Shown: piece by piece, positions 1 to 64,000 of the stretch | Layout: the number at the start of each line of letters is the position of its first letter | How positions within the stretch are numbered: position 1 is the first letter of the stretch | The notes under the pieces: model-generated | Seen by the model: only the letters and a program-made list of their open reading frames with translations | Told to the model about the DNA's origin: nothing | The model's database searches: none | Position numbers and translations under genes: made by a program | Assembly (NCBI GenBank): GCA_035650735.1 | Contig: DASRGZ010000206.1 | Span: 1 to 64,000 of the forward strand | Direction of reading: 5' to 3' | From: Chthonomonadaceae bacterium | GTDB taxonomy: Bacteria > Armatimonadota > Chthonomonadetes > Chthonomonadales > Chthonomonadaceae | DNA length: 64,000 nt

Positions 1-896
1 ATACCCTGCCTGCCGACATGACGGCAGGGCCCCACACCATCACCGTCGAGTTTGGCGGGGATGCCGACAACGCGGCCACCACGGGTACGGGGACGCTGAC
101 GGTGGGCAAGGCCAATACCTACCTCTATGTCACGCCGCGCAGCGGCCACCCCGGTCAGAGAGTGGCCTTCTTCGGCGTACTCAGCCGTAACGTGGATCAC
201 TCTGTCAAGCTCAACGGCGAGACGCTGACTTTCAAGCTCGATGCCGGAACCGCCAATGAGACCCTGCTTGGCACGGCCACGACCGGCTACTACGCCGTGG
301 CTAATGAGAATGGCTCAGCGCAATTGGACTACACGCTCCCTGACAATATCAGTGCCGGCGAGCATACGATCACTGTCGAGTTTGCTGGCGACGATAATAA
401 CCTGCCCAGCACCGGCCAGGCAACGCTAACTGTCATTAGCAATGATACTGTGCAAACGGGAGAATCTCACGGCACCATCGCTACTGATTCAACTCATTCT
501 GTCTACATTGATATGACGGTATTCCGCCATGTCTATTCGGATGGCCATTCGGATATTAGCGGCAGTGCGCTTCTCAACGGCACGACGGCCGATGGACAGA
601 CGATCGCCACCAGCATCTGGGCCTCCGCCCTGGACTTTTCCTGGGTAACCGTGCAAGGCCAGCAGTGCCGGCATGTGCAGGTGACCACCAACACCTTCGG
701 CTTTGTCACGGGTGGACAACGCGTGCGGGCTTATCTGCAAGTGGATGCGACGGCCATTCCAGGCGGAGCAGGGCAGATGGGCTTTAAGGTCATCCGGGCC
801 AGCGATGGGACCGTCCTGACGGCCAGTACCGATGCAGATGGCAACTATGCCGAGCTGCCCCTGGAAGTCGGAGGTTGGACGGTAGTGAGGTTCTAA
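1..896 (+). CDS. 3' part of a large surface protein with bacterial Ig-like (group 3-type) repeats and a ~145-aa C-terminal domain; 5' end outside window
   Basis: Repeated 'GxHTITVEFxGDxxN' Ig-like motif; frame open from window start; C-terminus homologous to 2317..2871. Confidence 0.8.
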   Translation, partial: TLPADMTAGPHTITVEFGGDADNAATTGTGTLTVGKANTYLYVTPRSGHPGQRVAFFGVLSRNVDHSVKLNGETLTFKLDAGTANETLLGTATTGYYAVANENGSAQLDYTLPDNISAGEHTITVEFAGDDNNLPSTGQATLTVISNDTVQTGESHGTIATDSTHSVYIDMTVFRHVYSDGHSDISGSALLNGTTADGQTIATSIWASALDFSWVTVQGQQCRHVQVTTNTFGFVTGGQRVRAYLQVDATAIPGGAGQMGFKVIRASDGTVLTASTDADGNYAELPLEVGGWTVVRF

Positions 897-950
897 TCTT
901 CCGGCCGAGCTAAGCTTAGCCACCGCTGTTCCCTGCCAGTCTGGAGCCCA

Positions 951-986
951 CGACGCCCTCCGGTTAGTCTAAACCGGAGGGCGTCG
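951..986 (+). terminator. Hairpin downstream of Ig-repeat gene
   Basis: cgacgccctccggtt...aaccggagggcgtcg inverted repeat; weak U-tract. Confidence 0.5.
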
Positions 987-1216
987 GTCCGTTTGGGTGG
1001 CGGCCCGCTCTTTGAAAAAACTCTTCTGCAGCAGGCGCAATTTTTTTAGAGAGCGCAATCTTTGGCATGGTTCTTGCAAGAGTATAGCGTGAGGGCAGCT
1101 CGGGACGCTCGCCGCAACTTGCCACCCGGTTGCAGGCAATCCCCTGGATGGGGATATACCCGCTGTTCAAACAGACATCCCTTCGACCTGACTGCTACAA
1201 AAGGAGAACCTAACAC

Positions 1217-1972
1217 ATGATGCATCTGAAGAAATTGCTGGTCTCCATGATGACGACAGGATTGCTTGTGGGGGCAATCGCCATTAGCAATGCGGTGACC
1301 ATTCCGTTCACCGTCTATGTGGACAATCCGGATACGCCGCCGCCTGCAAATGACTGGTCGATTCCCCCTGGCGCAGCAACTACCTCTGGTAGCCCGACAT
1401 TCCACAACCTCTTGCTGCCGACGAACGGCACCAACGGAGTGGCCTACAATACTCCGTCCGTTATCCGGTTTGGCGCGGATGCTACGGACAATCCAGGGGC
1501 GGGCAGCGCTACTTTCGGCATGGTGCCGGTTGGGATCGCTTTCGACCTGCAGGTTGGCTCCCATCAAAATGATCCGGGTCCCCTTACCTCCGGCGATCCG
1601 TTCCATCATTTTGAGCTGCAGGGCCATCTCAATGGCGATGTAACCAGCAATGGCGGAAGCAATACCAGTTCCACGACCAACCTGATCTGGGCCTCGTTGA
1701 CAGATGCTACGACGGGCGATGTCGACAATACGCCGAACAGCATGGATCCGGTCACTGGCCAACCGGCGTTCTTCCTGCATGAAGTGATCGGTGGGCAGCC
1801 CTTCGATATCTTCGTGCAGCAGATTCGCCCGATCCCTGCTCCCGGCAAAGAGGCCCTTACCGTCGAGGGCTTTGTCACCACCTCCGTCGTTCCGGAGCCG
1901 GGCGCCGTCGCCTGCCTGCTCGGCACCGGTGTCATCGGCGGATTCCTGGCCCGCCGGCGGCGCCGCCGCTAG
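1217..1972 (+). CDS. PEP-CTERM sorting-domain protein
   Basis: Signal peptide; C-terminal VPEP + hydrophobic helix + RRRRRR; RBS aaggag. Confidence 0.92.
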   Translation: MMHLKKLLVSMMTTGLLVGAIAISNAVTIPFTVYVDNPDTPPPANDWSIPPGAATTSGSPTFHNLLLPTNGTNGVAYNTPSVIRFGADATDNPGAGSATFGMVPVGIAFDLQVGSHQNDPGPLTSGDPFHHFELQGHLNGDVTSNGGSNTSSTTNLIWASLTDATTGDVDNTPNSMDPVTGQPAFFLHEVIGGQPFDIFVQQIRPIPAPGKEALTVEGFVTTSVVPEPGAVACLLGTGVIGGFLARRRRRR

Positions 1973-2040
1973 TTCAAGCGCCTGTCTAACGGCTATCAAG
2001 CCGGAGCCATTCCCAATTTCGGGAAGGCTCGGTAAGTAAA

Positions 2041-2098
2041 AAAACCTCCTATCGGTAGATGAGAGCGGCTCACGCTCAAGCTACCGGTAGGAGGTTTT
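2041..2098. terminator. Long hairpin, possible bidirectional terminator
   Basis: aaaacctcctatcggtag...ctaccggtaggaggtttt. Confidence 0.55.
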
Positions 2099-2316
2099 CG
2101 CTGGTTAGCTGATGCCCAAGTCCCCACACACAGAGCGGAGCACAATTCACAATCGCCCCTGTTCTTGCCTCTCCCCCATACTCTTATCAGATTCTCTCAT
2201 GCCCCGTCCTTCTGACAGGCGGGTTTCGATAGAGAACGTGGCATAAACCTCCTGTGCCGCACAGTAGGAAATGTGCGGCGAAATAAGAATGCGAAGATCT
2301 TTCAAGGAGGAACTCT

Positions 2317-2871
2317 ATGCTACGGCAATTTCTCTCTCGCTCTGCCACACTGATGGCGGTTGCGCTCACGCTTGGTATGCAGACCGCCAGTCCGGCGAGT
2401 GTAATTCCTCAAAGGTCGGTATATTCTGGGGAATGCCACGGCATCGTCGCTACCGATGCGACCCACTCTGTCTACATTGACATGACGGTGCTCAGGCATA
2501 TCTATTCGGATGGTCATACGGATGTTAGCGGCAGTGCGCTACTCAACGGCACGACGGCCAATGGACAGACGGTGGCCGTTAGCATCTGGGCCAAGGATCT
2601 GAAATGCTCCTGGGTGACCATGCAAGGTCAGCAGTACCGGCATGTGCAGGTGACCACAAACCCCTTCGTTCTCTACAATAGGCAAACTAGGCAACGGGTG
2701 CGCGCCTATGCCGTGGTGGATGTGACGGCCATTCCGGGCGCAGCGGGTCAGATGGGCTTTCAGGTCATCCGGGCCAGCGATGGTGCCAGGCTCGCCTTTA
2801 CCACCGATGCGAATGGAAACTATGCCGAGCTACCGCTGAAACCAGGAGGTTGGACGGCCAATAAATTCTAA
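2317..2871 (+). CDS. Secreted protein, stand-alone paralog of the C-terminal domain of the Ig-repeat protein
   Basis: Signal peptide, RBS aggagg; shares HSVYIDMTV.RH.YSDGH and GNYAELPL..GGWT with 1..896. Confidence 0.85.
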   Translation: MLRQFLSRSATLMAVALTLGMQTASPASVIPQRSVYSGECHGIVATDATHSVYIDMTVLRHIYSDGHTDVSGSALLNGTTANGQTVAVSIWAKDLKCSWVTMQGQQYRHVQVTTNPFVLYNRQTRQRVRAYAVVDVTAIPGAAGQMGFQVIRASDGARLAFTTDANGNYAELPLKPGGWTANKF

Positions 2872-3317
2872 GCCCAGCGCGCAGGCTTCTAGCCATCGCC
2901 TGCCGTTGAGCGATATAGAATCCGAAGTATGCAGCAAGGGATAGAGAAATAGAAACGCGTAGCTCTGGAGAGGAAGTCGCTGCGTGGCACAGGGCCAGAA
3001 GAGGGCGACTTCCATTCCATAGGTAAGCTATCTCCTATCCATCCTAGGAATCGCCGGGACTTTCCTCGCCAGAGTTCCGGCGGTTTCCATTTATCTTAAA
3101 GGCGCGCCCACGCAGCCTGAACAATTCTCGGTGAACGCAATTCTATCTGTTTTTCATAAGGCTGCCTGCCGATAACGGATCAGGCCCTCCTTCCCGGGAG
3201 GGTCGTCCTCCCTTTCCATCCCGCAATGCCAGGTTCAAGCGCGACAAGATCGTTTGCCAGAATATCGGCAGGGAAGTCTATTTACACGCCAACCAACCAG
3301 GCCAGAAGGAGAGCCCT

Positions 3318-4439
3318 ATGCAAGCTGTCATCCTCGCAGGCGGCAAAGGTACCCGCCTGCACCCGTTAACACGCCACATTCCCAAGCCGATGGTTCCCCT
3401 CTTTGATCGTCCCGTACTGGAGCACACGATTGCCCTGCTCAAGTCGCATGGGATCAGGCACCTGATCTTCACCCTCTCGTACCGGGCGCGCGACATCATC
3501 GAATATTTCGGGGGCGGCTCGCGGTGGGGCGTGCATATCCAGTATGCCATTGAAGATGAGCCGCTGGGAACGGCGGGTGGCCTCAAGGCCATGCAGCCGC
3601 TCCTGCGCGAGACGTTCTGCGTGCTTTCCGGGGATGGCATCACCGATTTTGATCTTTCCGCCGCGCTGGAGGCGCACCGGCGGCACTCCGCCGAGGCGAC
3701 GATGCTGCTCTATCGCCTCCCGGACCCAGCCGCGCTGAGCGAGTTCGGCGTTGTCGAAACGGACGCCGCAGGGCGCATCCAGCGCTTTGTGGAAAAGCCC
3801 GCTCCCGGCCAGGCGTCCGGCGATACTATCAACACCGGCATCTACCTGCTGGAGCCCTCCATCCTGACGCGCATCCCCGGTGACCGGCCCTTCGACTTCA
3901 GCCGCGACCTGTTTCCTGAACTCTTGCGGGAAGGCGCGCGCTTCTTCGGCTACCGGGCGCAGGGGTACTGGTGCGACATCGGCAATCTGGGCCAGTACCG
4001 GCAGGTGCATCAGGATGCGCTGGCGGGCAAGATTACGCTGGATTTCGGCGCGTTTGGCGCGCGGGAGGTGCGGCGCGGGGTCTGGATCGGGCCGGGCGCG
4101 CAGATGCACCCTTCGGCGCAGTTCCTCGGCCCCTGCTATGTGGGCAGCGGCACCCAGGTTCAGGAGCGGGCGGTTGTGGCGGGCGGAGCGGTGCTGGGAC
4201 GGGGCAGCCGCGTGGGCGCGGGCGCGCGCATCGCCGCCAGCGTGATCGGGGCAGAGGCGTATGTCGGCCCGGATGCGGATCTACGGGACTGCATTGTCGG
4301 CGATGGGTATCGGCTTTCAGATGGCTATCGGCTGCAGGGCGCCGTGCTGACGCGCGACCTGGGACCGCTGGCCATCTGTGCGCGCACAGGGCGCGCGCTG
4401 ACCGAGACTCCCACCCTGGCAGTACAGAAAGCCGCCTGA
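3318..4439 (+). CDS. NDP-sugar synthase / mannose-1-phosphate guanylyltransferase family
   Basis: LAGGKGTRL, PKPM, EPLGTAG, EKP and YWCDIG motifs plus hexapeptide-repeat tail. Confidence 0.9.
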   Translation: MQAVILAGGKGTRLHPLTRHIPKPMVPLFDRPVLEHTIALLKSHGIRHLIFTLSYRARDIIEYFGGGSRWGVHIQYAIEDEPLGTAGGLKAMQPLLRETFCVLSGDGITDFDLSAALEAHRRHSAEATMLLYRLPDPAALSEFGVVETDAAGRIQRFVEKPAPGQASGDTINTGIYLLEPSILTRIPGDRPFDFSRDLFPELLREGARFFGYRAQGYWCDIGNLGQYRQVHQDALAGKITLDFGAFGAREVRRGVWIGPGAQMHPSAQFLGPCYVGSGTQVQERAVVAGGAVLGRGSRVGAGARIAASVIGAEAYVGPDADLRDCIVGDGYRLSDGYRLQGAVLTRDLGPLAICARTGRALTETPTLAVQKAA

Positions 4440-4478
4440 TGTTCCAGGGCGTTCTCTTTTCGGGCGGCTTAAATTGGA

Positions 4479-4663
4479 CCTAACCCCCCCCGGCCCCCTT
4501 CCCTAAGAGGGAAGGGAGGGACCCAACCGGTCTCCTTTCTGGGAAAGAGCAGAAGCCGGGTCCCCCCCTTCCCTGCCGCGTTAGCGGCGAAGTAGGGTCG
4601 CGAGGCGGAGGCGCGAACCGTTGTAGCGCCGACCCTTGCAGTGGGGGCCGGGGGGTTAGGTCA
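4479..4663. repeat. Palindromic REP-like repeat (family A) containing a 46-bp insert at 4597-4642
   Basis: cctaacccccc..ccccttccct..agggaaggg..ggggttagg; closely related copy at 14019-14331. Confidence 0.85.
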
Positions 4664-4667
4664 GGTT

Positions 4668-5120
4668 TCAGGGACGTTTCGCCCCAGCGGCCTCCAGCGC
4701 GAGACGTAATGCCTGAGCAAAACGATCCGGCGGGATGTAGCCGGGCAGGCGCGCGAGCTCCTTCCCCTGCGAGTCGGCAAAGATGGTCGTCGGATAGTCG
4801 AGCACGTGATAGCGTTCGACGATGGCCGTGTCTACGTCGCTATCCAGGCGCACGCAGACGTACCGGCGGGAAAGCTCAATGACTTTCGGGTCAGTAAAGG
4901 TTTCGGCATCCAGCTTTTGGCACCAGCCGCATCCCGGCGTGTGAACGCTAAGCAGCAGCGGCTTGCCAAGCTGACTCGCCTGCGCCAATCCGGCTTCGTA
5001 GCTGCCGGCCCAGGCCATCTCAGGGGCGATACGGCTCTCCCGCACCGCCCCCAGAACACCGACGCCCAGCCAGAAAGCCAGGAGCAACAGCCACCGTTTC
5101 CTGCTACGCTTGCTCTGCAT
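4668..5120 (-). CDS. Exported thioredoxin-family protein
   Basis: N-terminal hydrophobic segment, CGWC motif, YPT cis-Pro loop. Confidence 0.88.
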   Translation of the reverse strand: MQSKRSRKRWLLLLAFWLGVGVLGAVRESRIAPEMAWAGSYEAGLAQASQLGKPLLLSVHTPGCGWCQKLDAETFTDPKVIELSRRYVCVRLDSDVDTAIVERYHVLDYPTTIFADSQGKELARLPGYIPPDRFAQALRLALEAAGAKRP

Positions 5121-5146
5121 CGCGCATGCCTCATTCTGCGGCAGGC

Positions 5147-6004
5147 TCAGGCCGCTTTGAAGATCGGCTGGAGCGTGCGGGCGTACTCCCGCAGCTCGGC
5201 CAGCTCGGCGTCGGTGATGGGATGGAACTTATCGGCAATATCCATTGCCAGGCGGAACAGGCGCGGGTCGCCCGGCGGAATGGCAGCCGTGATCGGCTGG
5301 GAAAGCGTGAAGCGCAGCGCCAGATCGGCCAGGCGCGGGTCGGAAAGCGGCTCGTACCAGCAGTGCGGATAGGGGCGATCCGCGTTCTCTTTCCAGTTGG
5401 TGCGCGCCATCGCCTTGAGCGCCAGCCGCGCCACGCCCTTCTCCTGCGCCTTCGCGATGATCTGCGGACCGAAGTTGCCCTCGTAGTAGGTCACGAAGTT
5501 GATGGGAAACAGCGCCGAGTCGAAGTCAAAGCGATCCATGGCTGCGATGGCCGCCTCCACCGAGTGCGCGCTAAAGCCGAGATGGCGCACCAGCCCGGCA
5601 TCCCGCGCCTCCAGAAACGCCTCCATCGCGCCTCCCGGCCCGAAAATCTTTTCAATATCCTCGCGCGTCGAGATGGCATGAAGCTGGTAAAGGTCGAAGT
5701 AATCGGTGCGGAGGTTCTTGAGAGAGCGGCGCAGTTCCTCGCTGGCTCCCTCTTTGGAGCGCTGCCCCGTCTTGCAGGCCAGAAATACCTCGTGCCGGCG
5801 CCTCTCCAGCGCCGGGCCGAGCCGCTTCTCGGTCTCCTGATCCTGGCCGTAGCTTGGCGCCACGTCGAAGTAGTTGACGCCGCGATCCAGCGCCTCCCCG
5901 ACGATGGCGTCAGCCTCTGCCTGCGTCATGCCCACCAGCACGACACCGCCCAGACCAACCAGGGAGAGTTCCCGTCCGGTGCGTCCCAATATCCTGCGTT
6001 CCAT
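5147..6004 (-). CDS. Aldo/keto reductase
   Basis: RILGRTG, FDVAPSYG, DLYQLH motifs; start moved to ATG at 6004 after RBS aggagg. Confidence 0.92.
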   Translation of the reverse strand: MERRILGRTGRELSLVGLGGVVLVGMTQAEADAIVGEALDRGVNYFDVAPSYGQDQETEKRLGPALERRRHEVFLACKTGQRSKEGASEELRRSLKNLRTDYFDLYQLHAISTREDIEKIFGPGGAMEAFLEARDAGLVRHLGFSAHSVEAAIAAMDRFDFDSALFPINFVTYYEGNFGPQIIAKAQEKGVARLALKAMARTNWKENADRPYPHCWYEPLSDPRLADLALRFTLSQPITAAIPPGDPRLFRLAMDIADKFHPITDAELAELREYARTLQPIFKAA

Positions 6005-6100
6005 GCTCTTCCCTCCTTTGCGAAACGAATTATTCATATCGCTCAAGCGGCCACGCCGCCTCAGCAGATACAATTGCCCAATTCACGAAAACGCCTGCGA

Positions 6101-6385
6101 TTAAGTACCCTTCCGCTTCTCGCTCCCCTCAGACGGGTCTGGATAGTCTGTTGTCTGAAGGGCGCTATTGGATCGGCGGATGATTATCTCCTGCGCCCAC
6201 TCACCTTCCCCACGATTGACCTCTCTAACGATGAAGAAGGCAAGGGCACTGCCGCTGAATATTGAAAGGTGGTCCTGCCACTTCGTGGGCTGTATGATCA
6301 ACATCCAGACCCCACCCAGAAGCAGGAAAACGCCCATCCCAATGACCACGTTGCGCGCGAACCGCGCGTTTGAGGATAGTTTCAT
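6101..6385 (-). CDS. Small two-TM hypothetical membrane protein
   Basis: Two hydrophobic segments; RBS ggag. Confidence 0.55.
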   Translation of the reverse strand: MKLSSNARFARNVVIGMGVFLLLGGVWMLIIQPTKWQDHLSIFSGSALAFFIVREVNRGEGEWAQEIIIRRSNSALQTTDYPDPSEGSEKRKGT

Positions 6386-6412
6386 GCCCTCGAACTCCGC
6401 TATATAGGTAGG

Positions 6413-6519
6413 TAACCCAAGTTGCTACCTAGGAACACGTTTGAGAGAGAATCGCTCTGGAAACCGGCTTTTGCATCACCGTTTGCCTTCTCGAAGAGGC
6501 AAGGTAGCAACTTGAGTTA
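6413..6519. mobile_element. MITE-like element (~107 bp)
   Basis: 18-bp terminal inverted repeats taacccaagttgctacct / aggtagcaacttgagtta (1 mismatch); GGTAG near both flanks. Confidence 0.6.
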
Positions 6520-6573
6520 GGTAGTTTCTGCTCGCTACCCTGATGGGTGCTGCGTACCCACGGCAGCCCTGCC

Positions 6574-8472
6574 CTAATTGACATAGACTCGCCGATGAAA
6601 GGCCCACCACTCCACGCAGAGAACGGCCAGCGCCAGCAGCGCCAGCCAGGGCAGCAGCTCGCGGTTATCGGCGACGCGGCGACCGCGCGAGCCTGCCGGG
6701 TTATCGGTGATGGTCAGTTCCCGGTGCGGGGTGATGTCCGACTCACTGGCGCTGGCGAGATTGGCCGCGAAAGAATAGGAGAAGCCCGGCCCTTCCGCCG
6801 TATAGAAGCCGACCTGATCCGTCTCGTCAAAGGCCGCGCCGCCGCGCTCCCCGGCGCGTACCTCGCGTTTGCTCCCATCCGGCCTGGTCACGGTCAGCTT
6901 GCCGAGGCCGGGCGGGGAGGGAACGGTGATCGGGCTGCCGGTGGCGATCTGGCCGAGCTCGCTATCGTCGCTGCCCATGCCCAGCCAGCGCACGCTGTTG
7001 GCGATGAAGATGGGGAAGGCGACGCGCAGCGGGAAGCTAGATTGGTTGAGCGCGAAGGCGACGAACTCCGAGCGCATCTTCTCCTTTTCGCCCACCGCGA
7101 CCAGTGAGCCGGACTCGGCGACGGCCAGTTCCCGGCCCCAGCCCAACGGCTCGGCCTTGAGCACGTCCCCGAAACGGTCGCTGCCGAAATCCACGTAGCG
7201 CAGCACCGGATGCTCCCGCTCCCAATCGGCGGGCGCGACATTGGCGGCAGCGCCCTCTACCTTCACGGGCGCTTGATCGCTTGTGCAATGGATAAACAGG
7301 TAGTTGCCTGCGGGGAGCCGGGCCGGGGCCGTCTCGTTGAAGACGACGACATCAAACCCCTTGCCGGCGGAGAACGCCGCCGCCTTGCTTAGCTCGACGC
7401 TGGGGTCTACTTTCAGGGCGTCTTCCAGGAACAGGTTCTCTTTGCCGACCAGCAGCACGCGCAGCGTCTTGCGGGGCTTGACGATCAGCGCGGCCTCATT
7501 ATCGGCGGCGAGGTCGTCCTTGAGGTCGAGGCGCACGCGCAGCTTGATCGGCCTGTCCGGCTCCGGCATATCGTAAGGCTGGGTGTCTTCGCCGTTCGGG
7601 GGCAGGCTGACCTCATTGGCAAAGGCCAGGTTGTCGTCGGCATAGATCTCTTCGTTGAAGGTCCTGGGTTTGTCGCTGTAGTTGTGGGTGACGACCAGAA
7701 GCTGTAGGCTCTTCTCTCCGCCGAGGCTGCGCCGGAAATCCACCGCCGTGATGCCCACGTTATCGTGCCCTTTGCCGATAGGGTGAAACGCCACATGCGT
7801 CTTGCCGAGGTTGATATTGGTCAGGGCGTAGCGGGGCGCGGCGTTAGGGCTGCCCGCGCCGCCGTCCTGGGCCTCAAATCCGCCGTCGGAGATAAGCTCG
7901 ATGCGCCCGCTATCGCCCTCCTTGCGGGCGGCAACCAGATCGGCGGCGAGGTTGAGGGCGTCGCGCATATTGGTCGGCGTGTCGTGGGGCTTGAGGCTGT
8001 CAATGGCGCGGTGAAGCTCGGCGCGCTCCTCCGTAAAGCCGGTGAGGGCCTCCGGGCGGGCGGAGGCGGAGAGCACCATCATGCGGTCGCCGGGCCGCAT
8101 CTGCCCGACAAGCTCGTGGGCCGTGCGTCTGGCGGCTTCCAGGCGAGAGGGCGCGACGTCGGTGGCGCGCATGGAGGCCGACGTATCCACGAGGAGGACG
8201 ATGTTGCGTCCGCCGAAGCCCATCGCGCGCACGAACGGGCGCGACAGCGCGAAAATGATCAGCGCGGCAACGAGAAGCTGCAAGAAGAGCAGCAGGTTCT
8301 TGCGCAGCTTCTGGAAGGGCGCATTGGCCTGCACGTCCCGAATCACCTGCCGCCACAGGAACGTCGAGGAGACCAGAACATCCTTGCGCCGCAGCTTCAG
8401 GATATACATCAGGACGATCAGGCCGCCGATGGGCAGCAGCCAGAGCAGGTTCAACGGGCTGATAAAGTGCAT
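6574..8472 (-). CDS. BatA-N / VWA domain membrane protein
   Basis: N-terminal double-TM BatA motif, MIDAS DTSASM, C-terminal TM ending in EWW. Confidence 0.9.
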   Translation of the reverse strand: MHFISPLNLLWLLPIGGLIVLMYILKLRRKDVLVSSTFLWRQVIRDVQANAPFQKLRKNLLLFLQLLVAALIIFALSRPFVRAMGFGGRNIVLLVDTSASMRATDVAPSRLEAARRTAHELVGQMRPGDRMMVLSASARPEALTGFTEERAELHRAIDSLKPHDTPTNMRDALNLAADLVAARKEGDSGRIELISDGGFEAQDGGAGSPNAAPRYALTNINLGKTHVAFHPIGKGHDNVGITAVDFRRSLGGEKSLQLLVVTHNYSDKPRTFNEEIYADDNLAFANEVSLPPNGEDTQPYDMPEPDRPIKLRVRLDLKDDLAADNEAALIVKPRKTLRVLLVGKENLFLEDALKVDPSVELSKAAAFSAGKGFDVVVFNETAPARLPAGNYLFIHCTSDQAPVKVEGAAANVAPADWEREHPVLRYVDFGSDRFGDVLKAEPLGWGRELAVAESGSLVAVGEKEKMRSEFVAFALNQSSFPLRVAFPIFIANSVRWLGMGSDDSELGQIATGSPITVPSPPGLGKLTVTRPDGSKREVRAGERGGAAFDETDQVGFYTAEGPGFSYSFAANLASASESDITPHRELTITDNPAGSRGRRVADNRELLPWLALLALAVLCVEWWAFHRRVYVN

Positions 8473-8485
8473 CTCTCTTCTATGC

Positions 8486-8848
8486 CTACGCGCTGTGGCT
8501 GCGGCCCCCGAGGATCACGCTCTGCGTGGCGGTCTCTTCGACGCCAATCGAAGGGCGGGACTGCCGCTCCAGATGGGTTAAGCGGCGGTCCATCTGCTGC
8601 AGGGCGTTATCAAAACTGAGATCATACTGAGTGGTGGTGTCGCGCAGGGCCTGGATTTCGGCGCGGAGGGCGGCAAACTCGGCGCGGATGTCGTCCCCGA
8701 TCATCCGTTGCCGCTGCTGGCGCAACTCCTCCATCTTGCGCTGATGATGCGTCCAGATCATCATCAGCGGGATAGAAAAGACAGCCGCCACAGGCAAACC
8801 TACGACGATAGCAAAAAAGGCGATTATCTCGCCCGGCACTGAGAGCAT
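8486..8848 (-). CDS. TM + coiled-coil protein, paralog 3
   Basis: Shared motif LRDTTTQYDLSFDxALQxM. Confidence 0.85.
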   Translation of the reverse strand: MLSVPGEIIAFFAIVVGLPVAAVFSIPLMMIWTHHQRKMEELRQQRQRMIGDDIRAEFAALRAEIQALRDTTTQYDLSFDNALQQMDRRLTHLERQSRPSIGVEETATQSVILGGRSHSA

Positions 8849-8919
8849 AGTTGGCCTCTCTTTTCGTCTCCTCTACAGGCAATAGGGCATATATATCCGT
8901 TTGCTTCCGGGAAAGCAGC

Positions 8920-9237
8920 TCAGCGTCCAATGCGCACATCCGTCACGCCGTTGGCTTCGAGGGTGTTCACGCGGCGTTCCAGCCCCTCCATGCGGTGCTC
9001 CATGCGCTGCAGGGCCGCATCGAAACTCAAGTCGTACTGCGTCGTGGTATCGCGCAGAGAGCGCACCTCCGCGCGTAGCTCCTCTATGGCCGCGCGCACG
9101 CCCGTATCCTTCTCTGAAACCTGCTTCAGCCTTAGCTCCGCCAGGCGCGTGCGGTGCTTTATCCACTCGTGGATCACGCCGGTCCCCGTGCCGATAAGGG
9201 TAAGCGCAATAACAAACACAAAGAAGTTCGGTTCCAT
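8920..9237 (-). CDS. TM + coiled-coil protein, paralog 2
   Basis: Same motif; RBS ggagga. Confidence 0.85.
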   Translation of the reverse strand: MEPNFFVFVIALTLIGTGTGVIHEWIKHRTRLAELRLKQVSEKDTGVRAAIEELRAEVRSLRDTTTQYDLSFDAALQRMEHRMEGLERRVNTLEANGVTDVRIGR

Positions 9238-9252
9238 GCTGTCCTCCCGGAA

Positions 9253-9581
9253 GGAGTCGGCGAAGCCCCCACCTTCCCACTGCCAGCTCTCGCTTTATGC
9301 GCCATGCCACGCGCGACTACCTGGGAGTCGGCGAAGCCCCCACCCCCTTCCCACTGCTCGGGTCGGCGCTGCAATGGCTCGCGCCTCCGCCTAGCCACAC
9401 CTGGCCACAGCCCTCCGCCTGGCGACACCTACGCGGGCAGAGACAAGACTTGGCTTCTCCTCTCCCCTCCCCTGTTCTTGGGGATCGCTAGGTGTCGCCA
9501 GGCGGAGGGCCGAATTATTGTAGCCCCGACCCTTGCAGTCAGCAGGCCGCAGGCCCCACAGCGGCAGGGTTCAGCCTGCCG
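9253..9581. repeat. Composite repeat: 31/34-bp direct duplication, family A arm, 46-bp element copies and a palindromic REP arm
   Basis: 9253-9283 approximates 9324-9357; element copies at 9353-9426 (-) and 9494-9539 (+). Confidence 0.75.
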
Positions 9582-9600
9582 AAAGCATGGGAAAGAGGGA

Positions 9601-9912
9601 CTACTGCCCGATACGCAGATTGGCAGGCGTGTTTGCTTCCACTTCGCTCAGGCGGCGCTCCAATCCCTGCACCCGGCTCTCCATACGCTGCAGCGCGGCA
9701 TCAAAGCTTAGATCGTACTGAGTGGTCGTGTCTCGCAAAGAGCGCACTTCCGCCTGCAACTCCTCGATGGCCGCCTTGAGATGAGTATCGCCCTCATTAC
9801 GCATGCGCATCCGCATTTCCATCATCTTCCGCTCATGGCTGGTCCATATAGCGACGATAGGGACACCGAAAACGCCGAGAATAGCCACGATGGGTATAAG
9901 AACGTCTGGCAT
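9601..9912 (-). CDS. TM + coiled-coil protein, paralog 1
   Basis: Same motif; ATG at 9912 after RBS gaggag. Confidence 0.85.
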   Translation of the reverse strand: MPDVLIPIVAILGVFGVPIVAIWTSHERKMMEMRMRMRNEGDTHLKAAIEELQAEVRSLRDTTTQYDLSFDAALQRMESRVQGLERRLSEVEANTPANLRIGQ

Positions 9913-9922
9913 AAACCTCTCC

Positions 9923-10678
9923 TCATGCCGATAGGGGCCGGTTGGCGCGCGTGATGACTTCAGAGAGCGAAACGGTGCCCGCATAGAGGGCCTTGCCAAT
10001 GATGACGCCCTCAAGGTTGGGTGCGACGGTGGCCTGTAGGCGCTGGAGCGTGTCTATATCGGCCAGCGAGGTCACGCCGCCGGAGGCGATCACCGGCAGC
10101 TGCGGCACCGCCGCCGCCACCTGGGCTAGAGATTGGGTATTGACGCCCTGGAGCATGCCGTCGCGGGAAATATCGGTAAAGATAAACCGTTTGGCGCCGA
10201 GGCGGGCCATGCGCGCCACGAAGGTCATAGGCGATTCGCCGATATGCTCCTGCCAGCCCTGCACGGCCACCAGATTATCGCGTGCGTCCACGCCGACCGC
10301 TACCTTATCGCCATAGAGCGTGAATAGCCCTTCGGCCAGCGCGGCGTCCCGCGCTGCCGCCGTGCCCACGACCACGCGCGCCACCCCGATTCGCAGCATC
10401 CGCTCGACGATCTCGGCGTTGCGCACGCCGCCGCCAAACTGCACGGGCAGATCCACCTGCCGGAGGATCTGGCGCAGCACCTCCAGATTTTGCGTGCTGG
10501 GGCTGCCCATGCGCGCGCCGTCCAGGTCCACGATATGCAGCCAGCGTGCGCCTTCGGATTGCCAGCGTCTGGCCATCTTGAGCGGGTCTTCCGAATAGGT
10601 GGTAACCTCCTCGAATCGCCCCTGGCTGAGGCGGACGCATTTGCCGCCCTTAATATCTATAGCCGGATAGACTTCCAT
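9923..10678 (-). CDS. hisA: ProFAR isomerase
   Basis: PAIDIKGGKCVRL, HIVDLDGA, TDISRDG, GKALY motifs. Confidence 0.97.
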   Translation of the reverse strand: MEVYPAIDIKGGKCVRLSQGRFEEVTTYSEDPLKMARRWQSEGARWLHIVDLDGARMGSPSTQNLEVLRQILRQVDLPVQFGGGVRNAEIVERMLRIGVARVVVGTAAARDAALAEGLFTLYGDKVAVGVDARDNLVAVQGWQEHIGESPMTFVARMARLGAKRFIFTDISRDGMLQGVNTQSLAQVAAAVPQLPVIASGGVTSLADIDTLQRLQATVAPNLEGVIIGKALYAGTVSLSEVITRANRPLSA

Positions 10679-10768
10679 TACTTTCCTTTTTTCAAGTTCT
10701 TCGCCATCCGAACTAAAAATCCTTTTATTCGGCGGCTAAAAACCTGAAAACTTCCAAACTGATACTAC

Positions 10769-11395
10769 TCAGTCCCAGGAAACAAAGTTTCGCAGGATTT
10801 GCAGCCCGACGGCTCCGCTCTTTTCGGGATGGAACTGGGTGGCCGCAAGGTTGCCTCTCTCCACGGCGCAGCAGAACGCTCCACCGTAATCGCTGGTCGC
10901 CGCGATAAGCCCGGCATCACAGGGCACGGGATAATAGGAGTGGACAAAATAGACGTAAGCGCCCTCTTCCAGGCCGTGGAACAGGCGTGCGCCGCCGCGC
11001 GGCCGCAGGGAGTTCCAGCCGATGTGGGGCACCTTCAGGCCCTCGGCTTCCGGCGTACGTCCGTCTTCAAAAAACCCGACGACGCGCCCCGGCAGCACGC
11101 CCAATCCCGGCGTGACGCCCATCTCGGTGCTCTCCTCAAAAAGAAGCTGCAATCCCAGGCAGATTCCGAGGAAGGGCTTGCCCGCGTCAATGGCCTGCCG
11201 GACGGCGTTCCGCAGGCCGCTGCGCTCCAGATTGGTCATCGCCGCGCAGAACGCGCCCACTCCGGGCAGCACCACCTTATCGGCTGCGGCGACCACCTGC
11301 GGGTCGCGGGTGATCACCGGGTCGCCGCCCACGCGCGCCAGCGCCTTCTCGACGCTGCGCAGGTTCGCCATGCCGTAATCCACAATCGCGATCAT
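10769..11395 (-). CDS. hisH: Imidazole glycerol phosphate synthase glutaminase subunit
   Basis: GICLGLQ, PHIGWN, YFVHSY, QFHPEKS. Confidence 0.97.
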   Translation of the reverse strand: MIAIVDYGMANLRSVEKALARVGGDPVITRDPQVVAAADKVVLPGVGAFCAAMTNLERSGLRNAVRQAIDAGKPFLGICLGLQLLFEESTEMGVTPGLGVLPGRVVGFFEDGRTPEAEGLKVPHIGWNSLRPRGGARLFHGLEEGAYVYFVHSYYPVPCDAGLIAATSDYGGAFCCAVERGNLAATQFHPEKSGAVGLQILRNFVSWD

Positions 11396-11409
11396 TGTCT
11401 GGAGTCTTT

Positions 11410-11697
11410 CTAACGTTGGGGCGCGTCCTCTGCCGGCTCAATGCTCGGCCCGGCGTCGGGCTTTACGGGCTCGTGCGCCCGAACCGGAGTTCTCGATCCG
11501 TTGGCAGGCCGCCCAAGACGCGCCTGCAGATGGGTCAGATTGGTCGAAACCTGGCGCGCGTTGGCGTTGGTCACGTTGAGCGCCCAGCGCAGCGCGCCGA
11601 CCAGCGTCAGCGCCAGCAGCAGGACTAGCGCCGCCCGCACCAGCGTGCCGATTTCCACGGTGGGCGCAGCCTGCTGCTTGCCGTCTGTTTGCGGCAT
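11410..11697 (-). CDS. Small single-TM hypothetical protein inside his operon
   Basis: Fills hisB-hisH gap on the same strand; one hydrophobic helix; RBS ggag. Confidence 0.6.
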   Translation of the reverse strand: MPQTDGKQQAAPTVEIGTLVRAALVLLLALTLVGALRWALNVTNANARQVSTNLTHLQARLGRPANGSRTPVRAHEPVKPDAGPSIEPAEDAPQR

Positions 11698-11762
11698 ATC
11701 CGTACTCTCCCGGGAAGGTTGTTTTCGAGTTCACCTTCCTTCCTCGGGGCCGGGTAATAAGG

Positions 11763-12356
11763 TCACAGCACGCCCTTCGTGGAGGGAATGCCTTTCACGC
11801 GCGGGTCGCGAGCCGCCGCCTGGGCTGCCGACCGGCCAAACGCTTTGAACGCCGCCTCGATAATGTGGTGTGCATTCGTTCCGGCCATCTGCCGCAGATG
11901 GAGGGTCCAGCCCGCGTTGTGGGCCACAGCCCGGAAGAACTCCGGCACCATCTCGGTGGTGAAGTCGCCGAGCCGGGGCGTGGGCAGGATCAGGTCGCAG
12001 GCCAGGAAGCCGCGCCCGCTAATATCTACGGCGCAGAAGACCAGCGCCTCGTCCATCGGCACGGCGCTATTGCCGACGCGCGTAATGCCCGCTCGGTCGC
12101 CCAACGCCTCCGCGAACGCCTTGCCCAGCGCGATGCCCACGTCCTCCACTGTATGGTGATCGTCAATGTGCAGGTCGCCGCTGGCCCGCACCGTCAGGTC
12201 AAACAGGCCATGCCGGGCGATATGAGCGAGCATGTGGTCGAAGAAGCCGACCCCGGTAGCGATCTCGCTCGTGCCGTCGCCGTCGAGGGCCAGCGTTAAT
12301 CTTATATCGGTTTCGCGCGTCTTACGCTCTATAATCGCGGTGCGTGGCTGGCTCAT
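11763..12356 (-). CDS. hisB: Imidazoleglycerol-phosphate dehydratase
   Basis: RKTRETDI, DDHHTVED, NAHHIIEA, PSTKGVL. Confidence 0.97.
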   Translation of the reverse strand: MSQPRTAIIERKTRETDIRLTLALDGDGTSEIATGVGFFDHMLAHIARHGLFDLTVRASGDLHIDDHHTVEDVGIALGKAFAEALGDRAGITRVGNSAVPMDEALVFCAVDISGRGFLACDLILPTPRLGDFTTEMVPEFFRAVAHNAGWTLHLRQMAGTNAHHIIEAAFKAFGRSAAQAAARDPRVKGIPSTKGVL

Positions 12357-12367
12357 AACTACCTTCT

Positions 12368-12586
12368 CAACAGGATGAACAGGATTTTGCAGGATTAAAC
12401 AGGGTTTCTAATACCAATCCAACCAGCCGAGTGCCTATGTCTCTTAACTTAGTTGAGTGGAAGGTTTCTCTCTTGGCCATGATTCTGCTCATCAACACCT
12501 GCCTTACCCTCTTAACTTAGTTGAGTGGAAGGTTTCTCTCTTGTCTGTAATCCTGTAAATCCTGAGAAATCCTGTTCATCCTGTTG
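12368..12586. repeat. Inverted repeat built from ~9-bp CAGGAT units, enclosing a 35-bp direct repeat pair
   Basis: 12368-12406 is inverted at 12549-12586; 12441-12475 is identical to 12509-12543. Confidence 0.8.
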
Positions 12587-13870
12587 GGATCTTTCTCTGC
12601 GGACGCCGACAGCCTGGGCGTGCGCGTCGAAGCCCTCCGCGCGGGCAAAGGCGTCTAAGGCGCAGGCGACCTGGCCGAGGGACTCCGGCGTGTAGTAGAT
12701 AAAGCTCGATTTCTTCAGGAACGTGTCCACGTGCAGCGGTGAGGCGAAGCGGGCCGTGCCGCTGGTCGGCAGGGTATGGCTGGGTCCGGCCAGATAGTCG
12801 CCGAGGGTCTGCGGGGCATAATCGCCCATCAGGATCGCGCCCGCGTTACGGATATGGCCGAGCGCGGCAAAGGGATCACGCACCATCAGCGCCAGGTGCT
12901 CCGGCGCACAGACGTTGGCCAAGTCATAGGCTTGCGCCAGCGATTCGGCAATCAGAATGGCCCCGTGGTTATCCAGGGCTTCGCGCAGTATGGCCCGGCG
13001 CGGCAGACTCACAAGTTGGCGCTCTATCTCTTCTTGCGCCGCCTGCGCCAGCGATTCGGAAGGCGTGATGAGGTAGGCGGCGCACTCGGTATCATGCTCG
13101 GCCTGGGTGAGCAGGTCCAGCGCGGCAAAGGCGGGATTGGCCCCCTCATCGGCCACAACGCAGACCTCGCTCGGCCCGGCCAGCATATCTATATCCACCA
13201 CGCCCCAGAGCAGCTTCTTGGCGACGTTGACGTAGACATTGCCCGGTCCGACGACCTTATCCACCGCCGGAACGGTCGCCGTGCCGAAGGCGAGCGCGGC
13301 GACTGCCTGCGCCCCGCCGACCGTGAACACGCGCCGCACGCCCGCCACCTGCGCTGCGTAAAGCACCAGCGGCGACACGCGCCCATCCTTCTGCGCCGGG
13401 GTGCAGAGCACGATCTCCGGCACGCCCGCCACCTGCGCCGGGATGGCCGTCATCAGGACGGTGCTGGGATAGGCGGCTGTCCCGCCCGGAACGTAGAGGC
13501 CGACGCGATCCAGCGGGCGCACCAGTTGCCCGGAGATCTGGCCGGGCTGGGCGTCCAGCCAGCTCGTCCGGCGCTGCTTTGCATGGAAGGCAGCAATATT
13601 GGCGGCAGCCTTCTCGACGGCAGCGCGCAGCTCCGGCGTGATGCGCGCTTCGGCGGCGTCCCAATCGGCGCGCGGCACTTCGAGCGTCTCTAGTTCCGGC
13701 GCGTCAAAGCGGCGCGATAGCTCCAGCAGGGCCGCGTCGCCGCGCGCCTTCACATCCGCGATGATCTCGCGGACGATAGCCTCCACGCGCGGATTGTCCT
13801 GGAGCGTGGTGCGGCGCAGAACGGCGCAGGCGGCCTCATAACCTTCGGTAGCGACATGCAAAACGCGCAA
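12512..13870 (-). CDS. hisD: Histidinol dehydrogenase; C-terminus extended into the repeat
   Basis: YVPGG, GPGNVYV, AGPSEV, QAEHD, APEHL, GPSHTLPT; TTG start at 13870 chosen because the track ATG overlaps the -10 box. Confidence 0.96.
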   Translation of the reverse strand: MRVLHVATEGYEAACAVLRRTTLQDNPRVEAIVREIIADVKARGDAALLELSRRFDAPELETLEVPRADWDAAEARITPELRAAVEKAAANIAAFHAKQRRTSWLDAQPGQISGQLVRPLDRVGLYVPGGTAAYPSTVLMTAIPAQVAGVPEIVLCTPAQKDGRVSPLVLYAAQVAGVRRVFTVGGAQAVAALAFGTATVPAVDKVVGPGNVYVNVAKKLLWGVVDIDMLAGPSEVCVVADEGANPAFAALDLLTQAEHDTECAAYLITPSESLAQAAQEEIERQLVSLPRRAILREALDNHGAILIAESLAQAYDLANVCAPEHLALMVRDPFAALGHIRNAGAILMGDYAPQTLGDYLAGPSHTLPTSGTARFASPLHVDTFLKKSSFIYYTPESLGQVACALDAFARAEGFDAHAQAVGVRRERSQQDEQDFSGFTGLQTREKPSTQLS

Positions 13871-13910
13871 GGCGGCGATTTCCTCTTCTTCTGGCGGCTT
13901 TAACGCTTGC

Positions 13911-13940
13911 ATTATACGGTGATTTCGGCCCGGAAGTCAA
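13911..13940 (-). promoter_or_regulatory. sigma70-type promoter of his operon
   Basis: TTGACT-18 bp-TATAAT on minus strand. Confidence 0.7.
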
Positions 13941-14018
13941 CAGACAGGCCGCAGGCCGGCAAAAGCATGGGTTTTGCAGAGCCATTCCGTTCTGGCCCCC
14001 AGCCCCCTACCCCTCTTA

Positions 14019-14331
14019 ACCTAACCCCCCGTCCCCCTTCCCTAGAGGGTGTTATGCCCTTTTTTGCCTGCTTCGAGAGAGGACTTGGAGGCTGATGACC
14101 GCTTGGTGCTCGCTAGAAAGCGAGCACCAAGCCTCTAATGAGCGGCTGGCCTATCTCCTCAAGAGGACCCAAGTGCATCACACGCTCTAAAAGGGAAGGG
14201 AGGGACCCAACCTGGAATGGTTGCGGCCCTCACCCCCTTCCCTGCCGCGTTAGCGGCGAAGTAGGGTCGCGAGGCGGAGGCGCGAACCGTTGTAGCGCCG
14301 ACCCTGGCAGTGGGGGCCGGGGGGTTAGGTC
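14019..14331. repeat. Family A palindromic repeat carrying a MITE and a 46-bp element
   Basis: Aligns with 4479-4663 apart from the 14045-14187 insertion and a divergent middle. Confidence 0.85.
14045..14187. mobile_element. 143-bp MITE with TA target duplication
   Basis: Termini gagggtgttatgc / gcatcacacgctc; TA on both flanks; absent from the 4479 copy; internal 14-bp perfect hairpin at 14101-14132. Confidence 0.8.
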
Positions 14332-14440
14332 AATTGAGCCAAGTTGGACAGGAATCCTACCCCGGTCCCGCCAATTTGGACACGGCAGGTCAAGAGACCG
14401 AGGCCAATTTAGATTTTATAGAGAGGGCTTACCAAAACGC

Positions 14441-15454
14441 ATGAAACGCCTGAATGTGGCGATTGTCGGCTGCGGCATTATCAGCGGGGCGCATATCCAG
14501 GGCTGGCAGCGTAATCGGGAGCGGGCGCGCATCGTTGCCTGCTGCGATACCAGCATCGAGCGGGCGCGCAAGGCGGCAGAGGCCGCCGGCGAGAGCGAGG
14601 CGCGCGCCGTCACGGACTATGGCGCGTTGCTGGCCGACCCGGAGATCGACGCGGTAGACCTGTGCCTGCCGCATCATCTGCACGCGGAGATGGCGATTGC
14701 TGCCGCCCGCGCGGGCAAGCACATCCTCTGCGAAAAGCCGCTGGCGCTGACGCCGGAGGACTGCGACCGAATGATGGCGGCAGCACGAGCGGCGGGCGTG
14801 ATTCTGATGCATGGCGAGAACATGCGCACCGCCGAGAACGCAGAGCGGGCGGCGGAGACGATCCGGGCGGGCCGCCTGGGAACCATCGTCGGGCTACAGG
14901 CAACCTACGCCCACTGGCAGCGGGAGGAGCTGAACAAGGACTGGCGCACGCGGCCTGCCGAGTCGGGCGGCGGCCACCTGATAGACGGCGCCATCCATTT
15001 TGTAGACGTCCTGCGCCATCTCGGCGGGGAGATCACGGCGGTGCAGGCGATGACGACGCAGTTCCGCCCGGAGTTGGGGCCGCAGTCGGAAGATACGGGC
15101 GTGCTCAACTTCCGCTATGCGGGCGGGTATCTGGGGCAGATGTTCGCCACGCACGCTTCGCGCGGGCGCGGCGCCTCCCCCATGCTGACAGTCTTCGGCA
15201 CGGAGGGCTGCTTGAGCCTGGACGCCTTCGGCGGCGACCGTGCCGTAATCCTGTTTCCGCACGGCAGCCCACCGGAGGTCCTTCTTCAAAAGCATCACTG
15301 GCAGGATACGTTTCTCCGGGAGATCACCCACTTCCTGGATGTCGTCCAGAAGGGCGAGCCGCTGCGCGCCACGCCGGAAGACGCCCGCGAGAACCTGCGC
15401 GTCGTCCTGGCGGCCTACGAATCGGCTAGCACAGGCCGCGAAATTTCCCTTTGA
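14441..15454 (+). CDS. Gfo/Idh/MocA family oxidoreductase
   Basis: VAIVGCG, HILCEKP, GGGHLID..IH. Confidence 0.93.
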   Translation: MKRLNVAIVGCGIISGAHIQGWQRNRERARIVACCDTSIERARKAAEAAGESEARAVTDYGALLADPEIDAVDLCLPHHLHAEMAIAAARAGKHILCEKPLALTPEDCDRMMAAARAAGVILMHGENMRTAENAERAAETIRAGRLGTIVGLQATYAHWQREELNKDWRTRPAESGGGHLIDGAIHFVDVLRHLGGEITAVQAMTTQFRPELGPQSEDTGVLNFRYAGGYLGQMFATHASRGRGASPMLTVFGTEGCLSLDAFGGDRAVILFPHGSPPEVLLQKHHWQDTFLREITHFLDVVQKGEPLRATPEDARENLRVVLAAYESASTGREISL

Positions 15455-15465
15455 GAGGAGCAGCC

Positions 15466-16173
15466 ATGTACCTGACACCGCAGCAAGTCCAGTTCTTCCG
15501 CCATAACGGGTTCCTTAAGCTGCCGGAGCGGCTATCCCCGGAGACGGTCAGCCTGCTGATCGAGACGTTCCAGCGCCATATTCGCGAGGAGATAGAGCCG
15601 GTCGTGCGGGATCGCCAGGGGCGGGTGGTGCGTATCTCCAACCTCTGGGACCGTGATCCGATTTTTCGGGAGGCGCTTACCTGCCCGCAGGTACTGGAGC
15701 CGCTGGAATCGCTGCTGGGGCCCCATATCGAGCTGATCAAGAACCGGCACAACCACGCCACCCTGCGCCTGGCCGACGACGCGGGCCAGTACCTCCACCG
15801 GGACATTCTGCAATGGTCGCGCCCCATCGTCACCATCCTCTTCTACCTGGAGGAGACAACGGTAGAGAACGGCTGCACAGGGATCATTCCCGGCTCGCAC
15901 CTGCTGCTGCCGGGAGTCCAGACGTCCTACGTCGCGGAGGATGCCCGGATCGCGCAGTCGGGCCTGCTGGAGCAGATCGTGCCGGTGCCGATGCCTGCCG
16001 GGGGGCTGCTGGCCCTGGATAGCCTGGTCATTCACGGCCCTGGCGTAAATACCACGCCCAACACCCGCATGAGCATGACGGTCGGCTATCACAGCGTGGA
16101 CGAGCTTTCCGATGTGGAGAACCCGAAGCGCGTGCTGGTGCGCGGAGAGCGCATCTACATGGGCAACTACTGA
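15466..16173 (+). CDS. Phytanoyl-CoA dioxygenase (PhyH) family
   Basis: LTPQQVQFF..NGF, HRD, ENGC, distal H and R. Confidence 0.88.
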   Translation: MYLTPQQVQFFRHNGFLKLPERLSPETVSLLIETFQRHIREEIEPVVRDRQGRVVRISNLWDRDPIFREALTCPQVLEPLESLLGPHIELIKNRHNHATLRLADDAGQYLHRDILQWSRPIVTILFYLEETTVENGCTGIIPGSHLLLPGVQTSYVAEDARIAQSGLLEQIVPVPMPAGGLLALDSLVIHGPGVNTTPNTRMSMTVGYHSVDELSDVENPKRVLVRGERIYMGNY

Positions 16174-16180
16174 GGGATTA

Positions 16181-17446
16181 ATGGAAGAGAACTGGGCAGA
16201 GATAGAGCAGCCGGCAGGCCCGCCGCTTGTCCCGCCGGTAGACCCGGCAGCGGTAGATGAGCATCGGCGCCGGGTCTATCAATCCTACGAGGCGTTTCTG
16301 CGGAACCGGCTGGCAGAACTCAACCGTGAGCGGCCCCAGAGGTGGCAGCGGGACTATTCCAGCCTGGAAGCCTATCTGCGGTCGATGGAACCGATGCGGG
16401 AGCGCCTCAAGCAGATGCTCGGCTTCTGGATCGAGCCGGAGCAGCGCCCGCCGCTGCGAATCGAGGATCCGGAAATCTTAATGGAGGGAGACGGCTTCAC
16501 GGCGCGACGGTTCCGACTGGAGGTCTGTCCGGGCCTGGAGACCTACGCCGTCGAGTTGATCCCGCATGTGCCCGGCCCCTGCCCCGGCCTGCTGGCTCAG
16601 CACGGCTATAGCGGCACGCCGGAACTAATCTGCGGGCTGACCGCCTCCGCTAATGCCGAGGACTACGCCTACCGCTCACTGGGGCTGCGGGCCGTGCGGC
16701 GCGGCTTCCATGTGGTCGCGGTGCATCATCCGACCGGCTACGGCACGCTCCACGACGTCATAGATACGCCCCTGCCCGGCTTCCCGAACTATCCTCGCAC
16801 CTACGGCAAGAATCGCCTTCACCGCCTGGCGATCATGGCGGGCGGCGCGCTGTTTGGCCTGGATATGCTGGCCTCCTCGCGCGGCGTAGACGTGCTGGCC
16901 GCCTCCGACCATGTAGCCCCGGATCGCATCGGCATGTACGGGCTTTCCCAGGGCGGGCAGAGTGCAATCTTCCTGCCCGCGATGGATGTGCGGATCCAAG
17001 CCTCGGTGGCGAGCGCCTACTTCAACTCCCGGTTCGTCAAGCTCATCGGCCCGCATCGCGCCCTGACGTTTCTCGACTCCACCGAGGAGGATAAGTTCTT
17101 CCCAGAGGTTATCCGCTTCTTCTCAGACTCGGATCTCGTCTCGCTGATCGCGCCGCGCGCCTTTGCCGTGGAGGCCGGCCTGAAGGATAGCTCGGTGGAC
17201 TTTGAGAAAACGCAGGAGCAGTTTGCGCAGGCGCGTCTCCATTACGAGCGGCTGGGTCTGCCGCACCGCACTGAATATATCCCGCACCAGGAGGGGCACG
17301 TCTCGGCCACGCGCCGGGCCTTCGACTTCCTGGAAGAGCACCTTTCCTCCTCTACCCAAACCGAATCCCCTCTCCCGCAGCGCCGGGAGAGGGGGATGGG
17401 GGGTGAGGGCCTCTCCCCTCTCCCGACGCGTGGTTCAGAAGGGTAA
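16181..17446 (+). CDS. Alpha/beta hydrolase (dienelactone hydrolase-like); C-terminus runs into a repeat
   Basis: RIGMYGLSQGG nucleophile elbow, LIAPR, catalytic H. Confidence 0.85.
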   Translation: MEENWAEIEQPAGPPLVPPVDPAAVDEHRRRVYQSYEAFLRNRLAELNRERPQRWQRDYSSLEAYLRSMEPMRERLKQMLGFWIEPEQRPPLRIEDPEILMEGDGFTARRFRLEVCPGLETYAVELIPHVPGPCPGLLAQHGYSGTPELICGLTASANAEDYAYRSLGLRAVRRGFHVVAVHHPTGYGTLHDVIDTPLPGFPNYPRTYGKNRLHRLAIMAGGALFGLDMLASSRGVDVLAASDHVAPDRIGMYGLSQGGQSAIFLPAMDVRIQASVASAYFNSRFVKLIGPHRALTFLDSTEEDKFFPEVIRFFSDSDLVSLIAPRAFAVEAGLKDSSVDFEKTQEQFAQARLHYERLGLPHRTEYIPHQEGHVSATRRAFDFLEEHLSSSTQTESPLPQRRERGMGGEGLSPLPTRGSEG

Positions 17447-17708
17447 ACTCTGTCACAAGGGAATGAATTCCCTCGCTCGGTGGCGTTCCGCCCAGTGACT
17501 GCTAGGGTCGGCGCTCAACGGTTCGCGCCACTGCTAGGGGCGGGCCTACAATGGTTCGGCCCTTCGCCTAGCGGCACCGGGCGACAGCCCTCCGCCTCGC
17601 GACACCTAGCGACCTCTACGGGGACACTAACCTTTCGGTAGGCTGTTTGGTGCCCGCGCCGGCGGGCACAGGGCCGCAGGCCCCACAGCGGCAGGGTTTA
17701 GCCTGCCG
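17364..17708. repeat. Composite REP-like cluster with nested 46-bp elements (17498-17613)
   Basis: Arms similar to 25301-25343 and 9542-9581. Confidence 0.75.
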
Positions 17709-17759
17709 CTTGCCAACCGCCCATCGCACAACAGGCGCGAGGTCTGCTGAGGGTAAGGG

Positions 17760-19259
17760 CTACCCCAGCTTAATCAACTGCTTGGCTTCCCGGTACTCGC
17801 TCTCAGGCTTGATCACGCGCGGCAGCCCCTCCACGTACAGCCCTGTCTTCTGGTCATGCTTCTTGACCAGGTTATGCCCGTAGAGGCGGAAGAAGGCCGT
17901 CAAGAGGTTATTCTGAAATACCGGACGTACGATCCGACCCCAGCTATAGACCCTGCGCATCGCCGCGAACGTCTCCACCTGCAATTCATACGGGCTCATG
18001 TTCTTGGGCCAGTAGACCGTATGGTGGGCGTCGTAGCGGCTCCAATCATAATCGAAGATGCGGCCCTGCTCGTGCAGTTGCTGGAAGTAGCGCGTGCCCG
18101 GCAGAGGCGTCAGGATCATGAACTGGACGGTGCTGATGTCGTTCTTAATCACGAAATCGGCAGTATAGCGGAGCGTCTCGGCGGTATCGCCGTCCGCGCC
18201 AAACACGAACATGCCGTGCGCCCGGATGCCGTACTCCTTCAATATCTTGATCGCCTCCACGATCTGTTCGATGCTCTGCTTCTTGTTGTACTCCTTGAGC
18301 GTAGCCTCGTTCACCGATTCAAGCCCCAGGTAGAGCATCATGCAGTTGGTGCGCCGCATCAGCTCCAACAACTCCCGGTCGCGAACGATCTCGGTGGCCC
18401 GCACCTGCGCCGTCCAGGCGTTGGGCACCACTTCGGCGCGGATCATGTTCTCCAGAAGCTCCTTCGTGCGCTTATTGTAGGCGTTGAAGTTGTCATCGTA
18501 GAAGAACAGGGACGAGGCCTTTTTAAGCTTGCCGCTATCGCGCAGCTTTCGCATCTCGCTGATGACGCTGCGCGGGTCGTCGGGATCAATCGAGCGGTAG
18601 CGCATCTTCTGGCTAAACATCTCGATGACCGAGCAGAAGGTGCAATCGAAGGGACAGCCCCGCGAAGTCACAATCGGCGCGATATGCATTCTTTCCTTGC
18701 CGACGATACACTCCAGGTCCGGGAACGGCAGCTCGTCAATGTTCTGGACGGTCTTGTGGTAGTCAATGCGCTCGCTGAAACTGTTGCGCAGCCGCGTGCC
18801 CAGAATGGGCGGCGGCACTTCGCCCTCCTCATAGCTTTGCATCAGTGGCAGAATAATGCTTTCCGCCTCGCCCTGGATCACGTGATCGCAGACCGGGAAC
18901 GGAATGTTCCACTGCTGGCAGAACGTTTCGTTGAACGGCTCCTCCGGCATGAAAGTCACGTGTACGCCGCCGATGACGACGACCGCCTGAGGATTTTTTT
19001 GCTTGACCAGCGCGCCGAGCCGATAGGCGGCTAGCGCCGTCGAAGTCGTCGTCGAGATGCCCACAAAGTCGGCCCGGCATACATCGTCGTAATCAATGGG
19101 TGCCATATCTTCACAATAGATGGTGATATCCTGGTACCCACCTTGCTTCATGATGGCTGCCAACTGCGGCAGGCCCAGACGCGGCAGCGCCACCCGGCTA
19201 TAGACGTGATAGCCTGGTGCCCGCGGTTCGACGAGGACGATCCTGTTGATTCGCTTCAA
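17760..19259 (-). CDS. B12-binding domain radical SAM protein
   Basis: SRGCPFDCTFC (CxxxCxxC), VVIGGVH, DDNF, TPLPGT; TTG start with RBS. Confidence 0.93.
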   Translation of the reverse strand: MKRINRIVLVEPRAPGYHVYSRVALPRLGLPQLAAIMKQGGYQDITIYCEDMAPIDYDDVCRADFVGISTTTSTALAAYRLGALVKQKNPQAVVVIGGVHVTFMPEEPFNETFCQQWNIPFPVCDHVIQGEAESIILPLMQSYEEGEVPPPILGTRLRNSFSERIDYHKTVQNIDELPFPDLECIVGKERMHIAPIVTSRGCPFDCTFCSVIEMFSQKMRYRSIDPDDPRSVISEMRKLRDSGKLKKASSLFFYDDNFNAYNKRTKELLENMIRAEVVPNAWTAQVRATEIVRDRELLELMRRTNCMMLYLGLESVNEATLKEYNKKQSIEQIVEAIKILKEYGIRAHGMFVFGADGDTAETLRYTADFVIKNDISTVQFMILTPLPGTRYFQQLHEQGRIFDYDWSRYDAHHTVYWPKNMSPYELQVETFAAMRRVYSWGRIVRPVFQNNLLTAFFRLYGHNLVKKHDQKTGLYVEGLPRVIKPESEYREAKQLIKLG

Positions 19260-19356
19260 CCCTCTTCTCCTTCCCGTGTGAGAAAGCCCCATGTTGCCGC
19301 GCGGCCGCACGAGGCGACTCGTACCAGCGGGATCTTCTCTGACATGGCAAACTGCG

Positions 19357-20340
19357 CTAGGAGTGCGGCGCAGTCTCTCTCAACGCCTGCGCGGTCATTT
19401 CCGGCAGCGTATCGTTGATGAATGTGCCCGCCCCAGCCTCAGAACCGGCCAGATATTTCAATTTGTCGGGCGTGCGATAAGGCGGATAAAACTCAATGTG
19501 GAAACGATAGTAGCCGTAATCGGCGCTCGTTCCATCGGTAGGGCGCTGGTGCATCAGCATGATGTAGGGCATGGAGCGGTTCCACAGATGGTTATATTTC
19601 TCCATGACCACTTTGAGGATCGTGGCCAGGCCATGCTTCTCCTCCTCGGAAAAGTCCGGCAGGGCCGTGCGGGGTGCGCGCGGGAGGATATGCACCTCAT
19701 AAGGGTAGCGCGCAAAGAAGGGCACCACGGCCACGAAATGCGAGTTCTGGGCCACGAGGCGCCGCCCATCCGCTAACTCCTGCTCCAGCACGTCGCCGAT
19801 CAGGTCGCGGCCCGTGGCCCGGAAGTGCTCACGCGCTGCCCGCAGCTCACGCGCCGGGATGGGCGGGATAAAGGGGAAGGCATAGATCTGGCCGTGCGGG
19901 TGCGAAAGCGTCACGCCGATCTCTTTGCCCTTGTTCTCGAAGATGTAAACGTAGCGGACGAAATCATAGGCCCCCAGTTCTTCGAAGCGGTCCGTCCAGA
20001 CATAGATCAACTCCTCGATCTTGCGCACCGGCTGCGTGGCAAGTTCCGCTTCGTACTCTGGAGTATAGCACACAACTTCGCAAATTCCCTGTGCGGGAAG
20101 AACCGGCATTAGCTCCACCCCGTTGACTGCCGGAAACGGAGCCTTGCGCTGGAGCGAAGGAAACTTATTCTCAAAGACGACGATCTCATAAGTCGGCGCC
20201 GGAATCTCGGTGGGAAAGCCGCCGGGTTTGGTCGGAGCCAGGGGATCGTAGTCAGGTGGGGGGAAGAAGGTCCGCTCCTGGCGGTGCGTAGCGGTGATAA
20301 CCCACTCCTCCAGCACCGGGTTCCAACGCAACTCAGACAC
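19357..20340 (-). CDS. galT: Galactose-1-phosphate uridylyltransferase
   Basis: SELRWNP, CEVVCYT, FENKG, catalytic HPHGQ; GTG start at 20340. Confidence 0.95.
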   Translation of the reverse strand: MSELRWNPVLEEWVITATHRQERTFFPPPDYDPLAPTKPGGFPTEIPAPTYEIVVFENKFPSLQRKAPFPAVNGVELMPVLPAQGICEVVCYTPEYEAELATQPVRKIEELIYVWTDRFEELGAYDFVRYVYIFENKGKEIGVTLSHPHGQIYAFPFIPPIPARELRAAREHFRATGRDLIGDVLEQELADGRRLVAQNSHFVAVVPFFARYPYEVHILPRAPRTALPDFSEEEKHGLATILKVVMEKYNHLWNRSMPYIMLMHQRPTDGTSADYGYYRFHIEFYPPYRTPDKLKYLAGSEAGAGTFINDTLPEMTAQALRETAPHS

Positions 20341-20554
20341 GCCGCTCGCCCTCATTCTGCCGGGATGGCGCGGCCTCAACCGAACCGACTGCCGCGCCAG
20401 GAGGGAGGGAGGCGTTTTCCGCGCCCTCCGCTCCTGCCTGCACTGACGCGGGCAGGCTGGCAAAGGTTCCGGCTTGTTCCGGGCTCGCGCTTTCCGGGAA
20501 GTGATAGTAGATAAGATAGCGTCCATCCTCCTTGAGGTGGCGCTTCTTTTCCAT
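20333..20554 (-). CDS. Small protein overlapping galT start
   Basis: MEKKRHLKEDGRYLIYYHF; stop overlaps the galT start (GTGTCTGA). Confidence 0.6.
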   Translation of the reverse strand: MEKKRHLKEDGRYLIYYHFPESASPEQAGTFASLPASVQAGAEGAENASLPPGAAVGSVEAAPSRQNEGERRV

Positions 20555-20732
20555 ACGCATCGGATTTCTGCCTGGCAAAATTATGGGGTTCCCTTCCCAA
20601 TTACGCACCGTTTCGGCAAGAGTTCGCGTTGTTCCTCCTCATCTGGTCGTCTGCCCAGAAAAAAATCGCTAAAATCTTAAGGAAGGGGACAAGGGGTCAG
20701 GTCAAACACGAGGGAGGGAGGCCAGGCTCTAC

Positions 20733-21103
20733 GCCCTGGTGGCTGCGGCTTTTAGCTGCCTGAGGGAGAACCAGGGCCACTCAATTTCCTTTTCGGGCGG
20801 CTGAAGCCGCAGCAACCAAGGCACTAAACCCGCCTGCGCGGGTTCTGCCCTCACCCCCTGTCCCCACTGCTAGGGTCGGCGCTCAACGGACTGCAAGGGT
20901 CGGCAGGGTTACGGCCCCTGCCTCCGCCTCGCGACACGGCTCTGCCTTGCGACACCCCTCCGCCTTGCGATCCACGCTGCGGGAGAGGGGGAACCGAGAA
21001 GCCGGGTCACTCCCTTCCCTCGTAGGGAAGGGGGACGGGGGGTTAAGTAAGTCCCCGCAGGCCGACTTCGTGCCTTGGTTGCCGCGAATTTATTCGCCCG
21101 CAA
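20733..21103. repeat. Composite REP-like cluster with nested 46-bp elements (20866-20971)
   Basis: Several inverted arms; 20973-21047 resembles 44461-44531. Confidence 0.75.
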
Positions 21104-21136
21104 CCAAAAACTAAATGGCCCCGAGGGAGAACACAG

Positions 21137-21424
21137 CTAGGAGGAAGAAGATGCCGGAGGAGGGGAACCGCCCGCCCTCAGGCGGATGGTGGGACCACCG
21201 GGCACGACGACGACATCCCCGGGGCGCAGTTTGCGTCCGCGCCGCTGCTCAGGCTCGCCGTTGACCTGCACGGCGCTTGCCTCCAGATAGGCTTTGGCCG
21301 CTCCGCCCGTAGAAATAATACCTATAGCCTTGAGCAGCTGGCCGAGCGTGATATACTCCTCCTGGACGATGAAGACACGCTCCGGTTTGGCCGCGCCTCG
21401 TTTGCGCGTTGGATCGGTTCGCAA
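21137..21424 (-). CDS. S4-domain RNA-binding protein (YaaA/YbcJ-like)
   Basis: YITLGQLLK..STGG.AK..VQVNGE.EQRRGRKL.PGD; TTG start after gaggag. Confidence 0.9.
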   Translation of the reverse strand: MRTDPTRKRGAAKPERVFIVQEEYITLGQLLKAIGIISTGGAAKAYLEASAVQVNGEPEQRRGRKLRPGDVVVVPGGPTIRLRAGGSPPPASSSS

Positions 21425-21475
21425 CGCAGCCTCCTCTCTGGTCCCGGGCATAAGCCGGAGGCAGCGGGTGGGTTA

Positions 21476-21806
21476 GAGCCCCTAACAAAACCTGGCTGTC
21501 AGGCTCTCCCCTCACCCCGGTCCTCTCCCTGCAAGGCAGAGGGCGGACACTTGTTGTTCGACGGGCTAAAGCCCTTCGCTGGGTGGCCTACGGCCCAGTG
21601 TCCCCCTGCGGGGACACCCAAGAGCCTATCGAAAGGTTGTGTCCGCGTAGGCGGACATTGTCGCTAGGCGGAGGGCCGAATTATTGCAGGCCCGACCCTT
21701 GCAGTCCGAAGGCTACAAAGCGAAGGCATTCTATTCCGTCGCTAACAGCGATCTGTCCGCCCCTGAACCCTGCAAGGCAGAGGGAGTACGGTTTTGTTAG
21801 ACGCTC
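21476..21806. mobile_element. MITE with TTA target duplication at a stop codon, containing nested repeats
   Basis: Termini gagcccctaacaaaacc / ggttttgttagacgctc; TTA at 21473-75 and 21807-09; internal 17-bp direct repeat ccctgcaaggcagaggg. Confidence 0.75.
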
Positions 21807-24563
21807 TTAATCGGCTGCAGCCATGCCGCGCCAGTCTATGATGCCCGGTTGGGTCGGGCGGTCAGGCGGCTCCAGCGCCGCCAGCTCCAGGTGGAAAAGC
21901 AGGGATCGGGCCGGTGGCGCGCCCGGGTGCATCGCCTGCAGCAATTCATCGGCATAGGCGAGCGCCTCGTTGCGGTCTTGCGCCAGAAGGAGCAAGTGGA
22001 ACTGATCCATCTGGAAGGGAGGCAGCGCGCGCACGCGCAGCCGCATCTCCCAGGTCTTCAGAGGTTCCGTCGGCTCGCGCAGGTCGCGCAGGCCCTCCAG
22101 CGCCGCCGAGAGCAGCTCCAGCGGCCCCTCGGCTTCGGGCGCCAGGGGATGGAGCAGATTGAGCGCGCCCAGGTAGCAGGCGCGCGCCTCGGCAGTCTGC
22201 TGCTTTTGCGCGTAGTAGCGGCCCAATCCGACCCAGGCTGCCGGGTAGAGGGCGTCGGCGGTGGCGCGATGAAAATAGGCGGCGGCCTCTTCCCAGAGTT
22301 TGACGCGCGCATAGGCCATGCCCAGCAAAAAGAAGGTTTCCGGGCAGGCGTGCTGCGCTTCGAGGAGACGGGCCTGCGCATCGGCAGGTTCCCGATGATC
22401 GCGCATCAGATGGGCGCGCACGGAAGCCAGGAGAGCATCGCGATCCTGAAGACCGCCCGGCAGGCGCTCCAGATACGCGAGCTCGGCGCTGGCCTCGCGC
22501 GCCTTGCCCGCGCTGAGCAGGGCTTGTGCCAGGCGCAGGCGCAGGCGAGCCGTCTCGGGAGTGAGCGTAACGGCACGGCGCAGATTGGCAATGGCCGCGC
22601 GCGTCTTGCCGCGCTGCAGCTGGATCATGCCAAGCGCGCCCAGAAGGGTGGGATGCAGCGGCACGCGCTCAATCAGGCCGAGCAGATGCGCCTCGGCGGC
22701 AACGTAATTTCCTGCCGCCAGGCATCCCCAGGCCACGGCCCAGTTCACCCAGGGATTGCCGCTAAAGACGCACACGGCTTGCGCGAGGTGGGCGCTGCCG
22801 GCCCTCTCTGCCCCCAGACACTGCGAGGCCACGCCCGCCAGCAGCAATCCCTCCGCGCAGTTCTTGTGGATATCCAAGCACCTCAGGCCGCAGGCCAGCG
22901 CCTCCTTATAGTCGCAGGCGGTCAGGGCCGCGTAGCCCTGCTCGCTCCAGTAGCGCAGCTTCTCCGGCTTGCGCGCCGAGGTGGGCGGGCCGGGCGCTCT
23001 GGGAAGGCAGTTCAGGGACGTCAGCGCGTGCTTATGGGCCGCATTCCGCGCCGCCTTGAACGAATCTTCCCACTGCGTATATTCCGGGATAGGCAGCGTA
23101 CGGGGGCCGGAGGGCGCTCCACGCCGCGCGACCACAATTCCGCCGAGGATCAGCAAGAGGCTGGAAAGCAGCCACGGCAGAGGCGCCATGTCCGCACCTA
23201 AAGAGGCCATCGCGCCTAGCAGCCCGACTATGCCGCACAGGATGAAGAAGACTCCCAGCCATTCCAGCGCAGTCATGGAGCGGCGGAACTGGCGGCGGCT
23301 CTTGCGCTCCCAGCGGCTTAGCGCCTCCGACTCTTTGCGCTCTTCCTCGGCCTGCACGCGCTCTATCTGGTCGAACAGGCGGTCGGCCAGCGCATCGGAA
23401 TCGCGCAGCCAGGCGACCGGAGCCGTCTGGAGAGGGATAAGCATCCGCGTCGAGGCGTCGGAAGGCGCGTCCTGCGTCGGAGGGGAGGGGAGCTCTCCCG
23501 GAACCGGCAGGCGCGCGCCGACGCTGGCGAAGCGATCTTCCAGGGTAGGATGCGTGTCAAAGGGGGAACGGCGGTCGGTCGCCAGCGCCTCTTGTATAAG
23601 GCGGGCCGTCTCTGCCGCGTCGGCTGGCAGGAGCTTCTGGCGCAGCCACTGCGTATAGCTCTCCTCGCGTTGGCTCTGGACGATGCGATCTCCCCAGGGA
23701 AGTTCCCGCGCCTTTAAGCTGATCACCACGGTCTTCAAGAGCGCGTTGCCAAACGTCTGCGCGCCGCATTGTTCGGCGGAGAGGCGGTCGGCCAGGAACT
23801 CATCCTGGCGGGAGTAGGCGGCAAAGAGCCTGGTTTCGGCCCTGGCAATGGTCCCGGAGAGGAATGCCAGGATCTGAGCCGTGTAGAACTGTGACCAGAG
23901 TTGCCCGGCACGTTTGTTCTGAGGGCGCTCTCGCCGGGCACGCTCCTCCCGCTCCAGCGCCTGGAGCGCCTGGGTCAGCCGGTGCGCTCGCAGCATGCCC
24001 CGGACCGTCCAGTTCTTCAGGCCGCGCTGGACGAGTTTGGCGTGAGCCATCTCATGCAGCACAATCGCTTCCAGTTCCGACTCGCTGAACGTAGCGAGCA
24101 GATCGAAGCCCAGGCAGAGGGTGCTTTTGCCGCGCCCCTGACGGTAGCCTTCGATCTGTATCCAGGCGCTTTGGGCCATCTCCATGACGAGGGCGGTCGG
24201 TTCCGGGCAGCCCACGCGGCGAGCGCAATCGCGCACCAGCGCAAACAGGCGCGGCGCGTCGGCTTCCGTCAGGGACAGGTGGAAGCGCGTGCCTTGTTCC
24301 AATCGCAGGCTGCTCAACGTAACGCGCGCGAGCCGAAACAGCCGCTCTAAGGGCTGGATCATGAGGCGGCTCATGCCGACGCGCAGCAGCGCGATCAGCA
24401 CCGCGATATCCAGGACGATCAGCGCGCCGACGGCCAGCAGCATCAGCAGGCAGAACAGGTAGAGCAGCAGGTTGAGCAGAGCCAGCATGGCTGCCAGCCC
24501 AAGCCGGGCCGGAGCGGAGAGCGGCTTTTCTGCCAGCGGCATGGGAGCGGATGTTGTTTTCAC
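21807..24563 (-). CDS. M48-family metallopeptidase with TM segments and TPR repeats
   Basis: HEMAH, EFLAD, DTHP motifs; C-terminal TPR-like helices. Confidence 0.88.
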   Translation of the reverse strand: MKTTSAPMPLAEKPLSAPARLGLAAMLALLNLLLYLFCLLMLLAVGALIVLDIAVLIALLRVGMSRLMIQPLERLFRLARVTLSSLRLEQGTRFHLSLTEADAPRLFALVRDCARRVGCPEPTALVMEMAQSAWIQIEGYRQGRGKSTLCLGFDLLATFSESELEAIVLHEMAHAKLVQRGLKNWTVRGMLRAHRLTQALQALEREERARRERPQNKRAGQLWSQFYTAQILAFLSGTIARAETRLFAAYSRQDEFLADRLSAEQCGAQTFGNALLKTVVISLKARELPWGDRIVQSQREESYTQWLRQKLLPADAAETARLIQEALATDRRSPFDTHPTLEDRFASVGARLPVPGELPSPPTQDAPSDASTRMLIPLQTAPVAWLRDSDALADRLFDQIERVQAEEERKESEALSRWERKSRRQFRRSMTALEWLGVFFILCGIVGLLGAMASLGADMAPLPWLLSSLLLILGGIVVARRGAPSGPRTLPIPEYTQWEDSFKAARNAAHKHALTSLNCLPRAPGPPTSARKPEKLRYWSEQGYAALTACDYKEALACGLRCLDIHKNCAEGLLLAGVASQCLGAERAGSAHLAQAVCVFSGNPWVNWAVAWGCLAAGNYVAAEAHLLGLIERVPLHPTLLGALGMIQLQRGKTRAAIANLRRAVTLTPETARLRLRLAQALLSAGKAREASAELAYLERLPGGLQDRDALLASVRAHLMRDHREPADAQARLLEAQHACPETFFLLGMAYARVKLWEEAAAYFHRATADALYPAAWVGLGRYYAQKQQTAEARACYLGALNLLHPLAPEAEGPLELLSAALEGLRDLREPTEPLKTWEMRLRVRALPPFQMDQFHLLLLAQDRNEALAYADELLQAMHPGAPPARSLLFHLELAALEPPDRPTQPGIIDWRGMAAAD

Positions 24564-24729
24564 GGGGTTCCTGTGTTCTTAATGGGGTGCGCAGGCATCC
24601 TGGGGATGGCAAGGCATCTGGCGGCAGGCAATGCCTGCCGGTTTCTCCTATGGATACGTCCGGCAGGTCAAGCCATCAAGACAATCAATGCCTGGCGCTG
24701 CAAGAGCACGCCATGCGTTCTTATCCTCA

Positions 24730-24758
24730 ATTATACGCCGCTTCCTGCCCGGCGTCAA
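24730..24758 (-). promoter_or_regulatory. sigma70-type promoter upstream of the M48 gene
   Basis: TTGACG-17 bp-TATAAT. Confidence 0.7.
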
Positions 24759-24928
24759 CGGCTGACCGCAGGCAGCAGGCGGACGGATAGACTGTAAACT
24801 GGATGTCGGACAATGCTCGCCTGCAACTGAAAACGAAACGGCCCTGCCTCCTAGGCAGGGCTTTGGGGTCATGCACGCGAATAGATATCTGGCTCAGACG
24901 AGCCAGCTAGGAGCAAGGGGGAACGCAG

Positions 24929-25261
24929 ATGCACAAGGTACCTGGCACATTTAAACGGTTTCTGGAGACCTATCCGGAGGTGGCCCGCGCTTACGAGCAG
25001 TTGGGCAAGGCGACGCAGGACTGGGGACCGCTGGACAAGCGCACGCGCGAACTGGTCAAGCTGGGCATTGCGGTCGGCAATCGCCATGAGGGGGCGGTCC
25101 ATTCGCATGTGCGCCGGGCGCTGGATGCGGGAGCGACACCGGAGGAGATTCGGCACGTCATTCTGCTTTCGATGACGACCATCGGCTTTCCGAACATGAT
25201 GGCCGCGCTCACCTGGGCAGAGGACGTCCTGAACGCCGATGAAGCGGGCACTGAAGGGTAA
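24929..25261 (+). CDS. Carboxymuconolactone decarboxylase (CMD/AhpD-like) family
   Basis: GPLDKRTRELVKLGIAVG..HSHVRRAL..GAT.EEI..TIGFP. Confidence 0.9.
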   Translation: MHKVPGTFKRFLETYPEVARAYEQLGKATQDWGPLDKRTRELVKLGIAVGNRHEGAVHSHVRRALDAGATPEEIRHVILLSMTTIGFPNMMAALTWAEDVLNADEAGTEG

Positions 25262-25300
25262 AGGCATCCTATCCTCCGCCCGGCTTCGAGTGCCTCTATC

Positions 25301-25628
25301 ACAAGGGAATCCATTCCCTCGCTGTGTGGCCTAACGGCCCAGTCTGCCCCTATGGGGAGACGTACCAGGCTCTCAGGCGGTACGTGTCCACAAAGGTGTC
25401 GCCAGGCGGAGGGCTGTGGCCAGGTGTGGCTAGGCGGAGGCGCGAACCATTGCCGCGCCGACCCGAGCAGGGGCCCGAGCCCTTGTAGGGCCGACCCTGG
25501 CAGTCCGTTGTAGGCCCGACCTTAGCAGTGGCGCGAACCGTTGAGCGCCGAACCTTGCAGTCCATTGCAGGCCCGACCCTGGCAGTCACTGGGCGGGACG
25601 CCACACAGCGAAGGGCTTTAGCCCGTCG
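25301..25628. repeat. REP-like doublet with a stack of nested 46-bp elements (25398-25586)
   Basis: Four to five tandem right ends of the form ..CCGACCCTKGCAGT. Confidence 0.8.
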
Positions 25629-25640
25629 TCGAGAGAAGCC

Positions 25641-26264
25641 TTACTTCCCGCCGTTCACATCCGCCTCACGTTCCAGCCGCCGCTGTGCGCAGCGCGACAC
25701 AAGCGGCAGGTTGTCGAAATCCAGCCCGCGCCGCGTGGCCATCTCGCGTCCCAATGCGGTAATCGCGGACGGCTCCAGCACTGCACCGGCCAGCGGGAAA
25801 ATCTGGTTATCCTCGACGGCGATATGCCGCCGATACATCTCGCGCAGGTTTAGGAGCAGCGTCAGGAGGCAGTCGGTCTCTTCGAGGGAAAGCGTGCCCT
25901 CTTCCAGCCAGCGCCGCCCTAACCTATCCACCTCCGCATGCGCCTCGTCGGCGGTGCGATGATCGGCCTCCAGCGCCTCTACCGCCGCCAGCGCGGCTTC
26001 CACCTCGGCACTGCCGGAGGCGCGCATACGCGGAAACAGGGACTCTTCCTCATCGCGCGTATGTAGGGGCGCGGCCCTTTCAAAGTAGCGCAGGGCCGTT
26101 TCCAGGGCCTCCTGCTGGGCAATATCCAGCGGGCCGCCGCGCGCCTGCTCCGTAACCCGGAGCAGCTGCCCCAAGAAGCGCTCGATACGGCGGTGACAGT
26201 CGCTGAGCAGGCCCAACGGACGGTTAAAATCATTCTCTGGAGCGGCGCCAATCTTAATAGGCAT
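25641..26264 (-). CDS. Hemerythrin-domain protein
   Basis: CHRRIE, HTRDEE..LFP, H, HIAVED..FP. Confidence 0.9.
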   Translation of the reverse strand: MPIKIGAAPENDFNRPLGLLSDCHRRIERFLGQLLRVTEQARGGPLDIAQQEALETALRYFERAAPLHTRDEEESLFPRMRASGSAEVEAALAAVEALEADHRTADEAHAEVDRLGRRWLEEGTLSLEETDCLLTLLLNLREMYRRHIAVEDNQIFPLAGAVLEPSAITALGREMATRRGLDFDNLPLVSRCAQRRLEREADVNGGK

Positions 26265-26739
26265 ACGAAAATCCTCCCATCTAAAACGGTCTCTTCAGAG
26301 AAAGTTATTTTTAAATCTATCTCTGCTTGAATCTCGCTCTGACCTCGGCTCTGATAGCGGGTAGGGCATGACCTCCCGATGTTCTTATTCGGGCTGCCTC
26401 ATTATAGGTGACATTCTCAAAGGCAGACATCCCCGAAATGGCGGATTGTGAAGGTCGGACAGAGAACCCACCTGTGCCTGTCCACGTTTTCTACCGTAAT
26501 TACTACGTCTACTGCCTCGGCTGCAATTCCCGCTCCATAGCCTCCCATCGCCATACCCATGCTGGCAGGAAAGCAGCGCATGGGGGCTGGCGTGCGCGCA
26601 AAGGGGCCGGCAACGCTCCGGGGAGGAGAATTGCCTTAGAAGCGAGAACCAGCAGCTTTATCTGTAGCCAGGGCTTTGCCTGACCTGCTACAATACTTTC
26701 CTAACAATCTTTCTCAATAAGCGGTTAACCATTCATCCT

Positions 26740-26919
26740 ATGACCATTCGCACCCGATCCGAATCCTCACCCTTCCGATGTCCTAACTGTGGCCGACGGC
26801 TCACAAGATGGGCCAGGCGTTGTTACGCCTGCCCCTGGAAAAGGCAGCTCTCTCCCCTGCTGCTCTCCGTGATGGCCATGCTGCTCTTGCTATGGGTATT
26901 GCTGATGCAACACCGCTAA
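26740..26919 (+). CDS. 59-aa zinc-ribbon plus TM protein (below ORF-track cutoff)
   Basis: Own translation: MTIRTRSESSPFRCPNCGRRLTRWARRCYACPWKRQLSPLLLSVMAMLLLLWVLLMQHR. Confidence 0.55.
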   Translation: MTIRTRSESSPFRCPNCGRRLTRWARRCYACPWKRQLSPLLLSVMAMLLLLWVLLMQHR

Positions 26920-27067
26920 TTTCCCGATCCGCCCTCCCTCTTACACAGAGCGCACGGCGAGCGCGGCCCCAGGGGAAGGCGGGGCGGCTATGGCGCGGGC
27001 GGCCCTGGCTCGTGAAACGGAGGCTTAGGCTGGGGCAAGGTTCAAGAGAAAGTTTCTACCAGCACCT

Positions 27068-28303
27068 ACGTGCAGATATAGCAGCGGAACGGCACCGAAG
27101 GCTTGGGCGATCCAAAATGACCGCTATGTCCAGCAGGCTAACCAACTGCCCTGGCTCAAACCTAAGGCTCCTGCTCTTTCAGGCGTGTTCTCCCAGGTGC
27201 TCCAGGACTGTCTGAAGCAGTTGGAGAAAGCCTATCAGCACTTCTTTGAAAGGCTTAAGGAGTACAAGGAGCGCCAAGCGCAAGGGAAACTGTGTCCTGG
27301 AGAAGAGCCGCCTCGTCCTCCCCGGTTCCAGGGCAAAGAGCGGTATCGCTCCCTCTGCTACCCACAATGGGGAAACGGGGTCAAGCTGGAAGGCGAGTGT
27401 CTTGTCCTCTCCAAGATTGGCGCTGTCTCTGTCCGATTGCATCGTCCCTTGCAGGGAATACCCAAGACCTGCGCCCTTGTCAAGAAAGCCGATGGTTGGT
27501 ATGCCTCTATCTGCTGCCAAGTCGAAGCAGAGCCGCTGCCAGACACCGGTCAAGAGGTTGGAATGGACCTGGGCCTGGAGAACTTTGCTACCTTCACTGA
27601 CGACCAGGTAATCCCTCCCAACGGTGTGGACGTATCTCCTCAGCAGCAGGCTGCGTGAGATTGATCCACACGGCTGGGAGTGTCTACCGACGACCATCCT
27701 CCCATTGCAAACCCCCGACCTCTTCAGAAAGCCCTGGCTTCTCTGCGGAAGGCGCAGCGCCGATTGGAACGGCGTACCCGCCGCGACAAGAACCGCAGGC
27801 TGCTTCCCCGGCAGAGCTGGCGACGGGAGAAGGCCAGAGTCCTGCTCGCCAAAGCGCATCTGCGGGTCGCACGCGCCAGAGCCGACTTTCATCACAAGCT
27901 CGCCCGCGCTCTGGTAAACCGGTTCAGTATCTTGTATGTAGAGCATCTGAACATCGCTGGGATGCTCCAAAATCCCTCTCTGGCTCGCCACATCATGGAT
28001 GTAGGCTGGGGGAGCTTCCTGGCCGTACTGAGAGCTAAAGCGCAACGCGCCGGACGGACGGTGGTGGAAGTCAGCCCCTACCGCACCAGCCAAAACTGTT
28101 GTTCCTGCGGCCAATACGTTCCCAAAGCCCTCTTAGTCCGAATACACTCGTGTCCGTACTGTGGGTTGGTTGTTCACCGGGACAAGAACGCGGCAGAGCA
28201 CATCAAGAAAGTGGGCAGGGACGCTGCCCTCGGACGCGAACGTAGGCGCAGTAAGGTCATGCGTGGTCCGAGAACCAAAAGCACCCAGGCGTTAGCCGGG
28301 TGA
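27068..28303 (+). pseudogene. tnpB: IS200/IS605-family TnpB with decayed N-terminus, interrupted by a MITE; no tnpA seen
   Basis: QQANQLPWLK..SQVLQD, GMDLG, VEHL, TSQNCCSCG..CPYCG, HRDKNAA; removing 90 bp joins FATFTDD to HPPIANPR in frame. Confidence 0.9.
27607..27688. mobile_element. 82-bp MITE with 8-bp target duplication
   Basis: Termini GGTAATCCCTCCCAACGGTGTGGA / revcomp GGTAGACACTCCCAGCCGTGTGGA; GACGACCA at 27599-27606 and 27689-27696. Confidence 0.92.
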
Positions 28304-28331
28304 GCCGTCACAAGAGCGTTATCCGGGTTCG
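28210..28331 (+). ncRNA. Putative TnpB omega/reRNA region and IS right end (boundaries approximate)
   Basis: Subterminal hairpin cacccaggc..gccgggtg followed by TCAC (28308-28311); RNA inferred from family knowledge. Confidence 0.5.
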
Positions 28332-28418
28332 ACCCTGGCGCGCCGACTAGAACGAGGGAGACAACTCTGAAGCGGAAACGCGACAAAGACATACAGCCCA
28401 GGCGTAAGGGTAAGCTGG

Positions 28419-29186
28419 ATGAATGAGATAAGTTATCCCATTCTTGAGTTTGACGCCACGCCCGAGGCGCTGATCAGCCCTGAGCGGCTGATCACGCCTC
28501 AGGACGTGCCTGAACATGCCGTCGCCTGCTTCTTCAGCGAGGTCATTGAGAAGCTATGCCAGCAGCATGGAGCCTGCGTGGTACATCCGCTCCGTAGTGA
28601 GATGGGTGTCCACCCCGTCTACGAGATGCAGGTAGACGGCAAGCGGCTGGCTATCTTCCACCCTGGGCTGGGCGCTCCGTTGGCGGCGGGTCTGCTGGAG
28701 GAGGTGATCGCGCTCGGTTGCCGCAAGTTCAGCGCCTGCGGGGGCGCAGGCGTGCTCGACAGCCAGATCGCCTGCGGGCATGTGATCGTGGCCCATTCGG
28801 CGGTGCGGGACGAGGGTACATCTTACCACTACCTGCCGCCTAGTCGTGAGGTCCAAGCCAGCCCGCGCGCCGTGGCCGCCATCGAGGAGACGTTGAGGCG
28901 CCATCGGATCGAGTACCTGATGGGCAAGACCTGGACGACGGACGCCTTCTATCGGGAGACGTCCAACAGGGTCAAGCGCCGCAAGGAGGAGGGCAGTCTG
29001 ACGGTGGAGATGGAGGCGGCAGCCTTCTTTGCCGTGTCCCAGTTCCGCCATGTGGAGTTCGGTCAGTTACTCTATGGTGGGGACGACGTAGGTGGCGAGG
29101 AGTGGGATGCCCGCCTCTGGCACGGGCAGCCGACGACCCGTGAGAAGCTCTTCTGGCTGGCGGCGGAGGCGTGCCTGACTCTTTAG
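28419..29186 (+). CDS. Nucleoside phosphorylase (PNP/UDP family)
   Basis: GLGAP, RDEGTSYHY, WTTDAFYRET, VEMEAAA. Confidence 0.92.
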   Translation: MNEISYPILEFDATPEALISPERLITPQDVPEHAVACFFSEVIEKLCQQHGACVVHPLRSEMGVHPVYEMQVDGKRLAIFHPGLGAPLAAGLLEEVIALGCRKFSACGGAGVLDSQIACGHVIVAHSAVRDEGTSYHYLPPSREVQASPRAVAAIEETLRRHRIEYLMGKTWTTDAFYRETSNRVKRRKEEGSLTVEMEAAAFFAVSQFRHVEFGQLLYGGDDVGGEEWDARLWHGQPTTREKLFWLAAEACLTL

Positions 29187-29847
29187 ATGGACAGCTCACG
29201 AACGGGTTAAAGAAGAGAGGACACAGGAGGAATTCGAGCGGCGCTTTAGCCAGCTGTGGCGAAAGAAGTACGCGCTCTACAATCCCGATACATCACTGGA
29301 CGCTCCAGCGTAAAGATGAGCAGGCCAAGCAACAGTGTCGGGAAATGCTGCTCCAGTACGCTCGCGAGGTTCACACGGTCGGCGTCTCGCGGGCAGACAA
29401 GAACAAGGCCCAGCGGCTCTTCGAGGAGCTTGGCATGGACCCCTCCGCGTTGGATCTGGACGAGTTCGGCCTGGTACCCGCGTCCTCAGAGGCCATCGGG
29501 CGGGCCACTGCGTCCCACCCCGCCAAGAGCCGCATTATGTACATTGAGCGCAAAGCGGGCCACAGATCACGGGCGAGGCACGGATCGGGCGCGTCACCTA
29601 CTCCAGGAGCGGCAGGACACTCTATTATGGCGGCAAGTCGTTCCGCAGCCTGAAGGGGCAGGGGTTCAAGGCGAACTACTACTGCGTCGAGACAGGCGAG
29701 GATTACTGGATTTCAAGCTGTAAGCGGGATGGCAGTGATCGCCTGTATGGGGAACGGGTTCCAATTCCCATTGACGAGGAGGTGCGGGAGGAGTACTGGA
29801 CGCAGATACGCGGTCGGCCTGAGTGGAAGGAACGGGAGGTTGCGTGA
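29187..29847 (+). pseudogene. Frameshifted hypothetical gene
   Basis: KSRIMYIERKAG continues after a frameshift near 29562 as ITGEARIGRVTYSRSGRTLYY..GFKANYY..YWIS..EEYWTQIR; 5' part contains stops. Confidence 0.65.
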
Positions 29848-30068
29848 GCGGGGGCGCGATGGAGGCCCAGAGTCAGGAGAGGTCATAGAGCGGGGCGTAG
29901 GCGCGTGTGGAAGCGGGTAGGATCTGACCAGTGATCGAAGACGACAAGGCCGCGTTAGCCGATTCGGTTGACCGCAAACCGCCGCGTGCCTCCAGAGGGC
30001 TTGGGAACAGGATAATGGAGGCGCGGCGTCTAAACTTATGCCTGAAGCCAGAATCGCAGGAGGAACAA

Positions 30069-30848
30069 ATGCTAACCCCGACTCAGATCGCCGCCTTTCA
30101 CGAGCATGGTTACGTTATTGTGCCTGGCCTCCTGTCAGCCGACGAAACGCGCATGTTGAGCGAGATCGCCAGGCAGGATGAGAGCCTCTTGAGTCGCATG
30201 ACATCCCGCAAGGACGCGCAAGGCGCTGCCACCAAGTTGTCCCTCGACAACAGCCTGGGTGACGACATCTACAGCGCCATCGTGCGCTCTGAGCGGCTGG
30301 TGCGCTCGATGGAGGCGCTCCTGGGCGGCGAAGTCTATCACTATCACCACAAAGTCTCGGCCAAACAGCCGTTTGAGGGCGGGGCCTGGGAGTGGCATCA
30401 GGATTACGGATACTGGTATAGGAACGGCTGCCTGTTCCCGTACATGGCAAGCTGCTACATCGCCATTGACCCCGCGACGCGCGAGAACGGCTGCATGCAA
30501 CTCATCGCAGGCTCTCACCTGATGGGGCGCGTGGATCATGGCAAGAGTGGCGACCAGACCGGCGCAGACATGGAGCGCGTCAACGCGGCCCTGGAGCGGC
30601 TCCCACTGATCTACGCCGAGATGGACGCGGGCGACGGCCTGTTCTTCCACTGCAACACGCTGCACCGCTCCGACCAGAACCGCAGCTCGCATCCACGATG
30701 GGGACTGATCTGCTGCTACAATGCCGCCCGCAACGATCCCTATAAACCAGGCCCGCATCCGAACTACACGCCGCTTTCTATCGTTCCCGATACGGAGATT
30801 CTCAAGGCAGGCGCTCGGCAGCTTGCGGAGATCGCGGCGCGCGTTTAG
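30069..30848 (+). CDS. PhyH-family Fe(II)/2-OG dioxygenase (ectoine/proline hydroxylase-like)
   Basis: WEWHQDYGYW, ENGC, HCNTLHRS; RBS aggagg. Confidence 0.9.
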   Translation: MLTPTQIAAFHEHGYVIVPGLLSADETRMLSEIARQDESLLSRMTSRKDAQGAATKLSLDNSLGDDIYSAIVRSERLVRSMEALLGGEVYHYHHKVSAKQPFEGGAWEWHQDYGYWYRNGCLFPYMASCYIAIDPATRENGCMQLIAGSHLMGRVDHGKSGDQTGADMERVNAALERLPLIYAEMDAGDGLFFHCNTLHRSDQNRSSHPRWGLICCYNAARNDPYKPGPHPNYTPLSIVPDTEILKAGARQLAEIAARV

Positions 30849-30869
30849 AAGATAAGGCGGAGGAAGCAA

Positions 30870-31463
30870 TCACAATATCTCGCTGGCCTTAATGATGTCC
30901 AGCGCGGTTTGCTTCATCGGCTGGCACTTGTCCCGGCTTATCTTCTGGATCTTGTGAAAAGCCTCGCTCTCGGAGAGATGCTGCCGGTCCATCAGGATAC
31001 CTTTGGCGCGCTCGACCAGCTTGCGCACCTCCAGGGCCTCTTTCAGGTCGGTGGCTTCCTGGATGGCGGTCTGGAGCGTATGGAAGCGCGCGATAGCGGT
31101 GCGCAAGGCCGGCAGCAGTTGCTCGCTGGTGATCGGTTTGACCAGATAGCCGCAGGCGCCAGCATCCAGCGCGGCATCCACGTAGGAATCGTCGCTGTAG
31201 GCCGTAAGCATGATGATCGGCACCGATTGGTTCTGTAAGATTTCGCGGGTCGCGGCGATCCCGTTGATCGACCCTGGCATGTTGATATCCATCAGGATCA
31301 GATCCGGCTTGAGGTCGTTGGCCATTTCAATCGCTTGCTGACCCTCAACCGCTTCTCCCACCACCTGGTAGCCTGCGCGTACCAACGCCTTCCGAAGCGC
31401 CATGACAGCAATGCCTTCGTCCTCGCAAATCAGGGCGCGCAAGGGCGCGGTTCCAGATGTCAT
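30870..31463 (-). CDS. Response regulator with ANTAR output domain
   Basis: Receiver CEDE, MDINMP, YLVKP; RKLVERAKGILM..SESEAF. Confidence 0.93.
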   Translation of the reverse strand: MTSGTAPLRALICEDEGIAVMALRKALVRAGYQVVGEAVEGQQAIEMANDLKPDLILMDINMPGSINGIAATREILQNQSVPIIMLTAYSDDSYVDAALDAGACGYLVKPITSEQLLPALRTAIARFHTLQTAIQEATDLKEALEVRKLVERAKGILMDRQHLSESEAFHKIQKISRDKCQPMKQTALDIIKASEIL

Positions 31464-32267
31464 AGAGTTCCTCCCGATCTTGCAATTCCTATTGGGCCAA
31501 TGCGCAGCCTCAAAGAGGACGCGCAGAACGGCTCGTATTCTGACTGCGGTCTGCCCTTCGTTTGGGCCTCCATGCTTTCCAGGGCCGTTTCCGGGCCCAT
31601 GCACAAACGCTCGTAAGGCAGTATGGGCTTCCCTCGCCAGCCAAAGCCAGGAAGCAACGAGGCAGGACTACCGTTACCTGTTATTCCTCTTATTCATGCT
31701 ATTCTTTCTGCCGGAGACATTCTCCTGCAACGCGGTGCAGCATTGGGCGCGCTTTTCAGAAGGCTTTCCTACCGGCCGCTCTCCTCGCGACCTTCCCTCG
31801 TGAAGCGGCCTTGCGCTGCTTGCCAGGCACAGCCGGGCCAGGAGAATCGGCCCTACGCACGGCGCGGGATGGCAACCTATCCACGCGGATAAAGACGCCG
31901 CGCCCGCAGACGATAGCGGACCGGCGTCTCGCCCCGAGGCGAAGCACTGCGGATCGTAAGGAATAGCGCGCAACGATAGCAAAGAGGTAGCTTGGGCCGC
32001 GGGCTCTCCAGGATGCCACCGCGACCCAGGCGCCCTCCATCCGCAAACACGACAGTCATGGCCGTGTTGCATGCCAGGTCATGCGGGTCGGCGGAATAGA
32101 TTGAGCCGGCCACGCAAATCGTGTATCATGACGCAAAGGAGACAAAAAAGGTTCCTGAAAAGCTGAGCTTGAATGCGGCCAACCAGCCTGCCCTAAGTCA
32201 GACGGCAGGGGAGGCGCCTGGGCTGTGCGCGAGCTATCCTGGCAGGCAAGGATGCTAGGAGCAGGCC

Positions 32268-32303
32268 AAAAAATCCCCGCCCCCATGAATTGGGAGCGGG
32301 GAT
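32268..32303 (-). terminator. Intrinsic terminator of the SLH gene
   Basis: atccccgctccca..tgggggcggggat followed by T-run on minus strand. Confidence 0.75.
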
Positions 32304-32334
32304 AGCATTGGATACCGAGTGCTGCGTTCGGCTT

Positions 32335-34302
32335 TTAGAAGTGGACGGCGACCTGCGTGGTGAACACCGTGCCGTTCCAGTTTCCGAGGCCGAAGCCGCC
32401 GCTGAGGTCTTTGATGCCGATGATCTGATAGGCGGCCTTCAACACAGTATTGCTGTTGAGGTTCAGGCCCACATCGAACGTCAGGTACTGCTCAATCGGC
32501 TTGGCGGGCACGCCGGAGGCCGAGCTGCTCGCCTGCAGATCCCAGAAGACGCCCTCGTAATCGGCACCCACGGCAAGCTGCTTGGTAGCCCTCCAGCGAA
32601 CGCCGGCGGTAACCCGGTTGACGTTATCGCCGATGCCCAGGCCGGTGCCGATGGGCAGCAGCACGCCGGAGATCACGTCGCCGCCGGTCCGGTTGCGCGC
32701 GCCCTCCAGGAAGTCGCCTCCGATATGGAACCGCAGGCTGGGCGTCAGATCATAGAGGACACGGACGAACGGACCCCGCACGTTGGTCGGGTTGTACCAG
32801 TTACCGATCTTATTCCAGTATCCCGGCGCGGAGTAGCGCGGGTCAATGTACTGGTAACCTACCGTCGCGTCTATGCCGCCGCTGGCATAACCAACGTTGA
32901 GCAGGTAGGCGTTGTTGTCGTCGTTCTGCAGACCATCGCCGGTGTCGATGCTGACCTGCGTAACGCTCTTGGCCGCTTCGGCGGAGACCTTGATGCGCCC
33001 GATGGGGTTGAGCTTGAGGTTGGCCCCGTAGATGACCATAGCATTATACGGGGGCACGGGCGCTAAGAACGTCGGGTTGACTATCGGCGCGGAGCCGAGG
33101 CCGCTGATGTAGATCAGCGAGAGGCCGATCTCACCAAACCGGAACAGAGGCGCACCGATGTGCAGGCCGGCGCTCTGGTTGGCCACGCGCATATCGGTGA
33201 ATCCCGTGATGCCAAGCGGCTTAGGCGAGGTCCCGGGGAAGCGCGGTCCACCCACCGAGCCGAAGAGCGGCGCGTTGAGGGTGTTGGGGAAGCCAGCCGG
33301 CGCGTTGAGCTGCGGGCTCTGGTGCTGCCCCGCCCAGAGCGTGGTCGTCGCACTGCCGAACTTGCTCTGGAATTTGATACCGTCCTGGACATAGTTGCCA
33401 TCGTCGTACCAGGGCACGTCGAAGTAGGCATCGTAATCCGGGCGGTAGAAGGTCAGCGGCGTCACCTGGTTCTTGTAGCGACCAATGGTCAACTGGGTGT
33501 TGCTGCCGACTCCGGCGATGGGAACGTCCAGCTCGCCCTGATAGAGCGTTGTCTGCTGGGTCGTGAAGTTGGTCTTGAGCGCTCCCGGGCCACCCGATAT
33601 ATCGTAGCCGCGGTAGGCCAGGTAGTTAGAGGTGACTATGTCTCCGACGAAGGCCAGGCCGCCGGGCAGCCGCGCGCGGATTCCCAGATGGAAATCGTTG
33701 ACGGCATCCACGTTGCTGAAGTGGCTGGGATTGGCCGGGCGTCCGGCGCCGCTGTAGTCACCGTAGGTGAACGGGAACCGCGAGCGGTCGGAGCGCACGC
33801 CGAAGAGGAAATCTCCGCTGAACTGGGGCATGCGATCCAGGCGGCGGTTGATGTCGGCCACATCGGCGGCCAGCTGGTCCAGTCGGGCGCGGAGGGCGCG
33901 GACATCGGTGCCCAGCGCCGTCAGCTCATTGCGGAACTCGTTGACGAGGCGACGAAGCTCGTCAAACTCTTCCCGGGTGATGTTGACCGGGCCGGGAGGT
34001 CCGGCCGGGCCGGGAGGTCCCGCCGGTCCGGGAGGTCCCGGGGGCAGGATTTGAGGCAGCTTGTTGAGCATGCGCTCCAGCGCTACGGCGAACTCGTAGC
34101 GCGTTAGCGTCCTCTTGCCATAGAAATACCCGTTCGGATAACCGATCAGGATTCCTTTCTGCGCCAGGTCGTTGACGGCTTCATAAGCCCAGTGATTGCG
34201 GTCCAGGTCCTTAAAGGCATCCTGTTGGGCTTTTGCCGGGGCCGACCAGGCCAGAGCGAGGGCAGAGAGAGACGCGCCCAGATAGGGCAGAACCTTTCTC
34301 AT
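32335..34302 (-). CDS. SLH-domain envelope protein (OmpM/SlpA-like: SLH, collagen-like linker, coiled coil, probable beta-barrel)
   Basis: Signal peptide; FKDL..HWAYEAV..GILIGYP..LTRYEFA; GPP/GPA repeats; terminal Phe. Confidence 0.88.
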   Translation of the reverse strand: MRKVLPYLGASLSALALAWSAPAKAQQDAFKDLDRNHWAYEAVNDLAQKGILIGYPNGYFYGKRTLTRYEFAVALERMLNKLPQILPPGPPGPAGPPGPAGPPGPVNITREEFDELRRLVNEFRNELTALGTDVRALRARLDQLAADVADINRRLDRMPQFSGDFLFGVRSDRSRFPFTYGDYSGAGRPANPSHFSNVDAVNDFHLGIRARLPGGLAFVGDIVTSNYLAYRGYDISGGPGALKTNFTTQQTTLYQGELDVPIAGVGSNTQLTIGRYKNQVTPLTFYRPDYDAYFDVPWYDDGNYVQDGIKFQSKFGSATTTLWAGQHQSPQLNAPAGFPNTLNAPLFGSVGGPRFPGTSPKPLGITGFTDMRVANQSAGLHIGAPLFRFGEIGLSLIYISGLGSAPIVNPTFLAPVPPYNAMVIYGANLKLNPIGRIKVSAEAAKSVTQVSIDTGDGLQNDDNNAYLLNVGYASGGIDATVGYQYIDPRYSAPGYWNKIGNWYNPTNVRGPFVRVLYDLTPSLRFHIGGDFLEGARNRTGGDVISGVLLPIGTGLGIGDNVNRVTAGVRWRATKQLAVGADYEGVFWDLQASSSASGVPAKPIEQYLTFDVGLNLNSNTVLKAAYQIIGIKDLSGGFGLGNWNGTVFTTQVAVHF

Positions 34303-34697
34303 GCGACTCCTCCATGATGCGAGTCTCGCCCGCCGTGAAAAGCGGGCTGGGGATGAGATGGAGACGCGCGGCGAGGCAGGCGTAAAAAAACGCGCTGGCC
34401 GGGCGTCTCTTGCTTCGCCCGACTCCCGCGCGGTCAGCATGGAGGGAAGGTAAGGCCAATCCGATCTCGTTCAGGGCGTGGAGGCACACGCATGGAGAAG
34501 AGTTTCCCCTGTATCCTGCTTCTCGCTGTCGCCTGCCTCGTTTGCGTGACCAAGAGCGTCAGGGCTCTGTCCATCCCTCGCACGGACTTGCGTGGGTGTC
34601 GTGGCGCGCCAGAGAGGGCAGACTGGCTGAAGAACAGGGTTGGGTATTGCATAGAGGCCCTGTCACTATTGCCCGTCTCCCAAGCTAGCCAGTAAAT

Positions 34698-34726
34698 AGA
34701 CTAGCATAACGCACGAGCTATGTCAA
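34698..34726 (-). promoter_or_regulatory. sigma70 promoter of the SLH gene implying a ~390-nt leader
   Basis: TTGACA-17 bp-TAGTCT with extended TG. Confidence 0.7.
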
Positions 34727-34794
34727 TACTTCCCCGAAAGTTATGCCCTTTTTTTGCGGATTTTACACTTTTTTTCGCTCGCCTGCTCCCTGGC

Positions 34795-34940
34795 TTAGAG
34801 CCTGAGGGTCAAGGGCTTGAGGGTCAGAAGCACGCCCAGGCCGATGAGCAACGCGCCCCAGAGGATATGAGGCGCGGGCCGTTCCCGCAGCCGTATCCCC
34901 AGTACCATTGCCAGGACAAAGCTGAGCTTATCTATGGGGG
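34795..34940 (-). pseudogene. C-terminal fragment of an EamA-family transporter
   Basis: QVAPIDKLSFVLAMVLG..LRER..GALLIGLGVLL; N-terminal part missing. Confidence 0.6.
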
Positions 34941-35058
34941 CGACCTGCTTTGGCCAGCATGGCTGCTCACCTTCCGCGTCCGGCAGCGCCAGCCAACGGG
35001 CCACTCGGTAGACGAGGAACCGAAGAAATAGGTTCCGCAATTTGCAGGACGGTCGCTG

Positions 35059-35571
35059 TCATTTTTTTGGCTCCTTCGTCTCCTGCCCGGCTTTGCCAGA
35101 CTCTGGCTTCTGCGCTGCCGCACGAAAGGCTTCCAGCGCCTGCTGGGCTGCGGTCAGCTCGGCGTGCATTGCCGCCACCTCTGCCGCCATCTGTTCGGCC
35201 TCTTCCGGGGCAGCGAAAGCGCCGAACTTGCGGGCGATAGTGGCGGGATCGAGGTCTTCGAGCGTCTCCTCCAGGCGGCGCAGCAGCAGGGCGATCCAGC
35301 GCAGTGTGGCGCTCAGGGGCTGGCGCGCCTCCGCCGCCTGAAGCGCCTCCGGGGCGTGGCGGCGGGCTATCGTCTCGGAGAGGCTTCCCAGGCGCGTCAG
35401 GGAGGGGGAAAGCTGCGCCCAGAGCTCCGGGGGCAGCGGGGTCAGCGCCTGCCCGCCCGTGCCCGGAGCGCGCCCTTGCACCGCCGCGCGCTCGATCTCT
35501 TCCAACTGCCGGGTCAGCGCGCGATGCGCCGCCAGCAGATGCAGTCCATGTCCCGTCACACGCAAGCTCAT
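35059..35571 (-). CDS. Hypothetical helical protein
   Basis: RBS aaaggag; plausible codon usage. Confidence 0.7.
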   Translation of the reverse strand: MSLRVTGHGLHLLAAHRALTRQLEEIERAAVQGRAPGTGGQALTPLPPELWAQLSPSLTRLGSLSETIARRHAPEALQAAEARQPLSATLRWIALLLRRLEETLEDLDPATIARKFGAFAAPEEAEQMAAEVAAMHAELTAAQQALEAFRAAAQKPESGKAGQETKEPKK

Positions 35572-35665
35572 TCACGCTCCTTTCCTAAGCACGCCTCCGA
35601 GGGGCCAAGACAGGCTCATCACGCTTCAAGAAGTTCGGAACAACTTCTCGGAGCCGGGAGTCCTA

Positions 35666-35699
35666 TTAAACGTTACACATACCTGTTAAATGTTACACA
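35666..35699. promoter_or_regulatory. Tandem 14-bp direct repeat, candidate regulator binding site
   Basis: ttaaacgttacaca / ttaaatgttacaca with 20-bp period between divergent genes. Confidence 0.55.
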
Positions 35700-35769
35700 C
35701 AGCGAATATAGATCCGGCTCTTCCATCGTTATAGAAGATAGATAACGATTAGGATCAGGAGGTCCCACC

Positions 35770-36411
35770 ATGTTCACAAGACGAATATTGCTACCCTTAC
35801 TGGCGGTGGCGGTGCTGGCATTAGCCTCCGCTGGAGCCAAGGCCCAGATCAATATTTTCCCGAACCCCTACGCCGGTCCTTATGGTGCCTTTGGCTATCC
35901 GGTTTTTAGCGGCAACCCGGTGATACTCGGCTATGGCGCGCCGCCCTTTGCCGTCGGCCCCGGCGGGTTGTCTCCTTATGGACCTGGATTCCAGCCGGGC
36001 AGCATGGCCGGCGCCACGAACTATCCCTATGGATACGGGCCGTATCCCGAAGAGGGCAACTTTAATCCGGCCAACGTCAATCCCAATGCCGCTGGCGTCT
36101 ATCCGGGGTACGCATACTACAATCCCGGCACGTATACTGCCGGCACCAATTACGTCCCCCAGACGTCGAATAGCATTCAGGCGCGGCTGGAGTCCAATAA
36201 CATCATCCATATCACCTGGCAGGGAGATACCAGCACCGTCTCGCAGATTAGCTTCGCGCTTCTGGATCGCAACGGTCGGGTTCTCGCACAGCGAACGATC
36301 ACCGGCCCGCCTACGGACATACGCTTCCGGCGCACCAGCAGGGCCGCGTTCTACCGGGTGATCGTGCGGTACGCCAACGGCACGACCAGCACGGTTATCT
36401 CGCCGGTGTAA
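35770..36411 (+). CDS. Secreted Gly/Pro/Tyr-rich protein with a small C-terminal beta domain
   Basis: Signal peptide ending AKA; RBS aggagg. Confidence 0.8.
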   Translation: MFTRRILLPLLAVAVLALASAGAKAQINIFPNPYAGPYGAFGYPVFSGNPVILGYGAPPFAVGPGGLSPYGPGFQPGSMAGATNYPYGYGPYPEEGNFNPANVNPNAAGVYPGYAYYNPGTYTAGTNYVPQTSNSIQARLESNNIIHITWQGDTSTVSQISFALLDRNGRVLAQRTITGPPTDIRFRRTSRAAFYRVIVRYANGTTSTVISPV

Positions 36412-36432
36412 GCCTATCCCCTTACCCGGAGT

Positions 36433-36641
36433 ACCTAACCCCCCGTCCCCCTTCCCTAAGAGGGAAGGGGGTGACCCGGCTTCTCCTCTTCCCTAGAGTT
36501 TGAGGAGAGGCAAGGGAGAAGAGGAAGAACCCGGCTTCTCTTCTCCCTTCTCCCTGCTAGGGAGAAGGGCCGGGGAGGAGGGGAGAACAAGGCTTCTCCT
36601 CTCCCCTCTCCTTGCGAAGGAGAGGGGCCGGAGGTGAGGTC
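36433..36641. repeat. Family A palindromic repeat cluster
   Basis: cctaacccccc..ccccttccctaagagggaagggg and related hairpins. Confidence 0.8.
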
Positions 36642-36837
36642 GGGAAATACACACTCTACAGGCCGCAATGAGCAATCTGACAGCCATTCGATAGTTCTGG
36701 CAGAAATTCCTGCGCTGTAGGGCCTGTTGTCGGGCCGAGCCTGGCAGTGGCGCAGAGGCTAGATAGTTGCCGCCGGATGAGCTTGCGCTTTGGCGGCAGC
36801 GGTCTTAACTGCCCGTTGTTCCGAGAGGAAGGGGCCT

Positions 36838-38121
36838 ATGTTGTTCCTTCTTACCGCCAATTGTCGGCGGATACTTCTTGGGTTTGCGCTCGTTTTGGGA
36901 AGCGCCGTAGCCATCTCCACCGTGGTAGGGCGCCAGGGCCGCGGCATTTCCATTCAAAAGCAGCCCGCCACTTACCACCTATCCGCAGCCAAGCTACCTC
37001 CGCCCTACGCTACGCCCTCCGTCCGCAACGAACCGAATATCGTCGCGCGCCCGTCCGGAGCTAGGCTCTATACGCCGCCAGGCTTTCAGATCGAGGAGTG
37101 GGCCAATGATCTGGAGCGCCCGCGCCTGATAGAGGTGGCTCCCAACGGCGATGTGTTTGTGGCGGAAAGCTACGTGAACCGCGTGACCGTGCTCCGCCCC
37201 GATCAAAGCGGCAGGCCGCGCACCCGATCCTATTTCGCGACCGACCTGCGCCAGCCCTTCGGCATCGCCTTCTATCCGCCAGGGCCTAACCCGCGTTACG
37301 TCTATATCGCCAACACCGACTCGGTGGTGCGCTTTCCTTACCGGAACGGGGATCTGAAGGCGCGCGGCCCGGCGCGTCTGCTGGTGCGTCTACCGGGCGG
37401 CGGCTACAACCAGCATTGGACGCGCACCCTCGTCTTTCGCCCGGACGGCAAGAAGATGTACGTCAGCGTCGGCTCGGAGAGCAACGTCGGCATCGAGGCG
37501 CCGCCGCGCGCCTGCGTCATGGAGTATAACCCGGACGGCACGGGCAGACGCCTCTTTGCATCGGGCCTGCGCAACGCGGTGGGCCTGGGGTTTAGCCCTA
37601 TCACGGGAGCGCTGTGGGCGGCGGTCAACGAGCGCGACGGGCTGGGAGATAATGTTCCCCCGGATTATGTGACCTCCGTGAAAGCGGGCGGCTTCTACGG
37701 CTGGCCCTACTACTATATCGGCGCGCATCATGACCCGCGCATGCCGCAGAGGCCAGACCTGCGCCGCAAAACCATCGTGCCCGACGTGCTGCTGGAAGCG
37801 CACTGCGCCGCGCTCTCGGTCACCTTCTATACCGGCGCGCAATTTCCCGCAGCCTACAAAAACGACATCTTTGTCGCCATGCACGGCTCCTGGAACCGGC
37901 GAAGCCGGGACGGCTACAAGGTGGTACGCGTGCGGATGCAGCCCGATGGCAGGGCGCAGGGCGGTTATGAGGACTTCGCCTGGGGCTGGCGGACCGCCAG
38001 AGGGCAGGTCTGGGGGCGCCCGGTCTATACGGCCATCGCGCGGGACGGCTCGCTACTTATCAGCGACGACGGCAGCAACAAGATCTGGCATGTCGCCTAT
38101 ACGCGCTCTGCAAAGCGGTAG
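36838..38121 (+). CDS. Glucose/sorbosone dehydrogenase family protein
   Basis: HWTR, YVSVGS, GLRNAVG, VNERD, FYGWPY, HGSWNR, GRPV. Confidence 0.92.
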   Translation: MLFLLTANCRRILLGFALVLGSAVAISTVVGRQGRGISIQKQPATYHLSAAKLPPPYATPSVRNEPNIVARPSGARLYTPPGFQIEEWANDLERPRLIEVAPNGDVFVAESYVNRVTVLRPDQSGRPRTRSYFATDLRQPFGIAFYPPGPNPRYVYIANTDSVVRFPYRNGDLKARGPARLLVRLPGGGYNQHWTRTLVFRPDGKKMYVSVGSESNVGIEAPPRACVMEYNPDGTGRRLFASGLRNAVGLGFSPITGALWAAVNERDGLGDNVPPDYVTSVKAGGFYGWPYYYIGAHHDPRMPQRPDLRRKTIVPDVLLEAHCAALSVTFYTGAQFPAAYKNDIFVAMHGSWNRRSRDGYKVVRVRMQPDGRAQGGYEDFAWGWRTARGQVWGRPVYTAIARDGSLLISDDGSNKIWHVAYTRSAKR

Positions 38122-38276
38122 GGCGATTTGAGGGAGGGCAAAAGCAGGCTGGCAGGAAAAGGAACAGGGCTGTCGAAGCATAAAACCGGAACACCCCGCA
38201 AGCGGCAGCCACGAACGCCTTGCGGGACACACGGCAATACACGCGAGTGGCTTATCCTCAGGAAAGGAGACCGGTC

Positions 38277-38897
38277 ATGACTGAGAAAGGCGGCATGTCA
38301 CCCCTGGTTCCGGCAATTGTCTTCAGCCTGCTCATTGGGGGCATCGGCGGTTTCTGCGTGCGCTACTACAGCGAAATGGGCAGTCCCGCCGCCGCTTCTC
38401 CTGTCTCTGCCTCCGGCGGTCCCGGCGGCATGATGGGCCGCGGCGGCCCAGGAGGCATGGGCGGAATGATGGGCGGCAGGGGAGGACAGACTTCCCCCGG
38501 AATGGCGCTGCCCCGCCTCGTCCGCAATCTCTCCACCATCGAGAAGGTGCAGAACAAGGGCTTGACGCCGCAGCAGGCCCAGACGCTCCTGCCGATCTTG
38601 AAGTCGCTCCAGTCCGCCGGCAAACTGCCGGACAAAGAGGCCCAGGCCAAGCTGGACGCGATTAACAAGGTGCTGACGGAGCCGCAGAAGCAAGCCCTCC
38701 AGGAACTTCAGCCGCGCTTTGGCGGTGGCGGACGCGGCGGCGGTATGATGGGAGGCGGAATGATGGGCGGTGGGAGAATGGGCGGCGGCATGATGGGAGG
38801 AGGCGGCCAGGACCCTGAACGCCCCTTTGCCTCCGAGCGCAATAAGCAGGCGCTCGATGACCTCATCGCGCAGTTGGGAGGTTCGTCCCGGCAATAG
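38277..38897 (+). CDS. Membrane-anchored Gly/Met-rich hypothetical protein
   Basis: TM helix, GGMMG repeats, LTPQQAQ/LTEPQ helices; RBS aaggag. Confidence 0.75.
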   Translation: MTEKGGMSPLVPAIVFSLLIGGIGGFCVRYYSEMGSPAAASPVSASGGPGGMMGRGGPGGMGGMMGGRGGQTSPGMALPRLVRNLSTIEKVQNKGLTPQQAQTLLPILKSLQSAGKLPDKEAQAKLDAINKVLTEPQKQALQELQPRFGGGGRGGGMMGGGMMGGGRMGGGMMGGGGQDPERPFASERNKQALDDLIAQLGGSSRQ

Positions 38898-40818
38898 GCC
38901 GCCGCGCGGAAAGGTCCGCTGACGCCGCTGCGGGCGCGTAACCGTTGGTCAGCGCCTGCTCTACCTTGTTGAACTGCTGGTGGTAAAGCGTGGCATACAG
39001 CCCGCCCTGCGCCAGCAGTTCTTCGTGACGGCCTGCCTCCACCAGCCTTCCTTGATCCAGCACCAGAATCTTATCGGCGTTGAGGATCGTGGAAAGCCGG
39101 TGGGCGATGATCAGCGACGTGCGCCCGCGCAGCAGGGTTTCCAACGCCTGCTGGATCAGGTACTCCGAGGTCGCATCCAGGTTGCTCGTGGCCTCATCGA
39201 GAATGAGGATACGCGGGTCCTTGAGCAGCGCCCGCGCGATGGAGAGGCGCTGCCGCTCCCCACCGGAGAGCCGGAAGGCGCGCTCGCCAACCACCGTGTC
39301 GTAGCCTTCCGGTAGGCTCTGGATAAACGTATGGATGTTGGCGGCCTGCGCCGCCGTGATCATCTCCTCCTCGGTGGCGTCGGGACGGGCATAGAGCAGG
39401 TTCTGGCGCACGGTCGCATGGAACAGGAACGTCTCCTGGGTGACCATCCCGATATGGGCGCGCAGGCTCTCCTGTGTCAGATCACGCAGGTCGTATCCGT
39501 CGAGGGTGATGCGTCCCTCCGTCGGGTCAAAGAAGCGGGGCAGCAGGTAGGTCACGGTCGTCTTGCCGGCCCCGCTCGGCCCCACCAGCGCCACCCGCTC
39601 GCCGGGCAGAATCTCGAAGCTGACGTCGCGGAGGGCGCACCGTCCCGTCTCGATTGCCGAGGGATAGGCAAAACCGACTCCCTCGAACCGGAGGTGCCCT
39701 CTGGCCGAGGAGAGCGCCACCGCCTCCGGCCTGTCCTCCACTTCCGGCTGCACGTCCAAAAACTGGAAGATGCGCTCGAAGACCCCCAGCGCTGCCTGTA
39801 CGTCCACATAGACGTTGGCCAGGTTCGCCAGGGGCCGGTAGAGGTTGGTCAGATAGGCGACGAAGGCGATGATCGTGCCGACCGTAAGCTGCCGCAGAAT
39901 CGCCTGATAGCCGCCATATGCATAGATCAGCGCGGGGCCGGTAACGCTAAACACGCTCAGGCACATAAACAGCCAGCGTCCCGCCAGCGCCTGCCGAATG
40001 TTGAGATTCATCACCCGGCGGTTGTGCTTTGTAAAGACCTCCGCATCGGCTCTGGTCTGCCCGAATATCTTCATCAGCATCATGCCGCCGATATTCAGCC
40101 GCTCCTGTAGGAACGCCAGCAGGTCGGCCTGGGTCTCCTGCGTCTTCAGGGCAAGCCGACGGCGGATCTTGCCGACGACGCGCGTGGGCAGGTAGAGGCC
40201 GGGCACGATGATTACCGACAGCAGCGCCAGCCGCCAGTTCATCGCGAAGATGACGGCGATGGTGGCGAGCGCGGTCAGCAGATTGCTGAGGATAGTAATG
40301 AGCGTCGCGGTCGCCACGCCCTGCACGGCAGCTACGTCGTTGTTGATCCGCGAGACGATCTCGCCGGCGCGCGTGGTCGTGTAGAAGGGCAGCGACATCT
40401 TTTGAAGGTGCTGAAAGAGACGGTTGCGCAGGTCGAAGACGATCCCCTCGCCGACACGCGCATTCAGGTAGTTTTGCAGCACGCCGATTAGGCCGATCAG
40501 GATGTTCAATCCGATGATCGCCCCCACCAGCAGCAAGAGCAGGCGCAGGCTGCGATGAGGAATGGCCTGGTCGAGGATGCCCCGCACGACCAGCGGCGGC
40601 AGCACGCCCAGCGCGGCGGTCGCGGCGATGCAGGCAAAGATGACGAGCCACTGCCGCCAGTAGGGAACGAAGTACTGCGCCACGCGCCTTAGCTGCGCCC
40701 GCTCTATTCGGATGGGCTGCCCCTTCTCTGTTCCATAGTTCTGGTTCTTCAAGCCGAAGGTGCGGGACAGCCCGCCCAGGCTGCGCTCCGGCCCCATCCA
40801 GCCGCCTCCGCCTCCCAT
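38863..40818 (-). CDS. ABC exporter (fused permease and ATPase)
   Basis: [28 protein letters not shown]. Confidence 0.95.
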
Positions 40819-41282
40819 CAGATAAGCCCCTCCTCTCGTTTCTGCCGAAGCCCGCGCCGCAGCTTGGTCAGCAGCGCAATCAGCTGCTCTTTTTCTTCGC
40901 CGGTCAGGCAGCTCAACAGCTCGGACAGAAGCTGCCGGTGGTGCGGCAGCGCCGCCTCCAGTAGCGCGGCGCCCTGCTCCGTCAGCTTTGCCAGCGTCAC
41001 GCGGCGGTCGCTGTGGCTATCGCGCTGCACAAGACCTTCCCGCTCCAGACGGTCTATCAACCCTGTCACGTTCGCCTTGGTCACCACTAAGTGCCGCCCG
41101 ATCTCGCTCAGCGGCATACCCTGCGCGCCCGCATCGCGCAGCACGAGCAGCGCGTTCAATTGCGCTCCCGTCAGATTAAGCTCACGCAGCCCCCGATCTA
41201 TAAAGGGATTGAGCATGCTGTGCGTCCGCAACAGGTTGTAGACCAGCAGCGCCTCCGTATCCGCCGCCGTGCGCTCCTGCAT
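40818..41282 (-). CDS. MarR-family regulator
   Basis: LTGAQLNAL..VTGLIDRLE..DRR..LT; stop overlaps ABC start. Confidence 0.93.
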   Translation of the reverse strand: MQERTAADTEALLVYNLLRTHSMLNPFIDRGLRELNLTGAQLNALLVLRDAGAQGMPLSEIGRHLVVTKANVTGLIDRLEREGLVQRDSHSDRRVTLAKLTEQGAALLEAALPHHRQLLSELLSCLTGEEKEQLIALLTKLRRGLRQKREEGLI

Positions 41283-41334
41283 CTGTCATTACTCCTTCTG
41301 CCATTGATAACGCTTCCTCTCGCAATCCAGTATA

Positions 41335-41364
41335 ATGTTAACATATTTACAATCAACGTGTCAA
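41335..41364 (-). promoter_or_regulatory. marR promoter with overlapping palindrome (candidate operator)
   Basis: TTGACA-18 bp-TAACAT; palindrome ATGTTAACAT at 41335-41344. Confidence 0.6.
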
Positions 41365-41639
41365 TCTTTTAAAAGATGAAAAGGGCAAGGGCTTTTCTTC
41401 ATCCTTTCTCTAAGGCGTTTCCAATCCAGCGCCGTGCCGTCTAATGTGGTAGAATAGAACGATAGCCGGCAGGCCAACTGCCGCACGCCTTCCGTGATAC
41501 CGACCCCATTGCGCACAGCCATAGCTCTCTAAAGCCTGCCAGAACGCTCTGCTTTCGCGGCGCTGGCGTAGGCTTCCCCTCCTTCCTCCATCTGACCTCA
41601 CAGAGGGGCATTTTTCGATCTCAGGAGTCAGGGACAAAG

Positions 41640-42314
41640 GTGAGAACCAGGTTTTTATCTACAACCAACTGGTTGATCTCTGCCGCACTGCTAGGGTTGA
41701 TGATACTCTTTACCCTTCCGATGCCCGCCTCGGCGTCGCTTCGCATCGTTGGAAAATCGCGGCATACGGCGCTCTGGCAGCGCATCTATGATCATCTTCC
41801 GGAAGGCTGGAAAACCGATCAGACGGTTATCGTCCAGGAGGTATCGCCGGCCGATTTGAACGGCAACAGGGGGGGCGAGGAAGCCTATGACGGCAGAGAT
41901 GACAATGAGAACGACCAGGACACAAGCATTGATGGGGATTATCAGGAGGGGGATGAGGAAGAGGGCCAGCTTCCGACGATCCGGCTGTCAAGTGCCCTAG
42001 ATGACGAAGATGCCGGCCTTGTTTTTGCCCATGAGTACGGCCACTTTATCTGGAACGAGAAGCTGACGAGGGCGCAGCGGAGAGAGTACCGGCATTTATG
42101 GTGGCAGCAAAGCGAATCCGGGCATCTGGTGACGGAATATGCCGGCGATGACCCGGAAGAGGGCTTTGCGGAAGCGTTTTCCTATTTTGTTCAGAGGCCG
42201 GCCAGGTTACGGCGTCGCGACGAGGAATCATGGCGGTTCCTGCTTTCGCTCCAACAAGACTTGAAAAAGAGGGAATCTCCGGACGCCCCCCAGGCGGACC
42301 AGCTTCTACAGTGA
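41640..42314 (+). CDS. Secreted HExxH zinc metallopeptidase-like protein (lethal-factor/zincin-like)
   Basis: Signal peptide; AHEYGH and TEYA..EEGFAEAF. Confidence 0.75.
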   Translation: MRTRFLSTTNWLISAALLGLMILFTLPMPASASLRIVGKSRHTALWQRIYDHLPEGWKTDQTVIVQEVSPADLNGNRGGEEAYDGRDDNENDQDTSIDGDYQEGDEEEGQLPTIRLSSALDDEDAGLVFAHEYGHFIWNEKLTRAQRREYRHLWWQQSESGHLVTEYAGDDPEEGFAEAFSYFVQRPARLRRRDEESWRFLLSLQQDLKKRESPDAPQADQLLQ

Positions 42315-42339
42315 AACGCAAGTAGGGCTTGTCTGCCTG

Positions 42340-42391
42340 ACCTAACCCCCCATCCCCCTTCCCTACAAGGGAAGGGGGATGGGGGGTTAGG
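42340..42391. repeat. Minimal (uninterrupted) family A palindrome
   Basis: cctaacccccatcccccttccctacaagggaagggggatggggggttagg. Confidence 0.85.
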
Positions 42392-42398
42392 TTCGGAA

Positions 42399-44207
42399 TT
42401 AATCCCGCGAGGCCGTCAGGCCCGAGAGCAGCAGACCAAAACCGACCACCACATTCGCGGCCACCCAGGGCAGCAGCTGCCACGCCCCGATCTCCGGCCC
42501 GACCGGCACCGTGCCGCGCAGGAACTCCCAGCCCAGATGCAGCGCCAGGCCCAGCGCCATCCAGCCGAGCAGCCGCCGCTCCGTCTTGCCTTCCGCGCCC
42601 AGCACCAGCAGCGCACCCGGTATCAGGATGCTGTGGCCGATCAGGTTCAGATGGGAGGTCATGCCCAGGTAACCCGTCAGCCAGTCCGGTAGCAGTAGGC
42701 CCAGCGCCAGCGCGGCGGTGCCCCAGAACGGATAGCCCTGGCTGCTGCCCGCTTTCTGGCGCAGGCGCCCGATGGCATAGCAGCCAGCAAACAGCGCCAC
42801 GACCATCCAGAACCGTGCCACGCCGTCGCCGTAGATCGCGCCCGCCAGCTTAGCCGCCGCCCCGGCATTCACGATGCCTGCGCCGTACTTGTTTGCCGGC
42901 CCCTTCTTCTGTGCCGTCCGCTGTAGAATGGCGCGTACCTCGTCCGGGTCCTTGATGCCCTGCGACTCGACCAGCGCGGCCACGGCGGCGACATGCGGCG
43001 AGGCCATGGAGGTGCCCTGGAACGCATAGTAATCGTCTACCAGATTGCCGTTGTCGCCGCGCAGCACCGTGTTCTGCAGGATGCCACCGTGATCGGGGTC
43101 TTGCAACTTGTCACCGCCGGGCGCGGCCAGGGCGACCTGCTTGCCCCAGGAGGAGTAGAAGCTCAGCTCACCGTTCGGCCCTACCGCCGAGACGGCGATG
43201 CACTCCTTGAACGCCGCCGGGTAGCCCACGCCTTCGCGCCCGGAGTTGCCCGCCGCGCAGACGATGGTGACGCCTTTCTTATGGGCGTACTCGCACGCCG
43301 ACTGCATCAGCCGGTCCGGGTACGGCCCGCCCAGGCTCATGTTGATCACTTTAGCACCGTGATCGGCGGCCCACCGGATCGCCTCGGCAATATCGGCGGA
43401 GGTGCCGCGCCCATCGGCGGTCAGCACCTTGAGCGGCATGATGGTCGCGTCAAACGCCAGGCCCGCCACGCCCTCGTTGTTGTCGGTGCTCTCGGCAATC
43501 GTTCCGGCGACGTGCGTGCCGTGCCCATGATCGTCATTGGGCAGATCATCACGGGAGATAAAGTCATAGCCGCGCGTGAAGCGCGTCTCCTTAAAATCGC
43601 GGCAGATCTTGCCCTTGCGCGTATTATCGTAGGCGACGCCGGTATCAATGACGGCCACCACGACGCCCTTGCCCCGCGTGACCTCCCACGCCTCCTCCGA
43701 CTTGACCATCTGGAAGTTCCACTGCTCACTGTAGCGCGGATCGTTAGGCTTCCAGCGGCCCCGGTCGGGAGCCTCGCCGCCCTCTGCCGGCTGCAGGCGG
43801 TCCGCTGCCAGGTCTTCGGGCACGCGGTAGAAATGCACCACGTCGGCGGCTTCCACGCGCGGGTCGGCCCGCAGCGCCGCCAGCGCCGAGCTCACGCCCA
43901 ATCCGGCGGGCAGCGTCAGGCGCGCGATGCCCGTCTCCAGCGAAAGCGGGCTGTTCCAAGCCAGCGGCACGCCCAACCTCCCGCCCAGATCGGCCAGCGC
44001 ATTCTGGCCTACTCCCGGCTTGAACTGCACCTCGACCTCGTTCGGGCTGACCCAATCGCTCACATTGGCGGCAGGCACATTCAGCGGCGTCGGCGCCTCC
44101 TCCCGAACGGCGGACGCGCGCCATGCCAGCGCTATCGGCACAGCCGCCAGCGCCAGCCCCAACGCCGTGATCCAGCGTAAGATGGCAGAACCAGACTTCT
44201 CGCGCAT
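42399..44207 (-). CDS. S8 subtilase with C-terminal membrane region
   Basis: IDTG, HGTHVAG, AAGN, GTSMASPHV. Confidence 0.95.
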   Translation of the reverse strand: MREKSGSAILRWITALGLALAAVPIALAWRASAVREEAPTPLNVPAANVSDWVSPNEVEVQFKPGVGQNALADLGGRLGVPLAWNSPLSLETGIARLTLPAGLGVSSALAALRADPRVEAADVVHFYRVPEDLAADRLQPAEGGEAPDRGRWKPNDPRYSEQWNFQMVKSEEAWEVTRGKGVVVAVIDTGVAYDNTRKGKICRDFKETRFTRGYDFISRDDLPNDDHGHGTHVAGTIAESTDNNEGVAGLAFDATIMPLKVLTADGRGTSADIAEAIRWAADHGAKVINMSLGGPYPDRLMQSACEYAHKKGVTIVCAAGNSGREGVGYPAAFKECIAVSAVGPNGELSFYSSWGKQVALAAPGGDKLQDPDHGGILQNTVLRGDNGNLVDDYYAFQGTSMASPHVAAVAALVESQGIKDPDEVRAILQRTAQKKGPANKYGAGIVNAGAAAKLAGAIYGDGVARFWMVVALFAGCYAIGRLRQKAGSSQGYPFWGTAALALGLLLPDWLTGYLGMTSHLNLIGHSILIPGALLVLGAEGKTERRLLGWMALGLALHLGWEFLRGTVPVGPEIGAWQLLPWVAANVVVGFGLLLSGLTASRD

Positions 44208-44333
44208 CGCTTACCTCTTTCTCTCTGCCAGGCGACTCACGCTCTGGCCCTTTCCACTTGCAATGCTCCGGCACACGTCCCGGCAGCAACCTCCGCCCCT
44301 GGAGCAAAGCCCCACGCCCTGTAGTGACTAAAG

Positions 44334-44531
44334 ACCTCACCCCCGGCCCCTCGTTAGGGTGTAGGGGATAGGGTGTGGGGAGTAGGGGCGCCCTCCCCCC
44401 TATCCCCACTGCAAAGGTCGGGGCTACAATGATTCGCCCCTCCGCCTTGCGACCCCCGGCGCTGCGGGAGAGGGGGAACCGAGAAGCCGGTTCCCCCCCT
44501 TCCCTTTTAGGGAAGGGGGAGGGGGGTTAGG
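44334..44531. repeat. Family A repeat with a 46-bp element (44408-44453, minus strand)
   Basis: Same arms as other copies. Confidence 0.8.
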
Positions 44532-44544
44532 TAAATCAGCGACA

Positions 44545-44736
44545 CTAGCGCGGCAGCCAGTCCTTGTGCTTGCGCAGGATGTATTCGTAGCGGTCGTGCA
44601 TCTTGCCGGTGCGCTCGTCGAACAGCGGCGTCCCGCCCGTATACACCGTATCCTTCGGGTCGCCGTACTCGTTGAGGCCCTGCTTCTTGATCATCTCGTC
44701 AATCCACTTCTTCTTCTGATCATCTAATTCGGCCAT
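44545..44736 (-). CDS. Small hypothetical protein
   Basis: LNEYGDP..TVYTGGTPLFDERTG; RBS aggagg. Confidence 0.8.
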   Translation of the reverse strand: MAELDDQKKKWIDEMIKKQGLNEYGDPKDTVYTGGTPLFDERTGKMHDRYEYILRKHKDWLPR

Positions 44737-44973
44737 TGTTCCAATCCTCCTGCTTGAAATCTAGCCCCAGGCCGACGAATAGGCCGGCCCGCCCTCATTT
44801 TCCTTGCATTATTATAGACTATAGACGCGAACGCCGTAGCGGTAGTTTCACATGCTGCAATACACCTGGCGAAAGGCCATTACAGGGGAACCTGGGAGGA
44901 AACCCTGTCCGTCTGTAGAAGTACAACGAGATAGAATTGCGATCCTTCTACATGTGTGAATCAGGAGAATGCA

Positions 44974-45174
44974 ATGAACAAAGTTCAAGGCGGAGCTATT
45001 CTCATCGGCGTCGCTATCGTCATGAACATAGTAGGGCGGCTATTCGCTCTTGCCGCCCACGATAGCCGCAATCTGACCGTCGCCGGAATTCTGGCAGTCT
45101 GGATGTTTGTGTCCATCGTTATAGGGATATTTGGCCTCTTCCACCTAATCGTAGGCTTAATTAAACGCAGCTAA
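44974..45174 (+). CDS. Small two-TM protein
   Basis: Two hydrophobic helices; RBS aggag. Confidence 0.65.
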   Translation: MNKVQGGAILIGVAIVMNIVGRLFALAAHDSRNLTVAGILAVWMFVSIVIGIFGLFHLIVGLIKRS

Positions 45175-45291
45175 AGAGTTCGGAAGGCACGCTGGCCGAC
45201 TCCTACAGCATCCAGTCACTTATCTGACGAAGAACGGTCCTATTGCTTGGCCAATCTCACTTAGCGTGAGGGGAACGTCCTATTCCCTAGG

Positions 45292-47358
45292 CTACGGAGC
45301 GCCCAAGCGTTTGGCATCAGAAACGGGTACTAATCGCACGCAAGTCTCCGTTATCTCCACACGGCCTTGTTGCTTGCAGAGAACAATGCCATCCGCGATG
45401 CGCTTCCTCACCTTTGGTCCCGTCCGATTATATCCGAGGAGACGTGCCACCTGGGTAACGAGTTCGTCAGGCTGTATAGCAAAGGCATCCCGGACACGGA
45501 GGAAACAGGCTTCCGCAATCTCTTCCAGGGATATATACTCTATGGAGCGCACCGGAGCATGCTCGGTCGGAACGCGGACAAAGATTTGGGACAGTTCTAC
45601 GGGCCACAGAAAATCCCCTCGAATCTGTATTGCTCGACGCATCTGAGCGCGGCTAGCGGCGCTCTGAATTGTTCTTACCAGATTTGCGCCCGCCTTTCCC
45701 ATACCCCAGAAGGCAACAACGCGCCGTGTCGCCTCCTCGATATGGATTGGCCCTTCCTGCTGAACAACATAAGTAAGGACATTCGTAATCCGTCCAGGAT
45801 GGTACTGTGCCAGAAGATAAAAATCGGGAGGATTGCCTAATCGCTGTATTTGGCACGCCCGGTAAGGAATGACAGCCTCTGGCAACACCTCCGGACTGGT
45901 GTCTGTTTCTGAAAGAGTCAAAAGCTCCTCCTGACTAGGTTCGTCTTCCTCTGGATCGGATCCGGGCACTTCCTCAGGAACTTCTTGCAATTCGATAGGG
46001 GTTATCGGCGCCGCCGTATCTGCGTTGCGTGCGGCTGCCAGTGCCTCCACTACACGGAGTAGCTGGGCTTCCCGGTTACGTATCCAATCGGAAGACCAAA
46101 TACGCAGGATACGACCCCGCCAGCCCATGTCTTCCAGCACTTGCTGTCGGAGCCTGTCCCGATCACGGGCTGTTTTGGAGGAGTGATAGGTAGCGCCATC
46201 GCATTCAATACCCAATAGGTAGCGGCCCGGATGAGCGTCATCTACAACGGCTAAATCAATGCGGTAGCCAGCGCAACCAACTTGACGATGCACCCTCAAT
46301 CCCCGCTCTTCCAATGCCCGGCAAACCTCTTCCTCAAACGGCGAGTCGAACTCCGCAGCGCCGGAAACCGTGCTCTCTTTAGCGAGAGCGGAAGGCCCAC
46401 GCTGCGCGAACTCCATATAGTACTTCAGTAGGGCCGGGCCTCTCTTATCTGTCCGGCTCAGATCTATATCCTGCGGCAAGATCGAACTGACCAGCTTGAC
46501 CTGATATTTGGCGCGCGTTATAGCCACGTTTAGCCGCCGTTCGCCGCCGTCCTTGTTGAGTGGGCCAAAATTCATGGACAATTTGCCATGTTGATCCCGC
46601 CCGTAGCCGACGCTAAAAAGGATGGTATCCCGTTCATCACCCTGCACATTTTCCAGGTTCTTGATAAAGAACGGCTCCTCACCTTCCTCCGCAAAGAACT
46701 GCTCGTACTCCGGCTTTTGAGTGCGCAAATGCCGAATTTCGTCATCTATGGCAGTCTGCTGCCGTTCGCTGAAGGCGATCACTCCCAGTGAGCGTTCCGG
46801 GCGCGTATCGAAGTGCTGGAAGACCAGTTCGGCAACCTTGCGCGCCTCTTCCCGGTTGGTGCCAGCACTTTGTCCTTTGCCACGAATATACACGCCGTTC
46901 GGCACGTAGATAAATTCGACACACCGGTCAGCGCCTTGCGCATCGGCCACATACGGGCCGGGAAAGGTCACCAGTCTGTTCTCATAAAAGTGGTGGTTGG
47001 AGAAGGCGATCAGCGCCTCACAGCGGCTGCGGTAGTGCCAGCGCAGCATCCATTGTGGCAGACCTGCTATCGTGGAGCATTCATCCAGAATGCTCTCGTA
47101 GATTTCCGTTGCTGCCTCCTCCTCTTCTTCCTCCGTGTCATAATCATCGGTAGCGCCTGCGGTGAAGAACCGCGTCGGCGGCAACTGCTTGCTATCCCCT
47201 ACCACGATGACCTGCTTGCCACGCATGATCGCCCCCACTGCATCCTCCGAGCAGATTTGCGAAGCTTCATCGAATATCACCGTATCGAACTGGATTGCCT
47301 CAGGATCGAGGAATGTCGCCACCGAGAGTGGACTCATCAGCAAGCATGGCTTGAGCGC
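45292..47358 (-). pseudogene. C-terminal part of an SF1 (Upf1-like) helicase / Vsr-like nuclease / DUF3320-type protein, 5'-truncated at IS630
   Basis: LKPCLLMSPLSVA, FDEASQ, GDSKQLPP, HYRS, ENVQGDERD, RRLNVAITRA, FEEEV..IECDG..RDRDRLRQ; Walker A region absent. Confidence 0.85.
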
Positions 47359-48572
47359 TAAGTAGACGCACCTAGTTCGTTCGTAGAAAGGCGTGGAGGA
47401 TCTTCACGCCATGTATCGTGTCCAGTTTGATGACGAGGCGCGCCAAGAACTCAACCGACGCGCCCACCAACCAGGGATTGCGCCCAGCACCCGCGACCGA
47501 CTGGAGATGCTGCGCCTCTCGGATGCGGGATGGAGCATCCCCAAGATCGCGTTGCATCTGAGCCTGCATGAACAAACCGTGCGCCGCTGGATCAAGGTCT
47601 TCCTTCTGGAAGGCTTTGACGCCCTGGTGGATCCACCCCGACCGGGCAAGCCTTCGGCCATCACCCAAGAGATCCTGGCGGCGGTGCGCGCATGGATCGA
47701 AGCAGGCGAGCGCATCTGGAGCGCAGGCCAGATCGCCGAAGAAGTCGACCGGGTCTAGGGCATCCGCCGGGGTGCCAAGCACTGGCGGCATCTTCTGCGG
47801 CGCGAAAAGATTGCCTACAAGCGCACCAGTCGTCACCTGACACACAAACAGAACCCGGAGCAGGTCGCCCGCAAGCAGGCAGAATGGGAAACCCTGCCAA
47901 AAAGGGGGAGGCAGGCGAGATAGACGTGTGTTCCCAGGACGAAGCGGGTTTTGCCATGACGCTTCCGACCTGTTATAGTTGGTTCCCCATCGGGAAGGTG
48001 TTGCGTATTCCCTACGAAGCGCCCCAGGGACGCCGGGTCAACGCCATCGGAGCCTACTTCTCGCACGGCCCCGAAACAGGACGCTTTGAGTTCGCCACCT
48101 ATGCCCGCCTGCCCAAAAACCGGGCCAAGAAACAGCGCAAGACACCAGAGCAGATTGCGGCAGCACAGGGCTTACTCCCAGAGGAGGTCGGCCCCATTGA
48201 CAGCAGGCGGTTTCTGGCCTTTGTCTGGCGGATCGCTGGCCGTCCCACGGTCTATGCCCCAGACTGGAAGCGGGAGCGCCCCTTGTGGATGGTGTTGGAC
48301 AACTACTCGGTGCATACCAGCCAACCGGTTCAGGAAGCTATCCCGGAGTTGGAAGCAGCGAACGTGTTTTTCTTCTATCTGCCCTCCTACAGTCCCGAAT
48401 TGTCGGAGATTGAGCCAATCTGGAAGGCGCTCAAGCATCACGAGATCCCGGTTCGCAGTCATTCGCAGGTCAAGGACTTGAAGGCTGCGGTGGACGCGGC
48501 ACTGACCAGGAAAGCCGAAGCATTGTTGGCAGCCCAACCAGAAACTAAGAACGAACTACGTGCGGCTGCTTA
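47359..48572 (+). mobile_element. IS630-family insertion sequence
   Basis: Termini TAAGTAGACGCACCTAGTTCGTTC / revcomp TAAGCAGCCGCACGTAGTTCGTTC; TA duplication at 47359-60 and 48571-72. Confidence 0.92.
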
Positions 48573-48573
48573 G
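47411..48573 (+). pseudogene. IS630 transposase with premature stop (47756-47758) and AAAAAGGGGG frameshift site (~47898)
   Basis: HTH ORF, then QDEAGF, LDNYSVH and LPSYSPELSEIE in the -1 frame. Confidence 0.85.
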
Positions 48574-48745
48574 GAACATATTGTTCGCCAGACTGCCCTC
48601 TATTCCTCCTATACGGCACCGGTAGCTATACCGGACTGAGAGTCTATGTTATAGAAATCTCAACTGCCGGTATCTAAGGCGAACCTTTCCCGCCTTGCCC
48701 GCGCCTACTATTACGAATCCTGATAACTATGGAGGGAAATCGCCC

Positions 48746-50086
48746 GTGCTGGATCCCGGCGATGAGATTCTGTTGCGGCGTTCGGCGCAGGGGGATGAGA
48801 GGGCCTTCGTGCAGCTTGTCCGCCGGTATCGGCAGGCGCTCGTCCGCTATGTCCGTTCCCGGATCGGCCATCCCGACGATGCCGAGGATGTCTTGCAGGA
48901 GACGCTGCTCGCCGCCTGGGTCGGGCTGCACCAGCTCCGCGATCCGACCAGCGTGCGCGCCTGGCTGCTGCAGGTGGCCCATCATCGCTGCCAGGACTAT
49001 TTCCGCGCGAAGGGACGGCGCGACGTGCCGACCGAAGAGCGGCACCTGGAGCAATACGCCAACCGGTTTGGCCTGCGCCAGTACCGCCAGGCGCGCACGC
49101 TCACCGAGGCCATGGAGGCTCTGGAAGCCATGCCGATGGCTGAGCGCGAAACTGCCAGGCGGTTCTACCTGGAAGGGCTGACCATCGCCGAGATAGCCGC
49201 CCAGACCCAATGCCCGCCCGGGACGGTCAAGCGGCGGCTCTTCCAGGCGCGCAATCTACTTCGCCAGACCCTGGGCGTTGCCCTCCAGGAAAGGAGTGCG
49301 GACATGGGTAAGCAGGCACGAGCCGCGCGCACGCCCGCGTTCCCGGCGCAGCGCCCGCAGATCACGATCACCCCGAGCGAGGAGGCGCCGTTCCCGGTGG
49401 ATTGCCCGGAACTGCGCTGGTGGTCCATTATCCCCCGCGTAGGCGAGCGGGCCTCCTGGGCCGAATATGAGCCGCCCCATTGGAATCTGATGGAGGTGAC
49501 GGAGATGCAGGTGGTGCGCCCGGCTAAAGTTCACGACGTGGAGGGGGTCGAGATCGAGATCCGGCCCTGGAAGGCCGAGGCAGGCTGGCAGCCCCCCTGG
49601 ACGATGGTTGGCCGGCTGACCGAGCAGAAAGCGCAGTATCTGGCGACGATCCGGCAGCACGAGGGAACCACCCTGGTGTTTACTTTCCTCGATGCGGACT
49701 TCGATTGGGATTGGGGCGAGATGGATCGCGTGCTGGAGGATCGGGGGCGTTTCCTTCAGGAAGCCGATGGCTCGCTAAGGCTGGTGGGCAGCGCCGCCAA
49801 TGGCGAGACCGGCGGCGCCGGCGTCTTCTCGGTAGCGGTTGACGACAAGCAGTTTACCTGTTTGCGCGTGCTGGAGGTGGGAAGCCCGGTGCAGGAGAAA
49901 ACCGCCCGGTTGATCGAGAGCTACCTGACGCGCGAGGGCCGCACCGTGCTCACGCGCCACTACTGTCACCCCGACTTTGCCCAGGTGGCCCGGTTTCCGG
50001 TGGTGGTGGACCCGACGGAGCGGCGCGTAGTGGAGGGAGCGCCCTTCGCACACTGGTACGACACGCTGACAGATCAAATCCTGTGA
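48746..50086 (+). CDS. ECF-type sigma-70 factor with long C-terminal extension
   Basis: GDERAF..DAEDVLQE..AWL; region 4 EIA..GTVKRRL.QAR; ~260 extra residues. Confidence 0.88.
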   Translation: MLDPGDEILLRRSAQGDERAFVQLVRRYRQALVRYVRSRIGHPDDAEDVLQETLLAAWVGLHQLRDPTSVRAWLLQVAHHRCQDYFRAKGRRDVPTEERHLEQYANRFGLRQYRQARTLTEAMEALEAMPMAERETARRFYLEGLTIAEIAAQTQCPPGTVKRRLFQARNLLRQTLGVALQERSADMGKQARAARTPAFPAQRPQITITPSEEAPFPVDCPELRWWSIIPRVGERASWAEYEPPHWNLMEVTEMQVVRPAKVHDVEGVEIEIRPWKAEAGWQPPWTMVGRLTEQKAQYLATIRQHEGTTLVFTFLDADFDWDWGEMDRVLEDRGRFLQEADGSLRLVGSAANGETGGAGVFSVAVDDKQFTCLRVLEVGSPVQEKTARLIESYLTREGRTVLTRHYCHPDFAQVARFPVVVDPTERRVVEGAPFAHWYDTLTDQIL

Positions 50087-50186
50087 GGCTCGCCCGCAGC
50101 CTCCAGCGTGGAGCCGGCCCTGTCAGAAAGTGCTGGCTCCGTCCTTTTGCCGCCGCGCCGATTGCGGCTCAGAAAGAAATGGCGCT

Positions 50187-51395
50187 TCAGCAGCGCCCCG
50201 GAGGAGTTTGCAGCAGGACGTAGGCTTCGCGGGCAATCTGCCACTCCTCCTCGGTGGGAATGGCCCAGATCTGTACCGGGCTGTTCTCTGCGCTGAGGCG
50301 CGCTGGCTGCCGGCTGTCGGCGAGGCGATTGCGGTCGCTATCAAGAAGCAGGCCCAGAAATTCCAATCCCCGGCAGATGCGCGCCCGCATGACGGCAGAA
50401 TGCTCGCCGATTCCCCCGGTGAACGCGATGGCATCCAATCCTTCCAGCGCCGCCGCATACGCGCCGAGGTATTTCCGAACGCGATAGGCGAAAATCTCCA
50501 GCGCCAGTTCCGCCCGCCTGTCTCCCCCTGCCGCCGCTTGCTCCAGGTCTCGCGCATCTCCGGTGCGCCCGGAAAGCCCACGCAGCCCGCTCTGATGCTG
50601 AAGCAGGTCCTCGACTTCCTCAGGGGTCATCCCGCAGGCCCGGAGGAGATGCAGCACCAGGCCGGGGTCCAGATCGCCGCAGCGCGTTCCCATAACCAGC
50701 CCTTCCAGCGGCGTCAGGCCCATGCTGGTATCCACGCTGCGCCCGTCCCGTACCGCGCAGACGCTCGCGCCGTTGCCCAGGTGGCAGGTGATGAGCCGTG
50801 TTCCCGGAGCGTCCCGTCCCAGGCATTGCAGCAGCCGCTCGGAGATATAGCGGTGCGAGATGCCGTGAAAACCGTAGCGGCGCAGCCCATATCGCGCGCT
50901 GAACTCCAGGGGCAGCGCATAGGTGGCGGCGACTTCCGGCAGCGTGCGATGGAAGGCAGTATCGAAAACCGCGACGGCAGGCGTCTCCGGCAGCAGCCGC
51001 AGCCCCGCCTCGATGCCGGCCAGGCCAGCGGGATTATGCAGCGGGGCAAGCCTGCTCAGGGCGCGGACGTCCTCTATCACGGCGGGCGTGATGCGCGTCG
51101 GCTCAACAAACCGTTCCCCTCCATGCACGATCCGATGCCCGATAGCCTCCACTCCCTGGGGAAGACAGCCGCGTATTGCCTCTTCCGCCGCCTGCCCATG
51201 AGTCTCTGCCGGAACCGGACGGACCACCTCCGGTCGGTCGGCAACCGACAGGCGCAGGCTGGCCTCCTGTGTCCCGATTCGATCCACGATGCCTTCTGCC
51301 AGTGCCGCCTCTCTATCGAGAGCAGGCTCGCCCGACATTCGGAAGAGGCGAAATTTCAGCGTGGAGCTTCCCGCATTCAGCACCAGGATATTCAA
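50187..51395 (-). CDS. ackA: Acetate kinase
   Basis: NAGSSTLKF, GHRIVHGG, APLHN, FDTAFH, HLGNGAS, FTGGIGE. Confidence 0.96.
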   Translation of the reverse strand: MNILVLNAGSSTLKFRLFRMSGEPALDREAALAEGIVDRIGTQEASLRLSVADRPEVVRPVPAETHGQAAEEAIRGCLPQGVEAIGHRIVHGGERFVEPTRITPAVIEDVRALSRLAPLHNPAGLAGIEAGLRLLPETPAVAVFDTAFHRTLPEVAATYALPLEFSARYGLRRYGFHGISHRYISERLLQCLGRDAPGTRLITCHLGNGASVCAVRDGRSVDTSMGLTPLEGLVMGTRCGDLDPGLVLHLLRACGMTPEEVEDLLQHQSGLRGLSGRTGDARDLEQAAAGGDRRAELALEIFAYRVRKYLGAYAAALEGLDAIAFTGGIGEHSAVMRARICRGLEFLGLLLDSDRNRLADSRQPARLSAENSPVQIWAIPTEEEWQIAREAYVLLQTPPGRC

Positions 51396-51436
51396 GAGCC
51401 TTTCCTTATGCTCTCAGCAGGGTTCAGCCTGCCGCG

Positions 51437-52324
51437 TCAGGGTTGGGCCTCTTCCTCCGACAGGAAGAACGGCTGCGTCCAGGCGGTCCTGCCGCCGGCG
51501 CCATAGCACTCCACGCGCACATAGCCGCCCTCCTCCCCGGTGACCTCGTAGGTGGCGTGGTCGGCGTCCACATCGTACACACCACGGCTATAGGCGCCGA
51601 TGAATCGGATACGCTGCGCATTAGGAGCGGCCACCGAGATCGTGCGCTCGCCTACCTCGATCTGGGCGATCTCCACGCCGGACGAGGCGTAGAAGCGTCC
51701 CTGGCGCAGTGCCTCACAAAGGGCCTCCACGCTGCGGTCGGCGGCCTGGACGACGTTCCAGCCGCGCCCGATGTCGGTGGGAGCGTGCGAGTCGTCGTGG
51801 GCGTAGCCCCAGACGCGCCGACCGCCCGACAGCAGGCGATCCCAGCGATCCGTGGCCAGCGCGCTGCCCTCCAGACGCTCGATGAGGGCGTTGTAGATCT
51901 CGATGCCCGCGTAGCCCTCCAACTGCTCCATCAACTCCTGCGGGAAGTGATTATAATGGTGCAGCCAGTTGGGATGGTTGAGAACGGTAAAGCCGCTCTG
52001 CGCGGCGGTCTCCGCAAGGACCTGCTGGCGGTCGGCATCGGGCGTGATGACCGCGCGAATCTGCACGGCCAGGATATGCGGCCCGTTGCAGCTAACCTCA
52101 TCCGCCGGGATCAAGGTCATGCGAGTCAGCGCCTGGAACTCCTCAGGCGGCACCAGCAAATCATGATCGGAGATCGCGAGAAAGTCATAGCCCAGTTGCT
52201 CGTACCGGGCGATGACCTCTTCGGGTGACGCGCTGCCGTCGCTGCGCGTCGTGTGCGCGTGCAGATTGCCTCGCAGCCATTGGAAGCCGCGCGGGAGATA
52301 GGGAGAAAGCAGGCGAATAGACAT
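51437..52324 (-). CDS. PHP-domain metallohydrolase (CehA/McbA-like)
   Basis: GNLHAHT..SDG, ISDH, NHP, DDSH. Confidence 0.88.
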   Translation of the reverse strand: MSIRLLSPYLPRGFQWLRGNLHAHTTRSDGSASPEEVIARYEQLGYDFLAISDHDLLVPPEEFQALTRMTLIPADEVSCNGPHILAVQIRAVITPDADRQQVLAETAAQSGFTVLNHPNWLHHYNHFPQELMEQLEGYAGIEIYNALIERLEGSALATDRWDRLLSGGRRVWGYAHDDSHAPTDIGRGWNVVQAADRSVEALCEALRQGRFYASSGVEIAQIEVGERTISVAAPNAQRIRFIGAYSRGVYDVDADHATYEVTGEEGGYVRVECYGAGGRTAWTQPFFLSEEEAQP

Positions 52325-52704
52325 AAGTAAGCCCCTCTTGAAGTACCCCTTTCGGCCAGGGGTGATGGCTCTACTATTCGCGGCGCAGCCACCTTTATCA
52401 TTCCTAGAAATCCCAGGAATCTCTTAAAGGAACTTTCCAGGCTCAGCACGAATCCAATGTTGATACGCATCTTAGGCAGGCGCCTCTTGGTATCCGCCCG
52501 TTGCGTACCTGGAGCTCCGTCGAGCCATAGCGGTCGCCCGCAGAACAGGAAGGCCGATGCGCGCCCTTTCCTGGTATAGGGCGGGCCGCTGGCAGGATGG
52601 CAGGAAGTCGCTGCCGCTCGTGCAAATGCATATCTCTGTCGGAACGCGCTATAAACTTGATTGGCAGGGAGCAGCAGGAATCGCGCGCTCAAAAGGAGCA
52701 TACT

Positions 52705-53727
52705 ATGCCCGGACATGACATTATCGTCGTCGGGGCCTCAGCGGGCGGCGTGGAAGCGCTCACCCGATTGGTAGCGGAACTGCCTGCCGATCTGCCTGCG
52801 GCGCTCTTCGTCGTTCTGCATATTCCGCCCTATAACAACAGCGTCCTGCCCAATATCCTGAGCCGTTCTGGCCCCTTGCCTGCCTGTCATCCCCGTGACA
52901 ACGAGCCGATTCAGCACGGACATATCTATATCGCGCCTCCGGACCACCACCTGCTGGTACAGCGCGGACATATCCGCCTGACTCGCGACGCGACGGAAAA
53001 CGGCCTTCGGCCCTCTGTAGACCCGATGTTCCGTTCGGCAGCGCATGCCTACGGGCCGCGCGTGGTCGGCGTGATCCTCTCCGGCGTGCTGGATGACGGC
53101 ACGGCGGGGTTGATGGTAATCAAGCGGCATGGGGGTCTGGCGGTCGTGCAGCATCCGGAGGATGCCCTCTTTCCTGGCATGGCGCTGAGCGCCATCGAGA
53201 ACGTGACGGTGGACGAGATCCTGCCGCTGGCGGATATCCCACCGCTGCTGGTGAATCTGGCCCATGAACCAGTATCCACAGAAGGAGAAAGCGTTGTGGC
53301 TGGGGAAATAGAGTATGAACAGCCAGACCCAAATCTGGACGTGGAAAGGAGCGACGAGGGGATCGGTATCCCCTCCGTCTATTCGTGCCCGGAATGCCAT
53401 GGCACGCTCTGGGAAGTCCGGGATGAGGAGTTGATCCGCTTTCGCTGCCGGGTAGGGCACGCCTATTCGGCGGATAGCCTGCTGGCCCAACAATGCGAGC
53501 AGTTGGAGGCGGCGCTGTGGAGCGCCTACCGTGCGCTAAAAGAGAGCGCGGCGCTGGCGCGGCGGCTGGCCGAGCGCGCGCTCCTGCGCAATCACTCTCT
53601 CTCTGCGGAGCGCTTTGGCGCCCAGGCGCGTGACGCCGAAGAGCGCGCCAACCTCATCCAGAATGTCCTCCTGCGGGGCGAACTCAGCGCCCCTTCCGAG
53701 CCGCCGCTGCCATCTGAAGTCGAGTAG
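52705..53727 (+). CDS. cheB: CheB-type methylesterase without receiver domain, with Cys-rich C-terminal region
   Basis: GASAGG, VLH, RPSVD, LDDG; CPECHG..CRVGH. Confidence 0.9.
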   Translation: MPGHDIIVVGASAGGVEALTRLVAELPADLPAALFVVLHIPPYNNSVLPNILSRSGPLPACHPRDNEPIQHGHIYIAPPDHHLLVQRGHIRLTRDATENGLRPSVDPMFRSAAHAYGPRVVGVILSGVLDDGTAGLMVIKRHGGLAVVQHPEDALFPGMALSAIENVTVDEILPLADIPPLLVNLAHEPVSTEGESVVAGEIEYEQPDPNLDVERSDEGIGIPSVYSCPECHGTLWEVRDEELIRFRCRVGHAYSADSLLAQQCEQLEAALWSAYRALKESAALARRLAERALLRNHSLSAERFGAQARDAEERANLIQNVLLRGELSAPSEPPLPSEVE

Positions 53728-53777
53728 AAGCCTCCTACGGCCTCCGTCGGCCATGCGCACCTTGCCGGATGTGCTCA

Positions 53778-53858
53778 CCTCACCTTCTCCCCCTCTCCTT
53801 GAGAAGGAGGGGGGAGAGCAGAAGTCGGGTCACCCCCTTCCCTCCGAGGGAAGGGGGT
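53778..53858. repeat. Family A-like palindromes
   Basis: ccccttccctccgagggaagggg. Confidence 0.7.
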
Positions 53859-53896
53859 TCGGTCAAAAAGAGAAGGGCTGCCGAAAAGGAATCCTG

Positions 53897-54520
53897 ATGA
53901 ACGCTGACCGGGAGCATGATGTTTCCCGCGACGGCTCCGAGGCCACCTTCGCTATTATCGCGCTGGCTGCGTCTGCCGGAGGGCTGCAGGCGGTCAGGCG
54001 CGTCCTTGCGGCCTTGCCGCTCGACTTTCCCGTGCCCATCGTCCTGGTACAGCACCTGGAGCGCCAGCGCCCCACTGTCCTGGCGACTGTTCTCAGCCGC
54101 GATACGCCGCTGCGCGTCAAGCTGGCGGAGGATGGGGAAACCTGCGTTCCAGGCCGGGTCTATATCGCGCCTCCGGATTACCATCTGCTGGTCAATTCCG
54201 ACGGCACGCTGAGTCTCTCCCAGGCGGGACTGGTCCATTACGTGCGCCCCTCCGCCGATCGACTGTTCGGGTCGGTGGCGCAAAGCTACCGAGAGCGCGC
54301 CATCGCCGTGGTACTCTCCGGCATGGGACTGGATGGCGCAACAGGGGTGCAGGCAATAAAAAACGCAGGAGGAATCGTCATCGCCCAGAATGAAGCCACC
54401 TCCCAGTTCTTCGGAATGCCCGAAGCCGCGATTAACACCGGAAGCGTGGATCAGATTCTCCCTCTGGATGCCATCGCGCCCACTCTCCTCAAGCTAGTCC
54501 ATAGAGAGGGCTCCTCATGA
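53897..54520 (+). CDS. cheB: Second stand-alone CheB methylesterase domain
   Basis: AASAGG, VQHL, RPSAD, GLDGA, FGMP. Confidence 0.9.
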   Translation: MNADREHDVSRDGSEATFAIIALAASAGGLQAVRRVLAALPLDFPVPIVLVQHLERQRPTVLATVLSRDTPLRVKLAEDGETCVPGRVYIAPPDYHLLVNSDGTLSLSQAGLVHYVRPSADRLFGSVAQSYRERAIAVVLSGMGLDGATGVQAIKNAGGIVIAQNEATSQFFGMPEAAINTGSVDQILPLDAIAPTLLKLVHREGSS

Positions 54521-56337
54521 GCGATACACAGACACACCCGGATTTCGAGCAGCTCCTGGAATATCTCCGGCGAACCCGGGGGTTTGATTTCACCGGCTAT
54601 AAACGCTCCAGCGTGATGCGCCGTATCGTTAAACGGATGCAGACGATTGAGCTATCCGAATTCGCCGACTATATTGATTACCTGGAGGTCCACCCCGAAG
54701 AGTTCACCTATCTGTTCAATACCATTCTGATCAACGTGACCTCCTTCTTCCGCGACCAGGAAGCCTGGGAGGTGATCTCCCGCGAGGTCCTCCCTAAGAT
54801 CCTGGGGAGTAAGCAGGACCATGAGCCTATCCGGATCTGGAGCGCCGGGTGCGCTTCCGGCCAGGAAGCCTATACGCTGGCAATGGTTTTAGCCGAAGTG
54901 TTGGGCACGGAAGCGTTCCGCCATCGGGTCAAAATCTATGCCACGGACGTGGACGAAGAGGCCCTGAACTACGGGCGGCAGGCCAGCTATACCCCCCGGG
55001 AAGTAGAGGACGTTCCCCAGCCCCTGCTGCAAAAGTATTTCGAACGCAACGGACACCTCTATGTTTTCTCCAAGGACCTGCGCTCCGCAGTCATCTTTGG
55101 CCGCCACGATCTGACCCAGGACGCGCCGATCTCGCGCATTGACCTGCTGGTCTGCCGCAATATCCTGATGTACTTCAATGCCGAAATCCAGGAACGCATT
55201 TTGACCCGCTTCCACTTTGCGCTCCGTGATGGCGGCTTCCTGTTTCTGGGCCGGGCGGAGATGCTATTTGCCTACAGCAACCTCTATTCGCCGGTAGACC
55301 TGCGGCGGCGCATTTTCACCAAGGTGCCCGGCCCGCCCCAGCGCGCGCGCCTGTTTGTCGCCCTGCAAAACAACCAGGGAGAGAGCGCGCCGCATATCCT
55401 CAATCATGTGCGCCTGCGGGATGCCGCCTTCAAGGCAGGCCCTGTGGCGCAGTTGGTCGTGGATGCCAACGGGTTTCTGGCATTCGCCAACGAGCAGGCC
55501 TGCCAGCGGTTCGGCTTGGCGCCCAGCGATCAGGGCCGGCCTCTACAGGATCTGCAGATCGCCTACCGTGCCGCGCAGCTGCGTCCCTGCATCGAGCAGG
55601 CATATGCGGAACGCCGCACGGTGCTGCTCCCGGATGTCGAGTGGACGGCGCACGACGGCGCGGCCCTCTTCCTGGATATCCAGATTACCCCGCTGCTGGA
55701 TAACGGCAGCGACGTGCTGGGCGTCCTGATCAGCCTGCAGGATGTCTCCCGCTATAAACGCGCGGAAGCCGAGGTCCAGCGGATCAACCAGGAGTTGGAG
55801 GCCGCCTATGAGGAGCTGCAATCCACCGGCGAAGAGCTGGAGACCACCAACGAGGAGCTCCAGTCTACGGTGGAAGAACTGGAGACCACCAACGAGGAGC
55901 TCCAGTCCACCAATGAAGAGCTGGAGACCATGAACGAGGAACTGCGCGAGCGCAGCGACGAGCTCAACCATATCAATGGTTTCCTGGAATCGATCCTGAC
56001 CGGCTTGCGCAGAAGCGTGGTGGTGTTGAACCAGGACCTGTATGTCCAGGTATGGAACAACCGTTCCACAGACCTCTGGGGCCTGCGCGCGGATGAGGTG
56101 GAGGGCAAGCACTTTCTCAATCTGGATATCGGCCTGCCGGTCACGGAGTTGATGCCGCCCATTCGCGCCTGCCTGTCGGGCGAGCGCGACCATATGGAAG
56201 TTACCCTGAATGCGCGCAACCGGCGGGGCCGCGACTTCCAGTGCCGAGTGGACTGCACGCCGCTCATGAAACCCAATAGTGAGATTCGCGGTGTGATTCT
56301 ACTTATGGAGGAATCTCAGGATCCAAAATCCGAATAG
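54517..56337 (+). CDS. cheR: CheR methyltransferase with PAS domains and Glu-rich coiled coil
   Basis: INVTSFFRD, WSAGCASGQE, CRNILMYF; EELETTNEELQST repeats. Confidence 0.92.
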   Translation: MSDTQTHPDFEQLLEYLRRTRGFDFTGYKRSSVMRRIVKRMQTIELSEFADYIDYLEVHPEEFTYLFNTILINVTSFFRDQEAWEVISREVLPKILGSKQDHEPIRIWSAGCASGQEAYTLAMVLAEVLGTEAFRHRVKIYATDVDEEALNYGRQASYTPREVEDVPQPLLQKYFERNGHLYVFSKDLRSAVIFGRHDLTQDAPISRIDLLVCRNILMYFNAEIQERILTRFHFALRDGGFLFLGRAEMLFAYSNLYSPVDLRRRIFTKVPGPPQRARLFVALQNNQGESAPHILNHVRLRDAAFKAGPVAQLVVDANGFLAFANEQACQRFGLAPSDQGRPLQDLQIAYRAAQLRPCIEQAYAERRTVLLPDVEWTAHDGAALFLDIQITPLLDNGSDVLGVLISLQDVSRYKRAEAEVQRINQELEAAYEELQSTGEELETTNEELQSTVEELETTNEELQSTNEELETMNEELRERSDELNHINGFLESILTGLRRSVVVLNQDLYVQVWNNRSTDLWGLRADEVEGKHFLNLDIGLPVTELMPPIRACLSGERDHMEVTLNARNRRGRDFQCRVDCTPLMKPNSEIRGVILLMEESQDPKSE

Positions 56338-56389
56338 TAAGCCAGGCGTAAGCGCCAGCGCAGTGGAGAGGAGCAGGGAGATTTCCGAG

Positions 56390-57724
56390 ATGTACCAGGA
56401 ATCGTTTGACCGGCAAGTTCAGGATGCGAGCAGGCGGATCGTGGCCCTGCAGCGGCGTGCCCGCCTGGAGTCTGCCCACGAGCCGGAAATCCTGGTCTCC
56501 GCCCTGGAAGAGCTACAGACCACGATGGAAGAGCTGCTGGTCGCTCAGGAGGAGCTGCGCCAGCAGAACGAGGCGCTGCAAGCGGCCCACCTGGAGGCGG
56601 AGGTGGAGCGCCAGCGCTATCAGGATCTGTTTGAGTTTGCGCCGGACGGCTACCTGGCCACCGATCCGGCAGGCATCATTCAAGAGGCCAACCGCGCGGC
56701 GGCGCAGATGCTGGAAGCCTCGCAAAAATATCTCTTCCATAGGCCCCTGGCGGTTCTGATAGCTGACGAGGACCGTCGCACCTTTCGTCGTGAGCTTGCT
56801 CGCCTGGTGCAGGGCGGCCCGGCCCGCCGGTGGGAGATACGGCTCAAACCCAAAAAGCGCCTACCCTTTCATGCAGCCCTGACCGTCGCCCCCATCCAGG
56901 ATCCAAAGGGAGCCGTGATAGGACTGCGCTGGATGGTGCGCGACATCACCGAGCGCAAGCAGACCGAGGAAGCCGTGCTGGCCTGGAATCGCGATCTGGA
57001 GCAGCGCGTCCAGGCGCGCACGGCGGAACTAGAAGCGGCCAATGCGGCGGCCCACCGGGAGATCGAAGAGCGTAAGCGCATCGAGGAGGAACTAGCCGCA
57101 AACCAGCGGCAGCTCGCCGCGTTGAATGAGCGGCTCAAGCGCGCCATGGTCGAGACCCACCACCGTGTCAAGAACAACCTCCAGGCGCTCGCTTCGATGG
57201 TGGACATGCTGGCGATGGACGAGGCGCCCACCATCCCGATGACCGAGCTGCACCGGCTCAATTCGTATATCCGCACGCTGGCCACCATCCACGATATCCT
57301 GACCCAGCAGGCCAAAGAGGATGAGAGGGCGACTCATATCCATGCCGAGGCTATGCTGGAGCGGCTGCTGCCGCTGATGCGCCAGAGCGCAGGCAAGCCC
57401 GGCCTGAAAGCGGAGCTAGAGGACGCCCTGCTTACCGTGCGCCAGGGAACCTCGCTGGCTATCATCGTCAACGAACTGGTCAGCAACGCCATCAAGCATG
57501 GCGACGGCACAATCACCCTGAAGTTCCACCGCACCGACGGCGAAGCCGAGCTGGAAATCACCGATGAGGGGGCGGGCTTTCCCGAAGGGTTTGATGGAAA
57601 GCTGGCCGCGCGTACCGGGCTGGAACTGGTTGAGCATCTGACGCGCTATGACCTGGGAGGCCATATTCATTATGCGAACCGGCCTGAAGGCGGCGGGCGC
57701 GTCATTCTTACCTTTCCCCTTTAG
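56390..57724 (+). CDS. PAS-domain histidine kinase (HisKA_2/HWE-like)
   Basis: ETHHRVKNNLQ, NELVSNAIKH, DEGAG. Confidence 0.92.
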   Translation: MYQESFDRQVQDASRRIVALQRRARLESAHEPEILVSALEELQTTMEELLVAQEELRQQNEALQAAHLEAEVERQRYQDLFEFAPDGYLATDPAGIIQEANRAAAQMLEASQKYLFHRPLAVLIADEDRRTFRRELARLVQGGPARRWEIRLKPKKRLPFHAALTVAPIQDPKGAVIGLRWMVRDITERKQTEEAVLAWNRDLEQRVQARTAELEAANAAAHREIEERKRIEEELAANQRQLAALNERLKRAMVETHHRVKNNLQALASMVDMLAMDEAPTIPMTELHRLNSYIRTLATIHDILTQQAKEDERATHIHAEAMLERLLPLMRQSAGKPGLKAELEDALLTVRQGTSLAIIVNELVSNAIKHGDGTITLKFHRTDGEAELEITDEGAGFPEGFDGKLAARTGLELVEHLTRYDLGGHIHYANRPEGGGRVILTFPL

Positions 57725-57916
57725 CACAAAACCTTCGACCCTGCTTTGCATCTCCTCGTTCCCCCGGCGCTCAAAAGACCTGGCAGCCCATCACATTAGC
57801 CAATTGGATATAATAGATAGCAGGTTGATTGCAACCTTTCGGCGCAGGGCAGGCTCAAAGGTTAAGGAGAGCGTGTGACTCCTCTGTGCCCTGGAGCGGG
57901 GCGAACGGAGAAGACG

Positions 57917-59296
57917 ATGCTGCGACTGGATGCGAACAAGCCGGCTCACCTCTGCGAGGGCCTGACGCGCCGCGACTTCCTGCACGCGGGCGCGCTCTCG
58001 ATGCTGGGCCTGAGCCTGACGCTGCCAGAGTTTCTAGCGATCCAGGCGCAGGGCGCGGTACGCAAAGAGCAAGACATCAACTGCATTATGCTCTTCTTGC
58101 TGGGCGGACCGAGCCAGCTCGATACCTGGGACATGAAGCCCCACGCCCCCGCCGAGATACGCGGCCCCTTCAAACCCATTAAGACCAACGTGCCCGGCAT
58201 CGAGATTTCGGAGATTTTCCCGCGCATGGCGAAGCGGGCCGATCTGTACTCCATCGTCCGCTCCGTCTACCATACTGCCGCCGCCGTCCACGATACCGGC
58301 CACCAGATGATGCAGACGGGTCGGCTCTTCTCCGAGGGGTTAGAGCACCCGCATATCGGCTGCGTACTCAGCTACCTCAAGGGGCCGAAGGGCGATGTTC
58401 CTCCACACATGCTGCTGCCGTGCCCGATGGGGCCGACCGGCGGCAATCTGCCACACGGCCAGACGGCGGGCTATCTCGGCAAAGCCTACGACCCTTTTGC
58501 CCTCCACGCCGACCCGTCCGACAAGAACTTTACAGTCCCCGACCTGCTGCCGCCCGACTATATCACGACGATCCGCGAGGCGCGGCGGCGCAAGCTGCGG
58601 GATGCGGTAGAGGACGCGGTCAAGGCGTTCGAGACCGGCGCCGACGCCCGGCTGCTGGACAGCCGCTTCCACCAGGCGTACACGTTGATGTCTTCCGTGA
58701 AGGTGCGGGAAGCCTTCGACATCGGCAAGGAGAGCCAGGCGACGCGCGAGAAGTACGGCAGGAACCGGTTTGGCCAGTCCTGCCTGCTGGCCCGCCGCTT
58801 GATCGAGCGCGGAGTCCGCTTCGTCACCGTCAATATGTTTGAGACGGTCTTCAACGAGCTCACCTGGGACATTCATGGCTGCGCGCCCTTCACGCCGATA
58901 GATGCCTACCGCACGCACTGCGGCCCCTGGTTCGATAACGGCTACACGTCGCTGATTGAGGAGCTCACGGAGCGCGGCCTCTACGATAACACCATCGTCG
59001 TAGCGATGGGCGAGTTCGGGCGCACGCCCAGGATCAACCCGGCGGGCGGACGCGACCACTGGCCGCAGTGCTGGAGCATCGTCCTCGGCGGAGGCGGCAT
59101 TAAGGGCGGGCAGGTCATCGGCGCTTCCGACGAGATCGGCGCCTATCCCACCGACCGTCCGACCACGCCCGCCGACGTCGCCGCCACGCTCTACAGCGCG
59201 CTCGGCATTAGCTTGACGACCGAGTTGCCCGGTCCCGGCAATCGTTCGCTGCCCGTCGTCGAGCACTCGGCTCGCCCCATTTGTCAACTGCTATAA
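57917..59296 (+). CDS. DUF1501-family protein
   Basis: TRRDFL, GGPSQLDTWDMKP, CLLARRLIERGV, WDIH, GEFGRTP..GRDHW. Confidence 0.92.
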   Translation: MLRLDANKPAHLCEGLTRRDFLHAGALSMLGLSLTLPEFLAIQAQGAVRKEQDINCIMLFLLGGPSQLDTWDMKPHAPAEIRGPFKPIKTNVPGIEISEIFPRMAKRADLYSIVRSVYHTAAAVHDTGHQMMQTGRLFSEGLEHPHIGCVLSYLKGPKGDVPPHMLLPCPMGPTGGNLPHGQTAGYLGKAYDPFALHADPSDKNFTVPDLLPPDYITTIREARRRKLRDAVEDAVKAFETGADARLLDSRFHQAYTLMSSVKVREAFDIGKESQATREKYGRNRFGQSCLLARRLIERGVRFVTVNMFETVFNELTWDIHGCAPFTPIDAYRTHCGPWFDNGYTSLIEELTERGLYDNTIVVAMGEFGRTPRINPAGGRDHWPQCWSIVLGGGGIKGGQVIGASDEIGAYPTDRPTTPADVAATLYSALGISLTTELPGPGNRSLPVVEHSARPICQLL

Positions 59297-59307
59297 AGGA
59301 GGCTAGG

Positions 59308-59871
59308 ATGAGCACGGTTTCAAACCTCCCTTCCGGCTCTACACCGCAGAAGAATTGTTCAATCTGCCGAAGGATGGCTATTTATATGAGCTCGTTCGTG
59401 GAGAACTGTGCAGAATGGCCCCACCTAGCGCCAAACATGGAAGCACGACCGCCCGCCTGTTTTCGCGTGCCGGCATTTATATAGAGGATAATGATCTCGG
59501 CGAGGCTTTTACCTCAGAAACCGGCTTTCTGCTCGCGCAGGACCCGGATACCGTTCTGGCGCCCGACTTCGCTTTTATTGCCAAGGAGCGCCTCCCCGAA
59601 CCGTTGCCGGACACGTATATTCCTGTTGTCCCCGACCTTGTTCTGGAGACCCGCTCGCACAGCGATACCAGGCGCAGAGTCAACGAGAAAGTAGCGCTCT
59701 GGCCGGAATTTGGAGCCAAAATAGTGTGGGAACTCGATCCACGCAAGCGTGTGCTCACGGTGTACCGTTCGGGTGTCGAGCCGCGCACTTGGCCTTGACG
59801 ACATACTATCCGGCGAGGACGTGCTGCCGGGGTTCTCGCTGCCAATCCGTCGCCTGTTCCGGCAACCCTGA
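59308..59871 (+). pseudogene. Uma2/DUF820 endonuclease-family gene with two frameshifts
   Basis: YTAEEL..YELVRGEL..APD..PDLVLE..GEDVLPGF; shifts near 59333 and 59790. Confidence 0.8.
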
Positions 59872-59951
59872 GAGGAAGGCATGCCCAACCTATCTGTGTG
59901 CAGTGCGAGGCGCTGTTTGCGGAGCCTTTGTTGCCAGGAGTGAGGATTCAA

Positions 59952-60420
59952 ATGACTGCCGAACTCAACAAACTCAAGCCCTCCCTCTGCGCAACGCGGC
60001 GTCCGGAAGTGACAGAAGCCCTCCTTGCGGACATAACGCAGCGTATTGTGGAGGCGTTTCACCCGCATAAGGTCATCCTGTTCGGCTCCTATATCTCTCA
60101 AAGAGAGCCTCCCGAACCTTTTACGCCCGTTTCACCCGCATAAGGTCATCCTGTTCGGCTCCTATGCCTACGGCACGCCGCATAAGGATAGTGACGTAGA
60201 CCTGTTCGTTATCATGGACTCCGACGAGTCAACCCACGCTCGCATTGTGAAAGTGACAAAGGTGGCGAAAGTGCCGTTCCTATCGATGGATATTATCGTG
60301 CGGACATCCAAAGAGGTTCAGGAGCGCCTGGCAATAGGCGATTTTTTCGTGATTGAAATTCTGGAAAAGGGTAGGGTTCTGTACGACCGTGACGCTACTA
60401 TTCTGCTAGCTCGCCCTTAA
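59952..60420 (+). pseudogene. Minimal nucleotidyltransferase (MNT) gene disrupted by a 73-bp duplication-plus-insert
   Basis: ILFGSYAYG..DSDVDL..EKGRVLY; 60055-60092 is identical to 60128-60165. Confidence 0.85.
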
Positions 60421-60439
60421 TATTCCGCTCTGAGGGAGA

Positions 60440-61252
60440 ATGATGCCCAACTTTATTTGTGTGCAGTGTGGGGTGCAGTTTACGGAGACAGAGAGGCCGC
60501 CGGAGCATTGCCCTATCTGCGCGGACGAGCGGCAGTACATCAACCCGAACGGGCAGGCGTGGACGACTCTGGAAGACTTACGCACCGACCATCGCAGCGT
60601 CTTGCAGGAGCACGAGCCGGGCCTGATGGGGATCGGGACAGAACCGCACTTTGCCATTGGGCAGCGCGCCCTGTTGGTGCAGTCGCCCGGCGGCAACATC
60701 CTCTGGGACTGCATTAGCCTGATGGACGACGCGGCGGTGGAAGCGGTGCGTGCGCGCGGCGGCCTCTCTGCCATTGCCATCTCGCACCCGCACTTCTATG
60801 CGGCGATGGTGGAGTGGAGCCGTGCCTTCGGCGGCGTGCCCATCTATCTGCACGCCGCCGACCGGGAGTGGGTCATGCGTTCCGACCCGGCCATCGCCTA
60901 TTGGGAGGGCGAGACGCAGGCGCTTGGCGAGGGGCTGACGCTGATCCACTGTGGGGGCCACTTTGCGGGCAGCACGGCGCTGCATTGGGCCGGGGGCGCG
61001 GAAGGACGCGGCGCGCTCCTGACCGGCGATACCCTCCAGGTCGTTGCTGATCGCCGGTACGTCAGCTTTATGTACAGCTATCCGAACCTGATCCCGCTGC
61101 CCGCGCCCGCCATCCGGCGAATCGTGGAGGCCGTCGAGCCGTTTGCCTATGATCGCATCTATGGCGGCTGGTTCCCCAGCGTCGTCTCGGAGGGAGCCAA
61201 AGCCGCCGTCGCGCGCTCGGCGGAGCGTTATCTTCACGCCGTCGGAGGTTAG
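60440..61252 (+). CDS. MBL-fold metallo-hydrolase-like protein
   Basis: CVQCG..CPICADERQY, ISHPHFY, GGHF, TGD. Confidence 0.88.
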   Translation: MMPNFICVQCGVQFTETERPPEHCPICADERQYINPNGQAWTTLEDLRTDHRSVLQEHEPGLMGIGTEPHFAIGQRALLVQSPGGNILWDCISLMDDAAVEAVRARGGLSAIAISHPHFYAAMVEWSRAFGGVPIYLHAADREWVMRSDPAIAYWEGETQALGEGLTLIHCGGHFAGSTALHWAGGAEGRGALLTGDTLQVVADRRYVSFMYSYPNLIPLPAPAIRRIVEAVEPFAYDRIYGGWFPSVVSEGAKAAVARSAERYLHAVGG

Positions 61253-61286
61253 CGCCCTGCGCCGTTAGGAAGGGAATTAGACGCTC

Positions 61287-61925
61287 TCAATCTCCGTCCC
61301 GGTATCTCGCGCTAAGGATGCCCGGCCAGATGGTCGTCTTCAATTTGCTCCGCCACTCCTGCTGGGTGACCTTTGTCCCCGGCGTGCTGCCCTCGCCATA
61401 GGTGAGCGTATCCAGAAACGCCAGCACGTCGGTAAGCCGTCCCTCGATCAAGTTCACCCCGGTGGCACGAGAGGGAGCCTGATTGTAGTAGTGGAACTCG
61501 TGGATGACTCTATCAATCGCCAGCATCTTCTCACGCGGCGAACGCGCCCGCTCAAACCGCTGCACGAACGCCTGAAATATCTCCACCGCCCCGCCGGGGT
61601 TGAGCTGCCGGCGTTTGTAGCTCTTCTGGTACTCATGCCAGGTCAGACTCCACGCGCACTCCGGGCATTGCAGTACCTCGTCCCGTCCCCCTTTGCGCAG
61701 GATGATGCTGACCTTGCCATCATGGGCGCAGCGCGGGCATTTCACCCGGCCTTTCCGGGCTTCGGCGATGGTCAGGATGGCCTGACAGCGCAGGTAGAGC
61801 GCATACCCGACATCTTCCACAAGCTCCTCATCCAGCAGTCCCCTGGCATCGCTCTCGTAGAGACGGCGCAGCCTGTCCTTGCGTACTCGTGGCGGCCAGC
61901 GTATCTCGGCCCTTTCCTCTTCCAT
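61287..61925 (-). CDS. Hypothetical protein with CxxC...CxxC zinc finger
   Basis: CPRC..CPEC, IHEFH; RBS aggag. Confidence 0.8.
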   Translation of the reverse strand: MEEERAEIRWPPRVRKDRLRRLYESDARGLLDEELVEDVGYALYLRCQAILTIAEARKGRVKCPRCAHDGKVSIILRKGGRDEVLQCPECAWSLTWHEYQKSYKRRQLNPGGAVEIFQAFVQRFERARSPREKMLAIDRVIHEFHYYNQAPSRATGVNLIEGRLTDVLAFLDTLTYGEGSTPGTKVTQQEWRSKLKTTIWPGILSARYRDGD

Positions 61926-61970
61926 AGCCTCTCTCCTTCCTGAAGAGGAAGACAGCTTTCACCGGGCACA

Positions 61971-62066
61971 AGTTGCATCGGACGGGAGCGCATTTGCGAC
62001 TCGCTGTATTCGAAGGCAAAGCTGTGGTAGATCGGCAGTTGCATAGGACGGGAGCGCATTTGCGAC
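61971..62066. CRISPR. Orphan CRISPR-like mini-array (2 repeats, 1 spacer), unconfirmed
   Basis: AGTTGCATMGGACGGGAGCGCATTTGCGAC at 61971-62000 and 62037-62066; 36-bp unique spacer; no cas genes in window. Confidence 0.45.
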
Positions 62067-62088
62067 CGCCCGCGATTTCTGCTACAAT
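62060..62088 (+). promoter_or_regulatory. sigma70-type promoter whose -35 lies in the second repeat
   Basis: TTGCGA-17 bp-TACAAT with extended TG. Confidence 0.6.
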
Positions 62089-62118
62089 GGAGACGACCCC
62101 ATTTCCTGTAAAGAAGCC

Positions 62119-62850
62119 ATGTACAACGTTTACGATTCCTTCCGCAACGTGCGTCTGGTCAAGCCGGACGACCCGGACTATATCGCCTTTATGCGCCGCA
62201 TGGCCGATAAGCGCCCATCGCGAGGCGGACCGCGCGCGGCGGGCGAGTATCTGGGCGGCATGGTGGAGCAGGCCGTCCGACACTGGCTGGGCGGCTACGT
62301 CCCACTTCAGGAGGAACGCATTCTCTCCTGGGAGCAGCGGCTACGCAACGGGCGGCACGCCACCCTCTACCGAGAACTCGACGCCGTATGGACGATTGAC
62401 CACGAATCGCTCTGCCTCTACGAGATGAAGCTGACCACGCCGGAGAACATGGAGCGCGGCGTCGGCCTGCGCCAGCTCGATACGGCAGCGGAGACGCTAT
62501 TTACCTCGAAGCGTTACCGGTACGTTTTGGAGCGGCTGGTCTACGTTGCCGAAGAGCCGATCCCCGTGCTGGACGGTCTGCCTGCGCTGGCCCCCGATGA
62601 TGAGTACGAGGAGCTTGGCGTCGTCTGGGTCCCGCCGCAGGCGGTGGAGACAGCCGCGAAGGAGCTTGGCCTGGAATTGCCGGAGGACTGGCTGAAGCCG
62701 GAGGCGCGCGAAGGCTTTGTGGAGGACCCGGAGCGAGAAGAATGGCGGCAATATGCCGACACTATGGCCCGCGAGCAAACAGAGGAGGAACCCCCCTCCG
62801 GGCCGTTGGCCGACGCTCTGCGCCGCGCCCTGAAGCAAGAGGAGCCTTAA
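62119..62850 (+). CDS. Hypothetical protein with PD-(D/E)XK nuclease-like motif
   Basis: GGMVE..RELDAV..LYEMK..RQL pattern; acidic tail. Confidence 0.7.
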   Translation: MYNVYDSFRNVRLVKPDDPDYIAFMRRMADKRPSRGGPRAAGEYLGGMVEQAVRHWLGGYVPLQEERILSWEQRLRNGRHATLYRELDAVWTIDHESLCLYEMKLTTPENMERGVGLRQLDTAAETLFTSKRYRYVLERLVYVAEEPIPVLDGLPALAPDDEYEELGVVWVPPQAVETAAKELGLELPEDWLKPEAREGFVEDPEREEWRQYADTMAREQTEEEPPSGPLADALRRALKQEEP

Positions 62851-62860
62851 ACAAAAAAAT

Positions 62861-62904
62861 GCCATCGGAGGTGCTCTGGCACGCAATAACCCGCCTCCGA
62901 TGGC
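62861..62904. terminator. Hairpin after the nuclease-like gene
   Basis: gccatcggagg..cctccgatggc preceded by an A-run. Confidence 0.45.
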
Positions 62905-63068
62905 GCTCTTCCCGAGGTTGAAATACGCGCTGCGTATTCCCGGTCTACACAGAAGAGAAAATAACCTAATCGAGCTGCTGTATCCTATGACAACACGCTC
63001 CCGAGAAGGTTACAAATTTATTGGAGAATTCTGCAGGCAGAATGCAAGAGCAGGGGATAGGCGGGGCG

Positions 63069-64000
63069 ATGGGGAGTCCGGAAAGGCAAACCGGACGCGC
63101 CTGGGCGGAGATCGATCTAGGGGCGGTGCGCGCCAATGTCACCGCCCTGCGCGCCTTTTGCGGGCCGCAGACGCAGTTGATGGCGGTCGTCAAGGCCGAT
63201 GCCTATGGGCATGGCCTGGCGCCGGTAGCGCAGGCGGCGGTGGTGGCGGGTGCGGATTGGCTCGGCGTGGCGACGGTGGCAGAGGGCATGGCGCTGCGCG
63301 CCGTCGGCCTGGAAGCGCCCATTGCCCTGCTCTGCCCGCCGGCGCCCGACGAGGCCGAGGCCGTTATTGCGCACCGGCTGACGGCGATGGTCGGCGATCT
63401 TACCACTCTAGAAGCACTGGCGGGCGCGGCCTGCCCTTTTATCCGGCACGGCAACGCGCCCGCGATCCATCTGGAGATAGATACCGGTATGGGACGCGCC
63501 GGGGTTCTGCCGGAAGCGGCGCTCTCCCTCTGGCGCGCGGCCCTACAGGCGGGACTGCGCGTTACCGGACTAGCTACCCACTTTGCCGACGCGGACGGCC
63601 CGGACAGCACCTTTACGCAAAGCCAGGTCCTCGCCTTCCAACGCACCCGCGCTGCCTTAGAAGAGGCCGGGGCGCGTTTTGAAGTTATTCACCTCAGCAA
63701 CAGCGCGGCGACCCTGCGCTTCCCGGAAGCGCGCGGCAATCTTATCCGTCCTGGCCTGCTGCTCTACGGCATCCTCCCGCCCGTTCCTGCCCCTGCCTAT
63801 GACGTCGCCTCGGCGAACACGGCGGAGTGGCCTGCCGTGCAGCCCGTCTTGACGCTGAAGGCGCGTGTGGCGACGGTGCGCGCCTTGCCCGCCGGGCACC
63901 CCATCAGCTATGGTGTCAGCCACCGTTTAAAACGTCCAAGTACGGTCGCCACCGTGCTCATCGGCTATGGCGATGGCTATCCGCGCCGCCTCTCCAATCA
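63069..64000 (+). CDS. alr: Alanine racemase (runs off window end)
   Basis: Own translation: AWAEIDL..VVKADAYGHG..HLEIDTGMGR..THFA..NSA..RPG..SYG..GYGDG. Confidence 0.95.
   Translation, partial: MGSPERQTGRAWAEIDLGAVRANVTALRAFCGPQTQLMAVVKADAYGHGLAPVAQAAVVAGADWLGVATVAEGMALRAVGLEAPIALLCPPAPDEAEAVIAHRLTAMVGDLTTLEALAGAACPFIRHGNAPAIHLEIDTGMGRAGVLPEAALSLWRAALQAGLRVTGLATHFADADGPDSTFTQSQVLAFQRTRAALEEAGARFEVIHLSNSAATLRFPEARGNLIRPGLLLYGILPPVPAPAYDVASANTAEWPAVQPVLTLKARVATVRALPAGHPISYGVSHRLKRPSTVATVLIGYGDGYPRRLSN

Follow-up and report, generated by a model that had tools for sequence, protein, structure and literature searches.

A spacer-sized insert within a duplicated stretch of a nucleotidyltransferase gene suggests off-target Cas1-Cas2 integration in a Chthonomonadaceae bacterium

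Results

A nucleotidyltransferase gene contains a direct duplication around a spacer-sized insert

The window, by which we mean the whole stretch of DNA analysed, comprises the first 64,000 nucleotides of contig DASRGZ010000206.1. It belongs to a Chthonomonadaceae assembly of 6.52 Mb in 224 contigs, 97.6% complete, referred to here as G000; G001 is a sister species of the same genus, and X1, X2, X6 and X7 are sequencing runs. Towards the end of the window, a short gene is interrupted by a direct repeat with a unique sequence between its copies.

59952..60420, + strand: small nucleotidyltransferase (MNT-like) gene, PF01909 and PF18765, frameshifted by a 73-bp insertion
60055..60092, + strand: first repeat copy, exact over 38 bp; the true length is probably 37 bp (60056-60092)
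60093..60127, no strand assigned: spacer-sized insert, 35 bp, or 36 bp counting base 60128
60128..60165, + strand: second copy of the duplicated target, identical in sequence to the first

The two copies agree at 38 of 38 bases at an offset of 73 and enclose the 35-bp insert, as a preliminary description of this DNA had reported. In the G000 assembly, the duplicated repeat occurs twice and the insert once. The 73-bp insertion shifts the reading frame, and translation of the nucleotidyltransferase ends after 63 residues. An alternative TTG or GTG start in a shifted frame opens 60046-60420, from which a predicted whole nucleotidyltransferase domain with a new N-terminus is possible. The likeness of the protein to MntA is weak and below the cut-off, no HEPN partner was seen adjoining the gene, and an Rfam search of the scar site gave no match.

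The neighborhood shows other signs of change. The Uma2-family gene upstream (59309-59871) has frameshifts near both ends, its G001 copy is intact, and the gene order around it differs between G000 and G001. Downstream, the start of a metallo-beta-lactamase-fold gene is duplicated (82%) about 560 bp upstream, and these two stretches (59881-59924 and 60443-60487) frame the nucleotidyltransferase gene as an apparently older insertion.

The sister species carries an empty allele of the gene and the donor of the insert

We searched 30 relatives for the ortholog and the insert. The ortholog in G001 (assembly 89% complete) is 79% identical, shows one clean 73-bp gap against the G000 gene, and has an intact reading frame. 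Removing the insertion from G000 in silico restores an open frame of 132 codons, whose product aligns to the G001 protein over 117 aa at 77% identity with no gaps. The reverse case also occurs: a G001 gene carries a 39+39-bp scar where its G000 ortholog is a precise 78-bp empty site. The duplicated part is unique coding DNA, single copy in G001, so the earlier statement that it is host gene and not CRISPR repeat stands.

This bears on whether a CRISPR mini-array, decayed or with a regulatory role, inserted whole into the gene. G000 does have both solitary repeats and true mini-arrays, and the duplicated stretch starts as a CRISPR repeat does: 60056-60092 begins GTTTCA, as do 37-bp CRISPR repeats of relatives, and matches the 37-bp repeat of L028 at 18 of 37 positions in exact register (four other 37-bp repeats, 14-16). 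However, the unit is in-frame host DNA and the empty allele refutes a mini-array origin; moreover, we found no third copy of the 38-bp unit in G000 and no promoter-like site within 59700-60460. We therefore regard such an origin as very improbable. Membership of a CRISPR array or mini-array, in the sense of a dedicated cas-linked repeat with a leader or promoter, was rejected for a unit made of unique host coding DNA.

The insert has a source in G001. Bases 60094-60128 are identical at 35 of 35 positions to G001 C483:21617-21651, which is intergenic there, and base 60093 differs. This suggests that the insert is 36 bp with a changed first base and that the duplication is 37 bp, starting GTTTCA. 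At the G001 locus, the hairpin of the insert continues past the insert's left edge and the flanking duplication is absent, indicating that G001 holds its native context and that the insert is an internal fragment cutting through the hairpin of a larger element. The donor region is present in G001 in two diverged copies (75-76%), and the DNA immediately following a full-length TnpB gene in G000 (PF07282, PF01385) aligns with one end of these elements. By this alignment, the donor is probably an internal piece of a non-autonomous IS200/IS605-like element. Rfam gave no match for the donor element, and an exact 24-base piece of the insert had 0 matches among viral contigs. The donor has no clear PAM, with GCC or CCC on one side and GCA on the other.

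When we scanned a metagenome collection for the insert, there were two matches, the scar and a G001-like donor, in one shared assembly. The two species thus co-occur. As the insert is 100% identical while genes are 79% identical, DNA appears to have passed between them recently, by the element or otherwise; it is also possible that G000 itself has an unassembled donor copy or had one that was lost.

Scars of CRISPR-like geometry are spread across the genome in three size classes

The preliminary description had listed three more sites in the window. All three are real; they differ in strength as candidate scars.

61971..62066, no strand assigned: another scar, of the 30-bp class; 30-bp copies that differ at 1 base, 36-bp insert, period 66
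12441..12543, no strand assigned: possible scar, 35 bp exact, 33-bp insert, period 68; ambiguous
9253..9344, no strand assigned: doubtful scar, 21 bp exact, period 71; borders a family of dispersed repeats

The 61971 site fits the main class described below. The 12441 site is ambiguous because it lies inside a looser 56-bp, 84% duplication, and its G001 counterpart is too diverged to reveal an empty site. The 9253 site is the weakest of the three and is doubtful. G000 has many dispersed palindromic repeat families of 40-65 bp in tens to more than 100 copies (for example, at 9350-9400 of the window), and some scars landed within such families.

We scanned G000 for exact two-copy repeats with a minimum length of 24 bp, a minimum gap of 10 and a maximum period of 200. 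Of 100 unique pairs, 79 had a period of 55-80 and a gap of 28-46, and they were spread over 66 contigs at a median of 8 kb from a contig end. By period alone, 83 pairs fell at periods 55-80 (26 periods), against 17 across the other 141 periods. This is the peak that had been anticipated; it is sharp and lies at the sizes of the lineage's CRISPR repeat plus spacer.

A mismatch-tolerant scan (period 58-80) returned 196 pairs: 75 near 30+37 bp (51 of them exact), 27 near 37+36 bp (10 exact), 11 near 29+32 bp (5 exact), 49 in multi-copy repeats and 34 unclassed. The 11 members of the 29+32 class include five true type I-E-like repeats and one or more protein repeats. Counting mismatched ones, there are about 100 scars. 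Duplication lengths are discrete, with few at 33-35 bp, and the 11 exact long scars have periods of 70-75. Many scars have mismatches between their repeat copies, a sign of age. The earlier idea of a promiscuous integrase scarring the whole genome thus stands as to extent, but with three size classes it was probably not one integrase.

Only 7 of the 79 exact scars lie inside genes called by a crude codon model, whereas such genes cover about 75% of the genome, indicating that most hits to genes were purged. For four intergenic scars, empty alleles were unreadable against G001, which is too diverged there. Across the 79 sites, the inserts form no families, have no terminal inverted repeats and do not resemble their own flanks (mean identity 0.25 and 0.27). 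A MITE or insertion-sequence footprint was rejected for the nucleotidyltransferase site, whose insert has no inverted ends and is an internal fragment of a larger element.

Sequencing runs from three studies span the scar

The preliminary description had called for confirmation in reads, and run contigs do span the structure: four of seven runs were compared with the stretch, and the insert with both junctions (60063-60157 or wider) is present in contigs of all four, which come from three studies. X1 and X2 are possible sources of the assembly, X6 and X7 carry no such mark, and X7, whose cover of the stretch is patchy, was counted for junctions alone. In X1, depth is 15.1 in the 95-bp loop, 13.6 and 13.2 in the flanks, and 24.7 in the repeat unitig. 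Loop depth close to that of the flanks with a higher repeat unitig is as expected for a fixed allele. No joint bypassing the insert was among the joints listed for the four runs. The 61971 site is crossed without differences by single contigs in X1 and X2.

With donor and scar in one metagenome assembly, a chimera of two related genomes could in principle have produced the structure. However, the junctions recur in all four runs at about flank depth in X1, X2 and X6, target and donor have no common word at the junctions at which an assembly graph could cross, many scars have mismatched copies, and scars lie a median of 8 kb from a contig end. An assembly artefact is largely refuted already and seems to us barely conceivable.

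The assembled cas1 matches the 30-bp class, and other CRISPR systems have left repeats behind

We next asked which integrases could account for these geometries. G000 has a single cas locus, with type I-B cas7, cas5, cas3 and cas4, a type III-A module, cas1b and cas2. Beside it lies an array of 80 repeats of 29 bp, and its 79 spacers include 34 of 36 bp, 24 of 37 bp and 14 of 38 bp. A cas1 was thus present, as the off-target reading supposed; this sole assembled Cas1, of type I-B with a 29-30-bp repeat, is mismatched with the 37-38-bp site. We found no second cas1 in G000, neither for the 37-bp nor for the type I-E repeat, and none was shown in G001 (89% complete). As only the type I-B Cas1 is assembled, the enzyme for the 37-bp site is missing.

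The closest relatives of the G000 Cas1 are in Armatimonadota (Chthonomonadales, Capsulimonadaceae; 60-73% identity), and relatives with this type of Cas1 have 30-bp repeats beside it. Lineage arrays have repeats of 29-30 bp and periods of 64-73. Other relatives have 37-bp repeats with periods of 71-76 beside type I-C-like and other long-repeat Cas1, or 29-bp repeats with a period of 61 beside type I-E Cas1. Two small differences count against the match with the resident system: its array duplicates 29 bp, and the scar class assigned to it about 30 bp; period modes are 66 and 68 for the 30-bp scar class against 65 for the array. For the 30-bp class, the cognate cas1-cas2 fits to within one base. 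For the 37-bp class, the 224-contig assembly offers solitary repeats alone. The type I-B Cas1 (L003:8250-9428, on C93 of G000) carries about 60 residues of acidic, low-complexity sequence inserted after position 129, a feature common to at least seven relatives in the order.

Far from cas genes, intergenic DNA holds solitary true CRISPR repeats: 7 belong to the type I-B kind and about 15 to the 37-bp kind. There are also 71 matches (70% or better) to type I-E-like repeats, in mini-arrays and as solo copies, with no type I-E cas1 in the assembly.

Solitary 30-bp-type repeats, G000: C89:7863, C152:3580, C19:48197, C166:40668, C121:514, C162:11575, C3:8091
Solitary 37-bp-type repeats, G000, among others: C13:8201, C13:11714, C33:3081, C89:7761, C94:2434
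Solitary 37-bp-type repeats, G000, continued, among others: C97:2042, C79:32694, C76:215, C112:9397, C128:8317
Type I-E-like mini-arrays and solo repeats: C109:6231, C126:9840-10050, C127:3547-3700, C42:25175, C114:9683, C69:3855

Scattered solitary repeats of all three kinds indicate that the lineage carried those systems. The solitary copies of the type I-B and 37-bp kinds could be recombination scars or RNA processing sites. Downstream of several solitary 37-bp copies lie AAAC runs, after which a gene starts in the sense direction, and one C109 spacer matches G000 itself at C91:1275.

Two scar classes have different target motifs

The target sequences of the two larger classes are not random. 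At the 25 exact 30-bp sites, A12 or its mirror T19 is present at 33 of 50 positions (p = 6e-11), C13 at 26 of 50, and G or C at the ends at 41 of 50, all as in the resident repeat. Identity to that repeat averages 11.9 for the class against 10.8 ± 0.2 in shuffles, a value that 0 of 300 shuffles reached. We assembled a long-class set of 26 sites after dropping one protein repeat; 2 of the 26 look like decayed true repeats. Of these 26, 15 have CA at positions 5-6, where shuffles give 6.0 and 1 of 5000 reaches the observed count. Whole-length likeness to 37-bp repeats beat shuffles for one of the five repeats tried, that of L028. Orienting the scars by repeat likeness was unreliable, and as the motif is near-palindromic we make no claim on the orientation of PAM relative to repeat.

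These motifs help in weighing whether the resident type I-B Cas1-Cas2 made all classes, the 37-38-bp site included, by a slipping ruler, a reading that differs from ours in the enzyme assignment only. This cas1 is the only one in the assembly, and 10 of 27 long sites are still exact, implying that the class was made until recently. In addition, at C106:28873, a 35+35-bp site, the insert overlaps a recent leader-proximal type I-B spacer by 17 bases. Slipping, however, sits poorly with discrete duplication lengths and few at 33-35 bp, and the long class has its own CA end motif at positions 5-6 rather than A12/T19. The solitary 37-bp repeats and the dozens of type I-E-type repeats likewise show that such systems were once present. 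We consider a single resident enzyme unlikely, and the enzyme for the 37-bp site was probably that of a 37-bp-repeat system that is lost or unassembled.

Some inserts match self DNA, a sister species or spacers of the resident array

To learn where inserts come from, we looked for full-length copies elsewhere in G000. Seven of the 79 exact inserts have one, and the other 72 have no donor in the assembly. In a wider set of 178 inserts, 23 matched: 9 unique scar donors, 1 mini-array spacer and 13 dispersed or protein repeats. The preliminary description had called for a search for a shared PAM. Among the seven self donors of the 30-bp class, CCG is adjacent in 4 (p = 4e-4), one base off in 1 and absent in 2; the donor of the 60093-60127 insert shows no clear PAM. 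A CCN PAM is known for types I-A and I-B.

Four of the seven self-derived exact inserts come from C15, a 43-kb chromosomal contig (C15:2024, 4215, 17136 and 32865), and two C15-derived inserts landed 350 bp apart on C135. Judging from translations, C15 contains dnaE-like and rpoC-like genes, and we rejected a prophage or plasmid; its repeated use could point to primed acquisition or to a hot spot of breaks.

Three of 136 inserts overlap resident-array spacers end to end (score 13-17) and then run into non-repeat sequence, where 1 of 598 random 37-mers reached a score of 12 (p = 0.02). Such overlaps suggest that scars and array sampled the same invaders. A donor search by two patterns from these inserts gave 0 matches. 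We compared four more long-class inserts with 12 relatives and another three with G001 only. Six of these seven had no match; the other had a weak one (85% over 34 bases, E = 4e-4) within a G001 gene that G000 lacks.

Two sites went beyond a single event. At C224:43547, a 30-bp non-CRISPR unit is present three times, with two spacers, and at C198:74294, there are three copies at a gene start with a long-class insertion nested in one spacer. The suggestion that scars could seed mini-arrays thus holds for two sites that grew to three repeats. Five multi-scar loci compared with 5 genomes gave no insert match, with dispersed repeats crowding the candidate lists.

The donor evidence also bears on a non-CRISPR origin, in which break-repair templated insertion, replication template switching or another integrase inserted DNA with a target duplication. 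IS605-family elements move via single-stranded intermediates. The donor lies inside an IS605-like element, and a matching Cas1 for the 37-bp class is absent from the assembly, both in keeping with such an origin. However, junction microhomology is at most one base, and the duplication and insert lengths are narrow and CRISPR-sized, whereas templated repair has no known ruler. The inserts also lack terminal inverted repeats, families and flank likeness, and neither CCG flanks nor array-spacer overlaps would be expected. We judge a non-CRISPR origin quite improbable.

High scar density is not a feature of the whole order

We looked for scars in other genomes. A 317-kb sample of G001 had 3 exact pairs (periods 61, 78 and 82), and another Chthonomonadales genome has a 31+35-bp scar in which the final codons of its own cas1 are duplicated (L118:2388). 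We found 0 scars in G012 (400 kb) and G008 (223 kb), both with the resident Cas1 type, where the G000 rate predicts 7.5 (P = 5e-4 for zero in 623 kb). High density is thus not order-wide. G016 (15 kb) and G155 (60 kb) also had 0, in samples too small to count.

The DNA-bending proteins HU and IHF (PF00216) were found in 0 of 21 genomes of the order (20 relatives and G000), with a control positive in 9 of 14. Across the phylum, 59 of 151 genomes have them, and they are missing by whole families. Their absence in the order may be permissive for off-target integration, given that HU suppresses it in a type III-A system (PMC13769266, in the available part of that report). HU loss as a sufficient cause was rejected, as G012 and G008 lack HU, bear cas1 and are scar-free in 623 kb. 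The acidic insert of Cas1 was likewise rejected as a sufficient cause, since relatives share it and the G012 and G008 samples have 0 scars.

Discussion

An empty allele, CRISPR-sized lengths (37-38 bp plus 35-36 bp, period 73) and a repeat-like target are all found at 60055-60165. Taking geometry, motifs, PAM and shared donors together, we infer that the site arose by off-target Cas1-Cas2 spacer integration, with a probability of roughly 0.88, which supports the preliminary description's reading. Cas1-Cas2 would have captured about 36 bp from an IS605-like element common to the co-occurring sister species. Within a weakly repeat-like part of the nucleotidyltransferase gene, the two prespacer ends would then have been joined, one to each strand, at points 37 bp apart, and gap filling would have duplicated the 37 bp as it does a CRISPR repeat, completing full-site integration. 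The strand transfer and gap filling steps are established knowledge. The event could have become fixed because the gene is dispensable, and was presumably neutral.

The same error would account for the approximately 100 scars and their three size classes. We tentatively assign the 30-bp class to the resident type I-B Cas4-Cas1-Cas2, the 36-38-bp class to a system with 37-bp repeats (type I-C-like, or else some other long-repeat type) that is lost or outside the assembly, and the small 28-29-bp class to a type I-E system.

Off-target 'neo-CRISPR' units were described in E. coli type I-E under laboratory overproduction of Cas1-Cas2 (Nivala, Shipman, Church 2018; 10.1101/148544, PMC7054753), and the accessible text gives natural evidence as circumstantial, from two other species (10.1101/148544). 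The G000 scars resemble those units in having a spacer-sized insert, a repeat-sized duplication of non-CRISPR DNA and the potential to seed new arrays. As far as that text goes, the E. coli events were rare and made by one overproduced integrase, whereas G000 has about 100 fixed natural scars of mixed age and three geometries, and adds two re-used sites and donors from self, a sister species and array-sampled invaders.

In vitro, Pyrococcus furiosus Cas1-Cas2 performs off-target full-site integration at G/C 30 bp apart with A12 enriched, and its off-target sites need only about 43% identity to the repeat (PMC6698737, as far as available). The 30-bp class of G000 has the same 30-bp spacing, G/C borders and A12. 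By the portion of that study at hand, its target was plasmid DNA in a tube and no 37-bp class was studied, whereas the scars described here are in a natural chromosome and the nucleotidyltransferase site belongs to the 37-bp class. CRISPR mini-arrays and solitary repeats, as they appear in the literature available, have the same repeat-spacer-repeat shape built of true CRISPR repeats, whereas the G000 scars are built of unique host sequence.

Integration fidelity depends on host factors in several systems, according to the parts of the reports available: HU in type III-A of Thermotoga profunda, where off-target events occur without it (PMC13769266), archaeal histones (PMC13748974), and IHF in type I-E. 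Off-target integration without an architectural protein is the situation in those systems, and the order of G000 likewise lacks HU/IHF. Control by HU is, however, described there for type III-A, whereas the assembled Cas1 of G000 is type I-B, and its HU-less relatives G012 and G008 are scar-free.

In a literature search that had most subscription journals and all supplements outside its reach, we found no genome-wide natural set of off-target scars. New here are the scale, the three classes with two target motifs, the repeated hits, the donor in a co-occurring sister species, the targets common with a true array, and the HU/IHF lead. Beyond this, we raise, tentatively and with some doubt, the idea of a natural multi-channel recorder. 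Three Cas1-Cas2 integrases, two of them lost, might have left datable fixed scars owing to the order's lack of HU/IHF; scars might be re-used and grow into true new arrays with host-sequence repeats, and inserts might log exchange with neighboring species and viruses.

What is known of off-target spacer integration comes mainly from test tubes and forced overexpression. From the roughly 100 natural, fixed scars of this soil bacterium, which belongs to an uncultured phylum, one can read a target logo in vivo for types of Cas1-Cas2 as well as a fossil record of vanished CRISPR systems, and the strong purging from genes measures the mutational cost of adaptation. Scars are also a likely source of questionable two-repeat CRISPR calls. 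The question they raise across genomes is how scar density relates to the absence of HU/IHF or histones, and the route from a single error to a three-repeat array bears on the origin of new arrays and of repeat sequences.
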